From an uncultured Actinomycetota bacterium (GTDB taxonomy: Bacteria > Actinomycetota > Humimicrobiia > Humimicrobiales > Humimicrobiaceae), in assembly GCA_964556165.1 (NCBI GenBank), contig CAZKVH010000003.1:16270-80269 (forward strand): a stretch of 64,000 nt of DNA. The letters run 5' to 3'. Position 1 is the stretch's first letter. Each line of letters starts with the position of its first letter. The position numbers and the translations under genes are program-made. This document shows positions 1 to 64,000 of this stretch, piece after piece. The notes beneath the pieces were generated by a model. It did no database searches. It saw only the letters and a list, made by a program, of their open reading frames with translations, and was not told the origin of the DNA.

Positions 1-114
1 AAAGGAATGCTTCCTCACAATACGCTGGGAAGAGAAATATTAAAAAAGTTAAAGGTATATAGGGGCGAAAGTAACGTGCATATTGCTCAAAAACCGGAAA
101 AACTTGAAATATAA
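1..114 (+). CDS. rplM: 50S ribosomal protein L13, 3' end (partial)
   Basis: Manual translation of frame 1 gives [37 protein letters not shown], the L13 C-terminal signature. It lies directly upstream of rpsI. Confidence 0.95.
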
Positions 115-129
115 AAAAGGAGAATTAAT

Positions 130-525
130 TTGATAGATCAAGTAGTTTACTATGCAACTGGTAAGAGAAAAGAATCAATAGCCAAAGTAAAGCTAACCCC
201 CGGTGAAGGTAAAATTACAGTAAACTCCAGAGATTTTAAGGAGTATTTTAAAAGAGAGTCTCTTCTAACTACTATTGTTGAGCCTTTTAAACTCACCGGC
301 ACAGAAAGTGCTTACGATGTTATTGCTGATTTATCAGGAGGAGGCATAGCAGGGCAGGCAGAGGCGCTGCGCCATGGTATCTCAAAAGCGCTACTTGAGA
401 TTAATCAGGAATACAGGCCAATACTCAAAAAGGAGGGTTTCCTAACCCGGGATTCAAGAGTTAAAGAAAGGAAGAAGTATGGCCTTAAAAAAGCAAGAAA
501 GAGACCCCAGTTCTCTAAGAGATAA
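130..525 (+). CDS. rpsI: 30S ribosomal protein S9
   Basis: [26 protein letters not shown] and the C-terminal [22 protein letters not shown] start with an AGGAG RBS. Confidence 0.98.
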
Positions 526-538
526 TCGCTTTTTCTTG

Positions 539-1579
539 ATGGATTACCCCTGTTTAAAAATACACCTGGACAGAATATCGTCCAATAGCAAAATCATTAC
601 AGAGAGTTGTTCAACTATGGGTATTTCCGTTGTGGGTGTTACAAAGTGTGTTCTCGGGGATGTAAAAATAGCATCGGCAATGAAAAAGTCAGGCATTACA
701 ATCTTTGGGGATAGCAGGATAGAAAATCTTGAGAGATTAAGAAAATTTTTTGGTAAAAATCAGCCACTTATAATGTTAAGAAGTCCTATGCCAGGTGAAG
801 TAGACAGGCTTGTTGATATCTGTGATATAAGTCTGAATACAGGACTGAAAACAATTGATAGAATTGAAGAAGTCTGTTTAAAAAAAAGATTGAAGCATAG
901 AGTAGTTGTAATGGTGGAAACAGACGACGAGAGAGAGGGTCTTACACCTGATGAGGTGGTTGTTTTCTGTGAGCATATTGTCAAAAATTGTAAAGCTGTC
1001 AGGCTTTATGGCCTTGGAACCAATGCAAGATGTATCTCTGACAGTGGGCCTACTCCTGAAAGCATGGGTATCCTCCTGGATTTAAAAGAAAAGGTCGAAA
1101 GAGCTACAGGAATAAATATTCCTTTAATATCAGGAGGCAATTCAAGCAGCTGGAATTTAGTGGACGAAGGCCGTGTCCCTTATGGGGTAAATCAGCTGAG
1201 AATAGGGGAGGCTATACTTCTGGGCCACGAGACCGTAAATTACAGACCAATAACGGGAGCCCATACGGATGCCTTTATTCTGGAGGCGCAGATAATAGAG
1301 GTTAAGAAAAAGAATGGCAGGGTAGACAGGGTAATCCTGGCTCTCGGTCTTCAGGATGTTGATAAAAGTAATATATATCCCCTTGATCCCGATTTATATG
1401 TTAAGGGCCAGAGCAGCGACCATACTATTCTGGGGATAAAAGAATCTGGTTCCAGGAAAAATATAAATAGTTTTTTAACATTGCAAACTGGTGATATAAT
1501 TTCTTTCAAGCTTAATTATTTTGGATTAATGTCATGCATGACTTCACCTTTTGTAAAGAAGAAATATATAGAAGGATGA
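539..1579 (+). CDS. PLP-dependent amino-acid racemase, ornithine racemase (Orr)/YhfX family (fold type III)
   Basis: VTKC (PLP lysine), DSRIENL, ISGGNSSS, LRIGEAILLG and GQSSDH motifs. Start placed at ATG 539 (MDYPCLKIHL) because the longer ORF overlaps rpsI. Confidence 0.8.
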   Translation: MDYPCLKIHLDRISSNSKIITESCSTMGISVVGVTKCVLGDVKIASAMKKSGITIFGDSRIENLERLRKFFGKNQPLIMLRSPMPGEVDRLVDICDISLNTGLKTIDRIEEVCLKKRLKHRVVVMVETDDEREGLTPDEVVVFCEHIVKNCKAVRLYGLGTNARCISDSGPTPESMGILLDLKEKVERATGINIPLISGGNSSSWNLVDEGRVPYGVNQLRIGEAILLGHETVNYRPITGAHTDAFILEAQIIEVKKKNGRVDRVILALGLQDVDKSNIYPLDPDLYVKGQSSDHTILGIKESGSRKNINSFLTLQTGDIISFKLNYFGLMSCMTSPFVKKKYIEG

Positions 1580-1618
1580 GTTAATTTTAGAATAAAAAAA
1601 TTTTTAAAGGAGATTAAT

Positions 1619-2431
1619 ATGTTAAGTGCTGATGATTTTTTCGATCTTTCGCTGACCCCCTTTAAAAGTCTATTTGATGATACTGAATACGCCTGGGATG
1701 CACTCAAGAAAATAAAAGAATATATATATGAAAATATCAGGCCAAATGTTATTGATTTAAGGAATGGCGAGGTAGTTATCAGTAAGACGCGTGTTTTGTA
1801 TAATGGTGAAGTTTTTGAGAAGGGCTTTGATATAGATCTATCAAAAAAGAAACCCCTGGTAATTAAAAATAATAAGATTCTTGATGAGGCAAGTATAATA
1901 TATGCTGGCGCAATCCTGATGGATGACAATATATCAATTGGCAGGGGGACAGTTGTAGAGCCCGGAGTACTTATAAAGGGGCCTGCTATCATTGGTGATA
2001 ATACGGAATTACGCCAGGGAGCTTATTTAAGGGGGTTTACACTGGTTGGAAATGGGTGTGTAGTTGGCCATACAACAGAATTAAAATCCTGTGTTATGCT
2101 TGGTGAAAGCAAGGCAGGACATTTCGCGTATATTGGTGATAGTATCCTTGGAAAAGTAAATCTTGGAGCAGGAACGAAGCTTGCAAATTTAAAGATAGTT
2201 GAATCAAGTGTTAATGTTGATATAAATGGTAAGAAATATGAAACGGGCCTGAGAAAGTTCGGGGCAATACTTGCAGATGGCGTAGAAACAGGATGTAATA
2301 GCGTAACCACCCCGGGGACTATTCTGGCGCGGAATGTACTTTTATATCCTAATATAACTGCCAGAGGTTATTATCCGCCTGAGACTATAATAAAATTGAG
2401 GCAGAATCAGGAAAAAAAGCAGAGGATGTAG
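1619..2431 (+). CDS. Stand-alone left-handed beta-helix acetyltransferase, GlmU C-terminal/archaeal GlmU-like (probable glucosamine-1-phosphate N-acetyltransferase)
   Basis: Hexapeptide repeats plus HFAYIGDSILG, NLGAGT and RKFGAILADGVETGCNSV. No N-terminal GT-A pyrophosphorylase domain (no LAAG-G-R motif). Adjacent to glmM. Confidence 0.75.
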   Translation: MLSADDFFDLSLTPFKSLFDDTEYAWDALKKIKEYIYENIRPNVIDLRNGEVVISKTRVLYNGEVFEKGFDIDLSKKKPLVIKNNKILDEASIIYAGAILMDDNISIGRGTVVEPGVLIKGPAIIGDNTELRQGAYLRGFTLVGNGCVVGHTTELKSCVMLGESKAGHFAYIGDSILGKVNLGAGTKLANLKIVESSVNVDINGKKYETGLRKFGAILADGVETGCNSVTTPGTILARNVLLYPNITARGYYPPETIIKLRQNQEKKQRM

Positions 2432-2489
2432 TATTTTAAAAAAAGATTGAGAGAATGAGTAAAAGTTTTAGCAAAAAAGGAGGAGCGGT

Positions 2490-3839
2490 ATGAGCAAATT
2501 ATTCGGAACTGATGGAATAAGAGGAGTTGCAAATGAATATCCGATCACACCGGATATGGTTACTCAGATTGGTCAGGCTACTGCACATATATTAAAGAAA
2601 AGAAAACATCGCTCAAGAATTGTCATAGGTAAAGATACAAGACTTTCTGGTTATATGATAGAGAGCTCGCTCGTTTCAGGTATATGCTCAATGGGAACCG
2701 ATGTAATACTTGTTGGACCTATACCTACTCCTGCTATTGCTTTTTTGACTACGAATCTTGACACTGATGCGGGTATAATGATTTCTGCCTCTCATAATCC
2801 ATATCAGGATAATGGAATTAAAATCTTTTCAAAAAATGGCTATAAGCTGTCTGATGAAGAAGAAATGCAAATTGAGGAGTTAGTACTATCAAAGAAACTA
2901 CCAAATCTTCTCGTAAGTGCAGAGAACCTTGGACATGTATCAAGAGAGGAGGATGCAGGAGGAAGATATATAGTATTTCTTAAAAACTCTTTTCCAGAGA
3001 ATCTTGACCTCGAAGGGATGAAAATAGTTCTTGATTGCGCAAACGGAGCTACTTATAAGGTAGCGCCGGTACTATTTGAAGAGATGAGAGCGGAAGTTAT
3101 TGCTTTAAATATCTCTCCTGATGGTAGAAACATTAATCTGAATTGCGGCTCTCTTTATACAGAAAATCTTGCGGAAAAGGTGGTAGAAACTGGCTCGGAT
3201 ATAGGGCTGGCTTTTGATGGCGATGGGGACAGGCTGATAGCTGTTGATGAGAAGGGCAATATAGTAAATGGTGATAAAATAATTGCAATATGTGCCAGGA
3301 GTTTAAAAAACGAGAAAAAGTTAAAAAATAATACTGTAGTAACAACTGTTATGAGTAATCTGGGGCTTTCAGTGGCATTTAAGGAGATGGGCATAAAAAA
3401 TATAACCACAAAAGTTGGCGATAGGTATGTACTTGAGGAAATGGTAAAAAATGATTGTATCCTTGGAGGAGAAGACTCCGGTCATGTAATTTTTAAGGAA
3501 CACCATACAACTGGAGACGGCATCTTAAGCGCGCTGCAGCTGCTGGCTGTTATGAGGAAAGAAAAGAAATCTCTTTCTGAGTTATCTAAGGTTATGAAAA
3601 CTTTCCCCCAGGTTTTGATAAATGTAAGAGTAAAGAGAAAGGCTCCACTTGAAGAAATACCTGAATTAAAGAAGGTGATATCAGATGTCGAGGCAGAGCT
3701 TGCCGGAAAAGGAAGAGTGCTTGTAAGATATTCAGGTACCCAGCCAGTCTGCAGGGTTATGCTTGAAGGTTCTGATAAAGATGAAACCCAGAGACTCGCA
3801 GATAAAATAGCAAGAGTCGTAGAAGAGAAATTAAATTAG
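2490..3839 (+). CDS. glmM: Phosphoglucosamine mutase
   Basis: LFGTDGIRG, SASHNP (phosphoserine), AFDGDGDR, VGDRYV, GGEDSGH and VLVRYSGT motifs. Confidence 0.96.
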   Translation: MSKLFGTDGIRGVANEYPITPDMVTQIGQATAHILKKRKHRSRIVIGKDTRLSGYMIESSLVSGICSMGTDVILVGPIPTPAIAFLTTNLDTDAGIMISASHNPYQDNGIKIFSKNGYKLSDEEEMQIEELVLSKKLPNLLVSAENLGHVSREEDAGGRYIVFLKNSFPENLDLEGMKIVLDCANGATYKVAPVLFEEMRAEVIALNISPDGRNINLNCGSLYTENLAEKVVETGSDIGLAFDGDGDRLIAVDEKGNIVNGDKIIAICARSLKNEKKLKNNTVVTTVMSNLGLSVAFKEMGIKNITTKVGDRYVLEEMVKNDCILGGEDSGHVIFKEHHTTGDGILSALQLLAVMRKEKKSLSELSKVMKTFPQVLINVRVKRKAPLEEIPELKKVISDVEAELAGKGRVLVRYSGTQPVCRVMLEGSDKDETQRLADKIARVVEEKLN

Positions 3840-3931
3840 AAGAACTAAAGCTTCTAAATTCACTTGACTTCTTTTTTAACTGTAAAGACGGATTAAAGAA
3901 AACGCTGCTGGCTTTAAAGATACGGAAAAAC

Positions 3932-4846
3932 ATGTGCGGGTTAGAGATTCATAAAATCGAAGAAATCTTGGGAAAGACGGGGCCTCTTACAGGCAGGGAG
4001 TTATGCAACTTCTCCGGGATGGACGAACTTTCCCTCTGGCAAATATGTAATAAATCAAATGAGATTGTTTTGAAAATTGCAGGCAGGAGATATTTACGAC
4101 TTGACGGTTTCGTTAAAGGATATGCAAGGCTCTCCCCATCAATAAAACGTGAATTTCTGACATATACGATAGCTGGTCTGAAAAAAGATTCAAAAAAAAT
4201 AAATGATAGGGTTAATTTAATTTTTGAGGGGATAAAAAACATTAGCAGGCAAAAACTGGAGCTTGCCCGCATAGTAGTTAATAAAATAGTTAAAAAACAG
4301 AGTAATCCGGAAGTGGTAGAAAATCACTCATGTTTTATAATTGCAGGAGATGTAGTTTACATGATGGCTCATTCCGAGCCGAGGCCGGAGGTTTCAACCA
4401 GTGAGATGGTTAGAGGTTCTGACCTTGACATCATAGTAGTTACGGAAAGCTTACCCGATAGTTTAGCAAAAGAACTTGACCAATCAATTTACAAGGAAAA
4501 ATATTATCTGATAAAGAATCCTACTTACAGGGAAGAGATAGACTATATTATTAAGGATATTGAAAAGGTAAGAAAACAGCTGAATTTTAATACTTTTAAA
4601 TTCAAAGTAGCATCAAAAATTTTATGTGAAGGAAAGTATCTTTATGGAAGCAGAGAGATTTTTAATGAAATCGGAAGTATGCTTTTGAAAAGGAAAATTC
4701 CTGAGAAATTGCGCGCCCTTGAAGATGAAGCAATAATTAATAGAGAAAAAGCGGAATCCTATCTACTTGAGAATACGGAAATGCTTCAGGAAGAAGAATA
4801 TATGAAACTTTTTTATACAAGTCAGGAAAAAGAGGAAATCTTTTAA
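3932..4846 (+). CDS. Uncharacterised protein with a putative N-terminal wHTH and a Pol-beta superfamily nucleotidyltransferase motif
   Basis: FIIAGD..RGSDLDIIVV..EEIDYII resembles the hG[GS]..DxD..D catalytic triad. The N-terminal ILGKTGPLTGRELCNFSGMDELSLW looks HTH-like. Confidence 0.6.
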   Translation: MCGLEIHKIEEILGKTGPLTGRELCNFSGMDELSLWQICNKSNEIVLKIAGRRYLRLDGFVKGYARLSPSIKREFLTYTIAGLKKDSKKINDRVNLIFEGIKNISRQKLELARIVVNKIVKKQSNPEVVENHSCFIIAGDVVYMMAHSEPRPEVSTSEMVRGSDLDIIVVTESLPDSLAKELDQSIYKEKYYLIKNPTYREEIDYIIKDIEKVRKQLNFNTFKFKVASKILCEGKYLYGSREIFNEIGSMLLKRKIPEKLRALEDEAIINREKAESYLLENTEMLQEEEYMKLFYTSQEKEEIF

Positions 4847-4904
4847 TATTAAAGGTGAATATTTTTCACTGTTTTTTGCAATTTATTTCAATTTTTTTGT
4901 ATTT

Positions 4905-5669
4905 TTAAGTTGCTAACTCCGAAGCTGCTTCTCTATCGAGCACTACTGTTGCTTTTCCTCTATATATCTGTATAGCGGATGCTGTGACTCTTGTTGTTAC
5001 AGGGTCCTGGAGGGCTTTAGCAACGATTTTTGCTTTTTTCTTCCCGTTTGCTATCATAAGGAGCTGCTTTGCTTCGAGGATGGTCTCCATTCCCATGGTT
5101 ATAGCCCGGTCCGGCATGTTTTCTCTTTTTATGTTTGCTTTTTTGAAAAAGCTCTCGTAGTTATCATCCATTGTCTGTTTTGTAAGCGATATGACTCTTG
5201 TCCTTGATGAAAGAGATGAACCGGGTTCATTAAAACCCAGATGCCCATCTCCACCTATTCCAAGAAGCTGAAGGTCTATTCCACCTGCTCTTTTTATTTC
5301 ATTTTCATACCACTTACAGTATTTCTCCGGCTCGGCAGTAAGCCCATCCGGTATGTTAATGTTCTCTTTTTTGATATTTAGATATTTAAAAAGTTCTTCA
5401 TACATAAACCTTGCATAACTCTGGTCAAGTTCATAGGGAAGGCTCAGATCCATGGCTACCCCGATGTATTCGTCAAGATTGAAAGTTTTTACCTGTGAGA
5501 AATCCAGCCCTTCATTGTGCATTTTTATAAGTTCCCTGTAGGTACCTATGGGGGTGCTCCCAGTTGCAAGTCCAAGTACACATGAGGGTTTAGATTTTAT
5601 GCAACTGGCAATGATATCCGCAGCACATTTACTCATATCTTCATAATTGTCTTTTATAATGATTTCTAT
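4905..5669 (-). CDS. nagB: Glucosamine-6-phosphate deaminase (probable ATA start at 5669; first in-frame ATG is 5636)
   Basis: LGLATGSTP, TFNLDEY, LQLLGIGGDGHLGFNEPG and AITMG motifs. The frame extends upstream as (I)EIIIKDNYEDMSK behind a GGGAGG RBS. Confidence 0.93.
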   Translation of the reverse strand: MEIIIKDNYEDMSKCAADIIASCIKSKPSCVLGLATGSTPIGTYRELIKMHNEGLDFSQVKTFNLDEYIGVAMDLSLPYELDQSYARFMYEELFKYLNIKKENINIPDGLTAEPEKYCKWYENEIKRAGGIDLQLLGIGGDGHLGFNEPGSSLSSRTRVISLTKQTMDDNYESFFKKANIKRENMPDRAITMGMETILEAKQLLMIANGKKKAKIVAKALQDPVTTRVTASAIQIYRGKATVVLDREAASELAT

Positions 5670-5894
5670 TTTTACCTCCCTGTTAAAATTGATAGAAAAA
5701 TATGTTGATTATTATTACTGTTTTTTGTAACTTTGTACAGGAAACTGTCTTTGACATAATAAATTCTTAGTTTCTGCATCTGTTATTATAATATTTTTTA
5801 TTATAATTTTATAGAATTAAGTGTATGATATTTTGATTATTAAATTTATAATTGAATGTAAGATTTTTTAAATTTACAAATCTGGAGGGTGTCT

Positions 5895-7748
5895 GTGTGC
5901 GGGATTGTTGCATATGTTGGAAGTAAAAAATGTAAAAATATTTTGATAAACGGACTAAAGAGACTGGAGTACAGGGGCTATGACTCTTCGGGCATAGCTA
6001 TAATACCGGATAATGATAACAGGAAAGGCAACCCTGCAAATAACAAAATAAAGATTGTAAAGGAAGCCGGTAAAATAAACACGCTAGAGCACGAAATAAA
6101 TAATCTGGAAATAGATGGCACCTGCGGGATAGGTCATACTAGGTGGGCTACTCACGGTGGACCGACCAGGTTAAATGCTCATCCTCATTCGGCGGATAAT
6201 GATAGTATTGCCGTAGTTCATAATGGAATAATAGAAAATTACACAGATTTAAAAGAAGAGCTTGAAAGGGAAGGGCATAAATTTATGTCAGAGACCGACA
6301 CGGAAGTAATACCCCATTTATTGCAAAAATACTATAGTGGTGACATGCTCAGGGCGATGCAGAAGGTTGTAAAAAAAATCAAAGGTTCAGGAGCAATTGT
6401 AGCCATATCGAAATATAATCCAGAAGAACTCATAGGTGCGAGAATATTCAGCCCGCTTATTGTGGGTATATCAAAGAGTGGTAATTTTTTTGCCTCGGAT
6501 ATACCGGCAGTTCTGGGTTATGCGGATGATTTTATAGTGATTAACGATTTTGAGACCGTCAGGCTTACCAGAGATAATGTTGAAATTTATGACAGGGAAG
6601 GCAAACAGGTAAGAAGGAAGCCTTTTAAAGTTGACTGGGATATTTTAAGTGCCGAAAAGGGCGGTTATGAAGATTTTATGTTAAAAGAAATTTTCGAGCA
6701 GCCCTATGGAGTAAGGGAGACAATGAGAGGCAGGCTCTCAAATGGAAGGCTTATTTTTGATGAGCTTAACCTGTCAAACGAAGAGATTAAGAATTTAGAA
6801 AAAGTGCAGATAATAGCCTGCGGGACATCCTATCATGCAGCGTTAATAGGCAAACAGGTAATAGAAAAATGGGCAGGGATTCCCGTTGAGGTAGATTTTT
6901 CTTCAGAATATAGATACAGAGATGCACTGGTCGGGAAGAATTGTTTATTTATAGCTATAACACAGTCAGGTGAAACAGTGGATACCCTTGCCGCAATAAG
7001 GGGAGCAAAGTCAAAAGGGGCGAGGCTGGTGGCTATAACAAATGTTACCGGGAGCTCGGTATCGAGAGAAGCAGATTCTGTGATATACACCCATGCAGGT
7101 CCGGAGATAGGTGTTTGTGCTACAAAAACTTTTACTGCTCAAATTATTGTTATGTATCTTATAGCGCTGTATCTCGCAAGAGCAAATGGCAGTATAGATA
7201 AAAGCAAATTTAAAAAAATAATAAATGAACTTGAAATTATACCTGATAAGATACAGAGCATACTGGACGAAGCGGGAAAGATAAAGAGAATTGCTGATAA
7301 AACTTATAAATATACCTGTTTTTTGTTTATGGGAAGGATTTTCGGTCTGCCGTCTGCTCTTGAAGGCGCATTAAAGTTAAAAGAAATTTCTTATATCCAT
7401 GCGGAAGGATATCCGGCCGGTGAAATGAAACATGGCCCCATAGCACTTACTGATAATAAAACAGTGGTAGTGGGAATTATGCCTGTTGATTCGGTCTATG
7501 ATAAAATGTTAAGCAATATTCAGGAAGTAAGGGCAAGAAAAGCCACTATTTTTTCTATAGTAAGCAAGAATGACAAAAATACAAAAAAATATGCAGATTA
7601 CGAGTTCAGGATACCCGGGACGCTTGAAGAGTTATATGCAATTTTAACTATTATCCCCATACAATTATATTCATATTATATAGCAAAAAATTTAGGTAGA
7701 AATGTAGACCAGCCAAGAAATCTTGCAAAGAGCGTTACTGTGGAGTGA
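5895..7748 (+). CDS. glmS: Glutamine-fructose-6-phosphate transaminase (isomerizing)
   Basis: CGIVAY, LEYRGYDS, GHTRWATHG, TQSGET and PRNLAKSVTVE motifs. Start moved to GTG 5895 so the catalytic Cys is N-terminal after Met removal; GGAGG lies 6 nt upstream. Confidence 0.97.
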   Translation: MCGIVAYVGSKKCKNILINGLKRLEYRGYDSSGIAIIPDNDNRKGNPANNKIKIVKEAGKINTLEHEINNLEIDGTCGIGHTRWATHGGPTRLNAHPHSADNDSIAVVHNGIIENYTDLKEELEREGHKFMSETDTEVIPHLLQKYYSGDMLRAMQKVVKKIKGSGAIVAISKYNPEELIGARIFSPLIVGISKSGNFFASDIPAVLGYADDFIVINDFETVRLTRDNVEIYDREGKQVRRKPFKVDWDILSAEKGGYEDFMLKEIFEQPYGVRETMRGRLSNGRLIFDELNLSNEEIKNLEKVQIIACGTSYHAALIGKQVIEKWAGIPVEVDFSSEYRYRDALVGKNCLFIAITQSGETVDTLAAIRGAKSKGARLVAITNVTGSSVSREADSVIYTHAGPEIGVCATKTFTAQIIVMYLIALYLARANGSIDKSKFKKIINELEIIPDKIQSILDEAGKIKRIADKTYKYTCFLFMGRIFGLPSALEGALKLKEISYIHAEGYPAGEMKHGPIALTDNKTVVVGIMPVDSVYDKMLSNIQEVRARKATIFSIVSKNDKNTKKYADYEFRIPGTLEELYAILTIIPIQLYSYYIAKNLGRNVDQPRNLAKSVTVE

Positions 7749-7754
7749 AATTAT

Positions 7755-8135
7755 ATGGAAATATACGGGATTGGAACTGATATAATCGAGGTTGAAAGAG
7801 TGAAGTCCGCCATAAAGAAGAATTCTGGTTTCTTAGCAAGGGTTTATACTGTAAATGAAGTGGATTATTGTAGCAAAAAAAAGAAAGGTAAATTTCCAAG
7901 CTTTGCAGCAAGGTTTGCTGCAAAAGAGGCAGTTGCAAAATCTCTTGCCGAAGGAGTCACCAAAAATATTTCATTAAATGAGATAGAGATATCAAATCTG
8001 AATAGCGGTGCGCCTTTTGTAAAACTTTATGGAAAAACAGGTGAGTTCAGCAAGAAGTTAAAGATAAAAGAGATAAAAGTATCAGTATCTGCAACAGAAA
8101 ATTTTGCTGTCGCCTATGCGGTTGCGCTGATATAG
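7755..8135 (+). CDS. acpS: Holo-[acyl-carrier-protein] synthase
   Basis: GIGTDII and FAARFAAKEAVAKSL motifs; conserved glmS-acpS-nnr-alr order. Confidence 0.95.
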   Translation: MEIYGIGTDIIEVERVKSAIKKNSGFLARVYTVNEVDYCSKKKKGKFPSFAARFAAKEAVAKSLAEGVTKNISLNEIEISNLNSGAPFVKLYGKTGEFSKKLKIKEIKVSVSATENFAVAYAVALI

Positions 8136-8188
8136 TTTATAATTAAGTAGATTATATTTTTTTTTATATTAAGGACAGATATAAAAAA

Positions 8189-9811
8189 ATGAGCATCAGT
8201 GAAGAAACAAAATTAACCGGGGTTTTAGAGGGAAGCAAAATGGCCATGATTGACGCGGAAGCTGTCAGTGGAGGGATAGACCCAAAATTTCTTATGAACA
8301 ATGCCGGGAGCAGTGTTTCCAGGGAGATTATAAGTGATTTTGAGCGCGAAGACCTGGTGAGAGCTGCACGCGGGGTAGTTATTTGTGGGAGCGGAAATAA
8401 TGGCGGAGATGGGTTCGTAGCAGCCTGGAATTTACTGGATTATGGCATGAAGGTGACTGTATTTCATATATTTCCTTTGGAAAAGTTTAGCAACAATAGC
8501 CTTTTCTATTTTAACAAGCTTGAAGAAGGCAGGAAGGACAGTATAAAAAATTTAGACATAGAAGATAGCGAAACTATGGCTTTTTTCAAAGAAGAACTGG
8601 GAAAAGCTGATTTTGTAGTGGATGCCATATTTGGTACAGGTCTGCATGGTGAGGAGATCCACGGTCCTTCGAAAGAAATAATAGAGATTATAAACTCTTT
8701 TAAGGAAAGCAATAAGAATCTGAAAATTTATTCTGTTGATATCCCATCAGGTGTTGATTCCGATAACGGTAAAATTTTAGGGGTATCAGTTAAAGCGGAT
8801 AAGACCATAACATTTGCCTGTAAAAAAATAGGATTGGTGAATTATCCTGGAGCAGGTTTTGCTGGAGAGGTTAAAGTCATTGATATAGGTATACCTGAAA
8901 AATATTTAAACGGGCATGTGAATATTTTTGAGCCTGATATAAGGTGGGTAGCCGATAAAATACCCGTTAAGGAGCCATGGACCTATAAGTATAAAGTAGG
9001 GAGTTTGCTTGTGATAGCAGGCTCTTCGGGATTTACAGGAGCAGCTTCTATGACATGCATGGGAGCTTTAAGATCAGGAGCGGGTGTGGTTACTCTTGTT
9101 TCACCATGGGGCTTAAATAATATATTCGAAGAAAAGCTTACTGAAATTATCACATATCCTGTTGCTCAAACGGAAGATGTGTCTTTAAATATAAACAGCC
9201 TGAGCGAAATAATGGATTTAAGTGAGAGGTTTAGTGCTTTAGCCATAGGTCCGGGACTTTCAAGGAATTCAAGTACAATGTGTCTGGTCAGGGAATTGCT
9301 AAAAAATATAAAAAAGCCAGTAGTTCTTGATGCCGATGGGCTCTATGCTCTTTATGGAGCAAATGATACGGGTGTTATGAATGATCTTGATCTTACAAAT
9401 GTTATAATAACCCCTCATACAGGTGAGATGTCATTAATTATGGGTGTTGGAAAGATTCCACTGGAAGATAGAATTAAAGTAAATCTGGAAGTTGCAGAAA
9501 AATATAAATTAACATCTGTTCTAAAAGGAGCAAGGACAATAATATCCGATTATAATAAGAGAACATTCATAAATCCAACAGGTAACTGGGGTCTGGCTTC
9601 TGCGGGAACCGGGGACATATTGACAGGAATAATAGGCTCGCTGCTCTGTCAGGGGATGAGTCTGATAGAAAGTGCTGTATGCGGAGTATACATACATGGA
9701 ATGGCTGCAGATATAATGGTAAAAGAGACAAGCAGAACTGCACTTATAGCGACTGATCTTCTGGAGGGTCTAAAAAAGGTTTTTATGGAGATAGAGAAAT
9801 TAAAGTATTGA
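8189..9811 (+). CDS. nnr: Bifunctional NAD(P)H-hydrate epimerase/dehydratase (YjeF N+C)
   Basis: CGSGNNGGDG, VDAIFGTG, SVDIPSG, AIGPGL, VLDADG, ITPHTGE and AGTGDIL motifs. Confidence 0.93.
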   Translation: MSISEETKLTGVLEGSKMAMIDAEAVSGGIDPKFLMNNAGSSVSREIISDFEREDLVRAARGVVICGSGNNGGDGFVAAWNLLDYGMKVTVFHIFPLEKFSNNSLFYFNKLEEGRKDSIKNLDIEDSETMAFFKEELGKADFVVDAIFGTGLHGEEIHGPSKEIIEIINSFKESNKNLKIYSVDIPSGVDSDNGKILGVSVKADKTITFACKKIGLVNYPGAGFAGEVKVIDIGIPEKYLNGHVNIFEPDIRWVADKIPVKEPWTYKYKVGSLLVIAGSSGFTGAASMTCMGALRSGAGVVTLVSPWGLNNIFEEKLTEIITYPVAQTEDVSLNINSLSEIMDLSERFSALAIGPGLSRNSSTMCLVRELLKNIKKPVVLDADGLYALYGANDTGVMNDLDLTNVIITPHTGEMSLIMGVGKIPLEDRIKVNLEVAEKYKLTSVLKGARTIISDYNKRTFINPTGNWGLASAGTGDILTGIIGSLLCQGMSLIESAVCGVYIHGMAADIMVKETSRTALIATDLLEGLKKVFMEIEKLKY

Positions 9812-9872
9812 AAAATATTAATTCCAGGTTAATTTCAGGATTATTATAATAATTAAGTAACTGGAGATAAAA

Positions 9873-10328
9873 ATGTCTGAACCTCTGGCTAAAAATATTA
9901 TGGTGAAGAAAGTTATAACCATAAATAAAAATGAATCGGTAAAAAAACTTTCTGATATTTTAATAAAAAATAAGATCAGCGGTGTCCCGGTGTTAGATGA
10001 TAATGGGAAACTTGTAGGAGTTGCCACTGAAGGAGATTTAATCGTGAAAGATGCTGACCTCCATTTTCCGGGATATTTTAAACTGCTTGATAGCATTATA
10101 TACCTTGAGAGTCTGGAAAAATTTAAAATCAATCTTAAAAAATACCTTGGGACAAAAGTAGAAGATATTATGTCCACTGAAGTAAAGACTGTTAAAGAGG
10201 ATACCCCTGTAAGCGAAGTTGCAAATATAATGGTAAAATATGGTATTAATAGAGTTCCTGTTCTGAATAACAAAGGTAATATGGTAGGTATAATCACACG
10301 AGCGGATATTGTCAAATCTATGTCCTGA
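9873..10328 (+). CDS. CBS domain pair protein
   Basis: Two CBS repeats (ISGVPVLD..GVATEGD; INRVPVL..GIITRADI). Confidence 0.9.
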   Translation: MSEPLAKNIMVKKVITINKNESVKKLSDILIKNKISGVPVLDDNGKLVGVATEGDLIVKDADLHFPGYFKLLDSIIYLESLEKFKINLKKYLGTKVEDIMSTEVKTVKEDTPVSEVANIMVKYGINRVPVLNNKGNMVGIITRADIVKSMS

Positions 10329-10353
10329 AAGAGTATATATTAGATTAATTTAT

Positions 10354-11526
10354 ATGCGAGAAGACCTGATAATTAATAAAAGATTTGCCTGGGCTGAAAT
10401 TAACCTTTCCAATCTTTCCTATAATATTAAAACAATCAAGTCATACCTGGCTTCAAAAGATGTTAAGATAATGGCAGTTGTTAAAGCTGATGCTTATGGG
10501 CATGGAGCAGTTGAGATTTCGAAACAGGCTTTAAAAAGCGGAGCATATGCTCTGGGGGTGGCGCTTGCTGAAGAAGGAGTTGAATTAAGGAAAGCTGGAA
10601 TTACCGCACCTATTTATATTCTGGGTGAGAGTTCTCCCGAATCGATTAAAGGAGCTATAAGGCATGGCCTTATTTTAGGTGTAAATTCTTACGAATCAGC
10701 AAAATTTATTTCAGAAGAGTGTGTAAGATCAGGTAAAAAATCAAGTGTTAGTATAAATATAGATACCGGAATGAATAGAATAGGAATTAATTTCAGCCAT
10801 GCCCCTGAAGAGGTCCTAAGAATTTCGGTGCTTCCTTGTTTGAAATTTGAGGGTATCAGCACCCATTACGCCTGCGCATCCAGCAGAGGTGACTCTTACA
10901 CGCAATTGCAGTATAGAAGATTTAATAAAGTTGTTGATAAGATAAAAAGTGGTAATATTCCTTTTAAATTTTACCACTGTTCAAATAGCGCGTCTTTTTT
11001 TAGATATAAGAATATGCATCTTGATATGGTGAGAACCGGGATTTCTATATATGGTTTAAATCCGTATGACTCTGATTATGCTGAATGGCTCGAGCCGGGG
11101 GCTTCTAAAGTTATATCAGGTTTAAAACCTGTACTGAGTTTCAGGGCAAAAATATCTTTCATAAAAAATGTACCTGAGGGCTGTTCAATTTCTTACTGCG
11201 GGACTTTTAAAACTAAAAGAAATAGTGTGATTGCTACAGTTCCTGTTGGTTATGCAGATGGCTATTCGAGGTTGCTGTCAAATAAGGGTTCGGTTTTGAT
11301 AGATGGAAAATTCGCGCCGGTTGTGGGTAATATTACGATGGATCAGTTTATGGTAGATGTTACAGATATGGCAGGGGATATAGGTGTCGGAGATGAAGTA
11401 ACTATTATTGGAGATTCCGGTGGAAGGAAAATAAAAGCAGATGATATTGCAAAACTTATGGGTACTATTAATTATGAAGTAGTATGTATGCTTAAAAATA
11501 GAATTCCAAGGATATATATAAAATAA
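10354..11526 (+). CDS. alr: Alanine racemase
   Basis: AVVKADAYGHG (PLP Lys), DTGMNRIG, MVRTGISIYG, VPVGYADGY, ITMDQ and GTINYE motifs. Start placed at ATG 10354. Confidence 0.96.
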   Translation: MREDLIINKRFAWAEINLSNLSYNIKTIKSYLASKDVKIMAVVKADAYGHGAVEISKQALKSGAYALGVALAEEGVELRKAGITAPIYILGESSPESIKGAIRHGLILGVNSYESAKFISEECVRSGKKSSVSINIDTGMNRIGINFSHAPEEVLRISVLPCLKFEGISTHYACASSRGDSYTQLQYRRFNKVVDKIKSGNIPFKFYHCSNSASFFRYKNMHLDMVRTGISIYGLNPYDSDYAEWLEPGASKVISGLKPVLSFRAKISFIKNVPEGCSISYCGTFKTKRNSVIATVPVGYADGYSRLLSNKGSVLIDGKFAPVVGNITMDQFMVDVTDMAGDIGVGDEVTIIGDSGGRKIKADDIAKLMGTINYEVVCMLKNRIPRIYIK

Positions 11527-11591
11527 AATTTAGAAAAGTATTTCCTTGATTGGCAGTTTCGTATATAAAGATAGATTTAAGAGGAGACTAT

Positions 11592-12182
11592 ATGAAGAAA
11601 GAGAAAAATATCTTAAAGTCATGGCTATTATTGACGGTGTTCGTTTTATGTTTGATGATGACAGTAATAGCCAGTATCAGCTGTACATGTCCGGTTTTTT
11701 CGTTTATTGAGAGCATAACCGGGGTTAAGGTTAAAGCTGGTGAGGATGTTAATGAAACTCTTGTGGACGGCGAGCTGATATATCCTGATTCAACGCTTCT
11801 AATGCAGATAGAAGGAGATATTGATACAATTATGGAAGTTATTGGCAGATATGGGGTTATTATATCTGAAAGGGATGCCGGTTTTTTGAATAAACTTCCG
11901 GAAGAAATAAGAGAGCAAAAGATAAATGCAACAATTTATTCGACTGCTGATAAAAAAATAAAAGTACTTGATTATTATTATTCGTTTGATAAAGGTGGAT
12001 TTGATATAGTTGAATTTGGAAAAGATAAGAAGGCTGTAAATAAGAATCAGCCTAACGTAATGATTGCTTCTGATGGAGAAGAGCGGGAGTCTTTTGTATT
12101 GATAGGAACTGAAAGTAACACCTTTATTATCTTTTTGGATTTTAACTGGGAAATACTTTCGGAAATGGGTAATAATAGTTAA
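11592..12182 (+). CDS. Putative lipoprotein, unknown function
   Basis: GAGGAG RBS before ATG 11592, basic N-terminus, hydrophobic segment and an ASISC lipobox-like motif. Confidence 0.6.
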   Translation: MKKEKNILKSWLLLTVFVLCLMMTVIASISCTCPVFSFIESITGVKVKAGEDVNETLVDGELIYPDSTLLMQIEGDIDTIMEVIGRYGVIISERDAGFLNKLPEEIREQKINATIYSTADKKIKVLDYYYSFDKGGFDIVEFGKDKKAVNKNQPNVMIASDGEERESFVLIGTESNTFIIFLDFNWEILSEMGNNS

Positions 12183-12203
12183 AGATTTTTTTTTATGTTC
12201 TGC

Positions 12204-12233
12204 TTGAAGCGACGGGCATATTATTGATAGTAT
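12204..12233 (+). promoter_or_regulatory. Putative sigma70 promoter for the 12284 gene
   Basis: TTGAAG (12204) - 18 nt - TAGTAT (12228), preceded by a TGn extended -10 element. Confidence 0.4.
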
Positions 12234-12283
12234 ATATAAAAATATGAGGGTAATATTGGAAAGTTTTTTTACGGAGGGGTATT

Positions 12284-12727
12284 ATGAGAAAATCAGGCTT
12301 TATCCTGGTATTTATGTCCCTTATTATAATGCTTGTTTTTTCAGGTTGTGCTAAAGTTGATGAGGAAACGATTTCGGTAGCTGATGGTTTGACGGAAAAT
12401 CTTCTGATTTCATTAAATAATAAGGATTACGAGAATTACAAAAGAGACCTGAGCGTTCAGATGCTTGAGGCAATTCCCGAAGAAGAATTTATTAAATTTT
12501 CTTCTTTCCTGGATGAGACTGTGGGGGAATATGTCGCGGATTCGAAGGAGGTATCTAATTCAGGCATTCAGAATGGAATGAGTGTAATCGTTTACGAAAC
12601 TGATTATACTAATGAAAGCGGGAAAGTAACCGTCAGTATTGTTCTTTCCGAAACGGTTGATGAAGGTTACGAGATATCGGGTTCATGGTTTAATTCCCCG
12701 AAGATAAGAGAGAATTCTTATCAGTAG
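12284..12727 (+). CDS. Lipoprotein, DUF3887-like
   Basis: FSGC lipobox, LNNKDYENY..LS..ML pattern and C-terminal ISGSWF. GGAGGG RBS. Confidence 0.6.
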   Translation: MRKSGFILVFMSLIIMLVFSGCAKVDEETISVADGLTENLLISLNNKDYENYKRDLSVQMLEAIPEEEFIKFSSFLDETVGEYVADSKEVSNSGIQNGMSVIVYETDYTNESGKVTVSIVLSETVDEGYEISGSWFNSPKIRENSYQ

Positions 12728-12785
12728 GTTGAAGTTTTTTTAAATTTATAAATTAAATAAAATTTATTATAGGAGAGGAGCGGTA

Positions 12786-13160
12786 ATGAAGAAGATACTT
12801 TTATGGGGCAGTCTTTTATTATCATTATCACTGGTGGTTATGGGAGCAAGCTGTACCGAGGAAGAAGCTATAGGGGGTGCCGTTGGCGGTATGGCTTTTT
12901 CAGGCATTATGGCTGTGTGGATATGTGCCGCAGTTATTGGTGGGCTGATAGGTCTTTTTTTGCTTGTAGTGTGGATCATTGCTCTGGTTGATTGTGCAAG
13001 AAGGAAGCCTGAGGAGTTTCCTCCCGGAACCGGCGGAGAAAATGCAAAAACAATGTGGCTGGTAATTTTAATCGTTACATTTTTTGTTACCCAGTTGAAT
13101 GGCATAGCAGCAATTATTTATTACTTTATAGTTATGAAAAAGAAACCGCTGGAGAGATGA
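12786..13160 (+). CDS. Small membrane protein with a PLD nuclease N-terminal (PLDc_N)-like domain and possible lipobox
   Basis: GASC lipobox-like motif, then WIIALVDCARRK..F..K.MWLVILI...G.AAIIYYF, a PLDc_N-like pattern. Confidence 0.65.
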   Translation: MKKILLWGSLLLSLSLVVMGASCTEEEAIGGAVGGMAFSGIMAVWICAAVIGGLIGLFLLVVWIIALVDCARRKPEEFPPGTGGENAKTMWLVILIVTFFVTQLNGIAAIIYYFIVMKKKPLER

Positions 13161-13176
13161 TTTAAGAAAGTTGATT

Positions 13177-13374
13177 CTATTTAAGATTCTTTCTGGAGGT
13201 GAATTCGTTTATAAGATTTGATATTGATAGAGGGATGATTTCTTTTTGCTTTAGAAATCCCATTATATTTTTCGGGCCTATTTTTTTTATAATGTAACCC
13301 GCAAGTGCCCCGATAGCGGCTCCGCCCAGTACAAAATATGTGACAGTTCTATCAAATTTTTTTTCGGAATCCAT
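13177..13374 (-). CDS. Small single-TM hypothetical protein (YtxH-like N-terminus)
   Basis: FVLGGAAIGALAGYII hydrophobic helix; GGAGG RBS upstream. Confidence 0.55.
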   Translation of the reverse strand: MDSEKKFDRTVTYFVLGGAAIGALAGYIIKKIGPKNIMGFLKQKEIIPLSISNLINEFTSRKNLK

Positions 13375-13420
13375 CAGACATCAACCTCCATATATTTTAT
13401 ATATTCTAATATTTAAATTT

Positions 13421-13451
13421 ATTATAGTAATTTAAAAAAACGCCCGGTCAA
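13421..13451 (-). promoter_or_regulatory. Putative sigma70 promoter for the 13374 gene
   Basis: Minus strand reads TTGACC-gggcgtttttttaaattac-TATAAT (19-nt spacer; an alternative TACTAT gives 16 nt). Confidence 0.35.
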
Positions 13452-13547
13452 ATTCTTCTAAAGCTAATGTATTTATGATTATAATAATAAAATAGCAATA
13501 GTAAAAAGACAAATAAAAATTTTTTAAAAAACAGTTATAATAATTAA

Positions 13548-14249
13548 ATGGGTTTTAACCTAAATGAAAAATCATATGCAACTGAAAGGTATAGATATTT
13601 TGACCTGATAACGGGTCTTTTTGTTGCTGTTCTCCTTATTTCCAATATAGCTTCATCCAAGATTGTGCAAATCTGGAGATTTACTTTTGATGGTGGAACA
13701 ATTCTTTTCCCTCTTTCTTATATTTTCGGGGATATATTGACAGAAGTTTATGGTTACAGAAGAGGCAGGAGAGTTATATGGATTGGATTTTTTTGCGCTA
13801 TTTTGATGTCTCTTACACTCAGTCTTATAGGTTTGATTAAACCCGCCAGTGGATGGGAGTACCAGGAAGCTTATATGGCAATACTGGGGCAGACCCCGAG
13901 GATAGTTACAGGTTCCCTTATCGCATATTTTGCAGGTGAATTCTCAAACTCTTATATACTTGCAAAAATGAAGATTCTTACAAAAGGGCGCTGGCTCTTT
14001 ACAAGAACAATAGGCTCAACTATGGTTGGTGAAGGAATAGATACAATAATTTTTGTGATTATTGCATTCCTGGGGGTTTACAGCAATAGAATGATTTTAC
14101 TTATAATTATATCGAACTACATTTTTAAGGTTTCTCTTGAAGTTGTTTTTACCCCGATTACATATAAGGTTGTTGGATTTTTAAAGAGAGCTGAAAAGGT
14201 TGACTGGTTTGATTACAAAACCAACTTTAACCCATTTATTTTTTCCTGA
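13548..14249 (+). CDS. yhhQ: Queuosine precursor transporter (Vut_1/YhhQ family)
   Basis: LLISNIASSK, GGTILFPLSYIFGDILTEVYGY, RIVTGSLIAYFAGEF and RTIGST motifs. Confidence 0.9.
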   Translation: MGFNLNEKSYATERYRYFDLITGLFVAVLLISNIASSKIVQIWRFTFDGGTILFPLSYIFGDILTEVYGYRRGRRVIWIGFFCAILMSLTLSLIGLIKPASGWEYQEAYMAILGQTPRIVTGSLIAYFAGEFSNSYILAKMKILTKGRWLFTRTIGSTMVGEGIDTIIFVIIAFLGVYSNRMILLIIISNYIFKVSLEVVFTPITYKVVGFLKRAEKVDWFDYKTNFNPFIFS

Positions 14250-14262
14250 TTTAAAGCCAGAT

Positions 14263-15147
14263 TTACTCGACTTCCGGAGGCGGATATCGGTAGTGTCCAA
14301 CTATCTCATATCGCTGGAGAACATCAACTTCTTCAAGTTCATTGGTATCTGGTGATATCATTATCACAAGAGGGATGCCATCACTGCTGAAATTGGGTGA
14401 AACAAATCCTCCGCGGTCTTTATCATGGTTTTCCTCATCAAAACGAAAATAAACTATATCACCTGGCTTCCACAAAAAAGCAAGGTTTTCATCATTTAAA
14501 TCGTATGTGTGAGGTAGTGTGGTTAATGCATTGCGGCTGAAAAATTTTTCCTGGAAGATGACGTCTCTAAAATCTATATACTTTATAGGCGTCTCTCTAC
14601 CTTTTGTATCGAGTGAATAGTCTTCCTTGTGTTTTAGCATATCATCATATATTAATTCCATGAGGTCATAGCCGCACTTATTTAAGGTTATAGAAATCAG
14701 GTCAGTTGAAATCCATACATTGCCGTCTGGATAGCCCGTATCAGGAAAGAGCTCGTATCCATATTCTATATCCTGATTAAGCAATTCCAGTGTTTGAAGA
14801 ACGATATCCTTCTGGGCTTCACTATAACCCTGGCTTTCTGTCCCGGCAATTGAGTCTTCATTTAAGGAACTGTCAGATTCTGTTTCAGAATCTCCATCGG
14901 TGGTTTTTCCGCTGTTACCATTTAAGTCTTCTGTATATTTCTTTTTATAAGTTGTATCGGGGATTAACTCCGAAATGGGAAATTTTATAGTAGAGATAAA
15001 AAGATTATCAGGGGGTTTTAATATTTTTTCCTGATAAAAGAATTTCAATCCTATTATCTGCAATAAGACTATTATTATAGTAACATATATGAAATACCTG
15101 TAACTTATGACTCTTCCTATTTGTTTTTTCCTTACCTTATGATTCAT
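14263..15147 (-). CDS. Membrane-anchored DUF1287 (YijF-like) protein
   Basis: N-terminal TM helix and acidic linker, then GYP..STDL...GYDL.ELIYDDM, IDFR, WKPGDIV and GHYRY motifs. Confidence 0.7.
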   Translation of the reverse strand: MNHKVRKKQIGRVISYRYFIYVTIIIVLLQIIGLKFFYQEKILKPPDNLFISTIKFPISELIPDTTYKKKYTEDLNGNSGKTTDGDSETESDSSLNEDSIAGTESQGYSEAQKDIVLQTLELLNQDIEYGYELFPDTGYPDGNVWISTDLISITLNKCGYDLMELIYDDMLKHKEDYSLDTKGRETPIKYIDFRDVIFQEKFFSRNALTTLPHTYDLNDENLAFLWKPGDIVYFRFDEENHDKDRGGFVSPNFSSDGIPLVIMISPDTNELEEVDVLQRYEIVGHYRYPPPEVE

Positions 15148-15349
15148 ACTAGGATATATTATATTAAAAAATGAATAAATTTAAGAGGGGTCTTTTCTGT
15201 AAATGGAAAGTATGGGAGAATTATTGTAATATATTTAAAATTAAGAATTTATTTTTTTTACAAAATAATGTTTTCAGAGTAAAAAGGATTGAGTTTAATA
15301 TATAGAATTTTATAACATTGTTGGGCCTTAAATATTCTGGAGGGAACTG

Positions 15350-16273
15350 ATGGATAAAGTTTTTAAAGATATAACAAAAACGATAGGGAGCACACCTCTT
15401 GTGAGGATAAACAGACTCTGTAAAAAAACAAATGTTACAATTCTTGCAAAAGTAGAATCATTTAACCCCCTTTCAAGCATAAAAGATAGGATAGGTGTTT
15501 CAATGATTGAAGACGCAGAGAGGAAGGGCTTAATAGATAAGGATACAATAGTAATAGAACCAACCAGCGGAAATACAGGCATTGCCCTGGCTTTTGTGTG
15601 TGCTGCGAGGGGATATAAACTAATTATCACCATGCCTGAATCAATGAGTCTGGAGAGAAGAAAGATTCTTAAGATGTTTGGAGCAGAGCTTGTCCTTACA
15701 GATAGATCTAAAGGAATAAAGGGTGCGATAGAGGAAGCGGAAAAAATTCAAAAAAGTATTAAGAACAGCTTTATGCCCGGGCAGTTTAAAAATCCTGCAA
15801 ATCCTGAAATGCACAGGAGAACCACAGCTGAAGAGATATGGTCTGATACTGAAGGTTGTGTAGATATATTTATCTCAGGAGTTGGCACCGGAGGAACGAT
15901 TACAGGTGTGGGTGAGATATTAAAGGAAAGGAAGCCCTCCGTAAAAGTTATCGCGGTTGAACCATATGAATCGGATGTTCTATCTGGAGGTAAGGCGGGG
16001 CCTCATAAAATACAGGGAATTGGAGCCGGATTTATCCCTGAGGTATTAAATACCGGTATAATTGATGAAGTTGTTGGGGTCAGGAGTGAGGATGCATTTG
16101 AAATGACAGGAAGGATTATAAGAGAAGAGGGAATTTTTGCTGGAATATCGGGTGGTGCAGCAATGTGGGCTGCTTTAAAGATAGCAAAACGAAGAGAATC
16201 GGTAGATAAAACTATTGTTGTTATTTTACCCGACACGGGAGAAAGATATATTTCTACAGAGTTATTTGATTAA
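15350..16273 (+). CDS. cysK: Cysteine synthase A
   Basis: IGSTPLV, NPLSSIKDRIG (PLP Lys), EPTSGNTG, GVGTGGT, HKIQGIG and PDTGERY motifs. Confidence 0.96.
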   Translation: MDKVFKDITKTIGSTPLVRINRLCKKTNVTILAKVESFNPLSSIKDRIGVSMIEDAERKGLIDKDTIVIEPTSGNTGIALAFVCAARGYKLIITMPESMSLERRKILKMFGAELVLTDRSKGIKGAIEEAEKIQKSIKNSFMPGQFKNPANPEMHRRTTAEEIWSDTEGCVDIFISGVGTGGTITGVGEILKERKPSVKVIAVEPYESDVLSGGKAGPHKIQGIGAGFIPEVLNTGIIDEVVGVRSEDAFEMTGRIIREEGIFAGISGGAAMWAALKIAKRRESVDKTIVVILPDTGERYISTELFD

Positions 16274-16407
16274 TGTCATGTATCTTTTTTTATTATTTAA
16301 AAAATGCCAGGGCAATAAAAAACTCAGAATTTAAATGTTCAGTAAATAAGAGATGAAACTAATCTGCCAGGTTTCTAATTAATGATGGAATATAAAGGCA
16401 AGATTAT

Positions 16408-18774
16408 TTATTTAGTTTCGTATAGTATCTGATAGAAGTAATAATTTCCCATTACCTTTTTTATATATTCTCTTGATTGCTCGTATGATATGCTTTCTAT
16501 AAATTCGTCAATATCCATATTGCCCCTGCTGGAAACCCAGCCGCTCATTCTTCCCGGACCGCCATTATATGCCCCGAGGCAGTAGAACTTATTCTGGCCG
16601 AAATTGTCCAGTTGTTGCCTCAGGTAGAATGTTCCCATTTTTACATTTACTTCCGGGTCGATTAGCATATTGATATCGAAATCCGACATACCTATCTGTC
16701 TGGCTATACCTTCTCCCGTTGAAGGCATAATCTGCATAAGTCCCTGGGCTCCCGCATAAGAAACTGCGTCGGATCTAAAATTGCTTTCCTGCCTGATTAC
16801 AGCCAGGGTAAAAAGCGGGTCTATGTTATAATAACTGCTGTATTTTTGAACCTGTTCTTTATAGGCGTAGGGATAGTAAAGGTAATAAAGGTAATCGGTA
16901 TGGGTTTCATCAAGTTCCGATTTTAATTTTTTAAGATTTTTACCAATTATATTAATGGAGTTTGAGTAACTTCTGGATTTTAAATAAAGAGTGGCAATCT
17001 CCAGGATTTTAATTGGATTCTCCTCAATTTCATTACTGGATGCTTCTATCTCCAGAGATGCACTATTGAAAAATTCCAGTTTTAAAAGTTCGATGGCTTT
17101 ATTTATGTGATTTGAACCGCCTGTTTCCCCGTTGCTTTCTGTGATTGTTCTGCTATCATCATTTTCGCCCGCCAGTATGGAGTATATGTCCGGAATAGTT
17201 TCTTTAATTGAGGGGTTCTCGGGGTTTAGCTCATTATTTATCCCTTTGACCTGTGCCTGTATTCCCATCTGCTCAAGCATTTCAACAGCAGCAAAGGTGT
17301 AATAAGAGTAATAATTTAAATTTATAATTTTCTGATATAATTCTGAAGCTAAATTGTTATCTCCAAGTTTCTGGCAGCACTTTGCCTGCCAGAACAACCC
17401 TTTTTCCTCAAGTGAAGTTCCTCTGTATGAATATGCGTAACTGGAAAATGTACTTTTTGCAGAGCCGTAATCATTTGACCTGTACTGTATTAAGCCAAGT
17501 TCCCATAATGCATCAGGCCTTTTATCGCCGGAGGGGTAATTTGAAGCCACTCTTTTAAAATAAATAGCAGCATTTTCAAAATCGCTCCTTAAAGAGTATA
17601 TCCTGCCGATTCTGTAAAGCGCGTCATCGCTGAAATTGCTGTTTGGGAAAAGTTCTGCAAGTTTATTGTAATATGAGATTGCTTCATCACCTCTATCAAG
17701 ACTGGTAAGAGCCATTCCGGTATAATATAGAGAGTCGTCTGCTAGAGAGCCTGAAGGGTTTTTTTCATAAGCTGATTTTATATAATCTAATGCCGTGTTA
17801 TAGTCACGGAGTCTGAAGTAGCACATGCCTGATTTAAAAAGAGTTTTGATATGAAGTTCAGCCGGCAGGTTACTTAAGTAGTCCTTTAGTATTCTGTTAA
17901 ATTCATCAAGTGCGCTATCATATAGGTAAGCATTGAAAAAGACTTCTCCTCTGTTATAAATCTGGTCCGGTGAAGGGATAAATTGACCGGCTGCCCCTTC
18001 TTCATAAAGCCGGTCTAAATTCTCAATAGCGAATTCCGAGTATTCATTAAGCGGGTAACTGAGCCATATTTCTTTGTAATTTTCGTAAGCCATATCTTTT
18101 TTACCGGTTTTTTCCTGACAGAAAGCGAGTTGAAACAGGCAGTATGGCATGTAAGGGGAATCAGAAAAGTTTGTGCAGAATTCTGCGTAACGGTTTTCTG
18201 CAGTAACATAATCTTCCTTTATATAAAATAAATCCGCGTACTCGAGGCTGGCTTTTTCTACCAGGACGCTTTCGGGGTAATTATCTATCAAAGCCGAATA
18301 GTATTCCTCTGCCCTGTCATATTTCTCCTGCATGAGAAGGCTTTTTGCCATATAGTAATAAATGTGGTCCTGCAGGATTAGATAACTATCCTTTATTTTG
18401 TTTAAATAATATTCGGCAGCAAGATAAGACTGATTTTCATAAGATTCTATAGCCTTTTTGAAATATGACCTCATTACCAATATATCTGAATATTCACCCT
18501 GATTGACCGGGGTTACAGTTTCCTGCTCGTCAGAAATATCATTATTTTTAGATGCTTCCTCTTTTTCTTCATTAGCATCTTCGGTTTCACCGGCAATTTC
18601 TTCATTCTCTTCTTCATCTGTACCTTCGGTAAGTATTTCTTCAGTATCTTCACCAGACTTTAATCCAAAGAAATCAAAATTTATTTTGCTGCATGACTGG
18701 GTTATTGAAATCAAAATGAATAAGATGATTGACACTACTACTATTATGATTATGTTTGTTTTTTTATTATTCAT
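16408..18774 (-). CDS. Membrane/lipid-anchored soluble lytic transglycosylase with TPR array (Slt-like)
   Basis: Many TPRs followed by AVIRQESNF, AQGLMQIMPST and GAYNGGPG..FIESI.YEQSREYIKKV. N-terminal hydrophobic helix ending in QSC. Confidence 0.9.
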   Translation of the reverse strand: MNNKKTNIIIIVVVSIILFILISITQSCSKINFDFFGLKSGEDTEEILTEGTDEEENEEIAGETEDANEEKEEASKNNDISDEQETVTPVNQGEYSDILVMRSYFKKAIESYENQSYLAAEYYLNKIKDSYLILQDHIYYYMAKSLLMQEKYDRAEEYYSALIDNYPESVLVEKASLEYADLFYIKEDYVTAENRYAEFCTNFSDSPYMPYCLFQLAFCQEKTGKKDMAYENYKEIWLSYPLNEYSEFAIENLDRLYEEGAAGQFIPSPDQIYNRGEVFFNAYLYDSALDEFNRILKDYLSNLPAELHIKTLFKSGMCYFRLRDYNTALDYIKSAYEKNPSGSLADDSLYYTGMALTSLDRGDEAISYYNKLAELFPNSNFSDDALYRIGRIYSLRSDFENAAIYFKRVASNYPSGDKRPDALWELGLIQYRSNDYGSAKSTFSSYAYSYRGTSLEEKGLFWQAKCCQKLGDNNLASELYQKIINLNYYSYYTFAAVEMLEQMGIQAQVKGINNELNPENPSIKETIPDIYSILAGENDDSRTITESNGETGGSNHINKAIELLKLEFFNSASLEIEASSNEIEENPIKILEIATLYLKSRSYSNSINIIGKNLKKLKSELDETHTDYLYYLYYPYAYKEQVQKYSSYYNIDPLFTLAVIRQESNFRSDAVSYAGAQGLMQIMPSTGEGIARQIGMSDFDINMLIDPEVNVKMGTFYLRQQLDNFGQNKFYCLGAYNGGPGRMSGWVSSRGNMDIDEFIESISYEQSREYIKKVMGNYYFYQILYETK

Positions 18775-18853
18775 AAATTTAAAGGAGAGATTTTATTTTA
18801 GGGAAATTGTACTGTACAAAATTCTTATTGTAAATAAACCTCTTACTTAACTG

Positions 18854-18883
18854 TTAACAATAGAAAAAAATAAGTAGTATAAT
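18854..18883 (+). promoter_or_regulatory. Putative sigma70 promoter for the patatin gene
   Basis: TTAACA - 18 nt - TATAAT in the divergent intergenic region. Confidence 0.35.
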
Positions 18884-18987
18884 TATTATCAAATTGGTTT
18901 TAAGCAGTATTGAAATCTACTGAAAAGTTCTCATGTTTGTCGTATTTATTTAAAAGATCTTCTGGTCTCGGAAGGGAGTGCTGGTAT

Positions 18988-19935
18988 TTGATATTTTTCA
19001 GGAAAAAGAGAAGAGTTGGCATTGCACTGAGTGGCGGAGCGGCAAGAGCGCTATCACATATCGGTGTTTTAGAGGTTCTGGAGGGGCTTGGAGTTAAACC
19101 GCAGGCAATAGCCGGCACGAGTATGGGTGCTATTATTGGTTCTTTCTATTGTTCCGGTATAACTCTGGAAGAAATGAAATCATATATTAAGTCAATGAAC
19201 TGGAGAAGCTTCATGCTTTTTTCTGATCTCGCATTGTCAAAGACAGGCATTATAAACGGGCGAAGGATAGAGGATGAGTTGAGAAAATTTCTCGGAAATA
19301 AAACTTTTAACGACTGCAAAATTCCATTTTGTTGTGTTGCGGTAGATTTAATAAAAAGAAGAAAAGTAGTTTTATCCGAGGGCAACCTGGTCGAAGCGGT
19401 TAGAGCATCAATATCAATACCGGGGTTTATTTCGGCAGCATATATTAATAACCAGTTGCTTGTGGATGGTGGAATAATAGAGCCGCTTCCTACGGAATCC
19501 GTAAAAGAAATGGATGTAAATTTCATTATAGCTTCGTCAATAAAATTTTTAAGGGACAGTGAGAAATATGACCGTCTTCTTGATAGAGATGAAAACGTCA
19601 TCGGTACAGGGAAGAAGGAATATTTAAAAGAATCAGATAATGGTGTCGAAAAGAGAAAAGGCAGGATTTTTGGGATTAAAAATAAGAAATTAGATGGGTC
19701 AGATAGTAATATTTACGAAAGACTTTCAGTAAATAAAATTATTGATACCAGTTTTGGTATCATGCACCAGGAAATGGTTAAAAACTACTTTAAGGCAGCA
19801 GATGTAGTGGTGGAGCCCGAAGTGGGGGATTTCGGATTTTTTGATGTAATGCGAGGCAGCCAGATTATACAGAGGGGCGTGGAAGCTACAGAGAGAAAAA
19901 TACCCGAGATTAAAAGAAAACTACATATTAAATAG
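18988..19935 (+). CDS. Patatin-like phospholipase (RssA family)
   Basis: ALSGGAARA, GTSMG (catalytic Ser) and VDGG (catalytic Asp). Start placed at TTG 18988 behind an AAGGGAG RBS; the ORF track starts at 18910. Confidence 0.9.
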   Translation: MIFFRKKRRVGIALSGGAARALSHIGVLEVLEGLGVKPQAIAGTSMGAIIGSFYCSGITLEEMKSYIKSMNWRSFMLFSDLALSKTGIINGRRIEDELRKFLGNKTFNDCKIPFCCVAVDLIKRRKVVLSEGNLVEAVRASISIPGFISAAYINNQLLVDGGIIEPLPTESVKEMDVNFIIASSIKFLRDSEKYDRLLDRDENVIGTGKKEYLKESDNGVEKRKGRIFGIKNKKLDGSDSNIYERLSVNKIIDTSFGIMHQEMVKNYFKAADVVVEPEVGDFGFFDVMRGSQIIQRGVEATERKIPEIKRKLHIK

Positions 19936-19967
19936 AATTATTAAGATTCTTATTTACCTCTCAGGGC

Positions 19968-21176
19968 TCAGTAAACAATATTAACCTTTATTTTATTTAG
20001 CAGCTCATCAGCAGCATTCATGGTTTTTTCATATGAATTACCTTTAATCGCAATACATGCTATACGGTCGGTATCGCTATCAGGAGGGCCTACTATTTCT
20101 CCCAGTTCTTTAAATTGATAGAAGGTAAAATCTTTATGCCCTTCTGGAATCTCGATTCTGTACATACAGCCTTTATCAGGGGCTGTTAAAAACCTGCTTG
20201 CTGCAAATTTCCCGTTCCATTTTTTGTTTAATTCGGGTTTTTCTCCCATAGCCATCTGTATTACTGATTTTATCATATCAATCCCGAGCAGATTTGGTAC
20301 AAAATCAAATATGACAGGTCCGCTGGCAAGTCTTGGCCCAACATCAATAACTCTTGGTATGCCGTCTTTACCAACTATCATATCAATATGTGCAGCCCCT
20401 GTATTTAACCCGAGAACATCTGAAACTTTTTTTGCATTATCTTTTACTCTGTCTTTTATCTCTTCAGGGAACCTTGATGGTGCCGTTAATCCCACGGTCA
20501 CACATTTGGGAGGGGGAGTATTATATTTATCTGTTAAAATAATGGGTTCCAACTCACCACCTACTATAAGGCATTCTGCACCGATAGTGGGTCCTTCTAC
20601 CCATTCTTCAACAATTATGCTGTTCCCAATCGAAGAATCCATTGCCTGTGTAACGCTATCTTTAAAATCTTTCTCTGAAGAAGCAACGGATATGCCTCTT
20701 CCTTTAGTCCCATCGACAGGTTTTACTATTAAAGGAAAATCTATCTGTCCGATTTTATTCATAGCATATTCAATTGATGAAGCACTGAACCCTTCGGGAA
20801 CCGGTACGCCTCCTTTTTTTAAATATTCCTTAATTTCCTTTTTATCTGTTGCTATCTGTGCTGCTTTTAACGGTATTGATATTAAATTCATTTTATCCGC
20901 TACATATGCAACAGTCCGCATCCCGAGATTGCTTACCATGGTTGTTATCCCATCTATGTTCTTTTTCCTTGCAATCTCAAGTATCCTGTCGTATTCAAGG
21001 ACGTCCAGTACATAATTCTCGTCAGCTATGAAAAATCCGGGAGCATTTCTGTCACTGTCAACTGCAATGACTTCGAGACCGAGAGCTTTGGCTGCTTTTA
21101 TCATGGCTACCTGGTCAAATCCTGCGCCCAGAATCATAATGCATCTGGAATCCTTTTTTTTGTTATTGGTGCTCAT
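19968..21176 (-). CDS. ATP-grasp domain protein (carboxylate-amine ligase)
   Basis: ILGAGFDQ, IVKPVDGTKGRGI, IVEEWVEG and VIDVGPRLASG motifs. Start uncertain between 21137 and 21215. Confidence 0.85.
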   Translation of the reverse strand: MSTNNKKKDSRCIMILGAGFDQVAMIKAAKALGLEVIAVDSDRNAPGFFIADENYVLDVLEYDRILEIARKKNIDGITTMVSNLGMRTVAYVADKMNLISIPLKAAQIATDKKEIKEYLKKGGVPVPEGFSASSIEYAMNKIGQIDFPLIVKPVDGTKGRGISVASSEKDFKDSVTQAMDSSIGNSIIVEEWVEGPTIGAECLIVGGELEPIILTDKYNTPPPKCVTVGLTAPSRFPEEIKDRVKDNAKKVSDVLGLNTGAAHIDMIVGKDGIPRVIDVGPRLASGPVIFDFVPNLLGIDMIKSVIQMAMGEKPELNKKWNGKFAASRFLTAPDKGCMYRIEIPEGHKDFTFYQFKELGEIVGPPDSDTDRIACIAIKGNSYEKTMNAADELLNKIKVNIVY

Positions 21177-21318
21177 TTTTTTGTTCCTAACCTTAGTTGG
21201 CAAAATTTCTGGCAATATTTATTGAAACTAACTTTCTCTTGCAGCTTAAAATAAATATATGGCTTTTTATAGTATAACAGACTGGATTAATTATGTTAAA
21301 AAATTGTTAACATAATAT

Positions 21319-22191
21319 TTAAGTATCTTTTTCGAATTCTATGGAAAAATCTACTGCCGGGGCGGAGTGGGTAATAAGTCCCACCGAAGCGATATCGATT
21401 CCTGTTTTACATATTTGTTCAAGGTTATCAAGATTTATATTGCCCGAAGCCTCGACCAGGAATTTTTTATCTTTTTTTTCTCTTATTATTTTTATTGCTT
21501 TTTTCATCCGGTCTATTTTCATATTATCAAGCATTATAATATCTGCTTTACCGGTTATTGCCTCATCGAGCTGGTTAAAGTCCCTGACCTCTACTTCGAT
21601 TTCTAAATTGGATGGGGAATTTGCCCTGACTTTTTCTATAGCTCTTAAAATCCCTCCTGCAGCTATTATATGGTTATCTTTTATAAGTATGCCGTCAAAC
21701 AGGCCAAAACGATGGTTGTATCCTCCACCACATTGAACAGCATATTTTTCGATTTTACGCAGGAGCGGCTTTGTTTTTCTGGTGTCTTTGATTTGTACAC
21801 CGTAAGGTTTTGCTATTTCTACAAATTTGCTGGTAAGAGTTGCGATTCCCGACATATGCTGGATGAAATTAAGGCAAATTCTCTCTGCTTTCAAAATCGA
21901 TAGAGTAGGTCCGCTTATATTGCAGATTCTATCCATATAGTTAAGAGAATCACCATCATCTTTAAACCATTCAACTTTTATATTGTCGTCGATTTCTTCA
22001 ACCACGAAGTTTAGAATATCAGCACCGCTTAGAATTGCACCATTTTTTTCTTTGCACACTACATATGAAAACGAATTCTTATAAGGAGGAATTAAATAAT
22101 CCGAGGTAATATCTCCAAGGCCGTTTAGCTCTTCGGATATAGCTCCGTGTATTAAATCTATAACATCATTTTTTAAAATTTTATATTTCAT
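21319..22191 (-). CDS. nadC: Nicotinate-nucleotide diphosphorylase (quinolinate phosphoribosyltransferase)
   Basis: GDITS, AERICLNF, DTRKT, NHRFGL, LIKDNH, EVEV, IMLDNM and EASGNI motifs. Confidence 0.96.
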   Translation of the reverse strand: MKYKILKNDVIDLIHGAISEELNGLGDITSDYLIPPYKNSFSYVVCKEKNGAILSGADILNFVVEEIDDNIKVEWFKDDGDSLNYMDRICNISGPTLSILKAERICLNFIQHMSGIATLTSKFVEIAKPYGVQIKDTRKTKPLLRKIEKYAVQCGGGYNHRFGLFDGILIKDNHIIAAGGILRAIEKVRANSPSNLEIEVEVRDFNQLDEAITGKADIIMLDNMKIDRMKKAIKIIREKKDKKFLVEASGNINLDNLEQICKTGIDIASVGLITHSAPAVDFSIEFEKDT

Positions 22192-22208
22192 TTCCGGTCG
22201 CTAAATTT

Positions 22209-23867
22209 CTAAGCATCTTCAATGTATACTTTTTTTTGTTTTAGTATTATATGCTTTTTCCAGTTTATGTCATCTTTTTTTGGAAAATCTTTTCTCTGGT
22301 GCGTCCCTCTGCTTTCTTTTCTTATGCCTGCTGACTTGATTATAAGACCTGCTACTGTAAGCATATTTACTAATTCAAGGGTTTTTTTATCTTTTATATT
22401 ATTAAAATTCAGGCTCATGATATAACTATTGACAATTTTACCTGCTTCTTCCAGGCTTACTTCGTCTCTGGGTATACCGACTTTTTCAGTCATTGTGTTT
22501 TTTAATTTAACAATGAGATTGTCTACTTCATCATTGATATTACCTGGCCCTTCCGGCTCTGTTTTTTTCCTTTTAGCTTCCTTTAAGATTTTATCGATGT
22601 ATTCGTTAACTTTGCTTTCGCCCCCACTTTTTTCTGGATGTAGTTTTTTTTCTATATCCTGATAAATCTTCCACCCATATACCGCACCCTCTATAAGTGA
22701 ATTACTGGCAAGCCGGTTTGCGCCGTGGGCTCCTGTTGCCGCTGATTCTCCACAGCTGTAAAGACCTTTTACGTTCGTTTCACCATTATAGTCGGTTTCA
22801 ATTCCGCCGTTTATATAGTGCTCGGCAGGTGATACTTCAATAAGGTCTTTTTTTAGATTGAGACCATTTTCCTTTAATTTTAAGGTTATATTAGGAAAGC
22901 GTTTTTTTAAAAGACTTTCCGGTATATGTCTTGCATCAAGATAGACATGGTCGGTACGACATTCGTCCATAACTCTTATTATTTCTTTTACAACAATATC
23001 TCTCGGAGCAAGTTCTGCTTTAGGGTGTTTCCCTACCATAAATCTCTTTCCATTGCAGTCTTCTAGATACGCACCTTCTCCTCTGATAGCTTCTGTCATC
23101 AGGAATAATCTGAAATCTTTTGTCTTAAATACTGTAGGATGGAACTGGATAAATTCTATGTCTTTTATTCTGGCTCCTGCCCTGTATGCCATAGCGATAC
23201 CATCGCCTGTTGATATGGGAGGGTTCGTAGAAAAAGCATAAATCTGGCCTATTCCGCCGGTTGCAATAACTACACTGGAAGCCGGGTATATTTCGATAAC
23301 ACCTGTTTTTAAATCCATTGCCGTAATACCGGCGCAATTACTTTTATAAACAAGAATATCAAGGGCAAAATGCCCGGATAAAAAATCTATATTTCTCAAG
23401 TCTTTTGAATAAGAAACTATTTTTTTCTCAAGTTCTTCTCCAGTAGCATCTCCTCCAGCATGGAGAACACGGGGGAAGCTGTGGCCACCTTCAGTAGTGA
23501 AAGTTATTTCTCCTCTTGAAGTGTCAAAATTAATGCCCATGTTTATAAGGTCCTCTATAATTTTAGGTGCGTTTCTGGTAAGTATTTTTACGGCATTACT
23601 GTCGCATAAGCCCTGGCCGGCAATCATAGTATCGCGATAATGATTTTTCCATATATCTGGAGCTTTAAGAGCAGCCGCAATACCTCCCTGCGCATAACGG
23701 GTTGTTGACTCGGAGATGGAACTTTTGGTGATGACTTTTATGGTACCTTTTTTTGCAAGCCTCACAGCAGTTGAAAGACCGGCAATTCCACTACCTATAA
23801 TTATACAATCAGAATAATTATGGATTTTTTGGTAAAGTGATGGGTTTATTAAATATCTCGGTAACAT
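22209..23867 (-). CDS. nadB: L-aspartate oxidase
   Basis: IIGSGIAG, YAQGGIAA, EGGHSFPRVLH, FIQFHPT, TEAIRGEG, ELAPRDIV and HGANRLASNSL motifs; lies between nadA and nadC. Confidence 0.95.
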   Translation of the reverse strand: MLPRYLINPSLYQKIHNYSDCIIIGSGIAGLSTAVRLAKKGTIKVITKSSISESTTRYAQGGIAAALKAPDIWKNHYRDTMIAGQGLCDSNAVKILTRNAPKIIEDLINMGINFDTSRGEITFTTEGGHSFPRVLHAGGDATGEELEKKIVSYSKDLRNIDFLSGHFALDILVYKSNCAGITAMDLKTGVIEIYPASSVVIATGGIGQIYAFSTNPPISTGDGIAMAYRAGARIKDIEFIQFHPTVFKTKDFRLFLMTEAIRGEGAYLEDCNGKRFMVGKHPKAELAPRDIVVKEIIRVMDECRTDHVYLDARHIPESLLKKRFPNITLKLKENGLNLKKDLIEVSPAEHYINGGIETDYNGETNVKGLYSCGESAATGAHGANRLASNSLIEGAVYGWKIYQDIEKKLHPEKSGGESKVNEYIDKILKEAKRKKTEPEGPGNINDEVDNLIVKLKNTMTEKVGIPRDEVSLEEAGKIVNSYIMSLNFNNIKDKKTLELVNMLTVAGLIIKSAGIRKESRGTHQRKDFPKKDDINWKKHIILKQKKVYIEDA

Positions 23868-23869
23868 TC

Positions 23870-24784
23870 TTATTTTATGGCCATCATTTTGTTGATAGCT
23901 AATTTCGCCTTTCTGATTACGTCTTCTTCTATTATTATTTCATATTTTTCATCTATAAGGGCCCACATTATTTTTTCCAGGTTTATAAGCTTCATGTCGG
24001 GACATATGGCCTTACTGGTTGCAGGGTAGAAGTTTTTGTCAGGGTTTTCCTTTTTTAATCTGTGTATTATATCTATCTCTGTACCAATTATAAAATTCTT
24101 TTTTTTGTTTTTTCTGGCATATTTCAACATTCCTCCTGTTGAGGCAACTTTATCTGCAATATCTATTACATCAGGAGTGCATTCCGGGTGAACCATAACG
24201 ACGGCGTCAGGATAATCTTTTTTAAGGTTGATGATATCTTTTACGGTTATCAAAATATGAGTTGGGCAGTATCCATTCCACAATATAAGCTCCCTGCCTG
24301 TCTGGCTCTGCACATAGCTTCCCAGATATTTGTCCGGTATGAAAATTATTTTTTTATTTTTAGGTATGGATTCGACTACCCTTACTGCGTTTGCAGATGT
24401 GCAGCAAATATCGCTCAGGGCTTTGACTTCTGCGGTTGAGTTAACATAGCAAACTACGATTGCGCCTGGGTTCTTATCCCTTAATTTTTTAAGTTGATTT
24501 GCAGTTATCATGTCAGCCATAGGGCATCCACTATTTTCATCGGGGAGAAGAACTTTTTTTTCGGGGGATAAAATTTTAGCAGTTTCAGCCATAAACTGAA
24601 CCCCGCAGAAGACTATAATTTTCTTTCGTGTTTTTGAAGCCTCATAACTTAATTGAAAAGAATCACCAACGAAATCTGCAATATCCTGGACCTCCCCAAT
24701 CTGGTAGTTATGAGACAGTATAATTGCATCCTTTTCTGCTTTGAGTTTGAGTATATTATTTATAACTTCTATATTTGATTTCAT
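23870..24784 (-). CDS. nadA: Quinolinate synthase
   Basis: ILSHNYQ, GDSFQL, VFCGVQFMAE, GCPMA, YVNS, CPTH, HPEC and ICPDM motifs. Confidence 0.96.
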   Translation of the reverse strand: MKSNIEVINNILKLKAEKDAIILSHNYQIGEVQDIADFVGDSFQLSYEASKTRKKIIVFCGVQFMAETAKILSPEKKVLLPDENSGCPMADMITANQLKKLRDKNPGAIVVCYVNSTAEVKALSDICCTSANAVRVVESIPKNKKIIFIPDKYLGSYVQSQTGRELILWNGYCPTHILITVKDIINLKKDYPDAVVMVHPECTPDVIDIADKVASTGGMLKYARKNKKKNFIIGTEIDIIHRLKKENPDKNFYPATSKAICPDMKLINLEKIMWALIDEKYEIIIEEDVIRKAKLAINKMMAIK

Positions 24785-24857
24785 ATTTTTTCCTGTACAA
24801 CAGAATTACTTGTGTTATTGTAAAACAACATCTATAAAATTAAAATAAGTACTTTAC

Positions 24858-24875
24858 TTATCTGCCGGCAGATAA
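24858..24875. repeat. Perfect 18-bp palindrome TTATCTGCCGGCAGATAA in the nadA/topA divergent intergenic region
   Basis: Read directly from the sequence; it is its own reverse complement. Confidence 0.9.
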
Positions 24876-24994
24876 ACTGAGAGATTAATAAATATACCAT
24901 ACAGGAGATTTATTTATTTTTTTTTTAATGTTATCATTTCAAATTCAGGCTAATTTAAACTTTGAGAAATAACTTTTTTGATGGTGGTATTAAT

Positions 24995-27067
24995 TTGAAG
25001 CTAATTATAAGCGAAAAAGAAATAGCTGCTAAGCGTATTGCAGGAATACTTTCAGGGGATGGTATAAAAGAGGAAAAGGTATATGGAGTTCCAGTTTATA
25101 GTTTTAATATCAGAGGAGAGGACTACAGGGTAATTGGCTTAAAAGGGCATATAATGAAAGTAGATTATCCGGCGGAGTATTCAAACTGGTTTAATGTAGA
25201 CCCTGCAGAGCTTATAGATGCTAACATAGAAAAAATTCCGGTTCATAAGAAAATAATCCAGGCACTCAAAAAAGTTTCGGCTGATGCAGGCGAGATTATT
25301 ATTGCCACGGACTATGATAGAGAAGGCGAGCTTATTGGTTATGACGCAATGCAGAAGGTAAAGGAATATAATTCGCTTGTAAAGACAAAAAGAGCGAAAT
25401 TTTCGGCTATTACCCCGAGGGATATAGAAGAAGCTTTTGATAAAACGGGTAAAGTTGATTTGAACCTCGCCTTTGCAGGTAGAGCGAGACAGGACATAGA
25501 CCTTATATGGGGCGCTACGCTTACCCGTTTTATATCTCTTACTACCTATCAGATTAGAGATAAATTCCTCTCTGTAGGCAGGGTTCAAACCCCCACTCTT
25601 ACGCTTATTGTCGATAGAGAATTAGAGATAAAGTCGTTTGTACCAACTCCTTACTGGGTTGTAAGCGTCAAACTTGTTACAGGGTCGGGAGAGGAATTTG
25701 AAGCCAGCCATAAAACAAAAAGATTCTCTAAAAAAGAGGATGCACAGAATGTATTCTCAAAGCTTGGGGATACGGGAGTTGTAACGAAAGTAGATGAAAG
25801 TATTAAAGATATAAAACCTCTGGCTCCTTTTAATACAACTTCACTTATAATGAGTGGTAATTCAATTGGTTTTTCTGCTTCAAAAACTATAAGTATTGCA
25901 GAAAACCTTTATATGAATGGTTATATAAGTTATCCGAGAACTGATAATACGGTATATCCTTCCTCTATTGATCTGGCAGAAATCGTGAGGATACTAAAAG
26001 CTTCGGATGAGTTCAGTAGTATGTGTGAGAGAGTTCTTTCTCAGGATAAGATAATACCAAGCAGGGGCAAAAAAAGGACGACGGACCATCCACCAGTTCA
26101 CCCCACATCACTTGCCTCGCAAAATAGTCTGGGTAGTGACGAGTGGAAACTTTATAATTTAATTGTCAGAAGGTTTATAAGCACCCTGCTGCCGGCAGCT
26201 AAAATCAGGAATATGAGCGTGCTTATTGATATAAACGGGGAATCTTTTGTTGCCAGTGGTTCCAGTATAGTAGAAGCGAACTGGATTGAGTTTTATCCGT
26301 ATTATAAGTATAAAGATGTTTTTCTGCCACACCTGAAAGAGAATCAGTCACTTAAGGTTGCATCAAAGGATTTGCTGGATAAAGAAACGAGGCCTCCTGC
26401 AAGATATACCCAGGGTAAGCTGGTTGAAAAAATGGAAGAACTCGGTCTTGGAACTAAAGCAACACGCCATACAATTATACAGAATTTAATTCAAAGGGGT
26501 TATATTAATGGTAATCCATTACAGCCGGGCGAAAAGGCTATTGCTGTGATAAAAATGCTTAAAAAACATGCTGAAAAAATATCATCTCCGGATATGACTT
26601 CGGAACTGGAAATTTATATGGATGCCATTGTGAGTGGTGATGAGACAAAAGAGGATGTTATAAACAGGTCCAGAAGAATGTTAAAAGATGTTATGGTTAA
26701 TCTGAACAATGAGAAGGAAGAGATTTCCCGGGAGATAAAGAAAGGAATAAAAGAAGACCTGATTGTAGGTAAATGCCCCAGGGAAAATTGTGACGGGAAT
26801 CTGGTTGTAAGAGTATCAAGAAAGACAAAGAAGAGATTTATAGGCTGTACTGCTTATCCTGAATGTAAAATCACTTTCCCGCTTCCTCAGAAAGGCTTGC
26901 TAGTTACAACGAAAGAATTGTGCAAATATTGCAATTATCCCATAGTAAAAATTATAAATAAGGGAAGAAAACCCTGGAATTTGTGCATAAACCCGGATTG
27001 CCCTGGAAAAGATGAGAAATATAAAAATTACAACAATAACAGAGGAGATAAAAAAACTTCTGATTGA
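24995..27067 (+). CDS. topA: DNA topoisomerase I (type IA, archaeal-like) with C-terminal zinc ribbons
   Basis: LIISEK, ATDYDREGE, SVGRVQTP, GYISYPRTD (catalytic Tyr), LGTKATR and two C-terminal Cys clusters. Start placed at TTG 24995. Confidence 0.92.
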   Translation: MKLIISEKEIAAKRIAGILSGDGIKEEKVYGVPVYSFNIRGEDYRVIGLKGHIMKVDYPAEYSNWFNVDPAELIDANIEKIPVHKKIIQALKKVSADAGEIIIATDYDREGELIGYDAMQKVKEYNSLVKTKRAKFSAITPRDIEEAFDKTGKVDLNLAFAGRARQDIDLIWGATLTRFISLTTYQIRDKFLSVGRVQTPTLTLIVDRELEIKSFVPTPYWVVSVKLVTGSGEEFEASHKTKRFSKKEDAQNVFSKLGDTGVVTKVDESIKDIKPLAPFNTTSLIMSGNSIGFSASKTISIAENLYMNGYISYPRTDNTVYPSSIDLAEIVRILKASDEFSSMCERVLSQDKIIPSRGKKRTTDHPPVHPTSLASQNSLGSDEWKLYNLIVRRFISTLLPAAKIRNMSVLIDINGESFVASGSSIVEANWIEFYPYYKYKDVFLPHLKENQSLKVASKDLLDKETRPPARYTQGKLVEKMEELGLGTKATRHTIIQNLIQRGYINGNPLQPGEKAIAVIKMLKKHAEKISSPDMTSELEIYMDAIVSGDETKEDVINRSRRMLKDVMVNLNNEKEEISREIKKGIKEDLIVGKCPRENCDGNLVVRVSRKTKKRFIGCTAYPECKITFPLPQKGLLVTTKELCKYCNYPIVKIINKGRKPWNLCINPDCPGKDEKYKNYNNNRGDKKTSD

Positions 27068-27869
27068 GGCAAGTTTTAATCTTCCCGGCGACATTATAAG
27101 AGCCATAGAAGCTGCTTTGATAGAAGAGACCTATCCGGGTGCTAAAAACATTTTAAAGCTTATATTAGAAAACTCAGAAGTTGCCCGCGAGCAGAAGCTT
27201 CCCCTCTGTCAGGATTGCGGGCTCGTTTATATTGATATTGATATTGGCAAGGATATCCATATAGAAAAAAGTGAGGACTTAAATAAGCTAATTAACAGAG
27301 CTGTAGCTGAAACATATAATGATAATTACCTGAGAAAATCAGTTGTAGCAGACCCCCTTTATGAGAGAAAAAATACTTCCGGAAACACACCTGCAGTAAT
27401 TCATATTAACTTTACATCAGATGAAGATGTTGTTTTGAGAATTTATCTGAAGGGTGGCGGAAGCGAGAATTGTTCTTATCTTCACATGATAAACCCCTCT
27501 GCCGGTGAGGATGAAATAGTGGAGTTTGTTGTAAATGATGTCAGAGAAAATGTCACAAGATGTTGCCCACCGGTAATAATTGGAGTCGGAATTGGAGGCT
27601 CGTCTTCTGAGGTAGCCAGACTGGCAATGCTTGCAAGTTTCAGGAATTTGAATAAAAGAAATCCTGATGAAAGATATAAAAAACTTGAAGGCAGGATATT
27701 AAAGGCTGTAAATAAAACCGGAATAGGTCCACAGGGACTTGGTGGCAAAACTACTGCGCTGGCATGTAATGTAGAATATGCCCCCTGCCATATGGCAACT
27801 CTCCCGCTTGGAGTTTTTATGGGGTGTCATTCGATGCGCCGTGCAGTGTCAAAGATATCCCCGCCGTAA
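27012..27869 (+). CDS. Fe-S hydro-lyase, class I fumarate hydratase/tartrate dehydratase alpha subunit
   Basis: PLCQDCG, KGGGSEN, CCPP.IIGVGIGG, GPQGLGG and CHS.R motifs. Confidence 0.92.
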   Translation: MRNIKITTITEEIKKLLIEASFNLPGDIIRAIEAALIEETYPGAKNILKLILENSEVAREQKLPLCQDCGLVYIDIDIGKDIHIEKSEDLNKLINRAVAETYNDNYLRKSVVADPLYERKNTSGNTPAVIHINFTSDEDVVLRIYLKGGGSENCSYLHMINPSAGEDEIVEFVVNDVRENVTRCCPPVIIGVGIGGSSSEVARLAMLASFRNLNKRNPDERYKKLEGRILKAVNKTGIGPQGLGGKTTALACNVEYAPCHMATLPLGVFMGCHSMRRAVSKISPP

Positions 27870-28378
27870 ATATCGTAAGCCACAAATAAAGGCAAGTCTT
27901 TTACCTCTATTTCATAAACTGCCTCGGCTCCGAGGTCGTGATATGCGATAGCTTTTATATTTCTTACTTTTGTAGAGAGATAAGCTGAAATACCTCCTAT
28001 CATTACAAAGTAGACGGCTTTATACTTTTTTAAGAGTTCTTTTAAATCTTTACTTCTTTTACCCTTTCCTATTGTTGCTTTTAATCCCTTCTTGAGAAGA
28101 GGTTCTGTTAAACTGTCCATTCGAGAGCTAGTTGTTGGTCCAATGCTTCCGCTTTTTTTGCCGGGAGGCGTCGGCGACGGTCCAACATAAAATATAATAC
28201 TGTCTCTAAGGTCAACGGGCAATTCTTTATTTGAATTTATGGCTTCAAAGAATCTTTTGTGGGCAGCATCTCTTGCTCCCATTATTGTACCGTTTAGATA
28301 TACTATATCCCCTGCTTTTAGTTTTTTAATTTTTTCATCTGTAAGAGGCGTTGACAGTTTAAAAGAATTGCTCATCAT
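27827..28378 (-). CDS. Fe-S hydro-lyase, class I fumarate hydratase/tartrate dehydratase beta subunit
   Basis: LKAGDIVYLNG..ARDAAHKR, GPTTSSRMD, IGKG and DLGAEA motifs. Confidence 0.92.
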   Translation of the reverse strand: MMSNSFKLSTPLTDEKIKKLKAGDIVYLNGTIMGARDAAHKRFFEAINSNKELPVDLRDSIIFYVGPSPTPPGKKSGSIGPTTSSRMDSLTEPLLKKGLKATIGKGKRSKDLKELLKKYKAVYFVMIGGISAYLSTKVRNIKAIAYHDLGAEAVYEIEVKDLPLFVAYDIYGGDIFDTARRIE

Positions 28379-28409
28379 TTTTTTAAATCCTCCTTAAAAT
28401 GGCAGTTTA

Positions 28410-29270
28410 TCAGTCATAATTATCGAAATACTTGTCTCTCTTGAAGTAATTGTCATAAGTATAAAGAGGTTTTCTACTGGGGGGCTGTATTTTGTTTCTT
28501 CTTGAGCTCAGTATTATCATAACAACGATAAAGATTATAAATAGTAATATGATACCTAAAATCACAATCAGGAAATAGGTTAGAAATTTTGTTTTTTTGC
28601 CTTCAATATATATATATCTCTCATCTCCATATTTAAGATTCCATATGGCGATATTGTTTTCTCCTATTATGTCAGCATTATGTTCAGTTATTTTTACCGG
28701 AAACTTTATCTGATATGTTATGTTTAAGATGTTTGCATCTGCTTTAGCCAGGTCGGCGAGCCGATTGTAATCCGAGTTTGGTTCTGTAGAGTTTAGAAGA
28801 GTATCATCTATTTTCATATCAACATAATCTCTAAAAAAGTATTCACTGTAAAAGAAGTAATCTTTTTTCTTGAGTTCGGTATAATAACGTATTTCCTCAG
28901 GATTTTCAGAAAAATTATCTATGGATAAATGTCTTAAGAAATTTACATCTTCGAAGTTAAAACTAACTGCAAAATGAGTATAGTCACTCTCTTCATATGT
29001 TTTAATCTCTGCTTCGGGGTAATCTTTAAGTGTTTCTTTGAGTATTCCAAGCATTTTATCATAAAGAGATTCACCCTGGCTCAGGATTGTCTCACTTTTC
29101 TGGAGATATTCTGTTTTTATTGATATATCGACTGTCCTTGTTCCGGAATAATCGGGGTCTATCTCTGTAAAAATGTCAATCTGTGTCTGGTCGCATGAAC
29201 TGAGAAAAGGAATAACTAGGATAAATGTCGTAAGTATTATAAAAATTTTTAAGAAGTTTATTTTTGTCAT
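28410..29270 (-). CDS. Lipoprotein with C-terminal TM helix, LppM/DUF3153-like
   Basis: LSSC lipobox, SGTR..DI and YQIKFPVKITEHNA...WNL patterns, C-terminal hydrophobic helix and basic tail. Confidence 0.55.
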   Translation of the reverse strand: MTKINFLKIFIILTTFILVIPFLSSCDQTQIDIFTEIDPDYSGTRTVDISIKTEYLQKSETILSQGESLYDKMLGILKETLKDYPEAEIKTYEESDYTHFAVSFNFEDVNFLRHLSIDNFSENPEEIRYYTELKKKDYFFYSEYFFRDYVDMKIDDTLLNSTEPNSDYNRLADLAKADANILNITYQIKFPVKITEHNADIIGENNIAIWNLKYGDERYIYIEGKKTKFLTYFLIVILGIILLFIIFIVVMIILSSRRNKIQPPSRKPLYTYDNYFKRDKYFDNYD

Positions 29271-29549
29271 AATTGTATAATTATGTTAATAAACCATTGT
29301 AGCATATTAATAATAATATTGTATAAAAAATATGACGTGGGAAGCAACATTAAGCCCTTTTCAAGAATTGTTTTTAAGATATGGCAATAGTCTGGATGAA
29401 CCATTTTAAAAAAATGAAATTAATCTATGCAGCACGGGTCTTTTCTTAAAGTTTTAAATTTCCTATTATTAGGATATTATTTAATAAGCAGGTAATATAA
29501 AGAAAGAGGAATATAATTTAATGCCTTCTTATAATCTTATTAGTGTATT

Positions 29550-30185
29550 ATGAAAAAAGGTTTATTTATAACTTTTGAGGGACCGGACGGTTCCGGAAAA
29601 ACTACACAGATAAAACTGCTGAGCGATTATCTTGAAAAAAAGGGGTTTGATGTATTACTTACCGTAGAGCCGGGTGGTACGGAAGTTGGCCGGAAGATAC
29701 GGGATATACTGCTTACAGCGGAAAAGGTGGACATTTCTGCATGGGCTGAGACTTTTTTATTCCTTGCATCAAGAGCAGAGCTGGTATCAAAAGTGATAAA
29801 GCCGGCTTTAAGTGAGGGCAGGGTTGTAATATGCGACCGCTTCTTTGATTCAACAGTTGTTTATCAGGGTGTTGCAAGAGGGCTTGGAGAGAAAAAGATT
29901 CTGGATATGAGTCTTCTGGCCACCGGCGGGCTGGTACCTGATATAACTTTTCTACTTCTTGTAGATGTGAAAAGAGGAAAGAAGAGAATAGATAGCGCAA
30001 AAAGGGGCACGGATAGAATTGAGATGGAAGAAGATGATTTTAAAGAAAAGATTTACAGCGGTTATCTTAAAATAGCAAGAGGGAATAAAGACAGATTCGT
30101 AGTTATTGATGGTGAAAAGAGTATTGAAAATATATTTGAAGAGATAAAAAACAGGGTCTATAAATATCTTAAAGATTTAAAATGA
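29550..30185 (+). CDS. tmk: Thymidylate kinase
   Basis: FITFEGPDGSGKTTQ, EPGGT, LFLASRA and CDRFFDS motifs. Confidence 0.97.
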   Translation: MKKGLFITFEGPDGSGKTTQIKLLSDYLEKKGFDVLLTVEPGGTEVGRKIRDILLTAEKVDISAWAETFLFLASRAELVSKVIKPALSEGRVVICDRFFDSTVVYQGVARGLGEKKILDMSLLATGGLVPDITFLLLVDVKRGKKRIDSAKRGTDRIEMEEDDFKEKIYSGYLKIARGNKDRFVVIDGEKSIENIFEEIKNRVYKYLKDLK

Positions 30186-31249
30186 AAATACTGAGTGATG
30201 CCGGTTTCTTAATTGGAGACGATGTTAACCAATCAAATATAAAGTCGCTTTCAAAGATGGTGGAAAGCGATAATATTTCCCATGCATATCTTTTTTACGG
30301 GAATAGTATGGAGCTACTTCTAAAACTGGCACTGGAATTTGCTGCAGCTATTAACTGTCCCGATAATGGATGTGGCAGGTGTCTTATATGCAGAAATACG
30401 CTTAAAGGTATTTACCCCGATGTTTTGATAGTTGAGCCGGAAGGTAGCGTGCTGAGGATAGAAGAGATTAAAAAGTTACAGAGATTCATGGGGCTCAGTT
30501 CATATAATAAGGGGAAAAAGATATGCATTATAAAGGAATGTGAACTTATGAACGCGGAGGCTGCAAACAGGCTTCTAAAAACACTTGAGGACCCTCCAGA
30601 TAATGATAGTGTATTCATATTGCTCACAGAAGAGATATCAGCGATGCTTCCTACGGTTGTTTCGAGATGCCTGGTTTATAGCTGGGATTTGAGGCTCGAT
30701 GCTGATATCAGCAAGGATTCAGATTTTAAAATGATTGATAAATATTTAAATGAGGGTATTAAAAATATGTTAATTCCCCGGGAATTGCAGGATAAAAACC
30801 CTGCAGTACCTTTAAACCTTACGCTGAGACTTATCGAATTACTTAAAAAAATGGAGGCAGCTGTTAAGGCAGATCTGGAAAAAGAATTCATGGAGTTTGA
30901 TAAGAGTAATTTTGATAAAAGTGATTTTGCTAAATACATTGAAATTCTCAAATCGAAGCATAAAAGAAAAATAAGCAAATTTCACAACTTAGCTATGGGA
31001 AGGATTTTTGATATAATATCTGCCTGGCTTGAAGATATTCTTGCAGTGAAATATGGAGCAGGAGAGGAAGGTCTTAATTTTGAAAAGAATTATAACTTTA
31101 TATACAGAAATATTGAAAGTGTTAGAATAGAAGGGATTTTTGAGCTGATGGAGATAATAAAAAGAAATAAAAGTTATTCTGTTTATTCAGTTAACTCGGA
31201 ATTGGCTCTGGATAATATTTTTCTTAAGTTTCAGGGTATATTTATATAA
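30182..31249 (+). CDS. holB: DNA polymerase III delta' subunit
   Basis: HAYLF, Zn cluster C..CGRCLIC, AANRLLKTLEDPP and LPTVVSRC; follows tmk. Confidence 0.88.
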   Translation: MKILSDAGFLIGDDVNQSNIKSLSKMVESDNISHAYLFYGNSMELLLKLALEFAAAINCPDNGCGRCLICRNTLKGIYPDVLIVEPEGSVLRIEEIKKLQRFMGLSSYNKGKKICIIKECELMNAEAANRLLKTLEDPPDNDSVFILLTEEISAMLPTVVSRCLVYSWDLRLDADISKDSDFKMIDKYLNEGIKNMLIPRELQDKNPAVPLNLTLRLIELLKKMEAAVKADLEKEFMEFDKSNFDKSDFAKYIEILKSKHKRKISKFHNLAMGRIFDIISAWLEDILAVKYGAGEEGLNFEKNYNFIYRNIESVRIEGIFELMEIIKRNKSYSVYSVNSELALDNIFLKFQGIFI

Positions 31250-31260
31250 GAGGTGAGATT

Positions 31261-32133
31261 ATGGCTTTGATTGTGGGAGTAATATTTAGCAGGAATGACA
31301 TAGTACATTATTGTGACCCGACGGGGGTGGAGTTAGAAGTTGGGAATAAGATAATTTGCAATCTTGATGAAGGAGTAAAAGAGATTGGAGAGGTAGTTGT
31401 ACCCCCCGTGGATATTAACGAGGCTGATATTACCAACCCTTTAAATAAGGTGGTAAGGAAAGCAACTTATTATGATTTATCTGTTGATGAATTAAATCGT
31501 GAAAAAGAAAAAAAGGGATTTGAGAAATTCAATCAGCTTGCTGATGGATATAATCTCAAGATGAAGCTTGTAAATGTCCATGTTATGTTTGATAAAAGCA
31601 AAATGATATTCTATTTCACTTCAGAAAAAAGAGTTGATTTCAGGGAAATGGTAAAAGAGCTTGCTACTTATTTTAAAATGAGGATAGAATTGAGGCAGAT
31701 TGGTGTAAGGGACGAAGCAAAGATGGTGGGGGGACTGGGACCGTGCGGGAGAGACCTTTGCTGTAAGAGCTTTTTGACTGATTTTGAGTCCATTTCTATA
31801 AAAATGGCTAAAGATCAAAATCTTCCTTTAAATCCCTTTAAAATATCAGGTGTCTGTGGGAGGTTGATGTGCTGTCTCAAGTATGAGTATGATACATATA
31901 AGGAGTTTATCGAGAAGGCACCTGCGAGGGGAATGAAAGTAAAATCCAGCTATGGTACCGGCTGGGTATATGGATATGAACCTCTGAATCAATCCATAAT
32001 AGTAGAATTTGATAACGGGACCAGGAAGAATGTTCAGCTTTCTGAAGTAGAGGTTACAGGAGAGAGGATAGACCTGGAAAGGCATAATGATAATGGGGCT
32101 GATCCAGAAGATGCTAAAGATAGCGAGACATAA
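31261..32133 (+). CDS. ricT: PSP1-domain protein (YaaT/RicT)
   Basis: RVDFRELV-like RVDFREMVKELA, RQIGVRDEAK, GPCGRDLCC and SGVCGRLMCCLKYE motifs. Confidence 0.92.
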   Translation: MALIVGVIFSRNDIVHYCDPTGVELEVGNKIICNLDEGVKEIGEVVVPPVDINEADITNPLNKVVRKATYYDLSVDELNREKEKKGFEKFNQLADGYNLKMKLVNVHVMFDKSKMIFYFTSEKRVDFREMVKELATYFKMRIELRQIGVRDEAKMVGGLGPCGRDLCCKSFLTDFESISIKMAKDQNLPLNPFKISGVCGRLMCCLKYEYDTYKEFIEKAPARGMKVKSSYGTGWVYGYEPLNQSIIVEFDNGTRKNVQLSEVEVTGERIDLERHNDNGADPEDAKDSET

Positions 32134-32152
32134 AATATTTAAGAGTACAGTT

Positions 32153-32177
32153 AAACCCGGTCTCGAGTTGGGTTTTT
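32153..32177 (+). terminator. Possible intrinsic terminator after ricT
   Basis: AAACCCGG-tctcgag-TTGGGTTT stem (two G-U pairs) ending in a T run. Confidence 0.4.
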
Positions 32178-32186
32178 AATTTATAT

Positions 32187-32262
32187 GCCGATGTAGCTCA
32201 ACTGGTAGAGCAGCTCATTCGTAATGAGCAGGTTACCGGTTCAAGTCCGGTCGTCGGCTCCA
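32187..32262 (+). tRNA. tRNA-Thr(CGT)
   Basis: Cloverleaf with GCCGA..TCGGC acceptor stem, GCTCA-TTCGTAA-TGAGC anticodon arm, GGTTCAAGTCC T-arm and encoded CCA. Confidence 0.97.
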
Positions 32263-32318
32263 GTATAAAGAAATAAGATTAATTAATGTATTGGACTATA
32301 CGGGTGAAAGAATAACTA

Positions 32319-34019
32319 TTGATAATAAATGAATTAAAACAGGAAATTTATAAATTTCTTGAGGACCTGACCGGAAAAGAGCTTGATGCGGTACTGTGGA
32401 ACATTGCTGTTGAAGAACCTAAAAACGAAAAATTTGGCGACCTTTCGACAAATGCTGCTATGGTACTTGCACCTTTACTGAGAAAAAATCCCCTGGAAAT
32501 CGCCGGAATTCTTGAAAAAAAGCTATCCTCTGAATTTAGCGGGATTAATGATGTAAATATAGCTAAACCGGGGTTTGTTAATTTCAACTTAACTGACGGT
32601 TTTATAAAAGAATCTCTTAAAGAAATCATATCCTTAAAAGGAAACTTTGGTTTTAATCATAGCGGAAAAGGGGCAAGAGTGCACATGGAATATGTTAGCT
32701 CAAATCCTACCGGTGACCTTCATATAGGGCACGGGAGATGGGGGGCTCTGGGAGATAGCCTGGCAAATATTTATAATGCCAATGGATACGAAGTATTCAG
32801 AGAATATTATGTTAATGACTACGGCTCACAGGTAGAAAAATTTAGCGAATGTGCTGAGAGTTTGTATTTAAAGCATTTTGGAATAAACGTTTCTTATCCT
32901 GAAGATGGTTACCCGGAAGAAAACGTATCGATAGCAGTTGAAAGACTTATTAAAAAACATAATGATTCTTTTATCATTGAAAAGGATGGGGAAAAAGAAG
33001 TAGACAGAGAGACTTTTAGAAAAGAGATAATAAATATTATGGTTTCATATATATCCGGGACGCTGGGTATGATGGGGGTTGAGTATGACGGGTGGTTTCG
33101 CGAAAGCTCGCTATATGAAAATTTCAATTTTGAAGAGGTGGTTGAAGAACTTAAAAACAGAGACCTTGTTTACTACAAAGATGACGCTCTGTGGTTTAGA
33201 GCTTCACGTTTTGTAGATGATAAAGATAGAGTAATAGTAAGGAAGGGCGGAAGCCCAACTTATTTTGCTTCGGATATATTATATTTAATAAATAAAGTAA
33301 AAAGGGGTTATGATAGGATTTTATATATTCTGGGTGCGGATCACCACGGTTATGTAGACAGGCTGAAAGCAATTGGGAAAGCACTCGGAATTACAGAGGA
33401 TAAAATCGTAGTTATTATAGGACAGCTGGTAAAAATATTTGATGGCGGGAAGTCTCTAAAGATGTCAAGAAGGAAGGGCAGGATTTATACTTTAAGGGAT
33501 CTGGTTGAAGAGGTTGGCAAAGATGCGGTGAGGTACTTTTTTAGCATGGGTTCTTTTGATTCTCCTCTGGATTTCGACATATCACTTGCAAAACAGAAAT
33601 CAAATCAAAACCCGGTCTTTTATGTTCAATATGCACATGCGAGGGTGGAGAGCATAATAAAAAAAATAAAGGAGGCTAACCTTATAGATTTCGATTCAGG
33701 GGATTTTTCTATTGATAAGATAGATATATCAAAACTGAGGTTTAAAGATAAGAGTGAAAGAAAGCTGGCAAAAATAATGATTTTGTACCCTGACACAGTT
33801 TATTCAAGCTGCAGGAACAATTCTCCACATTTTGTCACCCAGTATTTATACAGGCTGGCTGCCGAATTCCATTATTTTTACAATAACTATAGAGTGATTA
33901 ATGAGAGCAAGAGTGGAATTACGGTTGATTCGGATAGATTTATTTTAATTTTACTGTTCAAGCAGGTACTTGAGAATGCTCTTAAGTTGCTTGAAGTCGA
34001 TGCGCCGGAGGAAATGTAG
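32319..34019 (+). CDS. argS: Arginine-tRNA ligase
   Basis: FGDLSTN, EYVSSNPTGDLHIGH, GADHHGY, KMSRRKG and YVQYAHAR motifs. Confidence 0.97.
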   Translation: MIINELKQEIYKFLEDLTGKELDAVLWNIAVEEPKNEKFGDLSTNAAMVLAPLLRKNPLEIAGILEKKLSSEFSGINDVNIAKPGFVNFNLTDGFIKESLKEIISLKGNFGFNHSGKGARVHMEYVSSNPTGDLHIGHGRWGALGDSLANIYNANGYEVFREYYVNDYGSQVEKFSECAESLYLKHFGINVSYPEDGYPEENVSIAVERLIKKHNDSFIIEKDGEKEVDRETFRKEIINIMVSYISGTLGMMGVEYDGWFRESSLYENFNFEEVVEELKNRDLVYYKDDALWFRASRFVDDKDRVIVRKGGSPTYFASDILYLINKVKRGYDRILYILGADHHGYVDRLKAIGKALGITEDKIVVIIGQLVKIFDGGKSLKMSRRKGRIYTLRDLVEEVGKDAVRYFFSMGSFDSPLDFDISLAKQKSNQNPVFYVQYAHARVESIIKKIKEANLIDFDSGDFSIDKIDISKLRFKDKSERKLAKIMILYPDTVYSSCRNNSPHFVTQYLYRLAAEFHYFYNNYRVINESKSGITVDSDRFILILLFKQVLENALKLLEVDAPEEM

Positions 34020-34141
34020 GATAAAAATAAATCTTGATTAATGTTTGATTAAATAATTTAATTAGATTTATGCATTAGAGGAAACCAGTATTATATTCAG
34101 GTCAATTTGTATTGCCAAACGGAAATAAGAGGAGCAGTTAG

Positions 34142-35467
34142 ATGATTCTCCCGGTAACTTATAAGATTAATGAAAAAAAACATCTGGTTATTGGCGGAAA
34201 TGATATAGTCGAGCTAAAAGAAAGATATAAAACTCCACTTTATATCATGGATATTGCTACTTTAAAGAATCAGTGTGCAACTTATAAGAAGAGTTTTGAT
34301 TTTTCTGATATAAACGCTGGCATCATTTATGCCGCCAAAGCATTTATATGCACAGCAATGTGCCAGCTTATAGAAAAAGAAGGACTTGGATTGGATGTCT
34401 CTACCGGTGGCGAGCTCTTTATCGCTCTTAACAGCGGCTTTCCAGCGGAAAGTATTTATTTTCATGGTAATAATAAATCAGAGGAAGAAATACAGTATGG
34501 TTTAGAAAATAAAGTCGGATATTTTATGGTAGATAATTTTACAGAACTTGAGACACTGGGCAGATTATGCAGCCAGAATGGAGTAAAACAGAAGATTTTT
34601 TTAAGGGTAAATCCCGGAATTAAAGCAGATACGCACGAGTACATACAGACAGGAAAGGTGGATTCAAAATTTGGTTTTAGCATTTACAATAGAGCGGCAA
34701 TGGAGGCTGTTAAAAGAGCAGCAGAATATAAAAATCTTGAAATTTCAGGCATCCACGCTCATATAGGTTCTCAGATATTTAATGTATCCTGCTACGATAG
34801 GCTTATTGAAGTTATGCTAAAGTTTATAAGTGACATTAGAGATAAGATTGGCATATCGGTAAATAATATAGATATTGGTGGCGGGTTGGGTATAAAATAT
34901 ACACCTGAGGATATAACCACGAGTATAGAAGATTTTGCAGTGCTCGTTCATAAAGCAGTTATAAAATATCAGAAAAAATTTAATGTAGAATTAAGTAAAT
35001 TATACATTGAACCGGGAAGGTCAATTGTCGGTAATGCAGGGGTCACTCTTTATGAAGTTGGTACGATTAAGGATATAGATGGTTCAAAAAAGTATATTAT
35101 GGTTGATGGAGGTATGTCAGATAATATAAGACCCATGCTTTATAAGGCTAAATATAATGCTTATCTGGCAAATAAGATGGAGGAAAATGATAATTCTAAA
35201 GAAACAGGGAAATACAATTATTTAATAGCCGGCAAACATTGCGAGAGCGGGGATGTGATAATTAACGATATAAAATTACCACTGGTTTCCAGAGGTGATT
35301 TTATAGTCGTAGCAACAACGGGAGCTTATTGTTATTCAATGTCCAGTAATTATAACAGCCAGCCCAGGAGCGCGGTAGTTGCTGTCGAGGACGGAAAAAG
35401 CTGGGTCTGGGTAAAAAGGCAAACTTATAAGGATTTAGTGATGGGAGATGTTAGACTATATGAATAA
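34142..35467 (+). CDS. lysA: Diaminopimelate decarboxylase
   Basis: YAAKAF (PLP Lys), HGNNKS, SKFG, HAHIGSQI, EPGRSIV, DNIRP and CESGD motifs. Confidence 0.96.
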   Translation: MILPVTYKINEKKHLVIGGNDIVELKERYKTPLYIMDIATLKNQCATYKKSFDFSDINAGIIYAAKAFICTAMCQLIEKEGLGLDVSTGGELFIALNSGFPAESIYFHGNNKSEEEIQYGLENKVGYFMVDNFTELETLGRLCSQNGVKQKIFLRVNPGIKADTHEYIQTGKVDSKFGFSIYNRAAMEAVKRAAEYKNLEISGIHAHIGSQIFNVSCYDRLIEVMLKFISDIRDKIGISVNNIDIGGGLGIKYTPEDITTSIEDFAVLVHKAVIKYQKKFNVELSKLYIEPGRSIVGNAGVTLYEVGTIKDIDGSKKYIMVDGGMSDNIRPMLYKAKYNAYLANKMEENDNSKETGKYNYLIAGKHCESGDVIINDIKLPLVSRGDFIVVATTGAYCYSMSSNYNSQPRSAVVAVEDGKSWVWVKRQTYKDLVMGDVRLYE

Positions 35468-36788
35468 TGAAAATAAAAGCATGGATAATATCAATATTGG
35501 AATGATAGGCTTTGGATATATTGCCAGCGGCGTTTTTTCTCTTATTCAGGGGCAGAAAGATTATCTTGCAAAGAAAATAAGGAAAAACATTAACATTGTA
35601 AGAATCGCGGAGAGAAATTTAGAAAAGATTGACAGCTCTTTTCTAAAGAAGTTTAAAGATATAAAGATAAGCAGCAATGCAGATGACGTTATAGCAGATA
35701 AGGATATTGATATCGTCGTAGAGCTTATTGGAGGTATAGACCCTGCTTATGACTATATCTATAGGGCGCTGGATGCTGGCAAATATGTCGTTACCGCAAA
35801 TAAGGACCTTATTGCCAATAAGGGGGGAGAACTTTTTAAAGTAGCAGAAAAAAACAATGTCGACATATTATTCGAAGCGAGTGTTGGTGGAGGTATACCT
35901 ATTATAGGCCCCTTGAAATCTTCTCTGGCTTCTAACAACATAAATAAAATCGTAGGGATAGTTAATGGTACCACAAATTATATACTTACCCGTATGGAAA
36001 AGGATAACCTATCGTTTGATGATGCTCTGGCAAAGGCACAGGAGCTTGGTTATGCAGAAAAAGCAAATCCATCATCGGATATAGAGGGTTATGATGCCGC
36101 ATGTAAACTGGCAATATTGAGTACAATTGCCTTTAACTCAAGAGTTAATTTAAGTGATGTTTATAAGGAGGGTATAACAGGTATTTCGCATGACGATATA
36201 AAAAATGCTATGGATATGGGTTACAGAATAAAACTGCTCGCTATTGGTATTGAAGAAGATGGAGTAATTAGCGTCAGGGTACATCCCGCACTTATACCTG
36301 TAGACCACATACTTGCTTCAATTGAGGATACGTTTAATGCGGTATATGTTTATGGCAATTATGTTGGTGAGATAATGAGTTATGGAAGAGGTGCAGGAGA
36401 TAGGCCAACCGCAAGTTCTGTAGCGGGGGATATTATAAAAATTGCGAGGAGATTCGACCGTAAAAAGAAAGGCATAATTTACGGATGCAGCTGCTTTGAG
36501 AATAAAAAGTTTCGTTTGATAGATGATACGAAAAACAAGTTCTACATTCTTATGGATGTACTGGATGAGCCGGGTGTCCTGGCTAAAATTGCAGAGGTAT
36601 TTGGTGAAAATAAGGTTAGCATTAACTCAATGGTTCAGAAGCAAGTTAGCAAAGGGACAAGCGCAAGACTGATATTTATAACTCACGAAGTGCTAAATAA
36701 AAATCTATATAAGTCCATAAAAGAGATATCCAGACTTAATGTTGTCGATAAGATTTTAAGCATAATAAGGGTAGAAGATCTGGATTAG
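35460..36788 (+). CDS. hom: Homoserine dehydrogenase with C-terminal ACT domain
   Basis: GFGYIASG, VVTANK, FEASVGGGIP, NGTTNYIL, GRGAG and DEPGVLAKI motifs. Confidence 0.96.
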   Translation: MNNENKSMDNINIGMIGFGYIASGVFSLIQGQKDYLAKKIRKNINIVRIAERNLEKIDSSFLKKFKDIKISSNADDVIADKDIDIVVELIGGIDPAYDYIYRALDAGKYVVTANKDLIANKGGELFKVAEKNNVDILFEASVGGGIPIIGPLKSSLASNNINKIVGIVNGTTNYILTRMEKDNLSFDDALAKAQELGYAEKANPSSDIEGYDAACKLAILSTIAFNSRVNLSDVYKEGITGISHDDIKNAMDMGYRIKLLAIGIEEDGVISVRVHPALIPVDHILASIEDTFNAVYVYGNYVGEIMSYGRGAGDRPTASSVAGDIIKIARRFDRKKKGIIYGCSCFENKKFRLIDDTKNKFYILMDVLDEPGVLAKIAEVFGENKVSINSMVQKQVSKGTSARLIFITHEVLNKNLYKSIKEISRLNVVDKILSIIRVEDLD

Positions 36789-36842
36789 ATAGAAGTATAA
36801 CATTATTGATTTTTATGAGCCTTCAATCTTTGAAGGATATGA

Positions 36843-38327
36843 ATGATGTATTACAGAAGTACCCGCGGGTCTGATAATAATAAAAAATCTTCAGATGCAA
36901 TCATTAGAGGAATTGCATCTGATAGGGGACTTTTTGTCCCGGAAAGTTTCCCTGTTATTGATGTGTCTTTTGAAAGTCTTTTAGATCTTGATTACAAGGA
37001 TGTTGCATTATATGTAATTGGCAAATTTTTTACTGATTTTACACAGGAAGAACTTAGATACTGTATAGAAAAGGCTTATGATGAAAAATTTGATGATTCT
37101 GAAATAGCACCGCTGGTAGAAAAGGGCGATGTTTTTTTCCTTGAATTGTTCCATGGTCCCACCCTTGCGTTTAAGGACATGGCTTTATCCATACTGCCGC
37201 ATTTATTAAAAATAGCCATGTCAAAAAGTGGCGCAGGTAAGGAAATAATTATTCTAACTGCTACTTCAGGAGATACAGGAAAGGCGGCACTGGAGGGTTT
37301 TTCCAATGTTGAAGGGACGAAAATAATTGTATTTTACCCTGATGGAGGTGTAAGCCAGATTCAGGAAAGGCACATGAGAACCCAGAAAGGTGAAAATACA
37401 TATGTAATCGGGGTTAGAGGAGACTTTGATGATACACAACGGGGGGTAAAGGAAATTTTTTCTGACAGTGATTTTAACCTTATGCTGAATAGAAAGGGTT
37501 ATATTTTTTCTTCTGCAAATTCCATCAATATCGGCAGGCTTATTCCCCAGATAGTTTATTATATACATGCTTATCTAAAGTTAATAAAATTTGAAAAGAT
37601 TAAACCGGGAGAGCCGGTAAATATAGTCGTTCCAACGGGGAATTTTGGGAATATTCTGGCTGCTTATTATTCAAAGAAAATGGGGCTTCCCGCAGGGAAG
37701 TTTATATGTGCTTCTAATGAGAATAATGTGCTTTATGATTTTATAAAAACCGGTTCATATGATAGAAAGAGAAAACTAATACTGACCAGTTCGCCTGCAA
37801 TGGATATCCTGGTTTCCAGTAACCTGGAGCGGCTTCTTTATGATATTTCAGGAAACGATAGTACATTGATAAATAAGCTTATGGATGAGCTTGGTGAAAA
37901 AGGGGAATTTAAGATTACCGATGAGATGAAAAGAAGGATGGAAGATTTTTACGGCGGCTTTGCGACGGATGAAGAAACATATAAAACCATAAAGTTTGTA
38001 TTCTCGAACCTGAACTATCTTATAGATACCCACACCGCAGTTGGATATAATGTTTATAAGAAGTATTTAAAAGACAGTGGTGACGATACAAAAACAATTA
38101 TAGTTTCGACTGCAAGCCCCTTTAAATTCCCCGGGAGTTTGTGCACTGCACTGGATGAAAAATACAGGGGTATGGATGAATTTGCTTTGCTTCCTGTATT
38201 ATCGAAGATAACCGGGCTAAGGATTCCGGAAACAATAAAAAACCTTGAAAATAAAGAGATTCTTCACTCATCAGTTTGCGATCCAGAAGAGATGAAAAAT
38301 GTTATATCGGATATCCTGAGTTTGTGA
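36843..38327 (+). CDS. thrC: Threonine synthase (long form)
   Basis: YRSTR, ELFHGPTLAFKD, ATSGDTG, SANSINIGRL, VPTGNFGNI and STASPFKF motifs. Confidence 0.96.
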   Translation: MMYYRSTRGSDNNKKSSDAIIRGIASDRGLFVPESFPVIDVSFESLLDLDYKDVALYVIGKFFTDFTQEELRYCIEKAYDEKFDDSEIAPLVEKGDVFFLELFHGPTLAFKDMALSILPHLLKIAMSKSGAGKEIIILTATSGDTGKAALEGFSNVEGTKIIVFYPDGGVSQIQERHMRTQKGENTYVIGVRGDFDDTQRGVKEIFSDSDFNLMLNRKGYIFSSANSINIGRLIPQIVYYIHAYLKLIKFEKIKPGEPVNIVVPTGNFGNILAAYYSKKMGLPAGKFICASNENNVLYDFIKTGSYDRKRKLILTSSPAMDILVSSNLERLLYDISGNDSTLINKLMDELGEKGEFKITDEMKRRMEDFYGGFATDEETYKTIKFVFSNLNYLIDTHTAVGYNVYKKYLKDSGDDTKTIIVSTASPFKFPGSLCTALDEKYRGMDEFALLPVLSKITGLRIPETIKNLENKEILHSSVCDPEEMKNVISDILSL

Positions 38328-38419
38328 AGAATTTTGAGAAGAATACTGCATTATTTGTGTTATATCGCCGGTTTTTTTATCATTAATAATTATTACTAAA
38401 ATATAAGGATACGGGTTTT

Positions 38420-39634
38420 ATGAAGTACATAATAATACTTATGGATGGGGTAGCTGACTACAGGCTGGCAGAGCTGGGAGATAAGACACCCCTGGAGTTC
38501 GCGAATACCCCGGCTATTGATAGTATGGTAAGGAAAAGCAGGGTTGGTCTTGTAAAAACTGTTCCCGACGGTATGGCACCCGGAAGTGATGTTGCAAATC
38601 TTTCTGTTATGGGGTATGACCCAAAAAAATATTATACAGGTCGCTCATCGCTGGAAGCTGCCAGCATGGGTTTGATACTCTCCGAAAAAGATGTTTCCTT
38701 CAGGTGCAATCTTGTAACATTATCCCCTGAGAAGAATTATGAACAGAGGACCATGGTTGATTACAGCGCAGGGGAAATTTCTACCGATGAATCAAAAATA
38801 TTAATTGGACTCATTGGCAGTAAGCTTCAAACAGAAAAAATAAAATTTTATGCTGGTGTAAGCTACAGACATATAATTATATGGGAAGAAGGTATGGATA
38901 AAAATATTCTTACCCCTCCTCATGATATATCCGGGAAGAAAATTGCAGACTTTTTACCAGAAGGTCCTGCAGGCAGTGTTTTCCTGGATATGATGAAAAA
39001 GAGTTCTGTCATATTAAAAGAACACAGGATAAATAAAGAAAGGGTAAAGCGGGGTCTCAATCCTGCAAATTCAATATGGATATGGGGTGAAGCCAGGAGG
39101 CCTTCTATTGATAGTTTTTATAAAAAATATGGATTAAAAGGCTCAATAATATCAGCAGTAGACCTTATAAAAGGTATCGGTATTCTGGCGGGGCTTGATT
39201 CAATTCCGGTAGAAGGAGCAACCGGTACAATAGATACTAATTTTAAAGGGAAGGCGGATGCTGCAATAAATGAACTTACCGGTGGTAAAGACTTTGTTTA
39301 TATCCATCTTGAAGCTACTGATGAATGCGGACATCAGGGGGATATTAAAAATAAAGTCAGGGCAATCGAGCTGATAGACACCGGTATTATCGGACCTGTG
39401 AAAGAAGCAATGGACAGAGAAGGTTATGATTACCGTATTATGGTACTGCCGGACCACTATACACCTATTTCATTGAGAACGCATTCTTCGGAGCCCGTTC
39501 CCTTCTTGATTTATGACAGCAGTAAAATAATTGATAATAATCTGGAAGGATATGATGAATTTTCCACCGGAAAGACAGGTCTTTATTTTGATGAAGGCTG
39601 GAAACTTGCAGATTATTTCTTTGGCAAAGAATAG
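38420..39634 (+). CDS. Cofactor-independent phosphoglycerate mutase family protein (ApgM-like; proposed homoserine kinase by context)
   Basis: DGVAD, PGSDVAN (phospho-Ser), YTGR, HLEATDECGH and PDH.TP...TH motifs; directly after hom-thrC. Confidence 0.85.
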   Translation: MKYIIILMDGVADYRLAELGDKTPLEFANTPAIDSMVRKSRVGLVKTVPDGMAPGSDVANLSVMGYDPKKYYTGRSSLEAASMGLILSEKDVSFRCNLVTLSPEKNYEQRTMVDYSAGEISTDESKILIGLIGSKLQTEKIKFYAGVSYRHIIIWEEGMDKNILTPPHDISGKKIADFLPEGPAGSVFLDMMKKSSVILKEHRINKERVKRGLNPANSIWIWGEARRPSIDSFYKKYGLKGSIISAVDLIKGIGILAGLDSIPVEGATGTIDTNFKGKADAAINELTGGKDFVYIHLEATDECGHQGDIKNKVRAIELIDTGIIGPVKEAMDREGYDYRIMVLPDHYTPISLRTHSSEPVPFLIYDSSKIIDNNLEGYDEFSTGKTGLYFDEGWKLADYFFGKE

Positions 39635-39803
39635 GTCCAAAATCATTTGCAGCTATTTTATTATTATTATATTATTTCTAAGGTAAAAAAGGGTTTATAT
39701 TAATTAAAACTATATTTAATTAGAAGAAGAGTTTTTATTTTTATGGATTTTACGACTTAAATAAAATTTTTTTTAATAACTTTTAGAGTAAAGGAGTTTT
39801 AAC

Positions 39804-40700
39804 TTGGCAAGATGGAGTACTGCTAAGATAGTCGGAATTACTTTTCTCTGTCTATTTGTTCTTTTTTTGTTTTCAGGCGGATGTTTTGTCATGGGACTTC
39901 TCGGAAGAAACTTTAGCGGAACATCTTATTCCTACGTTGGTGGCGATTCAATTTATGAAATAAGAATTGAAGGAGTAATTTCAGCTGAAAAGTATTCCAA
40001 TATCTTAAGCGGTGGAACAGTTACTCCTGAAGAAATAATGAGCCAGCTTGATGAAGCCAAAGGTAACCCTGCCGTAAAGGCGATTCTGTTAAGAGTTAAT
40101 AGCCCGGGCGGAAGTGCAGCAGCTTCACAGGAGATATTTGAGGAAGTTAAAAAGGTTGAAAAACCTGTTGTAGTATCTGTTAGTGAAACATGTGCTTCGG
40201 GAGCGTATTACATTGCAAGCGCAGCTGATAAGATAATTGCCAATCAATCTTCTTCTGTTGGCAGCATCGGAGTTATTATGCAGATTCCGAACTACGAAGA
40301 ATTATATGAAAAGCTGGGATTAAAATATACTACTATAAAGCAGGGTGAGTATAAGGATGTAGGAAGTCCTGACAGGCCGCTTACCGCCGAGGAAATAGAG
40401 TTGTTCGAAGCTCAGCTGGATGTAATTTACAGGCAGTTTATATTGGATATTGCTGAAGCAAGGAATATGGATATAAAAAGGGTAGAAGAGCTTGCAACAG
40501 GATGGGTATTCCTGGGGTCGGAGGCCCTTGAGCTCGGTCTTATTGATGGTATAGGTAATTATAAAGATGCTGTGGAAGTGGCTGCAGAGCTGGGAGGAAT
40601 AGAGGGAGAGCCTGTTATAATAAAGCAGGAATTCACTTACTCGCTGATGGATCTGGTTTTTGGTTATTTTATTAATTCAGGTATTGAGAAGTTATTCTAA
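39804..40700 (+). CDS. sppA: Signal peptide peptidase SppA (36K type)
   Basis: N-terminal TM helix, RVNSPGGS, ASGAYYIA, VGSIGV and KQGEYKD motifs. Confidence 0.93.
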   Translation: MARWSTAKIVGITFLCLFVLFLFSGGCFVMGLLGRNFSGTSYSYVGGDSIYEIRIEGVISAEKYSNILSGGTVTPEEIMSQLDEAKGNPAVKAILLRVNSPGGSAAASQEIFEEVKKVEKPVVVSVSETCASGAYYIASAADKIIANQSSSVGSIGVIMQIPNYEELYEKLGLKYTTIKQGEYKDVGSPDRPLTAEEIELFEAQLDVIYRQFILDIAEARNMDIKRVEELATGWVFLGSEALELGLIDGIGNYKDAVEVAAELGGIEGEPVIIKQEFTYSLMDLVFGYFINSGIEKLF

Positions 40701-40799
40701 TAGTGTTTAAATAGAGGGTTATATAAACATGGATTCTGTATAAATGTAAGGTTGTTAGTCAGGTAAATTTTATAAAAATATATAATTTTTTAAAGAAAA

Positions 40800-41111
40800 A
40801 TGATTGAGAATATTATTAATCAAATCAAAGAGACCGAAGAGAAAGCAAAGGAAATTATAGCTTCTTCTAAAAAAGAATATAAAAAAATTATAGAGGATGC
40901 ATATAAAAGGTCTGAAGAAATTGTAAAAGAAGCTGAAGAAGAGACTAAATCTATGATTGCTGGAGCTGAGAAAAAAGCAAAGGATGAAGCAGCCATAGAA
41001 AAAGAAAAAATGGAAAAAGATTATAGCGCAAAGCAGGATGAAATAAGAAATATCTTTAATTCCAACTGCGAAAAAGCTATAGAGAAAATTATTCAGAGGA
41101 TTTTAGGTTAA
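40800..41111 (+). CDS. V/A-type ATPase peripheral stalk subunit G/H
   Basis: Charged coiled coil (IKETEEKAKEII) at the head of the operon. Confidence 0.75.
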   Translation: MIENIINQIKETEEKAKEIIASSKKEYKKIIEDAYKRSEEIVKEAEEETKSMIAGAEKKAKDEAAIEKEKMEKDYSAKQDEIRNIFNSNCEKAIEKIIQRILG

Positions 41112-43114
41112 TGGCAGTAGCTAAGCTAAGTAAACTTTTTATTATTTCACATAAATCTGATACGGAAGCAGTTCTTAAACAATTACAAAAAACTTCTATC
41201 TCTGTAGAAGTTTCTCCGTATACAGGGGAAATTAATCTGGATATTCCTGAATCCGGCGTGAGCAGGGAACACAATATTGAAGTAAAGAGTGCTCTGGAAA
41301 TTCTAGGTTCATATAAAGGGGGCAGTAAAGAAGAGATAAAAAAATCCTTAACACGTGCCGGCAAAATTGTAATAAAAAGAAGTGAGTACGAGGATATTTT
41401 AAAAAACAGAGATTTTGAAGGGATAATTAACAATATACTGGAAATTGGAGAAGAGATAGAGACTCTCAGCGATAAGATAGCCGGTACAGGGCCCGAAATT
41501 AAGCGGCTGAGGGATTGGGCTTGCTACAAGGGTAAACTTGAAGATATAGGGGAGACTGATACCAGCACTATACGGCTGGGTATTATAAGGTACAGGGAAA
41601 ATGATTATGAAGAAATAAAAAAGAATCTGGATGAAAATAATATTGTATGTGAAGAGTTATGGTCAGATAAAAACAGTGCCCGTGTGATTTTAGCCTATCA
41701 TAATCTGTTTGGAAAAGAAGCTGAAGAATACCTTGGGAGCATTAATTTTGAAGAAGCAGGGCTGGAAGGTTACAGTGGCACTATTGATGAGAATTTAAAT
41801 AAAATTAAAAAAAACGTAGATATGAGTGAAGAAAGAAAATCAAAATTACAATCTGAATTAAAAGAGATATCAGATAAGTATGAAAAAGTTTTGACTGTTT
41901 ACCTCGATTATATTGAAAATAACCTGGAAATCGAAGAGGCTGTAAGAAAGGGATTTTCAACGGAATCTGTTTCCTTTCACACTGCATGGGTAAAAAAATC
42001 GGAAGTGAAAAAAGCTTTTTCAATAATTGAAAGGTTTAAATCGGTAAAAGTAATGGAGATTCAGCCCGATGAAGATGAGAGCATACCGGTTATTCTTGAA
42101 AATAAACCGCTGTTTAAACCTTTTGAGATAGTGGTGGACCTTTATGGAGTCCCGCGTTATTTTGAGATTGACCCCACGCCTTTTGTTTCTTTATTCTTTG
42201 CTCTGTTTTTTGGGCTATGTCTTACCGATGCGGGATACGGGTTAATACTGGCAGCACTGGCTCTGATATTTTCCTATAAAATGAAAAGCGCCAGGAAATT
42301 CCTTATGTTAATTTTTGCCGGTGGTATCTTTTCTGTTTTTGCCGGAGCAGTCTTTAACGGATGGTTTGGCGATCTTCCACAGTATCTTGGGATGGAAGGC
42401 TTTTTCTCCAGACTGGCGATACTCGGGGACCCTGTTAAGTCAAATGAAGGTTCTATGAATTTTTTCAGGCTGGCGTTAGCCCTTGGAGTGGTTCAGGTAA
42501 TATTCGGACTTTTTATAAGCTTTTTTGATAGCCTGAAAAGAAAAGACTGGGAAGCTGCATTTTTTGATGGTCTCCCCTGGATAATTATTATAATACCGCT
42601 GGTAATAATTTTATTATCCTCTCAAATAGGAGTAAATATGAAGCTGGTTTCCAGTCCTATTTTCCCGGCAGGAGTTATGAAGATTCTTATATGGCCGGTT
42701 ATTATTGGTGCTCTAATGATTATTTTATTTAGTGCCCGGGATATGAAAAGCTGGGGATTTAGATTATTCATGGGAGTTCTAAACCTGACTGTGGTAAATG
42801 GACTTACTTCTTATCTGGGTGATTTTCTTTCCTATATCAGGTTGATGGCACTTGGACTGGTTACTGCAGGTATTGGAGTTGCCATTAATACCATAGCGTT
42901 CCAGTTAGGCTCGGTTCCGGTTGTAGGAATAGTAATATTGATTGTAATTCTGGTTTTTGGCCATATTGCAAATATCGGGATTAATGTTTTAAGCGGTTTT
43001 GTGCATACTTTAAGGCTGCAATATGTAGAGTTTTTCCCTAAATTTTATGCAGGAGGGGGAAGACCGTTTAGAAATTTAAGTGACGAACATAAATATGTAA
43101 CAATAATTGATTAG
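41111..43114 (+). CDS. ntpI: V/A-type ATPase subunit I (a)
   Basis: EIDPT, TDAGYG, SYIRLMALG (essential Arg) and HTLRLQYVEFF motifs. Confidence 0.95.
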   Translation: MAVAKLSKLFIISHKSDTEAVLKQLQKTSISVEVSPYTGEINLDIPESGVSREHNIEVKSALEILGSYKGGSKEEIKKSLTRAGKIVIKRSEYEDILKNRDFEGIINNILEIGEEIETLSDKIAGTGPEIKRLRDWACYKGKLEDIGETDTSTIRLGIIRYRENDYEEIKKNLDENNIVCEELWSDKNSARVILAYHNLFGKEAEEYLGSINFEEAGLEGYSGTIDENLNKIKKNVDMSEERKSKLQSELKEISDKYEKVLTVYLDYIENNLEIEEAVRKGFSTESVSFHTAWVKKSEVKKAFSIIERFKSVKVMEIQPDEDESIPVILENKPLFKPFEIVVDLYGVPRYFEIDPTPFVSLFFALFFGLCLTDAGYGLILAALALIFSYKMKSARKFLMLIFAGGIFSVFAGAVFNGWFGDLPQYLGMEGFFSRLAILGDPVKSNEGSMNFFRLALALGVVQVIFGLFISFFDSLKRKDWEAAFFDGLPWIIIIIPLVIILLSSQIGVNMKLVSSPIFPAGVMKILIWPVIIGALMIILFSARDMKSWGFRLFMGVLNLTVVNGLTSYLGDFLSYIRLMALGLVTAGIGVAINTIAFQLGSVPVVGIVILIVILVFGHIANIGINVLSGFVHTLRLQYVEFFPKFYAGGGRPFRNLSDEHKYVTIID

Positions 43115-43128
43115 TATTAGGAGGAAAA

Positions 43129-43593
43129 ATGACAGATTTATCGCTTGGTGTTACGGTTGCAATGTGTGGAGTGGGCTTTGCAGTTATTTTTGCCGGCATT
43201 GGTTCAATAGTTGGAATAGGATATCCTGCCAGAGCGGCAGCAGGCGTCCTTTCAGAAGACCCCGGCCGGTTCGGGAGCCTGTTCCTTCTGGTGGTTCTTC
43301 CGGGTACGCAGGGGTTTTATGGTTTTGTTGCTGCTTTTTTGCTTATTGGTAATATATCCAATATTGAAACCCTGGCGCAGGGCTGGCAGTTGTTTTTTGC
43401 CGCGCTGCCCATTGCTTTTACCGGTTTGCTTTCCGGGATTCATCAGGGCAAGGTATGTGCGGCAGGTGTTAACCTGGTAGCTAAAAGGCCCAAAGAGGTC
43501 ATGAAGGGAGTAATATATGCTGCTATGGTTGAGACCTACGCAGTGCTCGGCCTTCTGGTAACATTCTTTTTAAATAATCTTATAGAGTTCTAA
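43129..43593 (+). CDS. ntpK: V/A-type ATPase subunit K (c), 4-TM, Na+-binding signature
   Basis: LPGTQGFYG, SGIHQGKV and AAMVETYA motifs. Confidence 0.95.
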   Translation: MTDLSLGVTVAMCGVGFAVIFAGIGSIVGIGYPARAAAGVLSEDPGRFGSLFLLVVLPGTQGFYGFVAAFLLIGNISNIETLAQGWQLFFAALPIAFTGLLSGIHQGKVCAAGVNLVAKRPKEVMKGVIYAAMVETYAVLGLLVTFFLNNLIEF

Positions 43594-43606
43594 CAGGAGA
43601 TAATAA

Positions 43607-44191
43607 ATGTCAGAATTAGATAACGTTTCAAAAAAAGTTCTGGATGACGCAATCAAACAGAAAGAGCTTGAGCTGGAGGAAGCCAGAAAGAAAGCTTCGG
43701 AAATAATAGAGCAGGCAAAGAAAAGGGCCCTGCAGGTTCATCGTGAGGGTAAGCTTAAATCCTGGGATAAATATAGAGAAGATTTGAAGATTGAGTTGTC
43801 TAAAATCAAATCAAGTTTAAACCAGAAAATTCTCCTGTATAAAATAAATTTTGTTGATGATGTAGTGGAAAAGGCTAAAAATCGGCTGGAGGATATGGAT
43901 AAGGAAGATTTTAAAAAGATGTTCAAAAAATATATTGATGCCCTGGATATAAATGATGGGTATTACATCATAGGAAGTGAAGAAAAAAGGATTGACGGTA
44001 AAATGGTTGAGTCTGTAGCAAATCTAAAAAAATTAGACGAAGAACCTGATTTTAAGAAAGGAATTAAAATAATCAGCGGGAAAGCTGAATATAATATATC
44101 TCCGGGAATTTTAATTGATTCGGATATTGATGACATAAGAATGGAGATAGCCAGTGTCTTATTTGATAGCAGCAGGGGGAGCGATAGTTGA
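43607..44191 (+). CDS. ntpE: V/A-type ATPase subunit E
   Basis: Operon position, N-terminal coiled coil and GIKI..G-like C-terminus. Confidence 0.8.
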   Translation: MSELDNVSKKVLDDAIKQKELELEEARKKASEIIEQAKKRALQVHREGKLKSWDKYREDLKIELSKIKSSLNQKILLYKINFVDDVVEKAKNRLEDMDKEDFKKMFKKYIDALDINDGYYIIGSEEKRIDGKMVESVANLKKLDEEPDFKKGIKIISGKAEYNISPGILIDSDIDDIRMEIASVLFDSSRGSDS

Positions 44192-45204
44192 AACAAATAA
44201 GTTATGACATAGAAGATGATAGTTTTTATCTTTTTACATCTGCAGAATTAATGACAAGAGAGGCAGAGCTTCTGGATAAAAGTAAAATTGATAAAATGTT
44301 AAAATCTCAAAACCCGGATGAATTAATGAGGTTGCTCAGGGATACGGTTTATTCAGGATATGCAGAGGAGCTGGCAAACCGGGGTAATTTTGAATCAGTA
44401 ATAGCCATTGAATATAAAAAAATTGCTGATTTTTTATTAAAAAACTTAAAGCCATCCCACAAGGCTGTGGGAGAACTTTTATTCTTTGAAGAGACTGTTC
44501 ATAACATGAAAACTGTAATTAAATCAATTATTCTTGATAAAGACATGGAGAGGCTCTTTATTCCTGTATATTATTCTTACGGTAAGTTAAAGAATGCTCT
44601 GGAAACCGGTGATTATGAGGGACTAAGCCAGCCGGTTTCCGGTACGCTGCAGTATGCAGCTGGAAAAATGAAAAGTGAGAAAAATAGTCGTATTTTAGAA
44701 TTTGAGATAGAAAAATTTTATTTAAAGGAAATTTTTAAGTCTGTTGAAGAGATAGGCAGCAGGTTAATAAGGGATTATCTGAGGCATTTGATTGACATAA
44801 TCAATATAAAAAACATTTACAGGAACCAGTATCTCAAGCAGGATTTAAGTAAGGATTATTTCTTACATGATAACGGCTCTCTTACAATCGACTTTCTGGT
44901 GGGATTCGTAGGAGAGAATATGGATATTTTAAGGAAAAAATTAGAACAAACGGAGTACGCAGATTTAGCCGGAAAAGGAGCCCATGATCTTTATTCTAAC
45001 GGAATATTTTCAACCTTTGAAAGAGAAGAGGATTTATTTTTTCTTGATTTTTTCAGTCCATTAAAATATACAGTTTCTAATATGGAGAAAATTTTTCATT
45101 TCTTTTTAAGAAAAAAAATGGAGTTAAGATATTTGAATATTATATTTACTGGTATTCTTTATAACATTGATGTTGAAAAAGTAAAAAGCAAGATAGGGAT
45201 TTAA
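44188..45204 (+). CDS. ntpC: V/A-type ATPase subunit C (d)
   Basis: Operon position and size; E.LL....ID.ML, LRDTVYS and KKMELRYLNII patterns. Confidence 0.82.
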   Translation: MKQISYDIEDDSFYLFTSAELMTREAELLDKSKIDKMLKSQNPDELMRLLRDTVYSGYAEELANRGNFESVIAIEYKKIADFLLKNLKPSHKAVGELLFFEETVHNMKTVIKSIILDKDMERLFIPVYYSYGKLKNALETGDYEGLSQPVSGTLQYAAGKMKSEKNSRILEFEIEKFYLKEIFKSVEEIGSRLIRDYLRHLIDIINIKNIYRNQYLKQDLSKDYFLHDNGSLTIDFLVGFVGENMDILRKKLEQTEYADLAGKGAHDLYSNGIFSTFEREEDLFFLDFFSPLKYTVSNMEKIFHFFLRKKMELRYLNIIFTGILYNIDVEKVKSKIGI

Positions 45205-45555
45205 ATGGATGTAAAAATAGCCGCATTTGGAGAAGAAGATATAATGCTTATTTTTAAAGCAGCAGGAATTGATGTCTTTCCTCAAAGTGGTGATATCAGG
45301 GAAATTGATGAAGCTGAGAAAAAATTCAGGCAACTGGTAGATAGCAACTATGGAATTATCTTTGTTACCGAGACGGTAGCTTTAAAGCTGGATAATTTAA
45401 TAAGGGAGTTCTCGGAAAAGTTCCAGCCTTCGGTAGTGGTGATCCCCGGTCCGGGAGAAAGGAATAATTACGCGGTTAACAACTTAAGAAGAATAATAAT
45501 AAAAGCTATTGGAGTTGACATAATGACAGATAAAGAAATAGGAGTAAATAAATGA
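45205..45555 (+). CDS. V/A-type ATPase subunit F
   Basis: [10 protein letters not shown]...[13 protein letters not shown] and IP..IIKAIG motifs. Confidence 0.88.
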
Positions 45556-47312
45556 ATGATTTGGGTAAAATTGTAAAGGTAGCAGGTCCTCTGGTCGTAG
45601 CTGAGGGAATGTATGCTTCCAGAATGTTTGATATAGTTTACGTTTCTGATAAGAAGTTAATGGGTGAGATAATTGAATTAAAAAAAGACCTTGCTTCCAT
45701 ACAGGTTTATGAAGAAACCGAAGGGATAGGCGTAGGGGAACCTGTTTATCCCAGTGGAAGACCTTTAACGGTAGAACTGGGACCGGGTATAATACAATCC
45801 ATTTATGACGGAATCCAGAGACCACTTGATGAAATATATGATAAGATGGGTAACTTTATTACCAGAGGCGTTTCTGCTCCGGCACTGGACAGGGAGAAAA
45901 AGTGGAAGTTCCAGCCCATTGCAAAAAAGGGAGATAAAGTTGGTTATGGCGATTTTCTCGGGGTTGTTGAGGAAACAGAAGTTGTAAAGCACTATATTAT
46001 GGTTCCGGAGGGAGTCAGCGGAGAAATTAAATCAATTAATAAGGGTGAATTTACTGTTGAGGAAACGGTAGCTGTTATAAAAGGTGAAAAAAATGATATA
46101 GAGTTAAACATGATGCAGAAGTGGCCTGTGAGAAAGCCGAGGCCTTTTTTAAGCAAGATGAGTCCGGATATGCCACTGTCAACCGGTCAGCGGGTAATAG
46201 ACATGTTTTTCCCCATTGCCAGGGGCGGGACAGCATGTGTTCCCGGTCCATTTGGCTCCGGCAAGACTGTAATCCAGCACCAGCTGGCCAAGTGGGCGGA
46301 TGCTGAGATTATAGTATATATAGGCTGCGGCGAGCGTGGCAATGAAATGACCGATGTTCTTATGGAGTTTCCCGAGCTGGTTGACCCGAAATCCGGGGTT
46401 TCACTTATGAAAAGAACAGTCCTGATTGCAAATACTTCCAATATGCCGGTTGCTGCCAGAGAAGCATCTGTTTATACAGGAATAACTATAGCTGAGTATT
46501 TCAGGGATATGGGGTACTCGGTGGCTCTGATGGCTGATTCAACATCAAGATGGGCAGAAGCAATGAGGGAAATATCCGGCAGGATGGAAGAGATGCCCGG
46601 GGAAGAAGGTTATCCGGCGTATCTCAGTGCAAGACTTGCTTCATTTTACGAGAGGGCCGGTATGATAAAATGCATTTCGGAGGCCAATCAGAGGACAGGG
46701 GCATTATCTGTTATTGGCGCTGTATCTCCCCCCGGGGGCGACCTTTCCGACCCCGTGGTGCAGGCTACATTAAGGGTGGTAAAAGTTTTCTGGTCACTTG
46801 AAGCTCATCTGGCATACAGCAGACACTTTCCTGCAATATCGTGGTTAAATTCTTATTCTCTTTATATTGACAATATAAAAGAATATGTCGCCAGGAATGT
46901 CCATGAGGATTATTTTGACCTCAGGGCAGAAGCTATGAGGATTCTTGAAAAGGAATCAGAGCTGGAAGAAATTGTTCGCCTGGTAGGAGTAGATGCTCTT
47001 TCAGGTCCTGACCGCCTTATTATGCTTACAGCACGAATGTTAAGAGAAGATTTTTTGCATCAGATAGCTTTTCATGAAGTAGATACTTATTCATCAATTG
47101 AAAAGCAATATAAGATGATTAGTGTAATTATATTTTTTTATAACCGCGCAAATCATATTTTAACTATGAATGCAGATATTAAAGATATTGAAAATATGAA
47201 GGTCAGAGATAAGATAGCAAGAATGAAATATATAAAAAATGAAGACATAGACAGCATTGACGGAATCAAGGAAGACATAGAAAAAGAATTTACTTCAATA
47301 TTAGAGGAGTGA
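45552..47312 (+). CDS. ntpA: V/A-type ATPase subunit A
   Basis: GPFGSGKT (P-loop), [18 protein letters not shown] and EEGYPAYL motifs. Confidence 0.98.
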
Positions 47313-47314
47313 GA

Positions 47315-48718
47315 ATGCTAAAAGAATATAAAAGTATAATCAATATTTCCGGCCCGCTACTGCATGTTGAAGGAGTAGAGGGCGTTAAGTATGATGAAAT
47401 GGTTGATATAAAGCTTGATGATGGCAGCATAAGAAATGGAAGGGTGCTTGAAGTCAACAGGGATAATGCGCTTGTGCAGGTATTTGAGGGCACATCCGGA
47501 ATAGATTCCAGAAATACCCGGGTGCGTTTTCTGGGAAGGGGAACCCATGTATATCTTTCTCCTGATATACTGGGAAGGGTTTTTACAGGTCTGGGTAAAC
47601 CAATGACTGAAAATGATAGAATTATTCCTGAAGAAAGTCGGGATATAAATGGTTCGCCTATAAATCCGTATGCAAGAGATTACCCAAATGAATTTATTCA
47701 AACCGGAATATCTTCCCTTGATGGTTTAAATACGCTTGTAAGAGGGCAGAAATTACCGATATTTTCCGGGTCAGGATTGCCTCATAACAGGATTGCTGCA
47801 CAGATTGCACGACAGGCTACAGTCCTATCGGATGAGGAAGAATTTGCAGTTGTTTTTGTGGCCATAGGAATAACATTTGAGGAATCCGAATATTTTATTA
47901 ATGATTTCAAAAAAACGGGTGCTATAAATAGAACTGTTCTGGTATTAAATCTTGCCGATGACCCGGCAATTGAAAGGATCGCAACCCCGAGAGCGGGTCT
48001 TACTTTTGCTGAATACCTTGCTTTTGAAAAAGATATGCATGTGCTGGTTATATTAACTGATATGACCAACTACTGCGAGGCGCTGAAAGAAGTATCGGCC
48101 GCCAGAAAAGAAATTCCCGGAAGAAGGGGATACCCGGGATATTTATATACCGACCTTGCCACTATTTATGAAAGAGCAGGCAGAATTAAGGGTAAAAAGG
48201 GCTCAATAACCCAGATACCGATACTTACCATGCCCGAGGATGACAAAACTCACCCGATTCCGGACCTTACAGGATACATTACTGAAGGACAGATTATATT
48301 ATCAAGGTCTCTTCACAAGAAAAAGGTTTCTCCCCCTATTGATGTTCTACCATCTCTTTCAAGACTTAAGGATAAGGGCATAGGGCAGGGGAAAACAAGA
48401 GAGGACCATGCGGATATATTCAATCAACTGTATGCGGCATATGCGCGGGGGAAAGAAGTAGAAGAGCTGGCTGTGATTCTGGGAGAGGCAGCGTTGACAG
48501 ATATGGATAAACTATATCTGGATTTTGCAGAGAAATTTGAGGCCCGATATGTTTCTCAGGACGAGTATGAAAACAGAACCATAGACCGTACACTTGATTT
48601 AGGATGGGAACTTTTGAGCATTTTCCCGAGAGGGGAGCTAAAAAGGATAAGTACAGAGCATCTGGATAAATATCTTTCTAAATTTAAAACCGAAGAAGGA
48701 AATAATAAGGGTGATTAA
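47315..48718 (+). CDS. ntpB: V/A-type ATPase subunit B
   Basis: [28 protein letters not shown] and [16 protein letters not shown] motifs. Start at ATG 47315 behind AGAGGAG. Confidence 0.98.
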
Positions 48719-49336
48719 ATGCTTTTAAATGTTAATGCTACCAGAATGGAGCTTCTTCGTTTAAGAAAAAGGCTTGGTATTGCCAGGAGAGGTCATAAAC
48801 TTCTTAAGGATAAAAGAGACGAGCTTATGAGACAATGGCTCGAGATAGTGGAAGAGGTAAAAAAACTACGGTTTTCAATTGAAAAAGAGTTTCAAGCCAT
48901 ACTGGAAAGATTTGCTCTGGCAAAGGCGTATTCGGGTACCAGTCAGACAGAACAGGAATTACTGCTGCCTTCAAAAAATATAATGATTTCTGTTAAAAAG
49001 AAAAATGTGATGAGTGTTAACATACCGGTATATGTTAAGGAAGTAAGTGAAAATATTATTCCTTATGGATATATAAATACTTCGGGAGAAATGGATATAG
49101 TTCTAAGTGATTTTGAAAAGTTTATAGATAAACTTCTTGACCTTGCCGAAAAAGAGAAAATGCTGCAGCTTATGGCATTTGAAATTGAAGAGACAAGAAG
49201 AAGGGTTAATGCACTTGAGTATAAATTAATACCTGATATGTCCGAAACCATAAGCTATATATCTATGAAACTGGGTGAGAACGAGCGATCCAATACTGTC
49301 AGGTTAATGAGAGTAAGGGATATTGTAAGAGGATAG
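48719..49336 (+). CDS. ntpD: V/A-type ATPase subunit D
   Basis: TRMELL.L..RL..ARRGHKLLKDKRD and TRRRVNALEY motifs. Confidence 0.97.
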   Translation: MLLNVNATRMELLRLRKRLGIARRGHKLLKDKRDELMRQWLEIVEEVKKLRFSIEKEFQAILERFALAKAYSGTSQTEQELLLPSKNIMISVKKKNVMSVNIPVYVKEVSENIIPYGYINTSGEMDIVLSDFEKFIDKLLDLAEKEKMLQLMAFEIEETRRRVNALEYKLIPDMSETISYISMKLGENERSNTVRLMRVRDIVRG

Positions 49337-49349
49337 AAACCTCTTATAT

Positions 49350-50612
49350 TTACCCGTAAACAGGAAAATCTTCAGCCAGGCTCTTAACTTTTTTGCCTAT
49401 TTCTTTTAGTTTTATGTTATTATCTCTGTTTTTTAATGCTGAGGAAATAAGTTCACCGATTTTATACATCTCTTCTACACCCATCCCCTGGGTGGTAACA
49501 GCAGGCGTTCCAATTCTTATTCCACTGGCGACAGTTGGTTTTAGCTTATCGAAGGGGATCACATTTTTATTGACTATTATTCCTACTGAAGTAAGTGTAT
49601 CAACCGCTTCGGCACCGGTCAGATTTTTGCCCGTTAAATCTATCAAAAATAAATGGTTATCGGTTCCACCTGATACGATTCTAAACCCATCATCTTTCAT
49701 ATATTCACACAGAGCTTTTGAATTCTCTATTATTCGTCTGTTATATTCTTTAAATGAATCTTTTAAATCTTCCCGGAAAGCTACTGCTTTTGCTGCAATT
49801 ATATGCATAAAAGGACCTCCCTGTACTCCTGGGAAAACTGCTTTATTAATAAGTTCGGCATATTTTTTATCGGCAACGATTAGTGCACCTCTTGGCCCTC
49901 TCAAGGTTTTGTGGGTTGTTGACGTAGTGAAGTCTGCTATTTTTACGGAATCCGGATGATATCCGCTTACCATTAAACCTGCAATGTGTGCTACATCAGC
50001 CATAAGATAAGAACCTACTTCATCTGCAATTTCCCTGAACTTTTTAAAGTCGATTATTCGTGAATATGAGCTGGCGCCTGCTATAATAAGCTTTGGCCTG
50101 ATGGTTTTAGCCATTTTTTTAATAATTTCGTAATCCAGCATCTCTGTTTCAGGGTCAACATTATAAGTGTGTACATCGTAATATTTTCCGGTCAGATTTT
50201 GTTTATGACCGTGTGAAAGATGCCCTCCGTCTCTTAGGTTCATGCTCAGTATCTTATCTCCGCAACCCAGAACGCCCAGATAGACTGCCAGGTTAGCATT
50301 TACTCCGCTGTGAGGCTGGACATTACAGTATTCTGAACCAAATAGCTTATTTGCCCTGTCTATAGCAAGCTGTTCTGCATCATCAACATTCTCACAACCG
50401 GCATAATACCTGAAGCCCGGATACCCTTCTGCATATTTATTGGTAAGTAATGAACCCATTGTTTTTAAGACTTCCTTCGAGGCAAAGTTTTCTGAAGCTA
50501 TAAGAATAATCTGGCTTCTCTGCCTTTTTAATTCATTTTCCAGAACCTTTCGAATCTCAATATCTTCTTCCATATCCAGGGTATGATTTTCGTATTTTAG
50601 GGAATTACTCAT
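49350..50612 (-). CDS. glyA: Serine hydroxymethyltransferase
   Basis: LIASEN, NKYAEGYPG, QPHSG, GGHLSHG, TTHKTLRGPRG and SGIRIGT motifs. Confidence 0.97.
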   Translation of the reverse strand: MSNSLKYENHTLDMEEDIEIRKVLENELKRQRSQIILIASENFASKEVLKTMGSLLTNKYAEGYPGFRYYAGCENVDDAEQLAIDRANKLFGSEYCNVQPHSGVNANLAVYLGVLGCGDKILSMNLRDGGHLSHGHKQNLTGKYYDVHTYNVDPETEMLDYEIIKKMAKTIRPKLIIAGASSYSRIIDFKKFREIADEVGSYLMADVAHIAGLMVSGYHPDSVKIADFTTSTTHKTLRGPRGALIVADKKYAELINKAVFPGVQGGPFMHIIAAKAVAFREDLKDSFKEYNRRIIENSKALCEYMKDDGFRIVSGGTDNHLFLIDLTGKNLTGAEAVDTLTSVGIIVNKNVIPFDKLKPTVASGIRIGTPAVTTQGMGVEEMYKIGELISSALKNRDNNIKLKEIGKKVKSLAEDFPVYG

Positions 50613-51066
50613 CGCAGTTTAGAATCCTTTCTTCAATTTTTGTTATTTTATCAATTCTTTTTATGTGCCTGTCTACATTACCTGAAGGGGTATTTAGAAA
50701 TGTTCTTGTTATTTCTATACAATTTTCAAGTGATTGGAACCTTGCACCCATACATAATATATTCGCGCAGTTGTGTTCCCTTGCAAGTTTTGCGCTATTA
50801 GCATCACAGCATAAAGCGGCACGTATACCTTTTACTTTGTTGGCTGATATGCTCATCCCTATTCCAGTTCCACAGATAAGTATCCCGGCATCAGCGCCAC
50901 CACAGGCTACTATTCTGGAAACTTTTTCCGCAAAGTCAGGATAATCTACACTTTCGGAGCTATCAGTTCCGGCATCTTCTACGCTATGCCCCATGGATTT
51001 TATTACTTTAATAAGGCTTTCTTTATATTTAAATCCAGCGTGGTCCACACCTATGGCAATTTTCAT
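50605..51066 (-). CDS. rpiB: Ribose-5-phosphate isomerase B
   Basis: DHAG, SVDYPD, CGTGIGMSI and REHN.AN motifs. Confidence 0.95.
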   Translation of the reverse strand: MKIAIGVDHAGFKYKESLIKVIKSMGHSVEDAGTDSSESVDYPDFAEKVSRIVACGGADAGILICGTGIGMSISANKVKGIRAALCCDANSAKLAREHNCANILCMGARFQSLENCIEITRTFLNTPSGNVDRHIKRIDKITKIEERILNCDE

Positions 51067-51280
51067 AAACTCACACTCCTTTATACTTTTTTAAATCTTG
51101 AATACTGTAATATTATATTCTAATTAAAGTTATAATCCAAAGATATCCTGGATTTTTTGATTGGAAATTAATTTTTTTATAAATATCTAAATTTATTTTA
51201 GAAACATAGTCTATAATAAGCGAAAGATATTTTTTAAAAAGGAAGTATTCTTAAATTTTCTTATAATTATATTATATAGT

Positions 51281-51931
51281 TTACCCATCCAGTTTTTGAA
51301 CAATATTTGAAAATTTAACTATGCCTTCCCTTATTAAAACAGGCCTATTACCACAAACATCCACAATTGTTGATTCCACGCCTGGAAGAGGTAAATTATA
51401 TTCTACTATTAATTCTACCTTTTTTTTGATATTAACCGGTATATCGCCTATTTCTTTCGGATATTCTTTTGTTCCGGAGATAGTAGCACTGGTGGATATT
51501 ATAGGACCGCAAATATTTATTATTTCTCTTAAAAACCTGCTCTCCGTAATTCGCAGGGCAATTGTAGGTCCTTTATAGCCAGGGAGTTCTTTCAGTTTTT
51601 CACTCTTTTTTAAGATTAAAGTAAGAGATTCCGGATTTTCAATGTTCCAGAATTTGTTTATTATTTTTTTTGCAGTTTCGCTTATGTCCCTGGTGAAAAT
51701 TTTTAAATCATCAAGATTGGAAATTAATATTATGAAAGGCAGGTTTATATCCCTTTTTTTTATTCTGTATATTTTTCTTATTGCTTCTCTTTCGTTATAC
51801 CTGCAGCTTATTCCATATACTGTGCAGGTTGGAAGTATTGCTATTTTACCTTCTGATATAACTCCGGCAATTTTATTTATTATCTTTATATCAGTAATTT
51901 TGTCGAGGCTATCAATTTTTATTAGGTTCAT
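51281..51931 (-). CDS. L-threonylcarbamoyladenylate synthase (TsaC/Sua5-YrdC domain only)
   Basis: LPT.TVYG, K.R, ALR, STS and ESTIVD..REG motifs; sua5-rpiB-glyA synteny. Confidence 0.85.
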   Translation of the reverse strand: MNLIKIDSLDKITDIKIINKIAGVISEGKIAILPTCTVYGISCRYNEREAIRKIYRIKKRDINLPFIILISNLDDLKIFTRDISETAKKIINKFWNIENPESLTLILKKSEKLKELPGYKGPTIALRITESRFLREIINICGPIISTSATISGTKEYPKEIGDIPVNIKKKVELIVEYNLPLPGVESTIVDVCGNRPVLIREGIVKFSNIVQKLDG

Positions 51932-52136
51932 ATAATAAATATAGTTTTTTTTAGTATATAATATTTTTTTTGCAATTAAAATGCAGCCTGCACATTAATA
52001 ATGGCAGGATTTTTACTGAAATACTTGGAATTTTTATAAATAAGATTTACTATATATAGAATGCTTTGCAGGTGTCAGCAGGGATAGCAAAGAAACAAAA
52101 AATAAAATTTTCTATAATTTATTCGGGTGCATAAGA

Positions 52137-52592
52137 ATGGTAGATACACGCCCATCGTGGCATGAATACTTTGCGTCAATAACAAGACAGGTGGCAACAA
52201 GATCGACCTGCCTGCGTAGAAAAGTTGGCGCAATTATAGTGAAGGATAAAAGAATTCTCGCAACAGGTTACAACGGTGCCCCGAGGGGAGTCAGGAGTAG
52301 TCTTGAGATAGGAACATGCCTTAGAGAAGAACTGGGAATACCTCCTGGTGAGAGACATGAGATATGCCGTGGTCTTCATGCTGAACAGAATGCGATTATA
52401 CAGGCAGCATACTACGGAGTTTCAATAAAGGATTCTGTTATATATTCAACACACCAGCCATGTGTGCTATGTGCTAAAATGATAATAAATAGCGGTATCA
52501 AGAAGATATATTATCTTGAAGAATATCCCGATGCCCTCTCTGTGGAGCTTCTTAATGAAGCAGGAGTAGAGCTAATAAAACTTGATTTCTAA
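52137..52592 (+). CDS. dCMP deaminase/ComEB family cytidine-deoxycytidylate deaminase
   Basis: [31 protein letters not shown] and PCVLCAK motifs. Confidence 0.93.
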
Positions 52593-52701
52593 GTGTAAGA
52601 ATACCTCTTTATTGGTCTTCCATTCAGGAGATGCCTGTTGTTTTTTAATTAATCTTTATCTGTTATAATAGCGTTTACTTTTATTGGGGGAATATTTTCT
52701 T

Positions 52702-53985
52702 ATGGAAAAGTTTATTATAAATGGTGGTAAGAGGCTGTCCGGAAAAGTTAAAATAAGTGGTGCCAAGAATTCTGCATTAAAGTTAATAGCAGCTTCAATA
52801 CTTTCAAGTGGAGTAACTACTTTGAAAAATGTACCCTGGATTGATGATGTTAGCATTATGCTTGAAGTTTTAAAGAATCTCGGGGCAGGTGTAAGTGTGG
52901 ATACCACCAATAAGGTAATTGAGATTAATCCGGATACTATTAACAGTTATGAGGCGCCTTATGAACTGGTAAGGAAGATGAGGGCTTCAATACTTGTAGC
53001 AGGTCCGCTTCTAAGCAGGTTTGGAAGAGTAAAGGTTGCAATCCCCGGTGGCTGTAACATTGGCTCAAGGCAGATTGACCTCCACCTCAGGGGCTTTAAG
53101 CATCTGGGTGCGGAATTTTCTGTTGAGCACGGATATGTTAACTGCCAGATTAACAATAAATCAGGGAATAGGCTTCATGGTGCAGTCGTTGACCTTGATT
53201 TTCCATCAAGAGGAGCCACTGAAAATATAATGATGGCAGCTGTTCTGGCGGAGGGACAGACAATTATAAATAATGCTGCCCGGGAGCCAGAGATAACAGA
53301 CCTCGCCTGTTTCCTGAATCTGATGGGCGCTGATATTAAGGGAGCAGGAACCGAATTTATAACTATAAACGGTGTTAAAAGCCTTAAAGGAACAGATTAT
53401 GAGATTATGCCGGACAGTATTGAAGCAGGTACCTATATTACTGCGGCAGTTTTATGTGGAGATAGAGTAGAAATTGAAAATGCAAGGTGGAGAAACCTTG
53501 AAATTTTTTATTATAAGTTAAAAGAAATTGGCGCTAAAATTTCTATAGTTGATGAGAATAATATGAAAGTCGAAAAAGCCAGGGACAGATATAAGTCTAC
53601 GAATATCAGCACACTTCCATATCCTGGTTTCCCAACGGACCTGCAGCCTATAATCTCAGTTCTTCTTTCCATCGTCCCGGGTGTTTCTGTATTAACTGAA
53701 AATGTATTTGAGAACAGGTTTATGTATGTTGATGAATTAAACAGGATGGGAGCCAATATAAAGATTGACGGACACCGTGCTGTCATAAGAGGGGTTGAAA
53801 AATTATCAGGTGCTCCGGTAAAATCGTTTGACCTGAGAGCAGGAGCAGCTATGGTTCTGGCAGGTCTGGCAGCAGAAGGAATAACGGAAATAAATGACAT
53901 ATATCATATCAAGAGGGGTTATGAAAATTTTGATGAGAAGCTTAAATTACTTGGCGCGGATATAAGAGTGGAGAATCATTATTGA
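52702..53985 (+). CDS. murA: UDP-N-acetylglucosamine 1-carboxyvinyltransferase
   Basis: ISGAKNSAL, MRAS, PGGCNIGSR (active Cys), PGFPTDLQ, ENRF and DLRAGA motifs. Confidence 0.97.
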   Translation: MEKFIINGGKRLSGKVKISGAKNSALKLIAASILSSGVTTLKNVPWIDDVSIMLEVLKNLGAGVSVDTTNKVIEINPDTINSYEAPYELVRKMRASILVAGPLLSRFGRVKVAIPGGCNIGSRQIDLHLRGFKHLGAEFSVEHGYVNCQINNKSGNRLHGAVVDLDFPSRGATENIMMAAVLAEGQTIINNAAREPEITDLACFLNLMGADIKGAGTEFITINGVKSLKGTDYEIMPDSIEAGTYITAAVLCGDRVEIENARWRNLEIFYYKLKEIGAKISIVDENNMKVEKARDRYKSTNISTLPYPGFPTDLQPIISVLLSIVPGVSVLTENVFENRFMYVDELNRMGANIKIDGHRAVIRGVEKLSGAPVKSFDLRAGAAMVLAGLAAEGITEINDIYHIKRGYENFDEKLKLLGADIRVENHY

Positions 53986-54040
53986 TAGATAAATAGAGGT
54001 TCAGGATTTATCTTAAAAATTATTATTGTGGTTGGATTAT

Positions 54041-56113
54041 ATGAAAAGAAATAAAAATAGGCCGGAAGTTAAGAGTAAAAGAGAAAATAAAAATAAGCCG
54101 GAAGAAAATGTAATTAAAAAAACAAATAAGAACTGGTTTCGAAGATTACCATTATATATAAGAATATTAATAATCCTGGCTGCAGTGGTTTTTGTAGCAG
54201 GTATAGCGGCAGGAGGATTCTATTTTTATCTTAATTCGTTAAATAAAACAATAAATTCAATTACTACAGCTGAGATCGAGGATTTGCTTGCACCAATCGA
54301 ATCACCGGAAGAGCCAGTTACCATTATGGTGCTGGGAAGGGATACGAGAGATGCTGAGAATGACGCGGGCAGGGCCGATATTATTATGTTACTTCATTTA
54401 AGCCCTGAAAATGGAACCTGCAGCCTCCTCTCAATTCCGAGGGATTGTTGGGTTGAAATACCGGGCCATGGTGAAGATAAAATAAATGCTGCTTATGCTT
54501 ATGGCGGCGAAGAACTCATGATAAAAACAATTAATTCTTTCCTTGGAGCAGAAATAAATCATTATGTAACACTTGATTTTGATGGATTCGTAGAATTGAT
54601 TGATGCAGTAGGAGGGGTAGATATAACTATTGAAAGACCCATGGTGGACCCAAAAAGTGGTGCCAATTTTTCCGCTGGCAACCACCATCTTACTGGAGAG
54701 CAGGCGTTATCATATACCAGGAGCAGGTCAACTGAACTGGGAGATATAGGAAGAATTCAGAGACAGCAGGAGTTATTTAAAGAACTTATAAGTCAAAAAC
54801 TAAATGTAAAATATTTATCAAGTGTACCTTATTACTTTAACATTCTGGTGGATAATACCAGAACCGACCTTGATATTCTGACTATTCTCAAATATTCAAA
54901 AGCGGTTCTGTCTTTTGGTTACGAAAATTTTGAGACTTCAATTATACCTTCACGTTCCGACTGGAAAGAAGATGGAACAATAAGTGTTCAGATACCTGAT
55001 AAGGAAGAATCAAGAGCAATGTGGGAAAGGATAATAAATGGTGAGCCGGCCAGCAGATATAATGCAGAATATAGTGAGGTTGATGAGATAGGAAGTTCTA
55101 TGACGATGAATACTGAGTATAAATTCGAAATAAAAGTAAAAAATACCGGTGCTATCGAGTGGAACAGAAATGGCGATAAGCCAGTTTATCTAAGTTACCA
55201 CTGGATAGATTTTACCAGCAGGAAAACAGTTATTTTTGACGGGAAGAGAAGTATACTCCCGGAGGATGGTATAAATGTGGGCGATGAGGTAACTTTCCAG
55301 CTGGCCGTAAGGTCCCCTTCCAAACAAGGTGAATATATTTTGCAGATTGACCTAGTACAGGAAGGAGTGACCTGGTTTTCTTTCCAGGGAGTACCAGCTC
55401 TTGAAAAGTATATATCGGTTGATGTCTCCTATGGAGCCGAATACGATGATGGGGGAGGAACCCCGAATTACCTGGATTGTGACGAGGAATTTGAAGTAGA
55501 ACTTAAGGTAAAAAATGACGGGTTTTTAACCTGGGAATCTTCAGGGAAAGAAAGAGTGGCTCTTGGCACACACTGGATTAACCGGGATACAGGAGAAGTT
55601 TTTATATGGGATGGCGATAGGACACTTCTTCCTCTGGATATTTCTCATGGTGAGGAAGCAGAAGTTGATGTTAAGTTAAAAGCACCGAATAAGCCTGGAA
55701 GATATATACTTCAATATGATATGGTGCACGAGAGAGTTACCTGGTTTTCCGAAAAGGGTGTTATACCAATGGAAGTCAATGTGGATGTTGGTGAGATTGT
55801 TGACAGGGCCATTGCGTCTGATACGAATGTGAAGATATTCAATGGCAATGGAATGAAGGGCGCTGCAGGGGAAGTCAGGGATTACATTGAAAATTGTGGT
55901 TTCAGGATATATGGGCTTGCCAATGCAGAGAATTTTAATTTTGAAGATAGCCTGATTATATACAACGAAGGATGTAAGGAAAAAGCCGAAGAGCTATCGC
56001 TTGCTTTTGATAATTTGGAGATTTATGAATATAATAAAAAATGGAGTTTTTATAAAACCGGTGCCGACTTGATATTAATAGTCGGAAAAGATTACAGTGA
56101 TATAATGAAATAA
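54041..56113 (+). CDS. LCP (LytR-CpsA-Psr) family protein with two tandem NBR1/Ig-like domains and a LytR C-terminal domain
   Basis: TM helix, then RAD.IML, SIPRD, KINAAY, YTRSR and GDIGRIQRQQ. An internal duplicated domain follows, and the C-terminus carries IFNGNGMKGAA..ILIVGKD. Confidence 0.88.
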   Translation: MKRNKNRPEVKSKRENKNKPEENVIKKTNKNWFRRLPLYIRILIILAAVVFVAGIAAGGFYFYLNSLNKTINSITTAEIEDLLAPIESPEEPVTIMVLGRDTRDAENDAGRADIIMLLHLSPENGTCSLLSIPRDCWVEIPGHGEDKINAAYAYGGEELMIKTINSFLGAEINHYVTLDFDGFVELIDAVGGVDITIERPMVDPKSGANFSAGNHHLTGEQALSYTRSRSTELGDIGRIQRQQELFKELISQKLNVKYLSSVPYYFNILVDNTRTDLDILTILKYSKAVLSFGYENFETSIIPSRSDWKEDGTISVQIPDKEESRAMWERIINGEPASRYNAEYSEVDEIGSSMTMNTEYKFEIKVKNTGAIEWNRNGDKPVYLSYHWIDFTSRKTVIFDGKRSILPEDGINVGDEVTFQLAVRSPSKQGEYILQIDLVQEGVTWFSFQGVPALEKYISVDVSYGAEYDDGGGTPNYLDCDEEFEVELKVKNDGFLTWESSGKERVALGTHWINRDTGEVFIWDGDRTLLPLDISHGEEAEVDVKLKAPNKPGRYILQYDMVHERVTWFSEKGVIPMEVNVDVGEIVDRAIASDTNVKIFNGNGMKGAAGEVRDYIENCGFRIYGLANAENFNFEDSLIIYNEGCKEKAEELSLAFDNLEIYEYNKKWSFYKTGADLILIVGKDYSDIMK
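55121..55759 (+). repeat. Protein-level tandem duplication (two ~123-aa Ig-like units) inside the LCP gene
   Basis: KVKNTG..W..LSYHW..DG.R..LP..GEYILQIDLVQEGVTWFS aligns with KVKNDG..W..LGTHW..DGDR..LP..GRYILQYDMVHERVTWFS. Anchor motifs are 369-372 nt apart. Confidence 0.85.
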
Positions 56114-56158
56114 TTTTTTTGATTTTTTCGTTGTTTTACTTTTAGCATTAATATATAA

Positions 56159-58081
56159 ATGAAAAACAAATCTGTATTTAAAATAATAGGGCAAATTCTA
56201 TTCGATATCCTGATAATATTTTCGTCATTAATGATTTCCTTTTTTTTAAGAGGTCAGATAGGAATAATTGACACCTCGGATTTATTTTTCCAGTACGTTA
56301 ATTCTATAATCTGGTATGTTGTTATAGTAATAGTTGTTAGAATAGTAATGCTCTGGCTTTTTGGGACTTACAGAAGAGTCTGGAAGTACGCTTCTTTAAA
56401 GGATATAGTTGCTATTGTTGAAGCTATTACTCTGAGTTCGGTGGTTCTTGCAGTTATTTTTTATGTTTTTAGCTTCCCAATATCGATCTTCGGACGCGAC
56501 ATAAGCTTTCCCCTTCGTTTCTTTCCCAGAAGTATATTTGTTATTGATTATATTCTGACTCTTCTACTTATGACGATTTCAAAGTTTTCGGAGAGATTCT
56601 TTAATGAGCTTAAATTTGGAAGCATAAATACCAGAAAGAAAAGAGTATTGATTGTTGGAGCAGGTGACGCCGGAGAAATGATTGTACGGGAGATGATAAG
56701 ACAGAAAAACAGCGAGTATAAACCTGCGGGTTTTCTGGATGATGATTACTCAAAGATAAAAAGCAAGATACACGGTGTAAGTGTTCTCGGTCCGATATCA
56801 AAGATGGAGGAAATTGTTAAGGATTCTTCAATCGACGAAGTGATAATAGCCATGCCATCTGCTTCGGGCAGCACAAGGAAAGAGGTGGCAGTAAGGGCAA
56901 AAGAGCTCGGAGTTAACTGTAAAACATTACCGAGCCTGTATGAAATAATTGACGGCAAAGTTTATCTCTATCAGGTAAGAGACATCGAAATCGAGGATAT
57001 TCTTGGAAGGGAAGCTATAAATATAAAAATACCGGAAGTTGTATCGGAAATAAAAGATAAAGCTATTCTGGTTACCGGAGCCGGGGGTTCTATTGGCTCT
57101 GAGATATGCAGGCAGGTTATAAGGTTTAAGCCTGATAAAATAATACTTGTAGACCATTCGGAAAATAACCTGTTTTTGATACTTGAGGAGCTTGACAATA
57201 AATTCGCTTTCATATCAACAGTTCCTGTGGTTGTTGATATAAGGGATAAACAGGCAATGAAAAGTATTTTTAACAAATATAAGCCCGATATAGTATTTCA
57301 CGCCGCAGCTTATAAACATGTGCCCCTGATGCAGCTTAATCCAAAAGCTGCTATTGTGAATAATTTCCTTGGAACTAAGATACTCGCTAAAATTTCTATT
57401 GATTCCGGAGTGAAAAGATTTGTAATGCTTTCAACTGATAAAGCAGTTAAACCAAAAAATGTAATGGGTATATCCAAATTACTTTCAGAAAAATACCTGC
57501 AGTCTTTAGCAAATATTAAGAGTACAAGGTTTATGATTGTAAGGTTTGGGAACGTTCTTGGAAGTATGGGAAGTGTAGTCCCGCTTTTTAAGCAGCAAAT
57601 ACAGGCGGGCGGACCGGTTAGAGTTACACATCCAAATATGAAAAGGTATTTTATGACAATACCCGAAGCTTCCCAGCTTGTTATACAGGCGTGCATAATT
57701 GGAAAAGGGGGAGAAATATTTGTACTGGATATGGGGGAACAGATTAATATACTTGACCTTGCAAAGAATATGATAAGAATTTACGGGATGGAGCCGGGTA
57801 AAGACATAGAAATAAAATATACCGGTCCCAGGGACGGGGAGAAAATTGATGAGGAACTTGTAAGTGAAGATGAGAACCTTGTTCCTACGGAATACAGGCA
57901 TATATATGAGGCAAGGAATAACAACAGTGTAAATAAGCCGGATAAAGACGAGATATTCAGTATATTATTTAATATAGAAAAAGAGATCCAGATGGATGAT
58001 TACAGGAATCTTTTTAAGGATTTAAGAAAGATAGTCCCGGGTTTTGAAGGTAAAAAAATGTGGCCAAGATTATATGAATGA
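56159..58081 (+). CDS. Membrane-bound nucleotide-sugar 4,6-dehydratase (CapD/PglF/WbpM family)
   Basis: N-terminal TM helices, IVGAGDAG, VTGAGGSIGSE, HAAAYKHVP, STDKAV, VRFGNVLGS, RYFMTIPEA and RDGEK motifs. Confidence 0.94.
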   Translation: MKNKSVFKIIGQILFDILIIFSSLMISFFLRGQIGIIDTSDLFFQYVNSIIWYVVIVIVVRIVMLWLFGTYRRVWKYASLKDIVAIVEAITLSSVVLAVIFYVFSFPISIFGRDISFPLRFFPRSIFVIDYILTLLLMTISKFSERFFNELKFGSINTRKKRVLIVGAGDAGEMIVREMIRQKNSEYKPAGFLDDDYSKIKSKIHGVSVLGPISKMEEIVKDSSIDEVIIAMPSASGSTRKEVAVRAKELGVNCKTLPSLYEIIDGKVYLYQVRDIEIEDILGREAINIKIPEVVSEIKDKAILVTGAGGSIGSEICRQVIRFKPDKIILVDHSENNLFLILEELDNKFAFISTVPVVVDIRDKQAMKSIFNKYKPDIVFHAAAYKHVPLMQLNPKAAIVNNFLGTKILAKISIDSGVKRFVMLSTDKAVKPKNVMGISKLLSEKYLQSLANIKSTRFMIVRFGNVLGSMGSVVPLFKQQIQAGGPVRVTHPNMKRYFMTIPEASQLVIQACIIGKGGEIFVLDMGEQINILDLAKNMIRIYGMEPGKDIEIKYTGPRDGEKIDEELVSEDENLVPTEYRHIYEARNNNSVNKPDKDEIFSILFNIEKEIQMDDYRNLFKDLRKIVPGFEGKKMWPRLYE

Positions 58082-58103
58082 CGATTGCCGTATTTAAGCA
58101 TTT

Positions 58104-58679
58104 ATGTTTTACAGAATTTTTAAAAGGGTTTTAGATATAATACTTTCAATTATTTTAATTATACTTTTTATTCCCTTCTGGATTGTTATCCCTTTAATGA
58201 TTAAGATTGATTCACCAGGAAATGTAATATTCAAGCAAAAAAGGGTGGGTATAAACAGTGATTATTTTACCATTTTTAAATTTAGAACTATGAAAACAGG
58301 CACTCCTGATATTCCTACAGACGAACTCGGGAACCAGAAGAATCTTTATACCAGAGCAGGCAAATTCTTGAGGAGGTTTAGCATTGATGAATTCCCGCAG
58401 CTTATAAATATATTAAAAGGCGATATGAGTTTCGTGGGACCCAGACCCGCGTTATATAACCAGGAACTGCTGATAAGAATGAGGAAAGAAAAAGGTGTGG
58501 ATAAAGTGAAACCCGGAGTAACCGGGCTCGCGCAGATAAACGGCAGGGACGACCTGTCAATTCCTGATAAAGTTATGTATGACAGTTCTTATGTAGAGGA
58601 TGCTTCCTTGTGGCTGGATTTAAAGGTATTCATGTCCACCATAAAAGCTGCAATTACGGGCAGGGGGATAAATTTTTAA
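58104..58679 (+). CDS. Monotopic phosphoglycosyl transferase (PglC/Bac_transf family)
   Basis: KRVLDI, FKQKRVG, KFRTM, SIDEFPQL (DE dyad), MSFVGPRP and PGVTGLAQINGRD motifs. Confidence 0.93.
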   Translation: MFYRIFKRVLDIILSIILIILFIPFWIVIPLMIKIDSPGNVIFKQKRVGINSDYFTIFKFRTMKTGTPDIPTDELGNQKNLYTRAGKFLRRFSIDEFPQLINILKGDMSFVGPRPALYNQELLIRMRKEKGVDKVKPGVTGLAQINGRDDLSIPDKVMYDSSYVEDASLWLDLKVFMSTIKAAITGRGINF

Positions 58680-58703
58680 CATTATCTCTGGATGATTCTA
58701 AAA

Positions 58704-59588
58704 TCAGCTATCCAGCGCCCTTATAAGTTTTTCTATGCCTTCCTCAAAACCAAGTGGTGAAAAGCCAAAATCAACAGCGGCATCATCGTAAGAGTATGAT
58801 TTATCTATTCTCATCCTTTCTATCTGGTCGGATGTAAGTCCTGAAGACCTAGAAAACAAGTTGTAGATTGAGACTAAAAATTTCCCGGGTCCTATGGGTA
58901 TTTTTAATACTTTAAATTGTCTGTTAAGTTTTTCTTTTACAATTTCAATCATCTTATTGTATGTAATGGGGTTTTTCCCTGCCAGGTCATATGTTTTTTT
59001 AAAAGTTTTTTCGTTAGCAATGACTGAAGCCACAGCATCTGCAACATCTTCAATATATACAGGCTGGATTAAATTTTTTCCGTTTCCAAAAGTCACAAAA
59101 TATCCTCTTTTTTTTATAAAATAAATCATCCTTGAAAAATTGCTATCATCACAGGAGCCGTAAATCATAGAAGGTCTTAATATTGTATAATCGAGCCTCG
59201 ACTTTTCTATAACATTTTCGGATGCTATTTTATTATCCTTTAATTTACTATCAAGTGGAATTAAAACTGTTGTGGAACTTATAAAAACAACCCTTTTTAA
59301 TCCAGCGCGATTGGCTGCATGTATGAAATTTTCAAGCAGGTCCGTATTCTCAAGGTCCACCATGTAAACTGCACCTTCAGCATTCTTTAACGGTAATATT
59401 ATTGAATCTGTGCTATTTAAATTTGCATGGCTGAATATAACTTTTTTATCTGCTTTTACGGCTTTTTCTTCAAGTTTCGACGTATTACTGGATGTTCTGA
59501 CAAGACAGTTAACTTCATAGCCCCTTTTTAAGAGCTTTTCCAGCACCGAAGGCCCCAGAAAGCCTGTGGCTCCAATAAGTGAAATCAT
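58704..59588 (-). CDS. NAD-dependent epimerase/dehydratase family (atypical SDR)
   Basis: IGATGFLG, VFISS, LRPSMIYG and QPVYIEDVA motifs. Confidence 0.85.
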   Translation of the reverse strand: MISLIGATGFLGPSVLEKLLKRGYEVNCLVRTSSNTSKLEEKAVKADKKVIFSHANLNSTDSIILPLKNAEGAVYMVDLENTDLLENFIHAANRAGLKRVVFISSTTVLIPLDSKLKDNKIASENVIEKSRLDYTILRPSMIYGSCDDSNFSRMIYFIKKRGYFVTFGNGKNLIQPVYIEDVADAVASVIANEKTFKKTYDLAGKNPITYNKMIEIVKEKLNRQFKVLKIPIGPGKFLVSIYNLFSRSSGLTSDQIERMRIDKSYSYDDAAVDFGFSPLGFEEGIEKLIRALDS

Positions 59589-59793
59589 TTTTTGCCCCTT
59601 CTATTAAAAAATACTAAAAATTTAAATTTGATTTTAGTAAAAAGCAATACAAAGATTAAACCTAATTATATCTCTTATTCCGGACAAAAACTATCCAATC
59701 TATTAATAGTCCGGGTATTAAATTATGTCATTTTTATGATATTATCTTATAAATTTGAATTAATTTTGCAATGTACAGAAAGAGAAAAAGTAA

Positions 59794-60915
59794 ATGTTAA
59801 TATTTTATGTTTTTATTGGAATTTTACTGGTGCTTTTGCTTCTTTATTCGTTTATATATGAGCCTGTAAATTTTAGGCTATCGGAAGTGAATATATTGAT
59901 AAAAGAGGGAGATGAAGAAAATAATACAGTAACTTATGACAGGTCTTCAGCACATGTCTATTCATCAGGCTTTTTAAGATTCTTCCTGAACAAAAAATAT
60001 TTACAGCAGAGGGACCATAACATAAAGATAAATGCAGGAAAATTGGACAAGCAGGTTCTTAGTATACTGCATATATCTGATTTTCATTTAAGGAAGAATT
60101 TTAAAGGTAGAAAGTTATTTAGTTTTGTGCAGAGCCTGAGCACTCTTGAACCGGATTTTATCTTTATAACAGGAGATCTGCTGGGTGGAGCTTATGTGGA
60201 TTACCTTATAGATATGCTTTCTCCACTGAAAGCGAAAAAAGGGAAGTATGTCATTTTTGGTGTTCATGACCATTACGACAAAGCATTTGTGGAATTTTTA
60301 AAAAATATGTTTAAGAGAAAGAGAAGGTACAGGAAAGAAAATGATATTCAGAATTTAATCAGGAGATTGGAAGATATTGGTATTGAAGTATTGATGAATG
60401 AAAAGAGGGTAAGTGCTATAAATTCTAAAGGCGTAAAAGATGTCGAGATAATCGGGCTTGACGACCCTGTTATAGAAAAAATTGATATAGGCAAAGCTTT
60501 TTCTACCTCCTCTTCAGATGACAAAAGACTTAGTCCGGGTAAGAAAGTTGGCGATAAAAGAATTTATAAGGATGTTTTTAGCTTAAATGAAGATAGAATA
60601 CATATTATGCGTGAAAAAAGTAAGTTAAGTCTGGTGATGTTACACACACCTGACGCTAATTCAATTATAAAGCTTTCTAAAATGAAAGCTGATATCATTT
60701 TTTGCGGCCATACTCATGGCGGCCAGGTAAGACTGCCCTTTATTGGAGCAATAATATCGGGATGTAAGATAAAGACGAAATTTGCATCGGGCTTATTTTA
60801 TTTTAAAAATATAGTTCTCTTCACAACCAGAGGTCTTGGAGAGGGCAAATATACCCCTTTTAGATTTTATTGCCAGCCGGAAGCAAATCTGGTTAGGATA
60901 TATAAAATCAATTAG
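59794..60915 (+). CDS. Membrane-anchored metallophosphoesterase (YkuE-like)
   Basis: HISDFH, TGD, GVHD, HTPD and GHTHGGQ motifs; N-terminal TM helix. Confidence 0.85.
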   Translation: MLIFYVFIGILLVLLLLYSFIYEPVNFRLSEVNILIKEGDEENNTVTYDRSSAHVYSSGFLRFFLNKKYLQQRDHNIKINAGKLDKQVLSILHISDFHLRKNFKGRKLFSFVQSLSTLEPDFIFITGDLLGGAYVDYLIDMLSPLKAKKGKYVIFGVHDHYDKAFVEFLKNMFKRKRRYRKENDIQNLIRRLEDIGIEVLMNEKRVSAINSKGVKDVEIIGLDDPVIEKIDIGKAFSTSSSDDKRLSPGKKVGDKRIYKDVFSLNEDRIHIMREKSKLSLVMLHTPDANSIIKLSKMKADIIFCGHTHGGQVRLPFIGAIISGCKIKTKFASGLFYFKNIVLFTTRGLGEGKYTPFRFYCQPEANLVRIYKIN

Positions 60916-61001
60916 AATATACTGAGAGACATTATAAATAAATAAGACAGTTTAAGGTGTTATTTATTAAATTGTAAGATATTAATACAGGTAACAATGA
61001 A

Positions 61002-61856
61002 ATGAATAAAAGAGACAAAAGCTCCAGTTCAGTTATAAAATTTACATTTTTTCTGGTCCTTGCATTTCTGGTGGGCTTTTTAATATTTTATAGCATTGAT
61101 AACCCCGGTTTTTTAAAAAACAAAATGGAATCAATTTTTGGCGGAAACGGAGAAAACGAAGAGGCAAGCCCTGTTCTGGATACAGCCAAAGAAGTTCAAA
61201 TTAATAATGATTCAGGAGAATCGGAGAGCATCGGCGGATTGGCTGAAATAGAGACTGCAGATAATTCAGCCGAGAGTGGTGTAGAAGATATGAATGTTAT
61301 TGATTCAGGGGATGATAAAGAAGAAGAGGCCAAAGATTCAGAAAGTGGGACTTCTTTATGGCAGAAAATAAAAGATTTTTTCGCCGGTATTACAGGCAGA
61401 AGCAGTGAGACGGAAGAAGGTGACGACTACCCGTCAACGATGAAAATAAATGTGTATTTTTCCGGTATAGGGGAAGAAGATAAATTCGTTTCAGAAGAGA
61501 GAACCATAAATGCAGGCAGCCCTGAGGTTGCTGTAAGAAACGCTGTTCAGGAGCTTCTAAAAGGCCCTTCCAGGCCGTATCATTTCCCGGTAATACCGGC
61601 CGGGACAAGGCTTCTTGGAGTTGAGGCCGGAGACGACATAGCCATAATTAACTTTTCCCAGGAATTTCTTGAAGAAAGCCTGGATTCAAGAATACTGGAC
61701 AAATTTATTATTTATTCCATAGTAAATACACTCACAGAAATCAAAGGCATAGAAGGAGTTGTATTTCATATAGAGGGAGTAAGAATTAAAGTTTATGGAA
61801 ATGTAGATTTATCCATTCCTGCTATCAGGAATAAAGAGTTGATAGACGAAGAATAA
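61002..61856 (+). CDS. GerMN domain protein, membrane anchored
   Basis: TM helix and acidic linker, then VYF..E.R..AVQELLKGP..IPAGTRLL..INFSQEF..IVNTLTE. Confidence 0.85.
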   Translation: MNKRDKSSSSVIKFTFFLVLAFLVGFLIFYSIDNPGFLKNKMESIFGGNGENEEASPVLDTAKEVQINNDSGESESIGGLAEIETADNSAESGVEDMNVIDSGDDKEEEAKDSESGTSLWQKIKDFFAGITGRSSETEEGDDYPSTMKINVYFSGIGEEDKFVSEERTINAGSPEVAVRNAVQELLKGPSRPYHFPVIPAGTRLLGVEAGDDIAIINFSQEFLEESLDSRILDKFIIYSIVNTLTEIKGIEGVVFHIEGVRIKVYGNVDLSIPAIRNKELIDEE

Positions 61857-61884
61857 AACAGAGTCTAAATCGGAGGTGAGTTTA

Positions 61885-63951
61885 TTGTACAGGATTGGGG
61901 TGGATGTCGGAGGAACATTTACGGATTTTGTTGTATATAGTGAAAATGAAAAGAAAATCAGGGTATTTAAAGTTCATTCTGACAGGGGAACTCTGTGGCT
62001 TCCAATAATTAAATGGATTAGTAAAGAAGTAAAAAATAAAGCTGATATAGATGATATACGTCACGGCACAACTATTGGAGTTAATGCCATAATTGAGAGT
62101 AAGGGAAGTAGTACTGCTCTTCTTACTACCAGAGGTTTTAGAGATTTACTGGAAATTGGGAGACAGAGACGCCCTCATCTTTATAATCTGCATGTAAAAA
62201 AACCCTATCCTTTAGTATCCCGGTATTTAAGAATACCCATAACTGAGAGAATAGATGGTATGGGGAGAGTGGTATCCCCACTTAATAAAAAAGAAGTTCT
62301 GGAAAGTATAGATAAGTTAAAGAAGGAAAAGGTAGAAGCAGTGGCGGTTTTATTTTTAAATTCTTATGCTAATGGAAAAAATGAAGAGGAAACTGGTAAA
62401 ATACTAAAAAAAAATTTACCCGGAGTCTATATTTCTCTATCTTCAGAGATAATTCCCGAATTTAGAGAGTATGAAAGGTTGTCCACAACCGTTATTAATG
62501 CCTGCATAGGACCACTTTTTAAAAAATACCTGGATAATTTTTTATCTGAATTAAAAAAACTGAAAGTCAGAGCACCCTTATTTATATGCCAGTCCGATGG
62601 AGGGTTAATATCACCGGAGGGTGTTACAAGACTTCCGGTAAGGACATTATTTTCCAGTCCTGCAGCCGGAGTGGTTGGAGCATCGTTTTTATATGGCAGT
62701 GGTAATAAAAAGATGTATGATAAAACTGATGAAAAAAGTCTTATAACCCTGGATATGGGAGGAACCAGTACCGATGTGGCAATTATTTCGGGGTCAAATC
62801 CGGTAAAGACTACAGATAAGGAGATTATGGGTTATCCGGTTAAATTTCCTGCAATAGATGTTTCTACCATTGGGGCAGGTGGAGGGAGTATAGCTTCGGT
62901 TGACGAAGGCGGGTTTTTAAGGGTGGGCCCCGAGAGCGCCGGTGCAGAGCCCGGTCCTGCCTGTTATGATAGAGGAGGAGATAATCCTACGGTTACTGAT
63001 GCCAATCTGGTTCTTGGTACCCTTGGTGAAAGAACCATGCTCGGTGGCAAAATGAAGCTAAATCCGGATAGGGCAAAACAAGCTATAAGGAACCTGATTT
63101 CCGGACCACTAAATATCTCTTTAATAGAGGGAGCGTGGTCCATAGTCCGTCTTGTAGCCTCGGATATATCAGAAGCAATAAGAAAAATAACCATATCAAA
63201 GGGCTTACATCCCTCAGATTTAGAGCTGATTGCTTACGGAGGAGCGGGACCAATGCATGCTGCTATGGTTGCAAGGGAGCTGGGTATAGACAGAATAACA
63301 ATTCCTGAGATACCAGGAGCTTTTTCTGCTGAGAGTCTTCTTTATAGCAATGCCACCATAGATTTTGTAAGAACCATAAAAGGGATAAAAAAGGAAATAA
63401 TATCCGGTATTATTTCAGATTTTAAAAGCAGGGCAGAGAAATGGTTTAAAGCTGAAAATATCACTTCCAGCAGACAGCGACTGGAATGGTTCCTTGATTT
63501 AAGGTATAAAGGACAGAATTATGAGTTGAATATCCCGGTATCTTCTGAAGATATAAAATGCCTTCAGAATTACAGGATAGATAAGATAAAAGAGACTTTT
63601 TATAAAAAGCATTATAGTGTTTACGGGTATAAGCTTGAAGACAGAGATGTAGAGATAATTAATTTAAGACTGAGCTGTACCGGTATTTTATCTCTGCAGG
63701 CAAGACACAGGATTTACAGAGAAATTAAGGGCAGTAAACCCCCGGGTAAAATAGCCAGGAAATTTAGAGATGTTTATTTTACCGGGGATGATAAACCTTT
63801 AAAAACTCCGGTATTTGAGAGAAGAAACCTTCCCGGAGAGTTTGTGATTAAAGGTCCTGCCATAATAGAACAATTTGATTCAACTATAGTTATCCCACAA
63901 CAGAGTGAAGGCAGGGTTATGGATAATGGAAGTATTATTTTAAGAGTATAG
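61885..63951 (+). CDS. Hydantoinase A/5-oxoprolinase (ATP-dependent amidohydrolase) subunit
   Basis: VDVGGTFTD, HGTT..VNA, EFREYER, DMGGTSTD, IGAGGGS, SAGAEPGPACY and YGGAGPMHA motifs. Start placed at TTG 61885 behind GGAGGTG. Confidence 0.93.
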   Translation: MYRIGVDVGGTFTDFVVYSENEKKIRVFKVHSDRGTLWLPIIKWISKEVKNKADIDDIRHGTTIGVNAIIESKGSSTALLTTRGFRDLLEIGRQRRPHLYNLHVKKPYPLVSRYLRIPITERIDGMGRVVSPLNKKEVLESIDKLKKEKVEAVAVLFLNSYANGKNEEETGKILKKNLPGVYISLSSEIIPEFREYERLSTTVINACIGPLFKKYLDNFLSELKKLKVRAPLFICQSDGGLISPEGVTRLPVRTLFSSPAAGVVGASFLYGSGNKKMYDKTDEKSLITLDMGGTSTDVAIISGSNPVKTTDKEIMGYPVKFPAIDVSTIGAGGGSIASVDEGGFLRVGPESAGAEPGPACYDRGGDNPTVTDANLVLGTLGERTMLGGKMKLNPDRAKQAIRNLISGPLNISLIEGAWSIVRLVASDISEAIRKITISKGLHPSDLELIAYGGAGPMHAAMVARELGIDRITIPEIPGAFSAESLLYSNATIDFVRTIKGIKKEIISGIISDFKSRAEKWFKAENITSSRQRLEWFLDLRYKGQNYELNIPVSSEDIKCLQNYRIDKIKETFYKKHYSVYGYKLEDRDVEIINLRLSCTGILSLQARHRIYREIKGSKPPGKIARKFRDVYFTGDDKPLKTPVFERRNLPGEFVIKGPAIIEQFDSTIVIPQQSEGRVMDNGSIILRV

Positions 63952-64000
63952 TATCTGATGGGATAAAGGTTTGAAATTTATATGGTAAGAATAAAAAATT

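Follow-up and report, generated by a model that had tools for sequence, protein, structure and literature searches.

A predicted homoserine phosphotransferase gene, homK, in the thrB slot of the threonine cluster of an uncultured actinobacterium

In the 64,000-nucleotide stretch of actinobacterial DNA analyzed here (the window), the place of the classical homoserine kinase gene, thrB, is taken by an ApgM-like gene whose product is, judged from its sequence, an ordinary and catalytically intact member of the HomK family (ThrB2, TIGR02535). We consider it very probable that this two-metal, ApgM-derived enzyme supplies the homoserine kinase step and, with less confidence, that the neighboring long-type ThrC, and probably HomK with it, arrived as a linked pair. 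As annotated, homK would make the threonine pathway complete in an uncultured actinobacterium from salt marsh. The presence of homK in the thrB slot is not unusual, as it is common across Actinomycetota, and replacement of homoserine kinase by this family is already known; the present case is not new.

Two members of the family, BT2402 of Bacteroides thetaiotaomicron and DET_RS08350 of Dehalococcoides mccartyi, rescue an Escherichia coli thrB::kan mutant, and the family has been named HomK (bioRxiv 10.1101/2024.10.14.618325). ThrB2 is an earlier name; thrB and thrB2 are complementary in their occurrence, with in-place swaps in Bacteroidetes. A preliminary description of the window had cited the proposal that ApgM-like proteins of TIGR02535 are alternative homoserine kinases while calling it not firmly proven. 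The proposal stands, and the reservation is overtaken by the complementation of thrB::kan. HomK activity is nonetheless known only from the genetics of these two distant homologs, and the assignment of the window's protein is a prediction by homology.

Gene order and distribution in Actinomycetota

Open reading frames and NCBIfam matches agree with the order first described for this locus, argS-lysA-hom-thrC followed by an ApgM-like gene, with no GHMP kinase (Table 1). The genes hom, thrC, and homK lie on one strand with intergenic gaps of 54 and 92 nt, and lysA and hom overlap by 20 nt in their ORF coordinates. At the upstream edge of the cluster, a terminator-like hairpin (32153-32175) stands immediately 5' of the tRNA gene. 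Apart from this tRNA, Rfam gave no match between 30000 and 42000, and thus no riboswitch, T-box, or leader; a consensus scan for promoters and terminators yielded no useful excess over shuffled sequences, and the homK-sppA spacer showed no significant structure (z 0.5). The nearest relatives of the locus are Actinomycetota metagenome-assembled genomes (MAGs), including Ca. Humimicrobiaceae, which bears out the actinobacterial frame assumed earlier despite a GC content of ~36%. The matching public DNA runs are salt-marsh metagenomes, possibly including the source sample, and no RNA runs are listed among the matching public runs.

Table 1. Features of the threonine cluster and its flanks (positions in the window)
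Feature	Position	Strand	Basis
tRNA gene flanked by ricT and argS; marks the 5' limit of the cluster	32187..32259	+	Rfam RF00005, 69.8 bits
argS, arginine--tRNA ligase	32319..34019	+	TIGR00456, 376 bits (cut-off 262)
lysA, diaminopimelate decarboxylase	34142..35467	+	TIGR01048, 470 bits
hom, homoserine dehydrogenase, makes the predicted HomK substrate	35448..36788	+	NF004976, 515 bits
thrC, long-type threonine synthase, 494 aa, consumes O-phosphohomoserine	36843..38327	+	TIGR00260, 240 bits
homK (ThrB2), predicted; ApgM-like, 404 aa, in the thrB slot	38420..39634	+	TIGR02535, 510 bits (cut-off 446.3)
PGSDVAN motif with putative catalytic (phospho)serine S56	38579..38599	+	translation
IHLEATDECGH motif	39302..39334	+	translation
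Glu298 codon, specificity position (Lys in true ApgM mutases)	39311..39313	+	alignment to 3kd8
sppA, conserved 3' neighbor, outside the threonine pathway	39804..40700	+	TIGR00706, 221 bits

Among actinobacterial MAG loci, the 20 closest share the order argS-lysA-hom-thrC-homK as far as their contigs extend, and sppA follows homK in most related loci. With a short thrC, this gene order also occurs in a further nine actinobacterial genomes, which represent eight families. Because of this recurrence, the arrangement cannot be put down to chance. Across a phylum sample of 151 genomes, 36 had HomK, 105 had ThrB, 10 had neither, and none had both; HomK sits in the thrB slot in at least 10 of the sampled families. 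The sister genus G115 reads ricT-argS-lysA-hom-thrC(352 aa)-thrB, with thrB exactly where homK stands in the window, and the two enzymes would share an identical pathway step as well as an operon slot.

In Actinomycetota, the slot after hom is found in three states: thrB with a short thrC, homK with a short thrC, and homK with a long thrC. The window's family has the third. The argS-lysA-hom-thrC-thrB frame offers a clean natural series of nonorthologous replacements, from thrB to homK to homK with a foreign thrC.

Origin of the long ThrC and of HomK

The window's long ThrC shares only 24% identity over 183 aa with the short ThrC of G115. It is 52 to 59% identical to homK-adjacent ThrCs of Bacillota and Spirochaetota and groups with them (SH-aLRT 94), whereas the long ThrCs of other actinobacteria fall elsewhere. 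These affinities indicate that in the window's family a short ThrC gave way to a long one whose closest resemblance is to the Bacillota and Spirochaetota proteins. A functional tie between long ThrC and HomK was considered and rejected, as many HomK genomes carry a short ThrC and some ThrB genomes a long one.

For HomK, the picture is less sharp. The window's protein is 54 to 60% identical to Bacillota HomKs versus 40 to 48% to other actinobacterial HomKs, in a comparison whose nonactinobacterial rows are the best matches to the window's protein; hom shows no such inversion. A quick tree nests the family's HomK within a Bacillota-dominated clade, inside Clostridia, with SH-aLRT values of 97 to 99. 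However, in two AU tests (p 0.258 and p 0.547) a tree with all actinobacterial HomKs in one clade was not rejected, and without the outgroup the tree constrained to such a clade was better by 2.08 lnL. The nesting within Clostridia is therefore not robust, and a reading of the quick tree as horizontal transfer into Actinomycetota was downgraded after these tests.

It is possible, if somewhat doubtful in our view, that these Actinomycetota have an ancient HomK passed on by vertical descent, with thrC alone exchanged in the window's family and the closeness to Bacillota reflecting export from Actinomycetota or an unresolved root. This account, which concerns only the evolutionary half of our interpretation, draws on the AU tests, which do not reject a tree with all actinobacterial HomKs to one side of a branch, and on the recurrence of the same slot across the sampled families. 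Against it are the identity inversion that hom lacks, the placement in the quick tree, the same foreign affinity in the adjacent long ThrC, and the sister genus, which has thrB and not homK. Joint arrival of the long ThrC and probably HomK is the reading that we prefer.

Assignment of the homK product

In the search of the whole genome, the window's homK scored 509.6 bits against TIGR02535, above the trusted cut-off, and its product has no GHMP similarity of the TIGR00191 kinase type. It resembles BT2402 and DET_RS08350 in its Ser56/Asp9 numbering and specificity Glu, in standing beside hom and thrC, and in belonging to a genome without thrB and with a separate phosphoglycerate mutase. Unlike these exemplars, which come from Bacteroidota and Chloroflexota, its host is an uncultured, low-GC, Humimicrobiia-like actinobacterium, and the gene has its place in the fixed argS-lysA-hom-thrC-thrB frame of Actinomycetota, is paired with a long ThrC, and is known from sequence alone.

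The source genome is a MAG of 40 contigs, 93.55% complete. No thrB, thrB_alt, or thrH was found in it, and its only GHMP matches are ispE and galK. Both ask and asd are present, and therefore the kinase step alone lacks its classical gene. Homoserine could still be phosphorylated by another enzyme, either a thrB in the unassembled 6.5% or a promiscuous kinase, with the window's protein carrying out some other phosphotransfer, such as formation of threonine phosphate. The fragmented assembly leaves room for this, and the GapMind paper describes Glu-bearing homologs beside cobD for which a different product, threonine phosphate, was predicted. We think this very unlikely, however, as eight relatives in the family, each 95 to 98% complete, all have homK and lack thrB, the gene adjoins hom and thrC rather than cobD, and by clade and TIGR02535 score it is a typical HomK.

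A further alternative is that the gene encodes a true cofactor-independent phosphoglycerate mutase that lies beside thrC by chance. The best NCBIfam score is indeed to NF003242, titled "cofactor-independent phosphoglycerate mutase" (520 bits, cut-off 426), TIGR00306 (apgM) also matches (514 bits, cut-off 320), and among solved structures those of archaeal ApgM mutases come closest (3kd8, 3idd, and 2zkt; E ~2e-52). Yet NF003242 exceeded its cut-off for every Glu-type protein tested and for no Lys-type protein, and it is therefore in effect a HomK model under a mutase name. As it systematically labels the clade phosphoglycerate mutase, homoserine phosphotransferase HomK would be the apt name. 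The genome moreover has a canonical gpmI (TIGR01307, 727 bits) in a pgk-tpiA-gpmI operon on a separate contig, so homK is not its sole phosphoglycerate mutase; glycolysis uses gpmI, and homK itself has no glycolytic context. With linkage to hom and thrC kept across phyla, mutual exclusion of HomK and thrB without exception among the 151 genomes, and the substrate-binding Lys of mutases replaced by Glu, we regard this alternative as extremely unlikely.

The substitution at position 298 is the clearest mark of the type. The IHLEATDECGH motif aligns with VNIKATDVAGH of 3kd8, E298 standing opposite K, and this column holds E throughout the 92 HomK-type rows and K throughout the 19 ApgM-type rows. 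In the tree, each type has a clade of its own (SH-aLRT 100), and the window's protein falls in the E-type clade. In BT2402, E299 has been proposed as the specificity residue, with Lys in phosphoglycerate mutases. We equate E298 with E299 from the numbering and the Lys column of the solved ApgMs: D9 and S56 are identical in BT2402, and D345/H346 correspond to D346/H347, although the second-site numbers D274, H278, and H325 given in the HomK paper do not fit this offset.

Otherwise, the protein is built like ApgM (2zkt, 3kd8, 3idd; TIGR00306), with the same fold, two-metal site, Ser nucleophile, and DxxxH and DH motifs. Its differences are Glu for Lys298; Trp222 for the Arg or Lys of all 19 ApgM-type paralogs; P166-P167-H168-D169 for D/N-T/S-D-P; and D248 for Pro. 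H151 and W220 are further type-specific positions. D9, S56, D301, H305, D345, H346, and H355, the putative ligands and catalytic residues by alignment, are all retained, in keeping with the earlier remark that PGSDVAN and the metal ligands are intact, and 91 of the 92 E-type rows have S56, the exception being a fragment without the N terminus. The chance that the gene is a catalytically dead relic is next to nil, a reading refuted at the sequence level by the nine tracked active-site positions, all of which are intact in the window's protein and in all 20 closest relatives.

In its preliminary form, the case was positional, for a phosphotransferase making O-phosphohomoserine; Glu298, the lack of thrB, and the separate gpmI now strengthen it. 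Two situations had been named that would speak against it, a thrB elsewhere with mutase activity only, or this gene as the sole phosphoglycerate mutase. With no thrB found and gpmI encoded separately, the genome therefore presents neither.

Predicted mechanism and phosphate donor

HomK would be a two-metal enzyme of the alkaline phosphatase superfamily, descended from ApgM-type cofactor-independent phosphoglycerate mutases. By homology, Ser56 would be phosphorylated by a phosphate donor, and the phosphoenzyme would then phosphorylate the L-homoserine supplied by Hom at its hydroxyl group; the resulting O-phosphohomoserine would be converted to threonine by ThrC. This differs from ThrB (GHMP, TIGR00191), which is unrelated to HomK in fold and chemistry and takes its phosphate directly from ATP; HomK is expected to work through a phosphoenzyme intermediate and with a donor other than ATP. 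Replacement of the mutase Lys by Glu298 and of Arg/Lys by Trp222 may have retuned the pocket to accept a zwitterionic amino acid in place of a polyanionic phosphoglycerate.

ATP is probably not the donor; candidates are phosphoserine, 2- or 3-phosphoglycerate, and phosphoenolpyruvate, a question general to HomK and not particular to this locus. The genome encodes a glycerate kinase (TIGR00045, 461 bits), MOFRL being absent, and also serA with an adjacent class-V aminotransferase; phosphoglycerate and phosphoserine are therefore both possible. One rather unlikely suggestion is that HomK acts as a phosphoserine:homoserine phosphotransferase, both substrates being amino acids and serine being released from phosphoserine. 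It would fit the pocket because two basic residues are lost (K298E and R/K222W) and His168-Asp169 is gained. If phosphoserine were the donor, ThrH of Pseudomonas aeruginosa, the HAD-family phosphoserine:homoserine phosphotransferase (TIGR02137), would be a possible functional analog, though not a homolog, and HomK would link serine and threonine synthesis and partly close the "missing SerB" gap, which is widespread.

As context for the phosphoserine suggestion, the source genome, with its serA and aminotransferase pair, lacks a canonical serB (TIGR00338). The same model is also absent from 125 of the 151 phylum genomes, G115 and most ThrB genomes included, and an anticorrelation with SerB was therefore set aside as uninformative about the donor. 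Concrete targets for mutagenesis are E298, W222, H151, the PPHD segment at 166-169, and D248.

Gene cluster, host and pathway

The preliminary description placed an ApgM-like gene after argS-lysA-hom-thrC, and gene order on the + strand bears this out, with no GHMP kinase found in the window's thr cluster. Its actinobacterial frame was also correct, because, despite a GC content of ~36%, every one of the 20 closest loci (65 to 78% identity) belongs to an Actinomycetota MAG, and one of these MAGs bears the label Candidatus Humimicrobiaceae, class Ca. Humimicrobiia. The window's own genome (G000) comprises 1.36 Mb in 40 contigs and is 93.55% complete. Salt-marsh metagenome runs contain near-identical DNA and may represent the source sample. 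A terminator-like hairpin lies 5' of the tRNA gene, at 32153-32175. The sppA gene is a conserved downstream neighbor of the thr cluster at many actinobacterial loci, with either a window-type or another homK in the slot.

Features of the thr cluster and its flanks
Feature	Window position	Strand	Remark
ricT	31261-32133	+	
tRNA gene	32187-32259	+	Rfam 69.8 bits; between ricT and argS
argS	32319-34019	+	
lysA	34142-35467	+	
hom	35448-36788	+	
thrC	36843-38327	+	494 aa
homK (ApgM-like gene)	38420-39634	+	404 aa
sppA	39804-40700	+	
V-type ATPase operon		+	after sppA

The HomK family is already known: it has a name, is curated in both TIGRFAMs and GapMind, and has been validated genetically. It was named ThrB2 by Ashniev et al. 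2022 (PMC9026213), who found its distribution complementary to that of thrB and described cases in Bacteroidetes where thrB and thrB2 are swapped in place. The GapMind 2026 preprint (10.1101/2024.10.14.618325) renamed it HomK, reported rescue of E. coli thrB::kan by BT2402 and the divergent DET_RS08350, pointed to a Glu (E299 of BT2402) at the site of the mutase Lys, and suggested, as speculation, phosphoserine as the donor. The earlier proposal of an alternative homoserine kinase is supported, but its caveat that this was not firmly proven is superseded by the thrB::kan rescue with these two proteins. The remaining value of the locus lies in a three-state slot series in Actinomycetota, a residue list for biochemistry, and a naming trap.

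Searches of G000 returned no thrB elsewhere: the TIGR00191 profile gave only two sub-threshold matches, ispE and galK, and thrB_alt (TIGR00938) and ThrH (TIGR02137) gave none. Nor is the window gene the sole phosphoglycerate mutase candidate, as contig C2 carries a canonical gpmI (TIGR01307, 727 bits) within a pgk-tpiA-gpmI operon. Genes for aspartate kinase and aspartate-semialdehyde dehydrogenase adjoin each other on contig C1, and G000 encodes every step from aspartate to threonine apart from the homoserine kinase step. The reading of the gene as a phosphotransferase replacing thrB is supported by its TIGR02535 score, E298, the failure to find thrB, and the separate gpmI.

Family membership, active site and phosphate donor

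The protein passes three NCBIfam cut-offs with nearly equal scores: NF003242 ("cofactor-independent phosphoglycerate mutase"; 520 bits, cut-off 426), TIGR00306 (apgM subfamily; 514 bits, cut-off 320), and TIGR02535 ("proposed homoserine kinase"; 510 bits, cut-off 446.3). The PGSDVAN motif translates as previously described (38579-38599), and IHLEATDECGH is encoded at 39302-39334. D9 and S56 share BT2402 numbering, D345/H346 correspond to D346/H347 of BT2402, and E298 lines up with the Lys in the Thermoplasma ApgM structure 3kd8. The putative equivalence of E298 to BT2402 E299 rests on numbering and on this Lys column. For the second site, the GapMind preprint gives positions (D274, H278, and H325) that misfit the offset of D345/H346 versus D346/H347. 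Judged from its sequence, the window gene encodes a canonical HomK and is intact.

We aligned 112 family members (the window protein, the 80 loci that it retrieved, a further 12 HomK-scoring genes from the phylum, and 19 ApgM-like paralogues with low scores). Position 298 was Glu in all 92 HomK-type rows and Lys in 19/19 paralogues, and the nucleophile and metal ligands were retained in both types. Rooted on the Lys-type rows, the Glu-type rows form a single clade (SH-aLRT 100). Other type-specific positions, HomK versus ApgM type, are 151 (H versus G or A), 166-169 (P-P-H-D versus D/N-T/S-D-P), 220 (W versus L), 222 (W versus R or K), and 248 (D versus P). HomK has thus lost two basic residues of the pocket, a loss that would fit a switch from a polyanionic to a zwitterionic substrate. 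In one Lys-type subgroup (L103, L112-L115, L120, and L121; families f2, f13, f17, and f24), Gly follows the catalytic Ser and metal-ligand His305 is replaced by Glu (pattern DSGKDEDHH). This subgroup exceeds the NF003160 cut-off, and some of its genes share a genome with HomK.

NF003242 (PRK04200) is an equivalog named as a phosphoglycerate mutase. Its cut-off was passed by all five further Glu-type proteins (L026, L059, L086, L091, and L124; 437 to 591 bits) and by none of four Lys-type proteins (L106, L112, L117, and L120; 255 bits or no match), the Lys-type proteins tested matching NF003160, NF003104, or TIGR00306 instead. The model thus detects HomK under a mutase name, and automatic annotation will therefore label HomK a phosphoglycerate mutase.

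By homology, HomK would be expected to form a phospho-Ser56 intermediate at its two-metal centre. General biochemistry suggests that transfer from an ordinary phosphate ester would be roughly isoenergetic and drawn forward by the irreversible ThrC reaction. Glycerate kinase and serA with an adjacent class-V aminotransferase are present in G000; canonical serB (TIGR00338) was not found there, nor in 125 of 151 phylum genomes, whatever the kinase type. Gene content does not pick a single donor. The aminotransferase (L126:1423-2589, 388 aa; locus L126 is on C2, ~48.9-51.1 kb) lies directly upstream of serA (L126:2626-3639; PGDH, 436 bits), and its best matches are BhcA- and PhnW-like, with a weak match to serC.

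Occurrence and states of the slot

Among 151 evenly drawn phylum genomes, G000 included, a HomK-type gene occurred in 36 (31 above the cut-off, four at 403 to 437 bits, and one truncated by the end of its contig), thrB at E <= 1e-25 in 105, neither in 10, and both in none, a tally to be read as a pattern rather than a statistic because relatives are not independent. Seven unpublished genomes (G001, G018, G048, G082, G088, G120, and G148) are counted, all on the thrB side, and enter the analysis through this tally only. Family f14 (G012, G042, G057, G072, G086, G128, and G142) had neither thrB at E <= 1e-25 nor HomK in any of its seven genomes, so the homoserine-phosphorylating enzyme there is not picked out by the thrB and HomK models; all seven carry a long ThrC (~370 bits to the window's). 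In G028, from the window's class (family f2), searches found neither thrB, HomK, nor long ThrC, and the only ApgM paralogue is Lys-type; possible explanations are threonine auxotrophy and an unrecognised route.

The slot was seen in three states. Short thrC with thrB occurs in G115, the exception among nine sampled relatives in the window's family and from another genus (ricT-argS-lysA-hom-thrC-thrB at the same place; 352 and 311 aa), and in G020 from another family (lysA-hom-thrC-thrB; thrC 352 aa). Short thrC with homK, as (argS)-lysA-hom-thrC-homK(-sppA), occurs in nine genomes of eight other actinobacterial families, whose ThrCs are 60 to 66% identical to that of G115. Long thrC with homK marks the window's family, where the other eight relatives have homK without thrB, and one other family (G032), whose long ThrC is of another kind. 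HomK thus often occupies the thrB slot in this phylum, and the window's family stands out in that its ThrC type has changed as well. Its long ThrC is only 24% identical to the G115 short ThrC over 183 aa.

Origin of the thrC-homK pair

The window's ThrC is 52 to 59% identical to homK-adjacent ThrCs of Clostridia and Spirochaetota and no more than 48% identical to the long ThrCs of other Actinomycetota. A ThrC tree places the window's family (SH-aLRT 95) with the Clostridia/Spirochaetota proteins (94), apart from other actinobacterial ones; we conclude that long ThrC is a derived state in this family. The window's HomK shows 54 to 60% identity to Bacillota HomKs versus 40 to 48% to other actinobacterial HomKs, and a quick 111-row tree nests its family in a Bacillota-dominated clade (SH-aLRT 97 to 99), the non-actinobacterial rows having been selected as best matches to the window. 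AU tests holding all actinobacterial HomKs together did not reject that constraint, either with an outgroup under LG+G4 (p 0.258) or without it under a mixture model (p 0.547), where the constrained tree was slightly better. The most economical explanation is that ThrC and HomK were acquired together as a linked pair, and we consider it fairly probable. The window's hom is, if anything, closer to actinobacterial homs.
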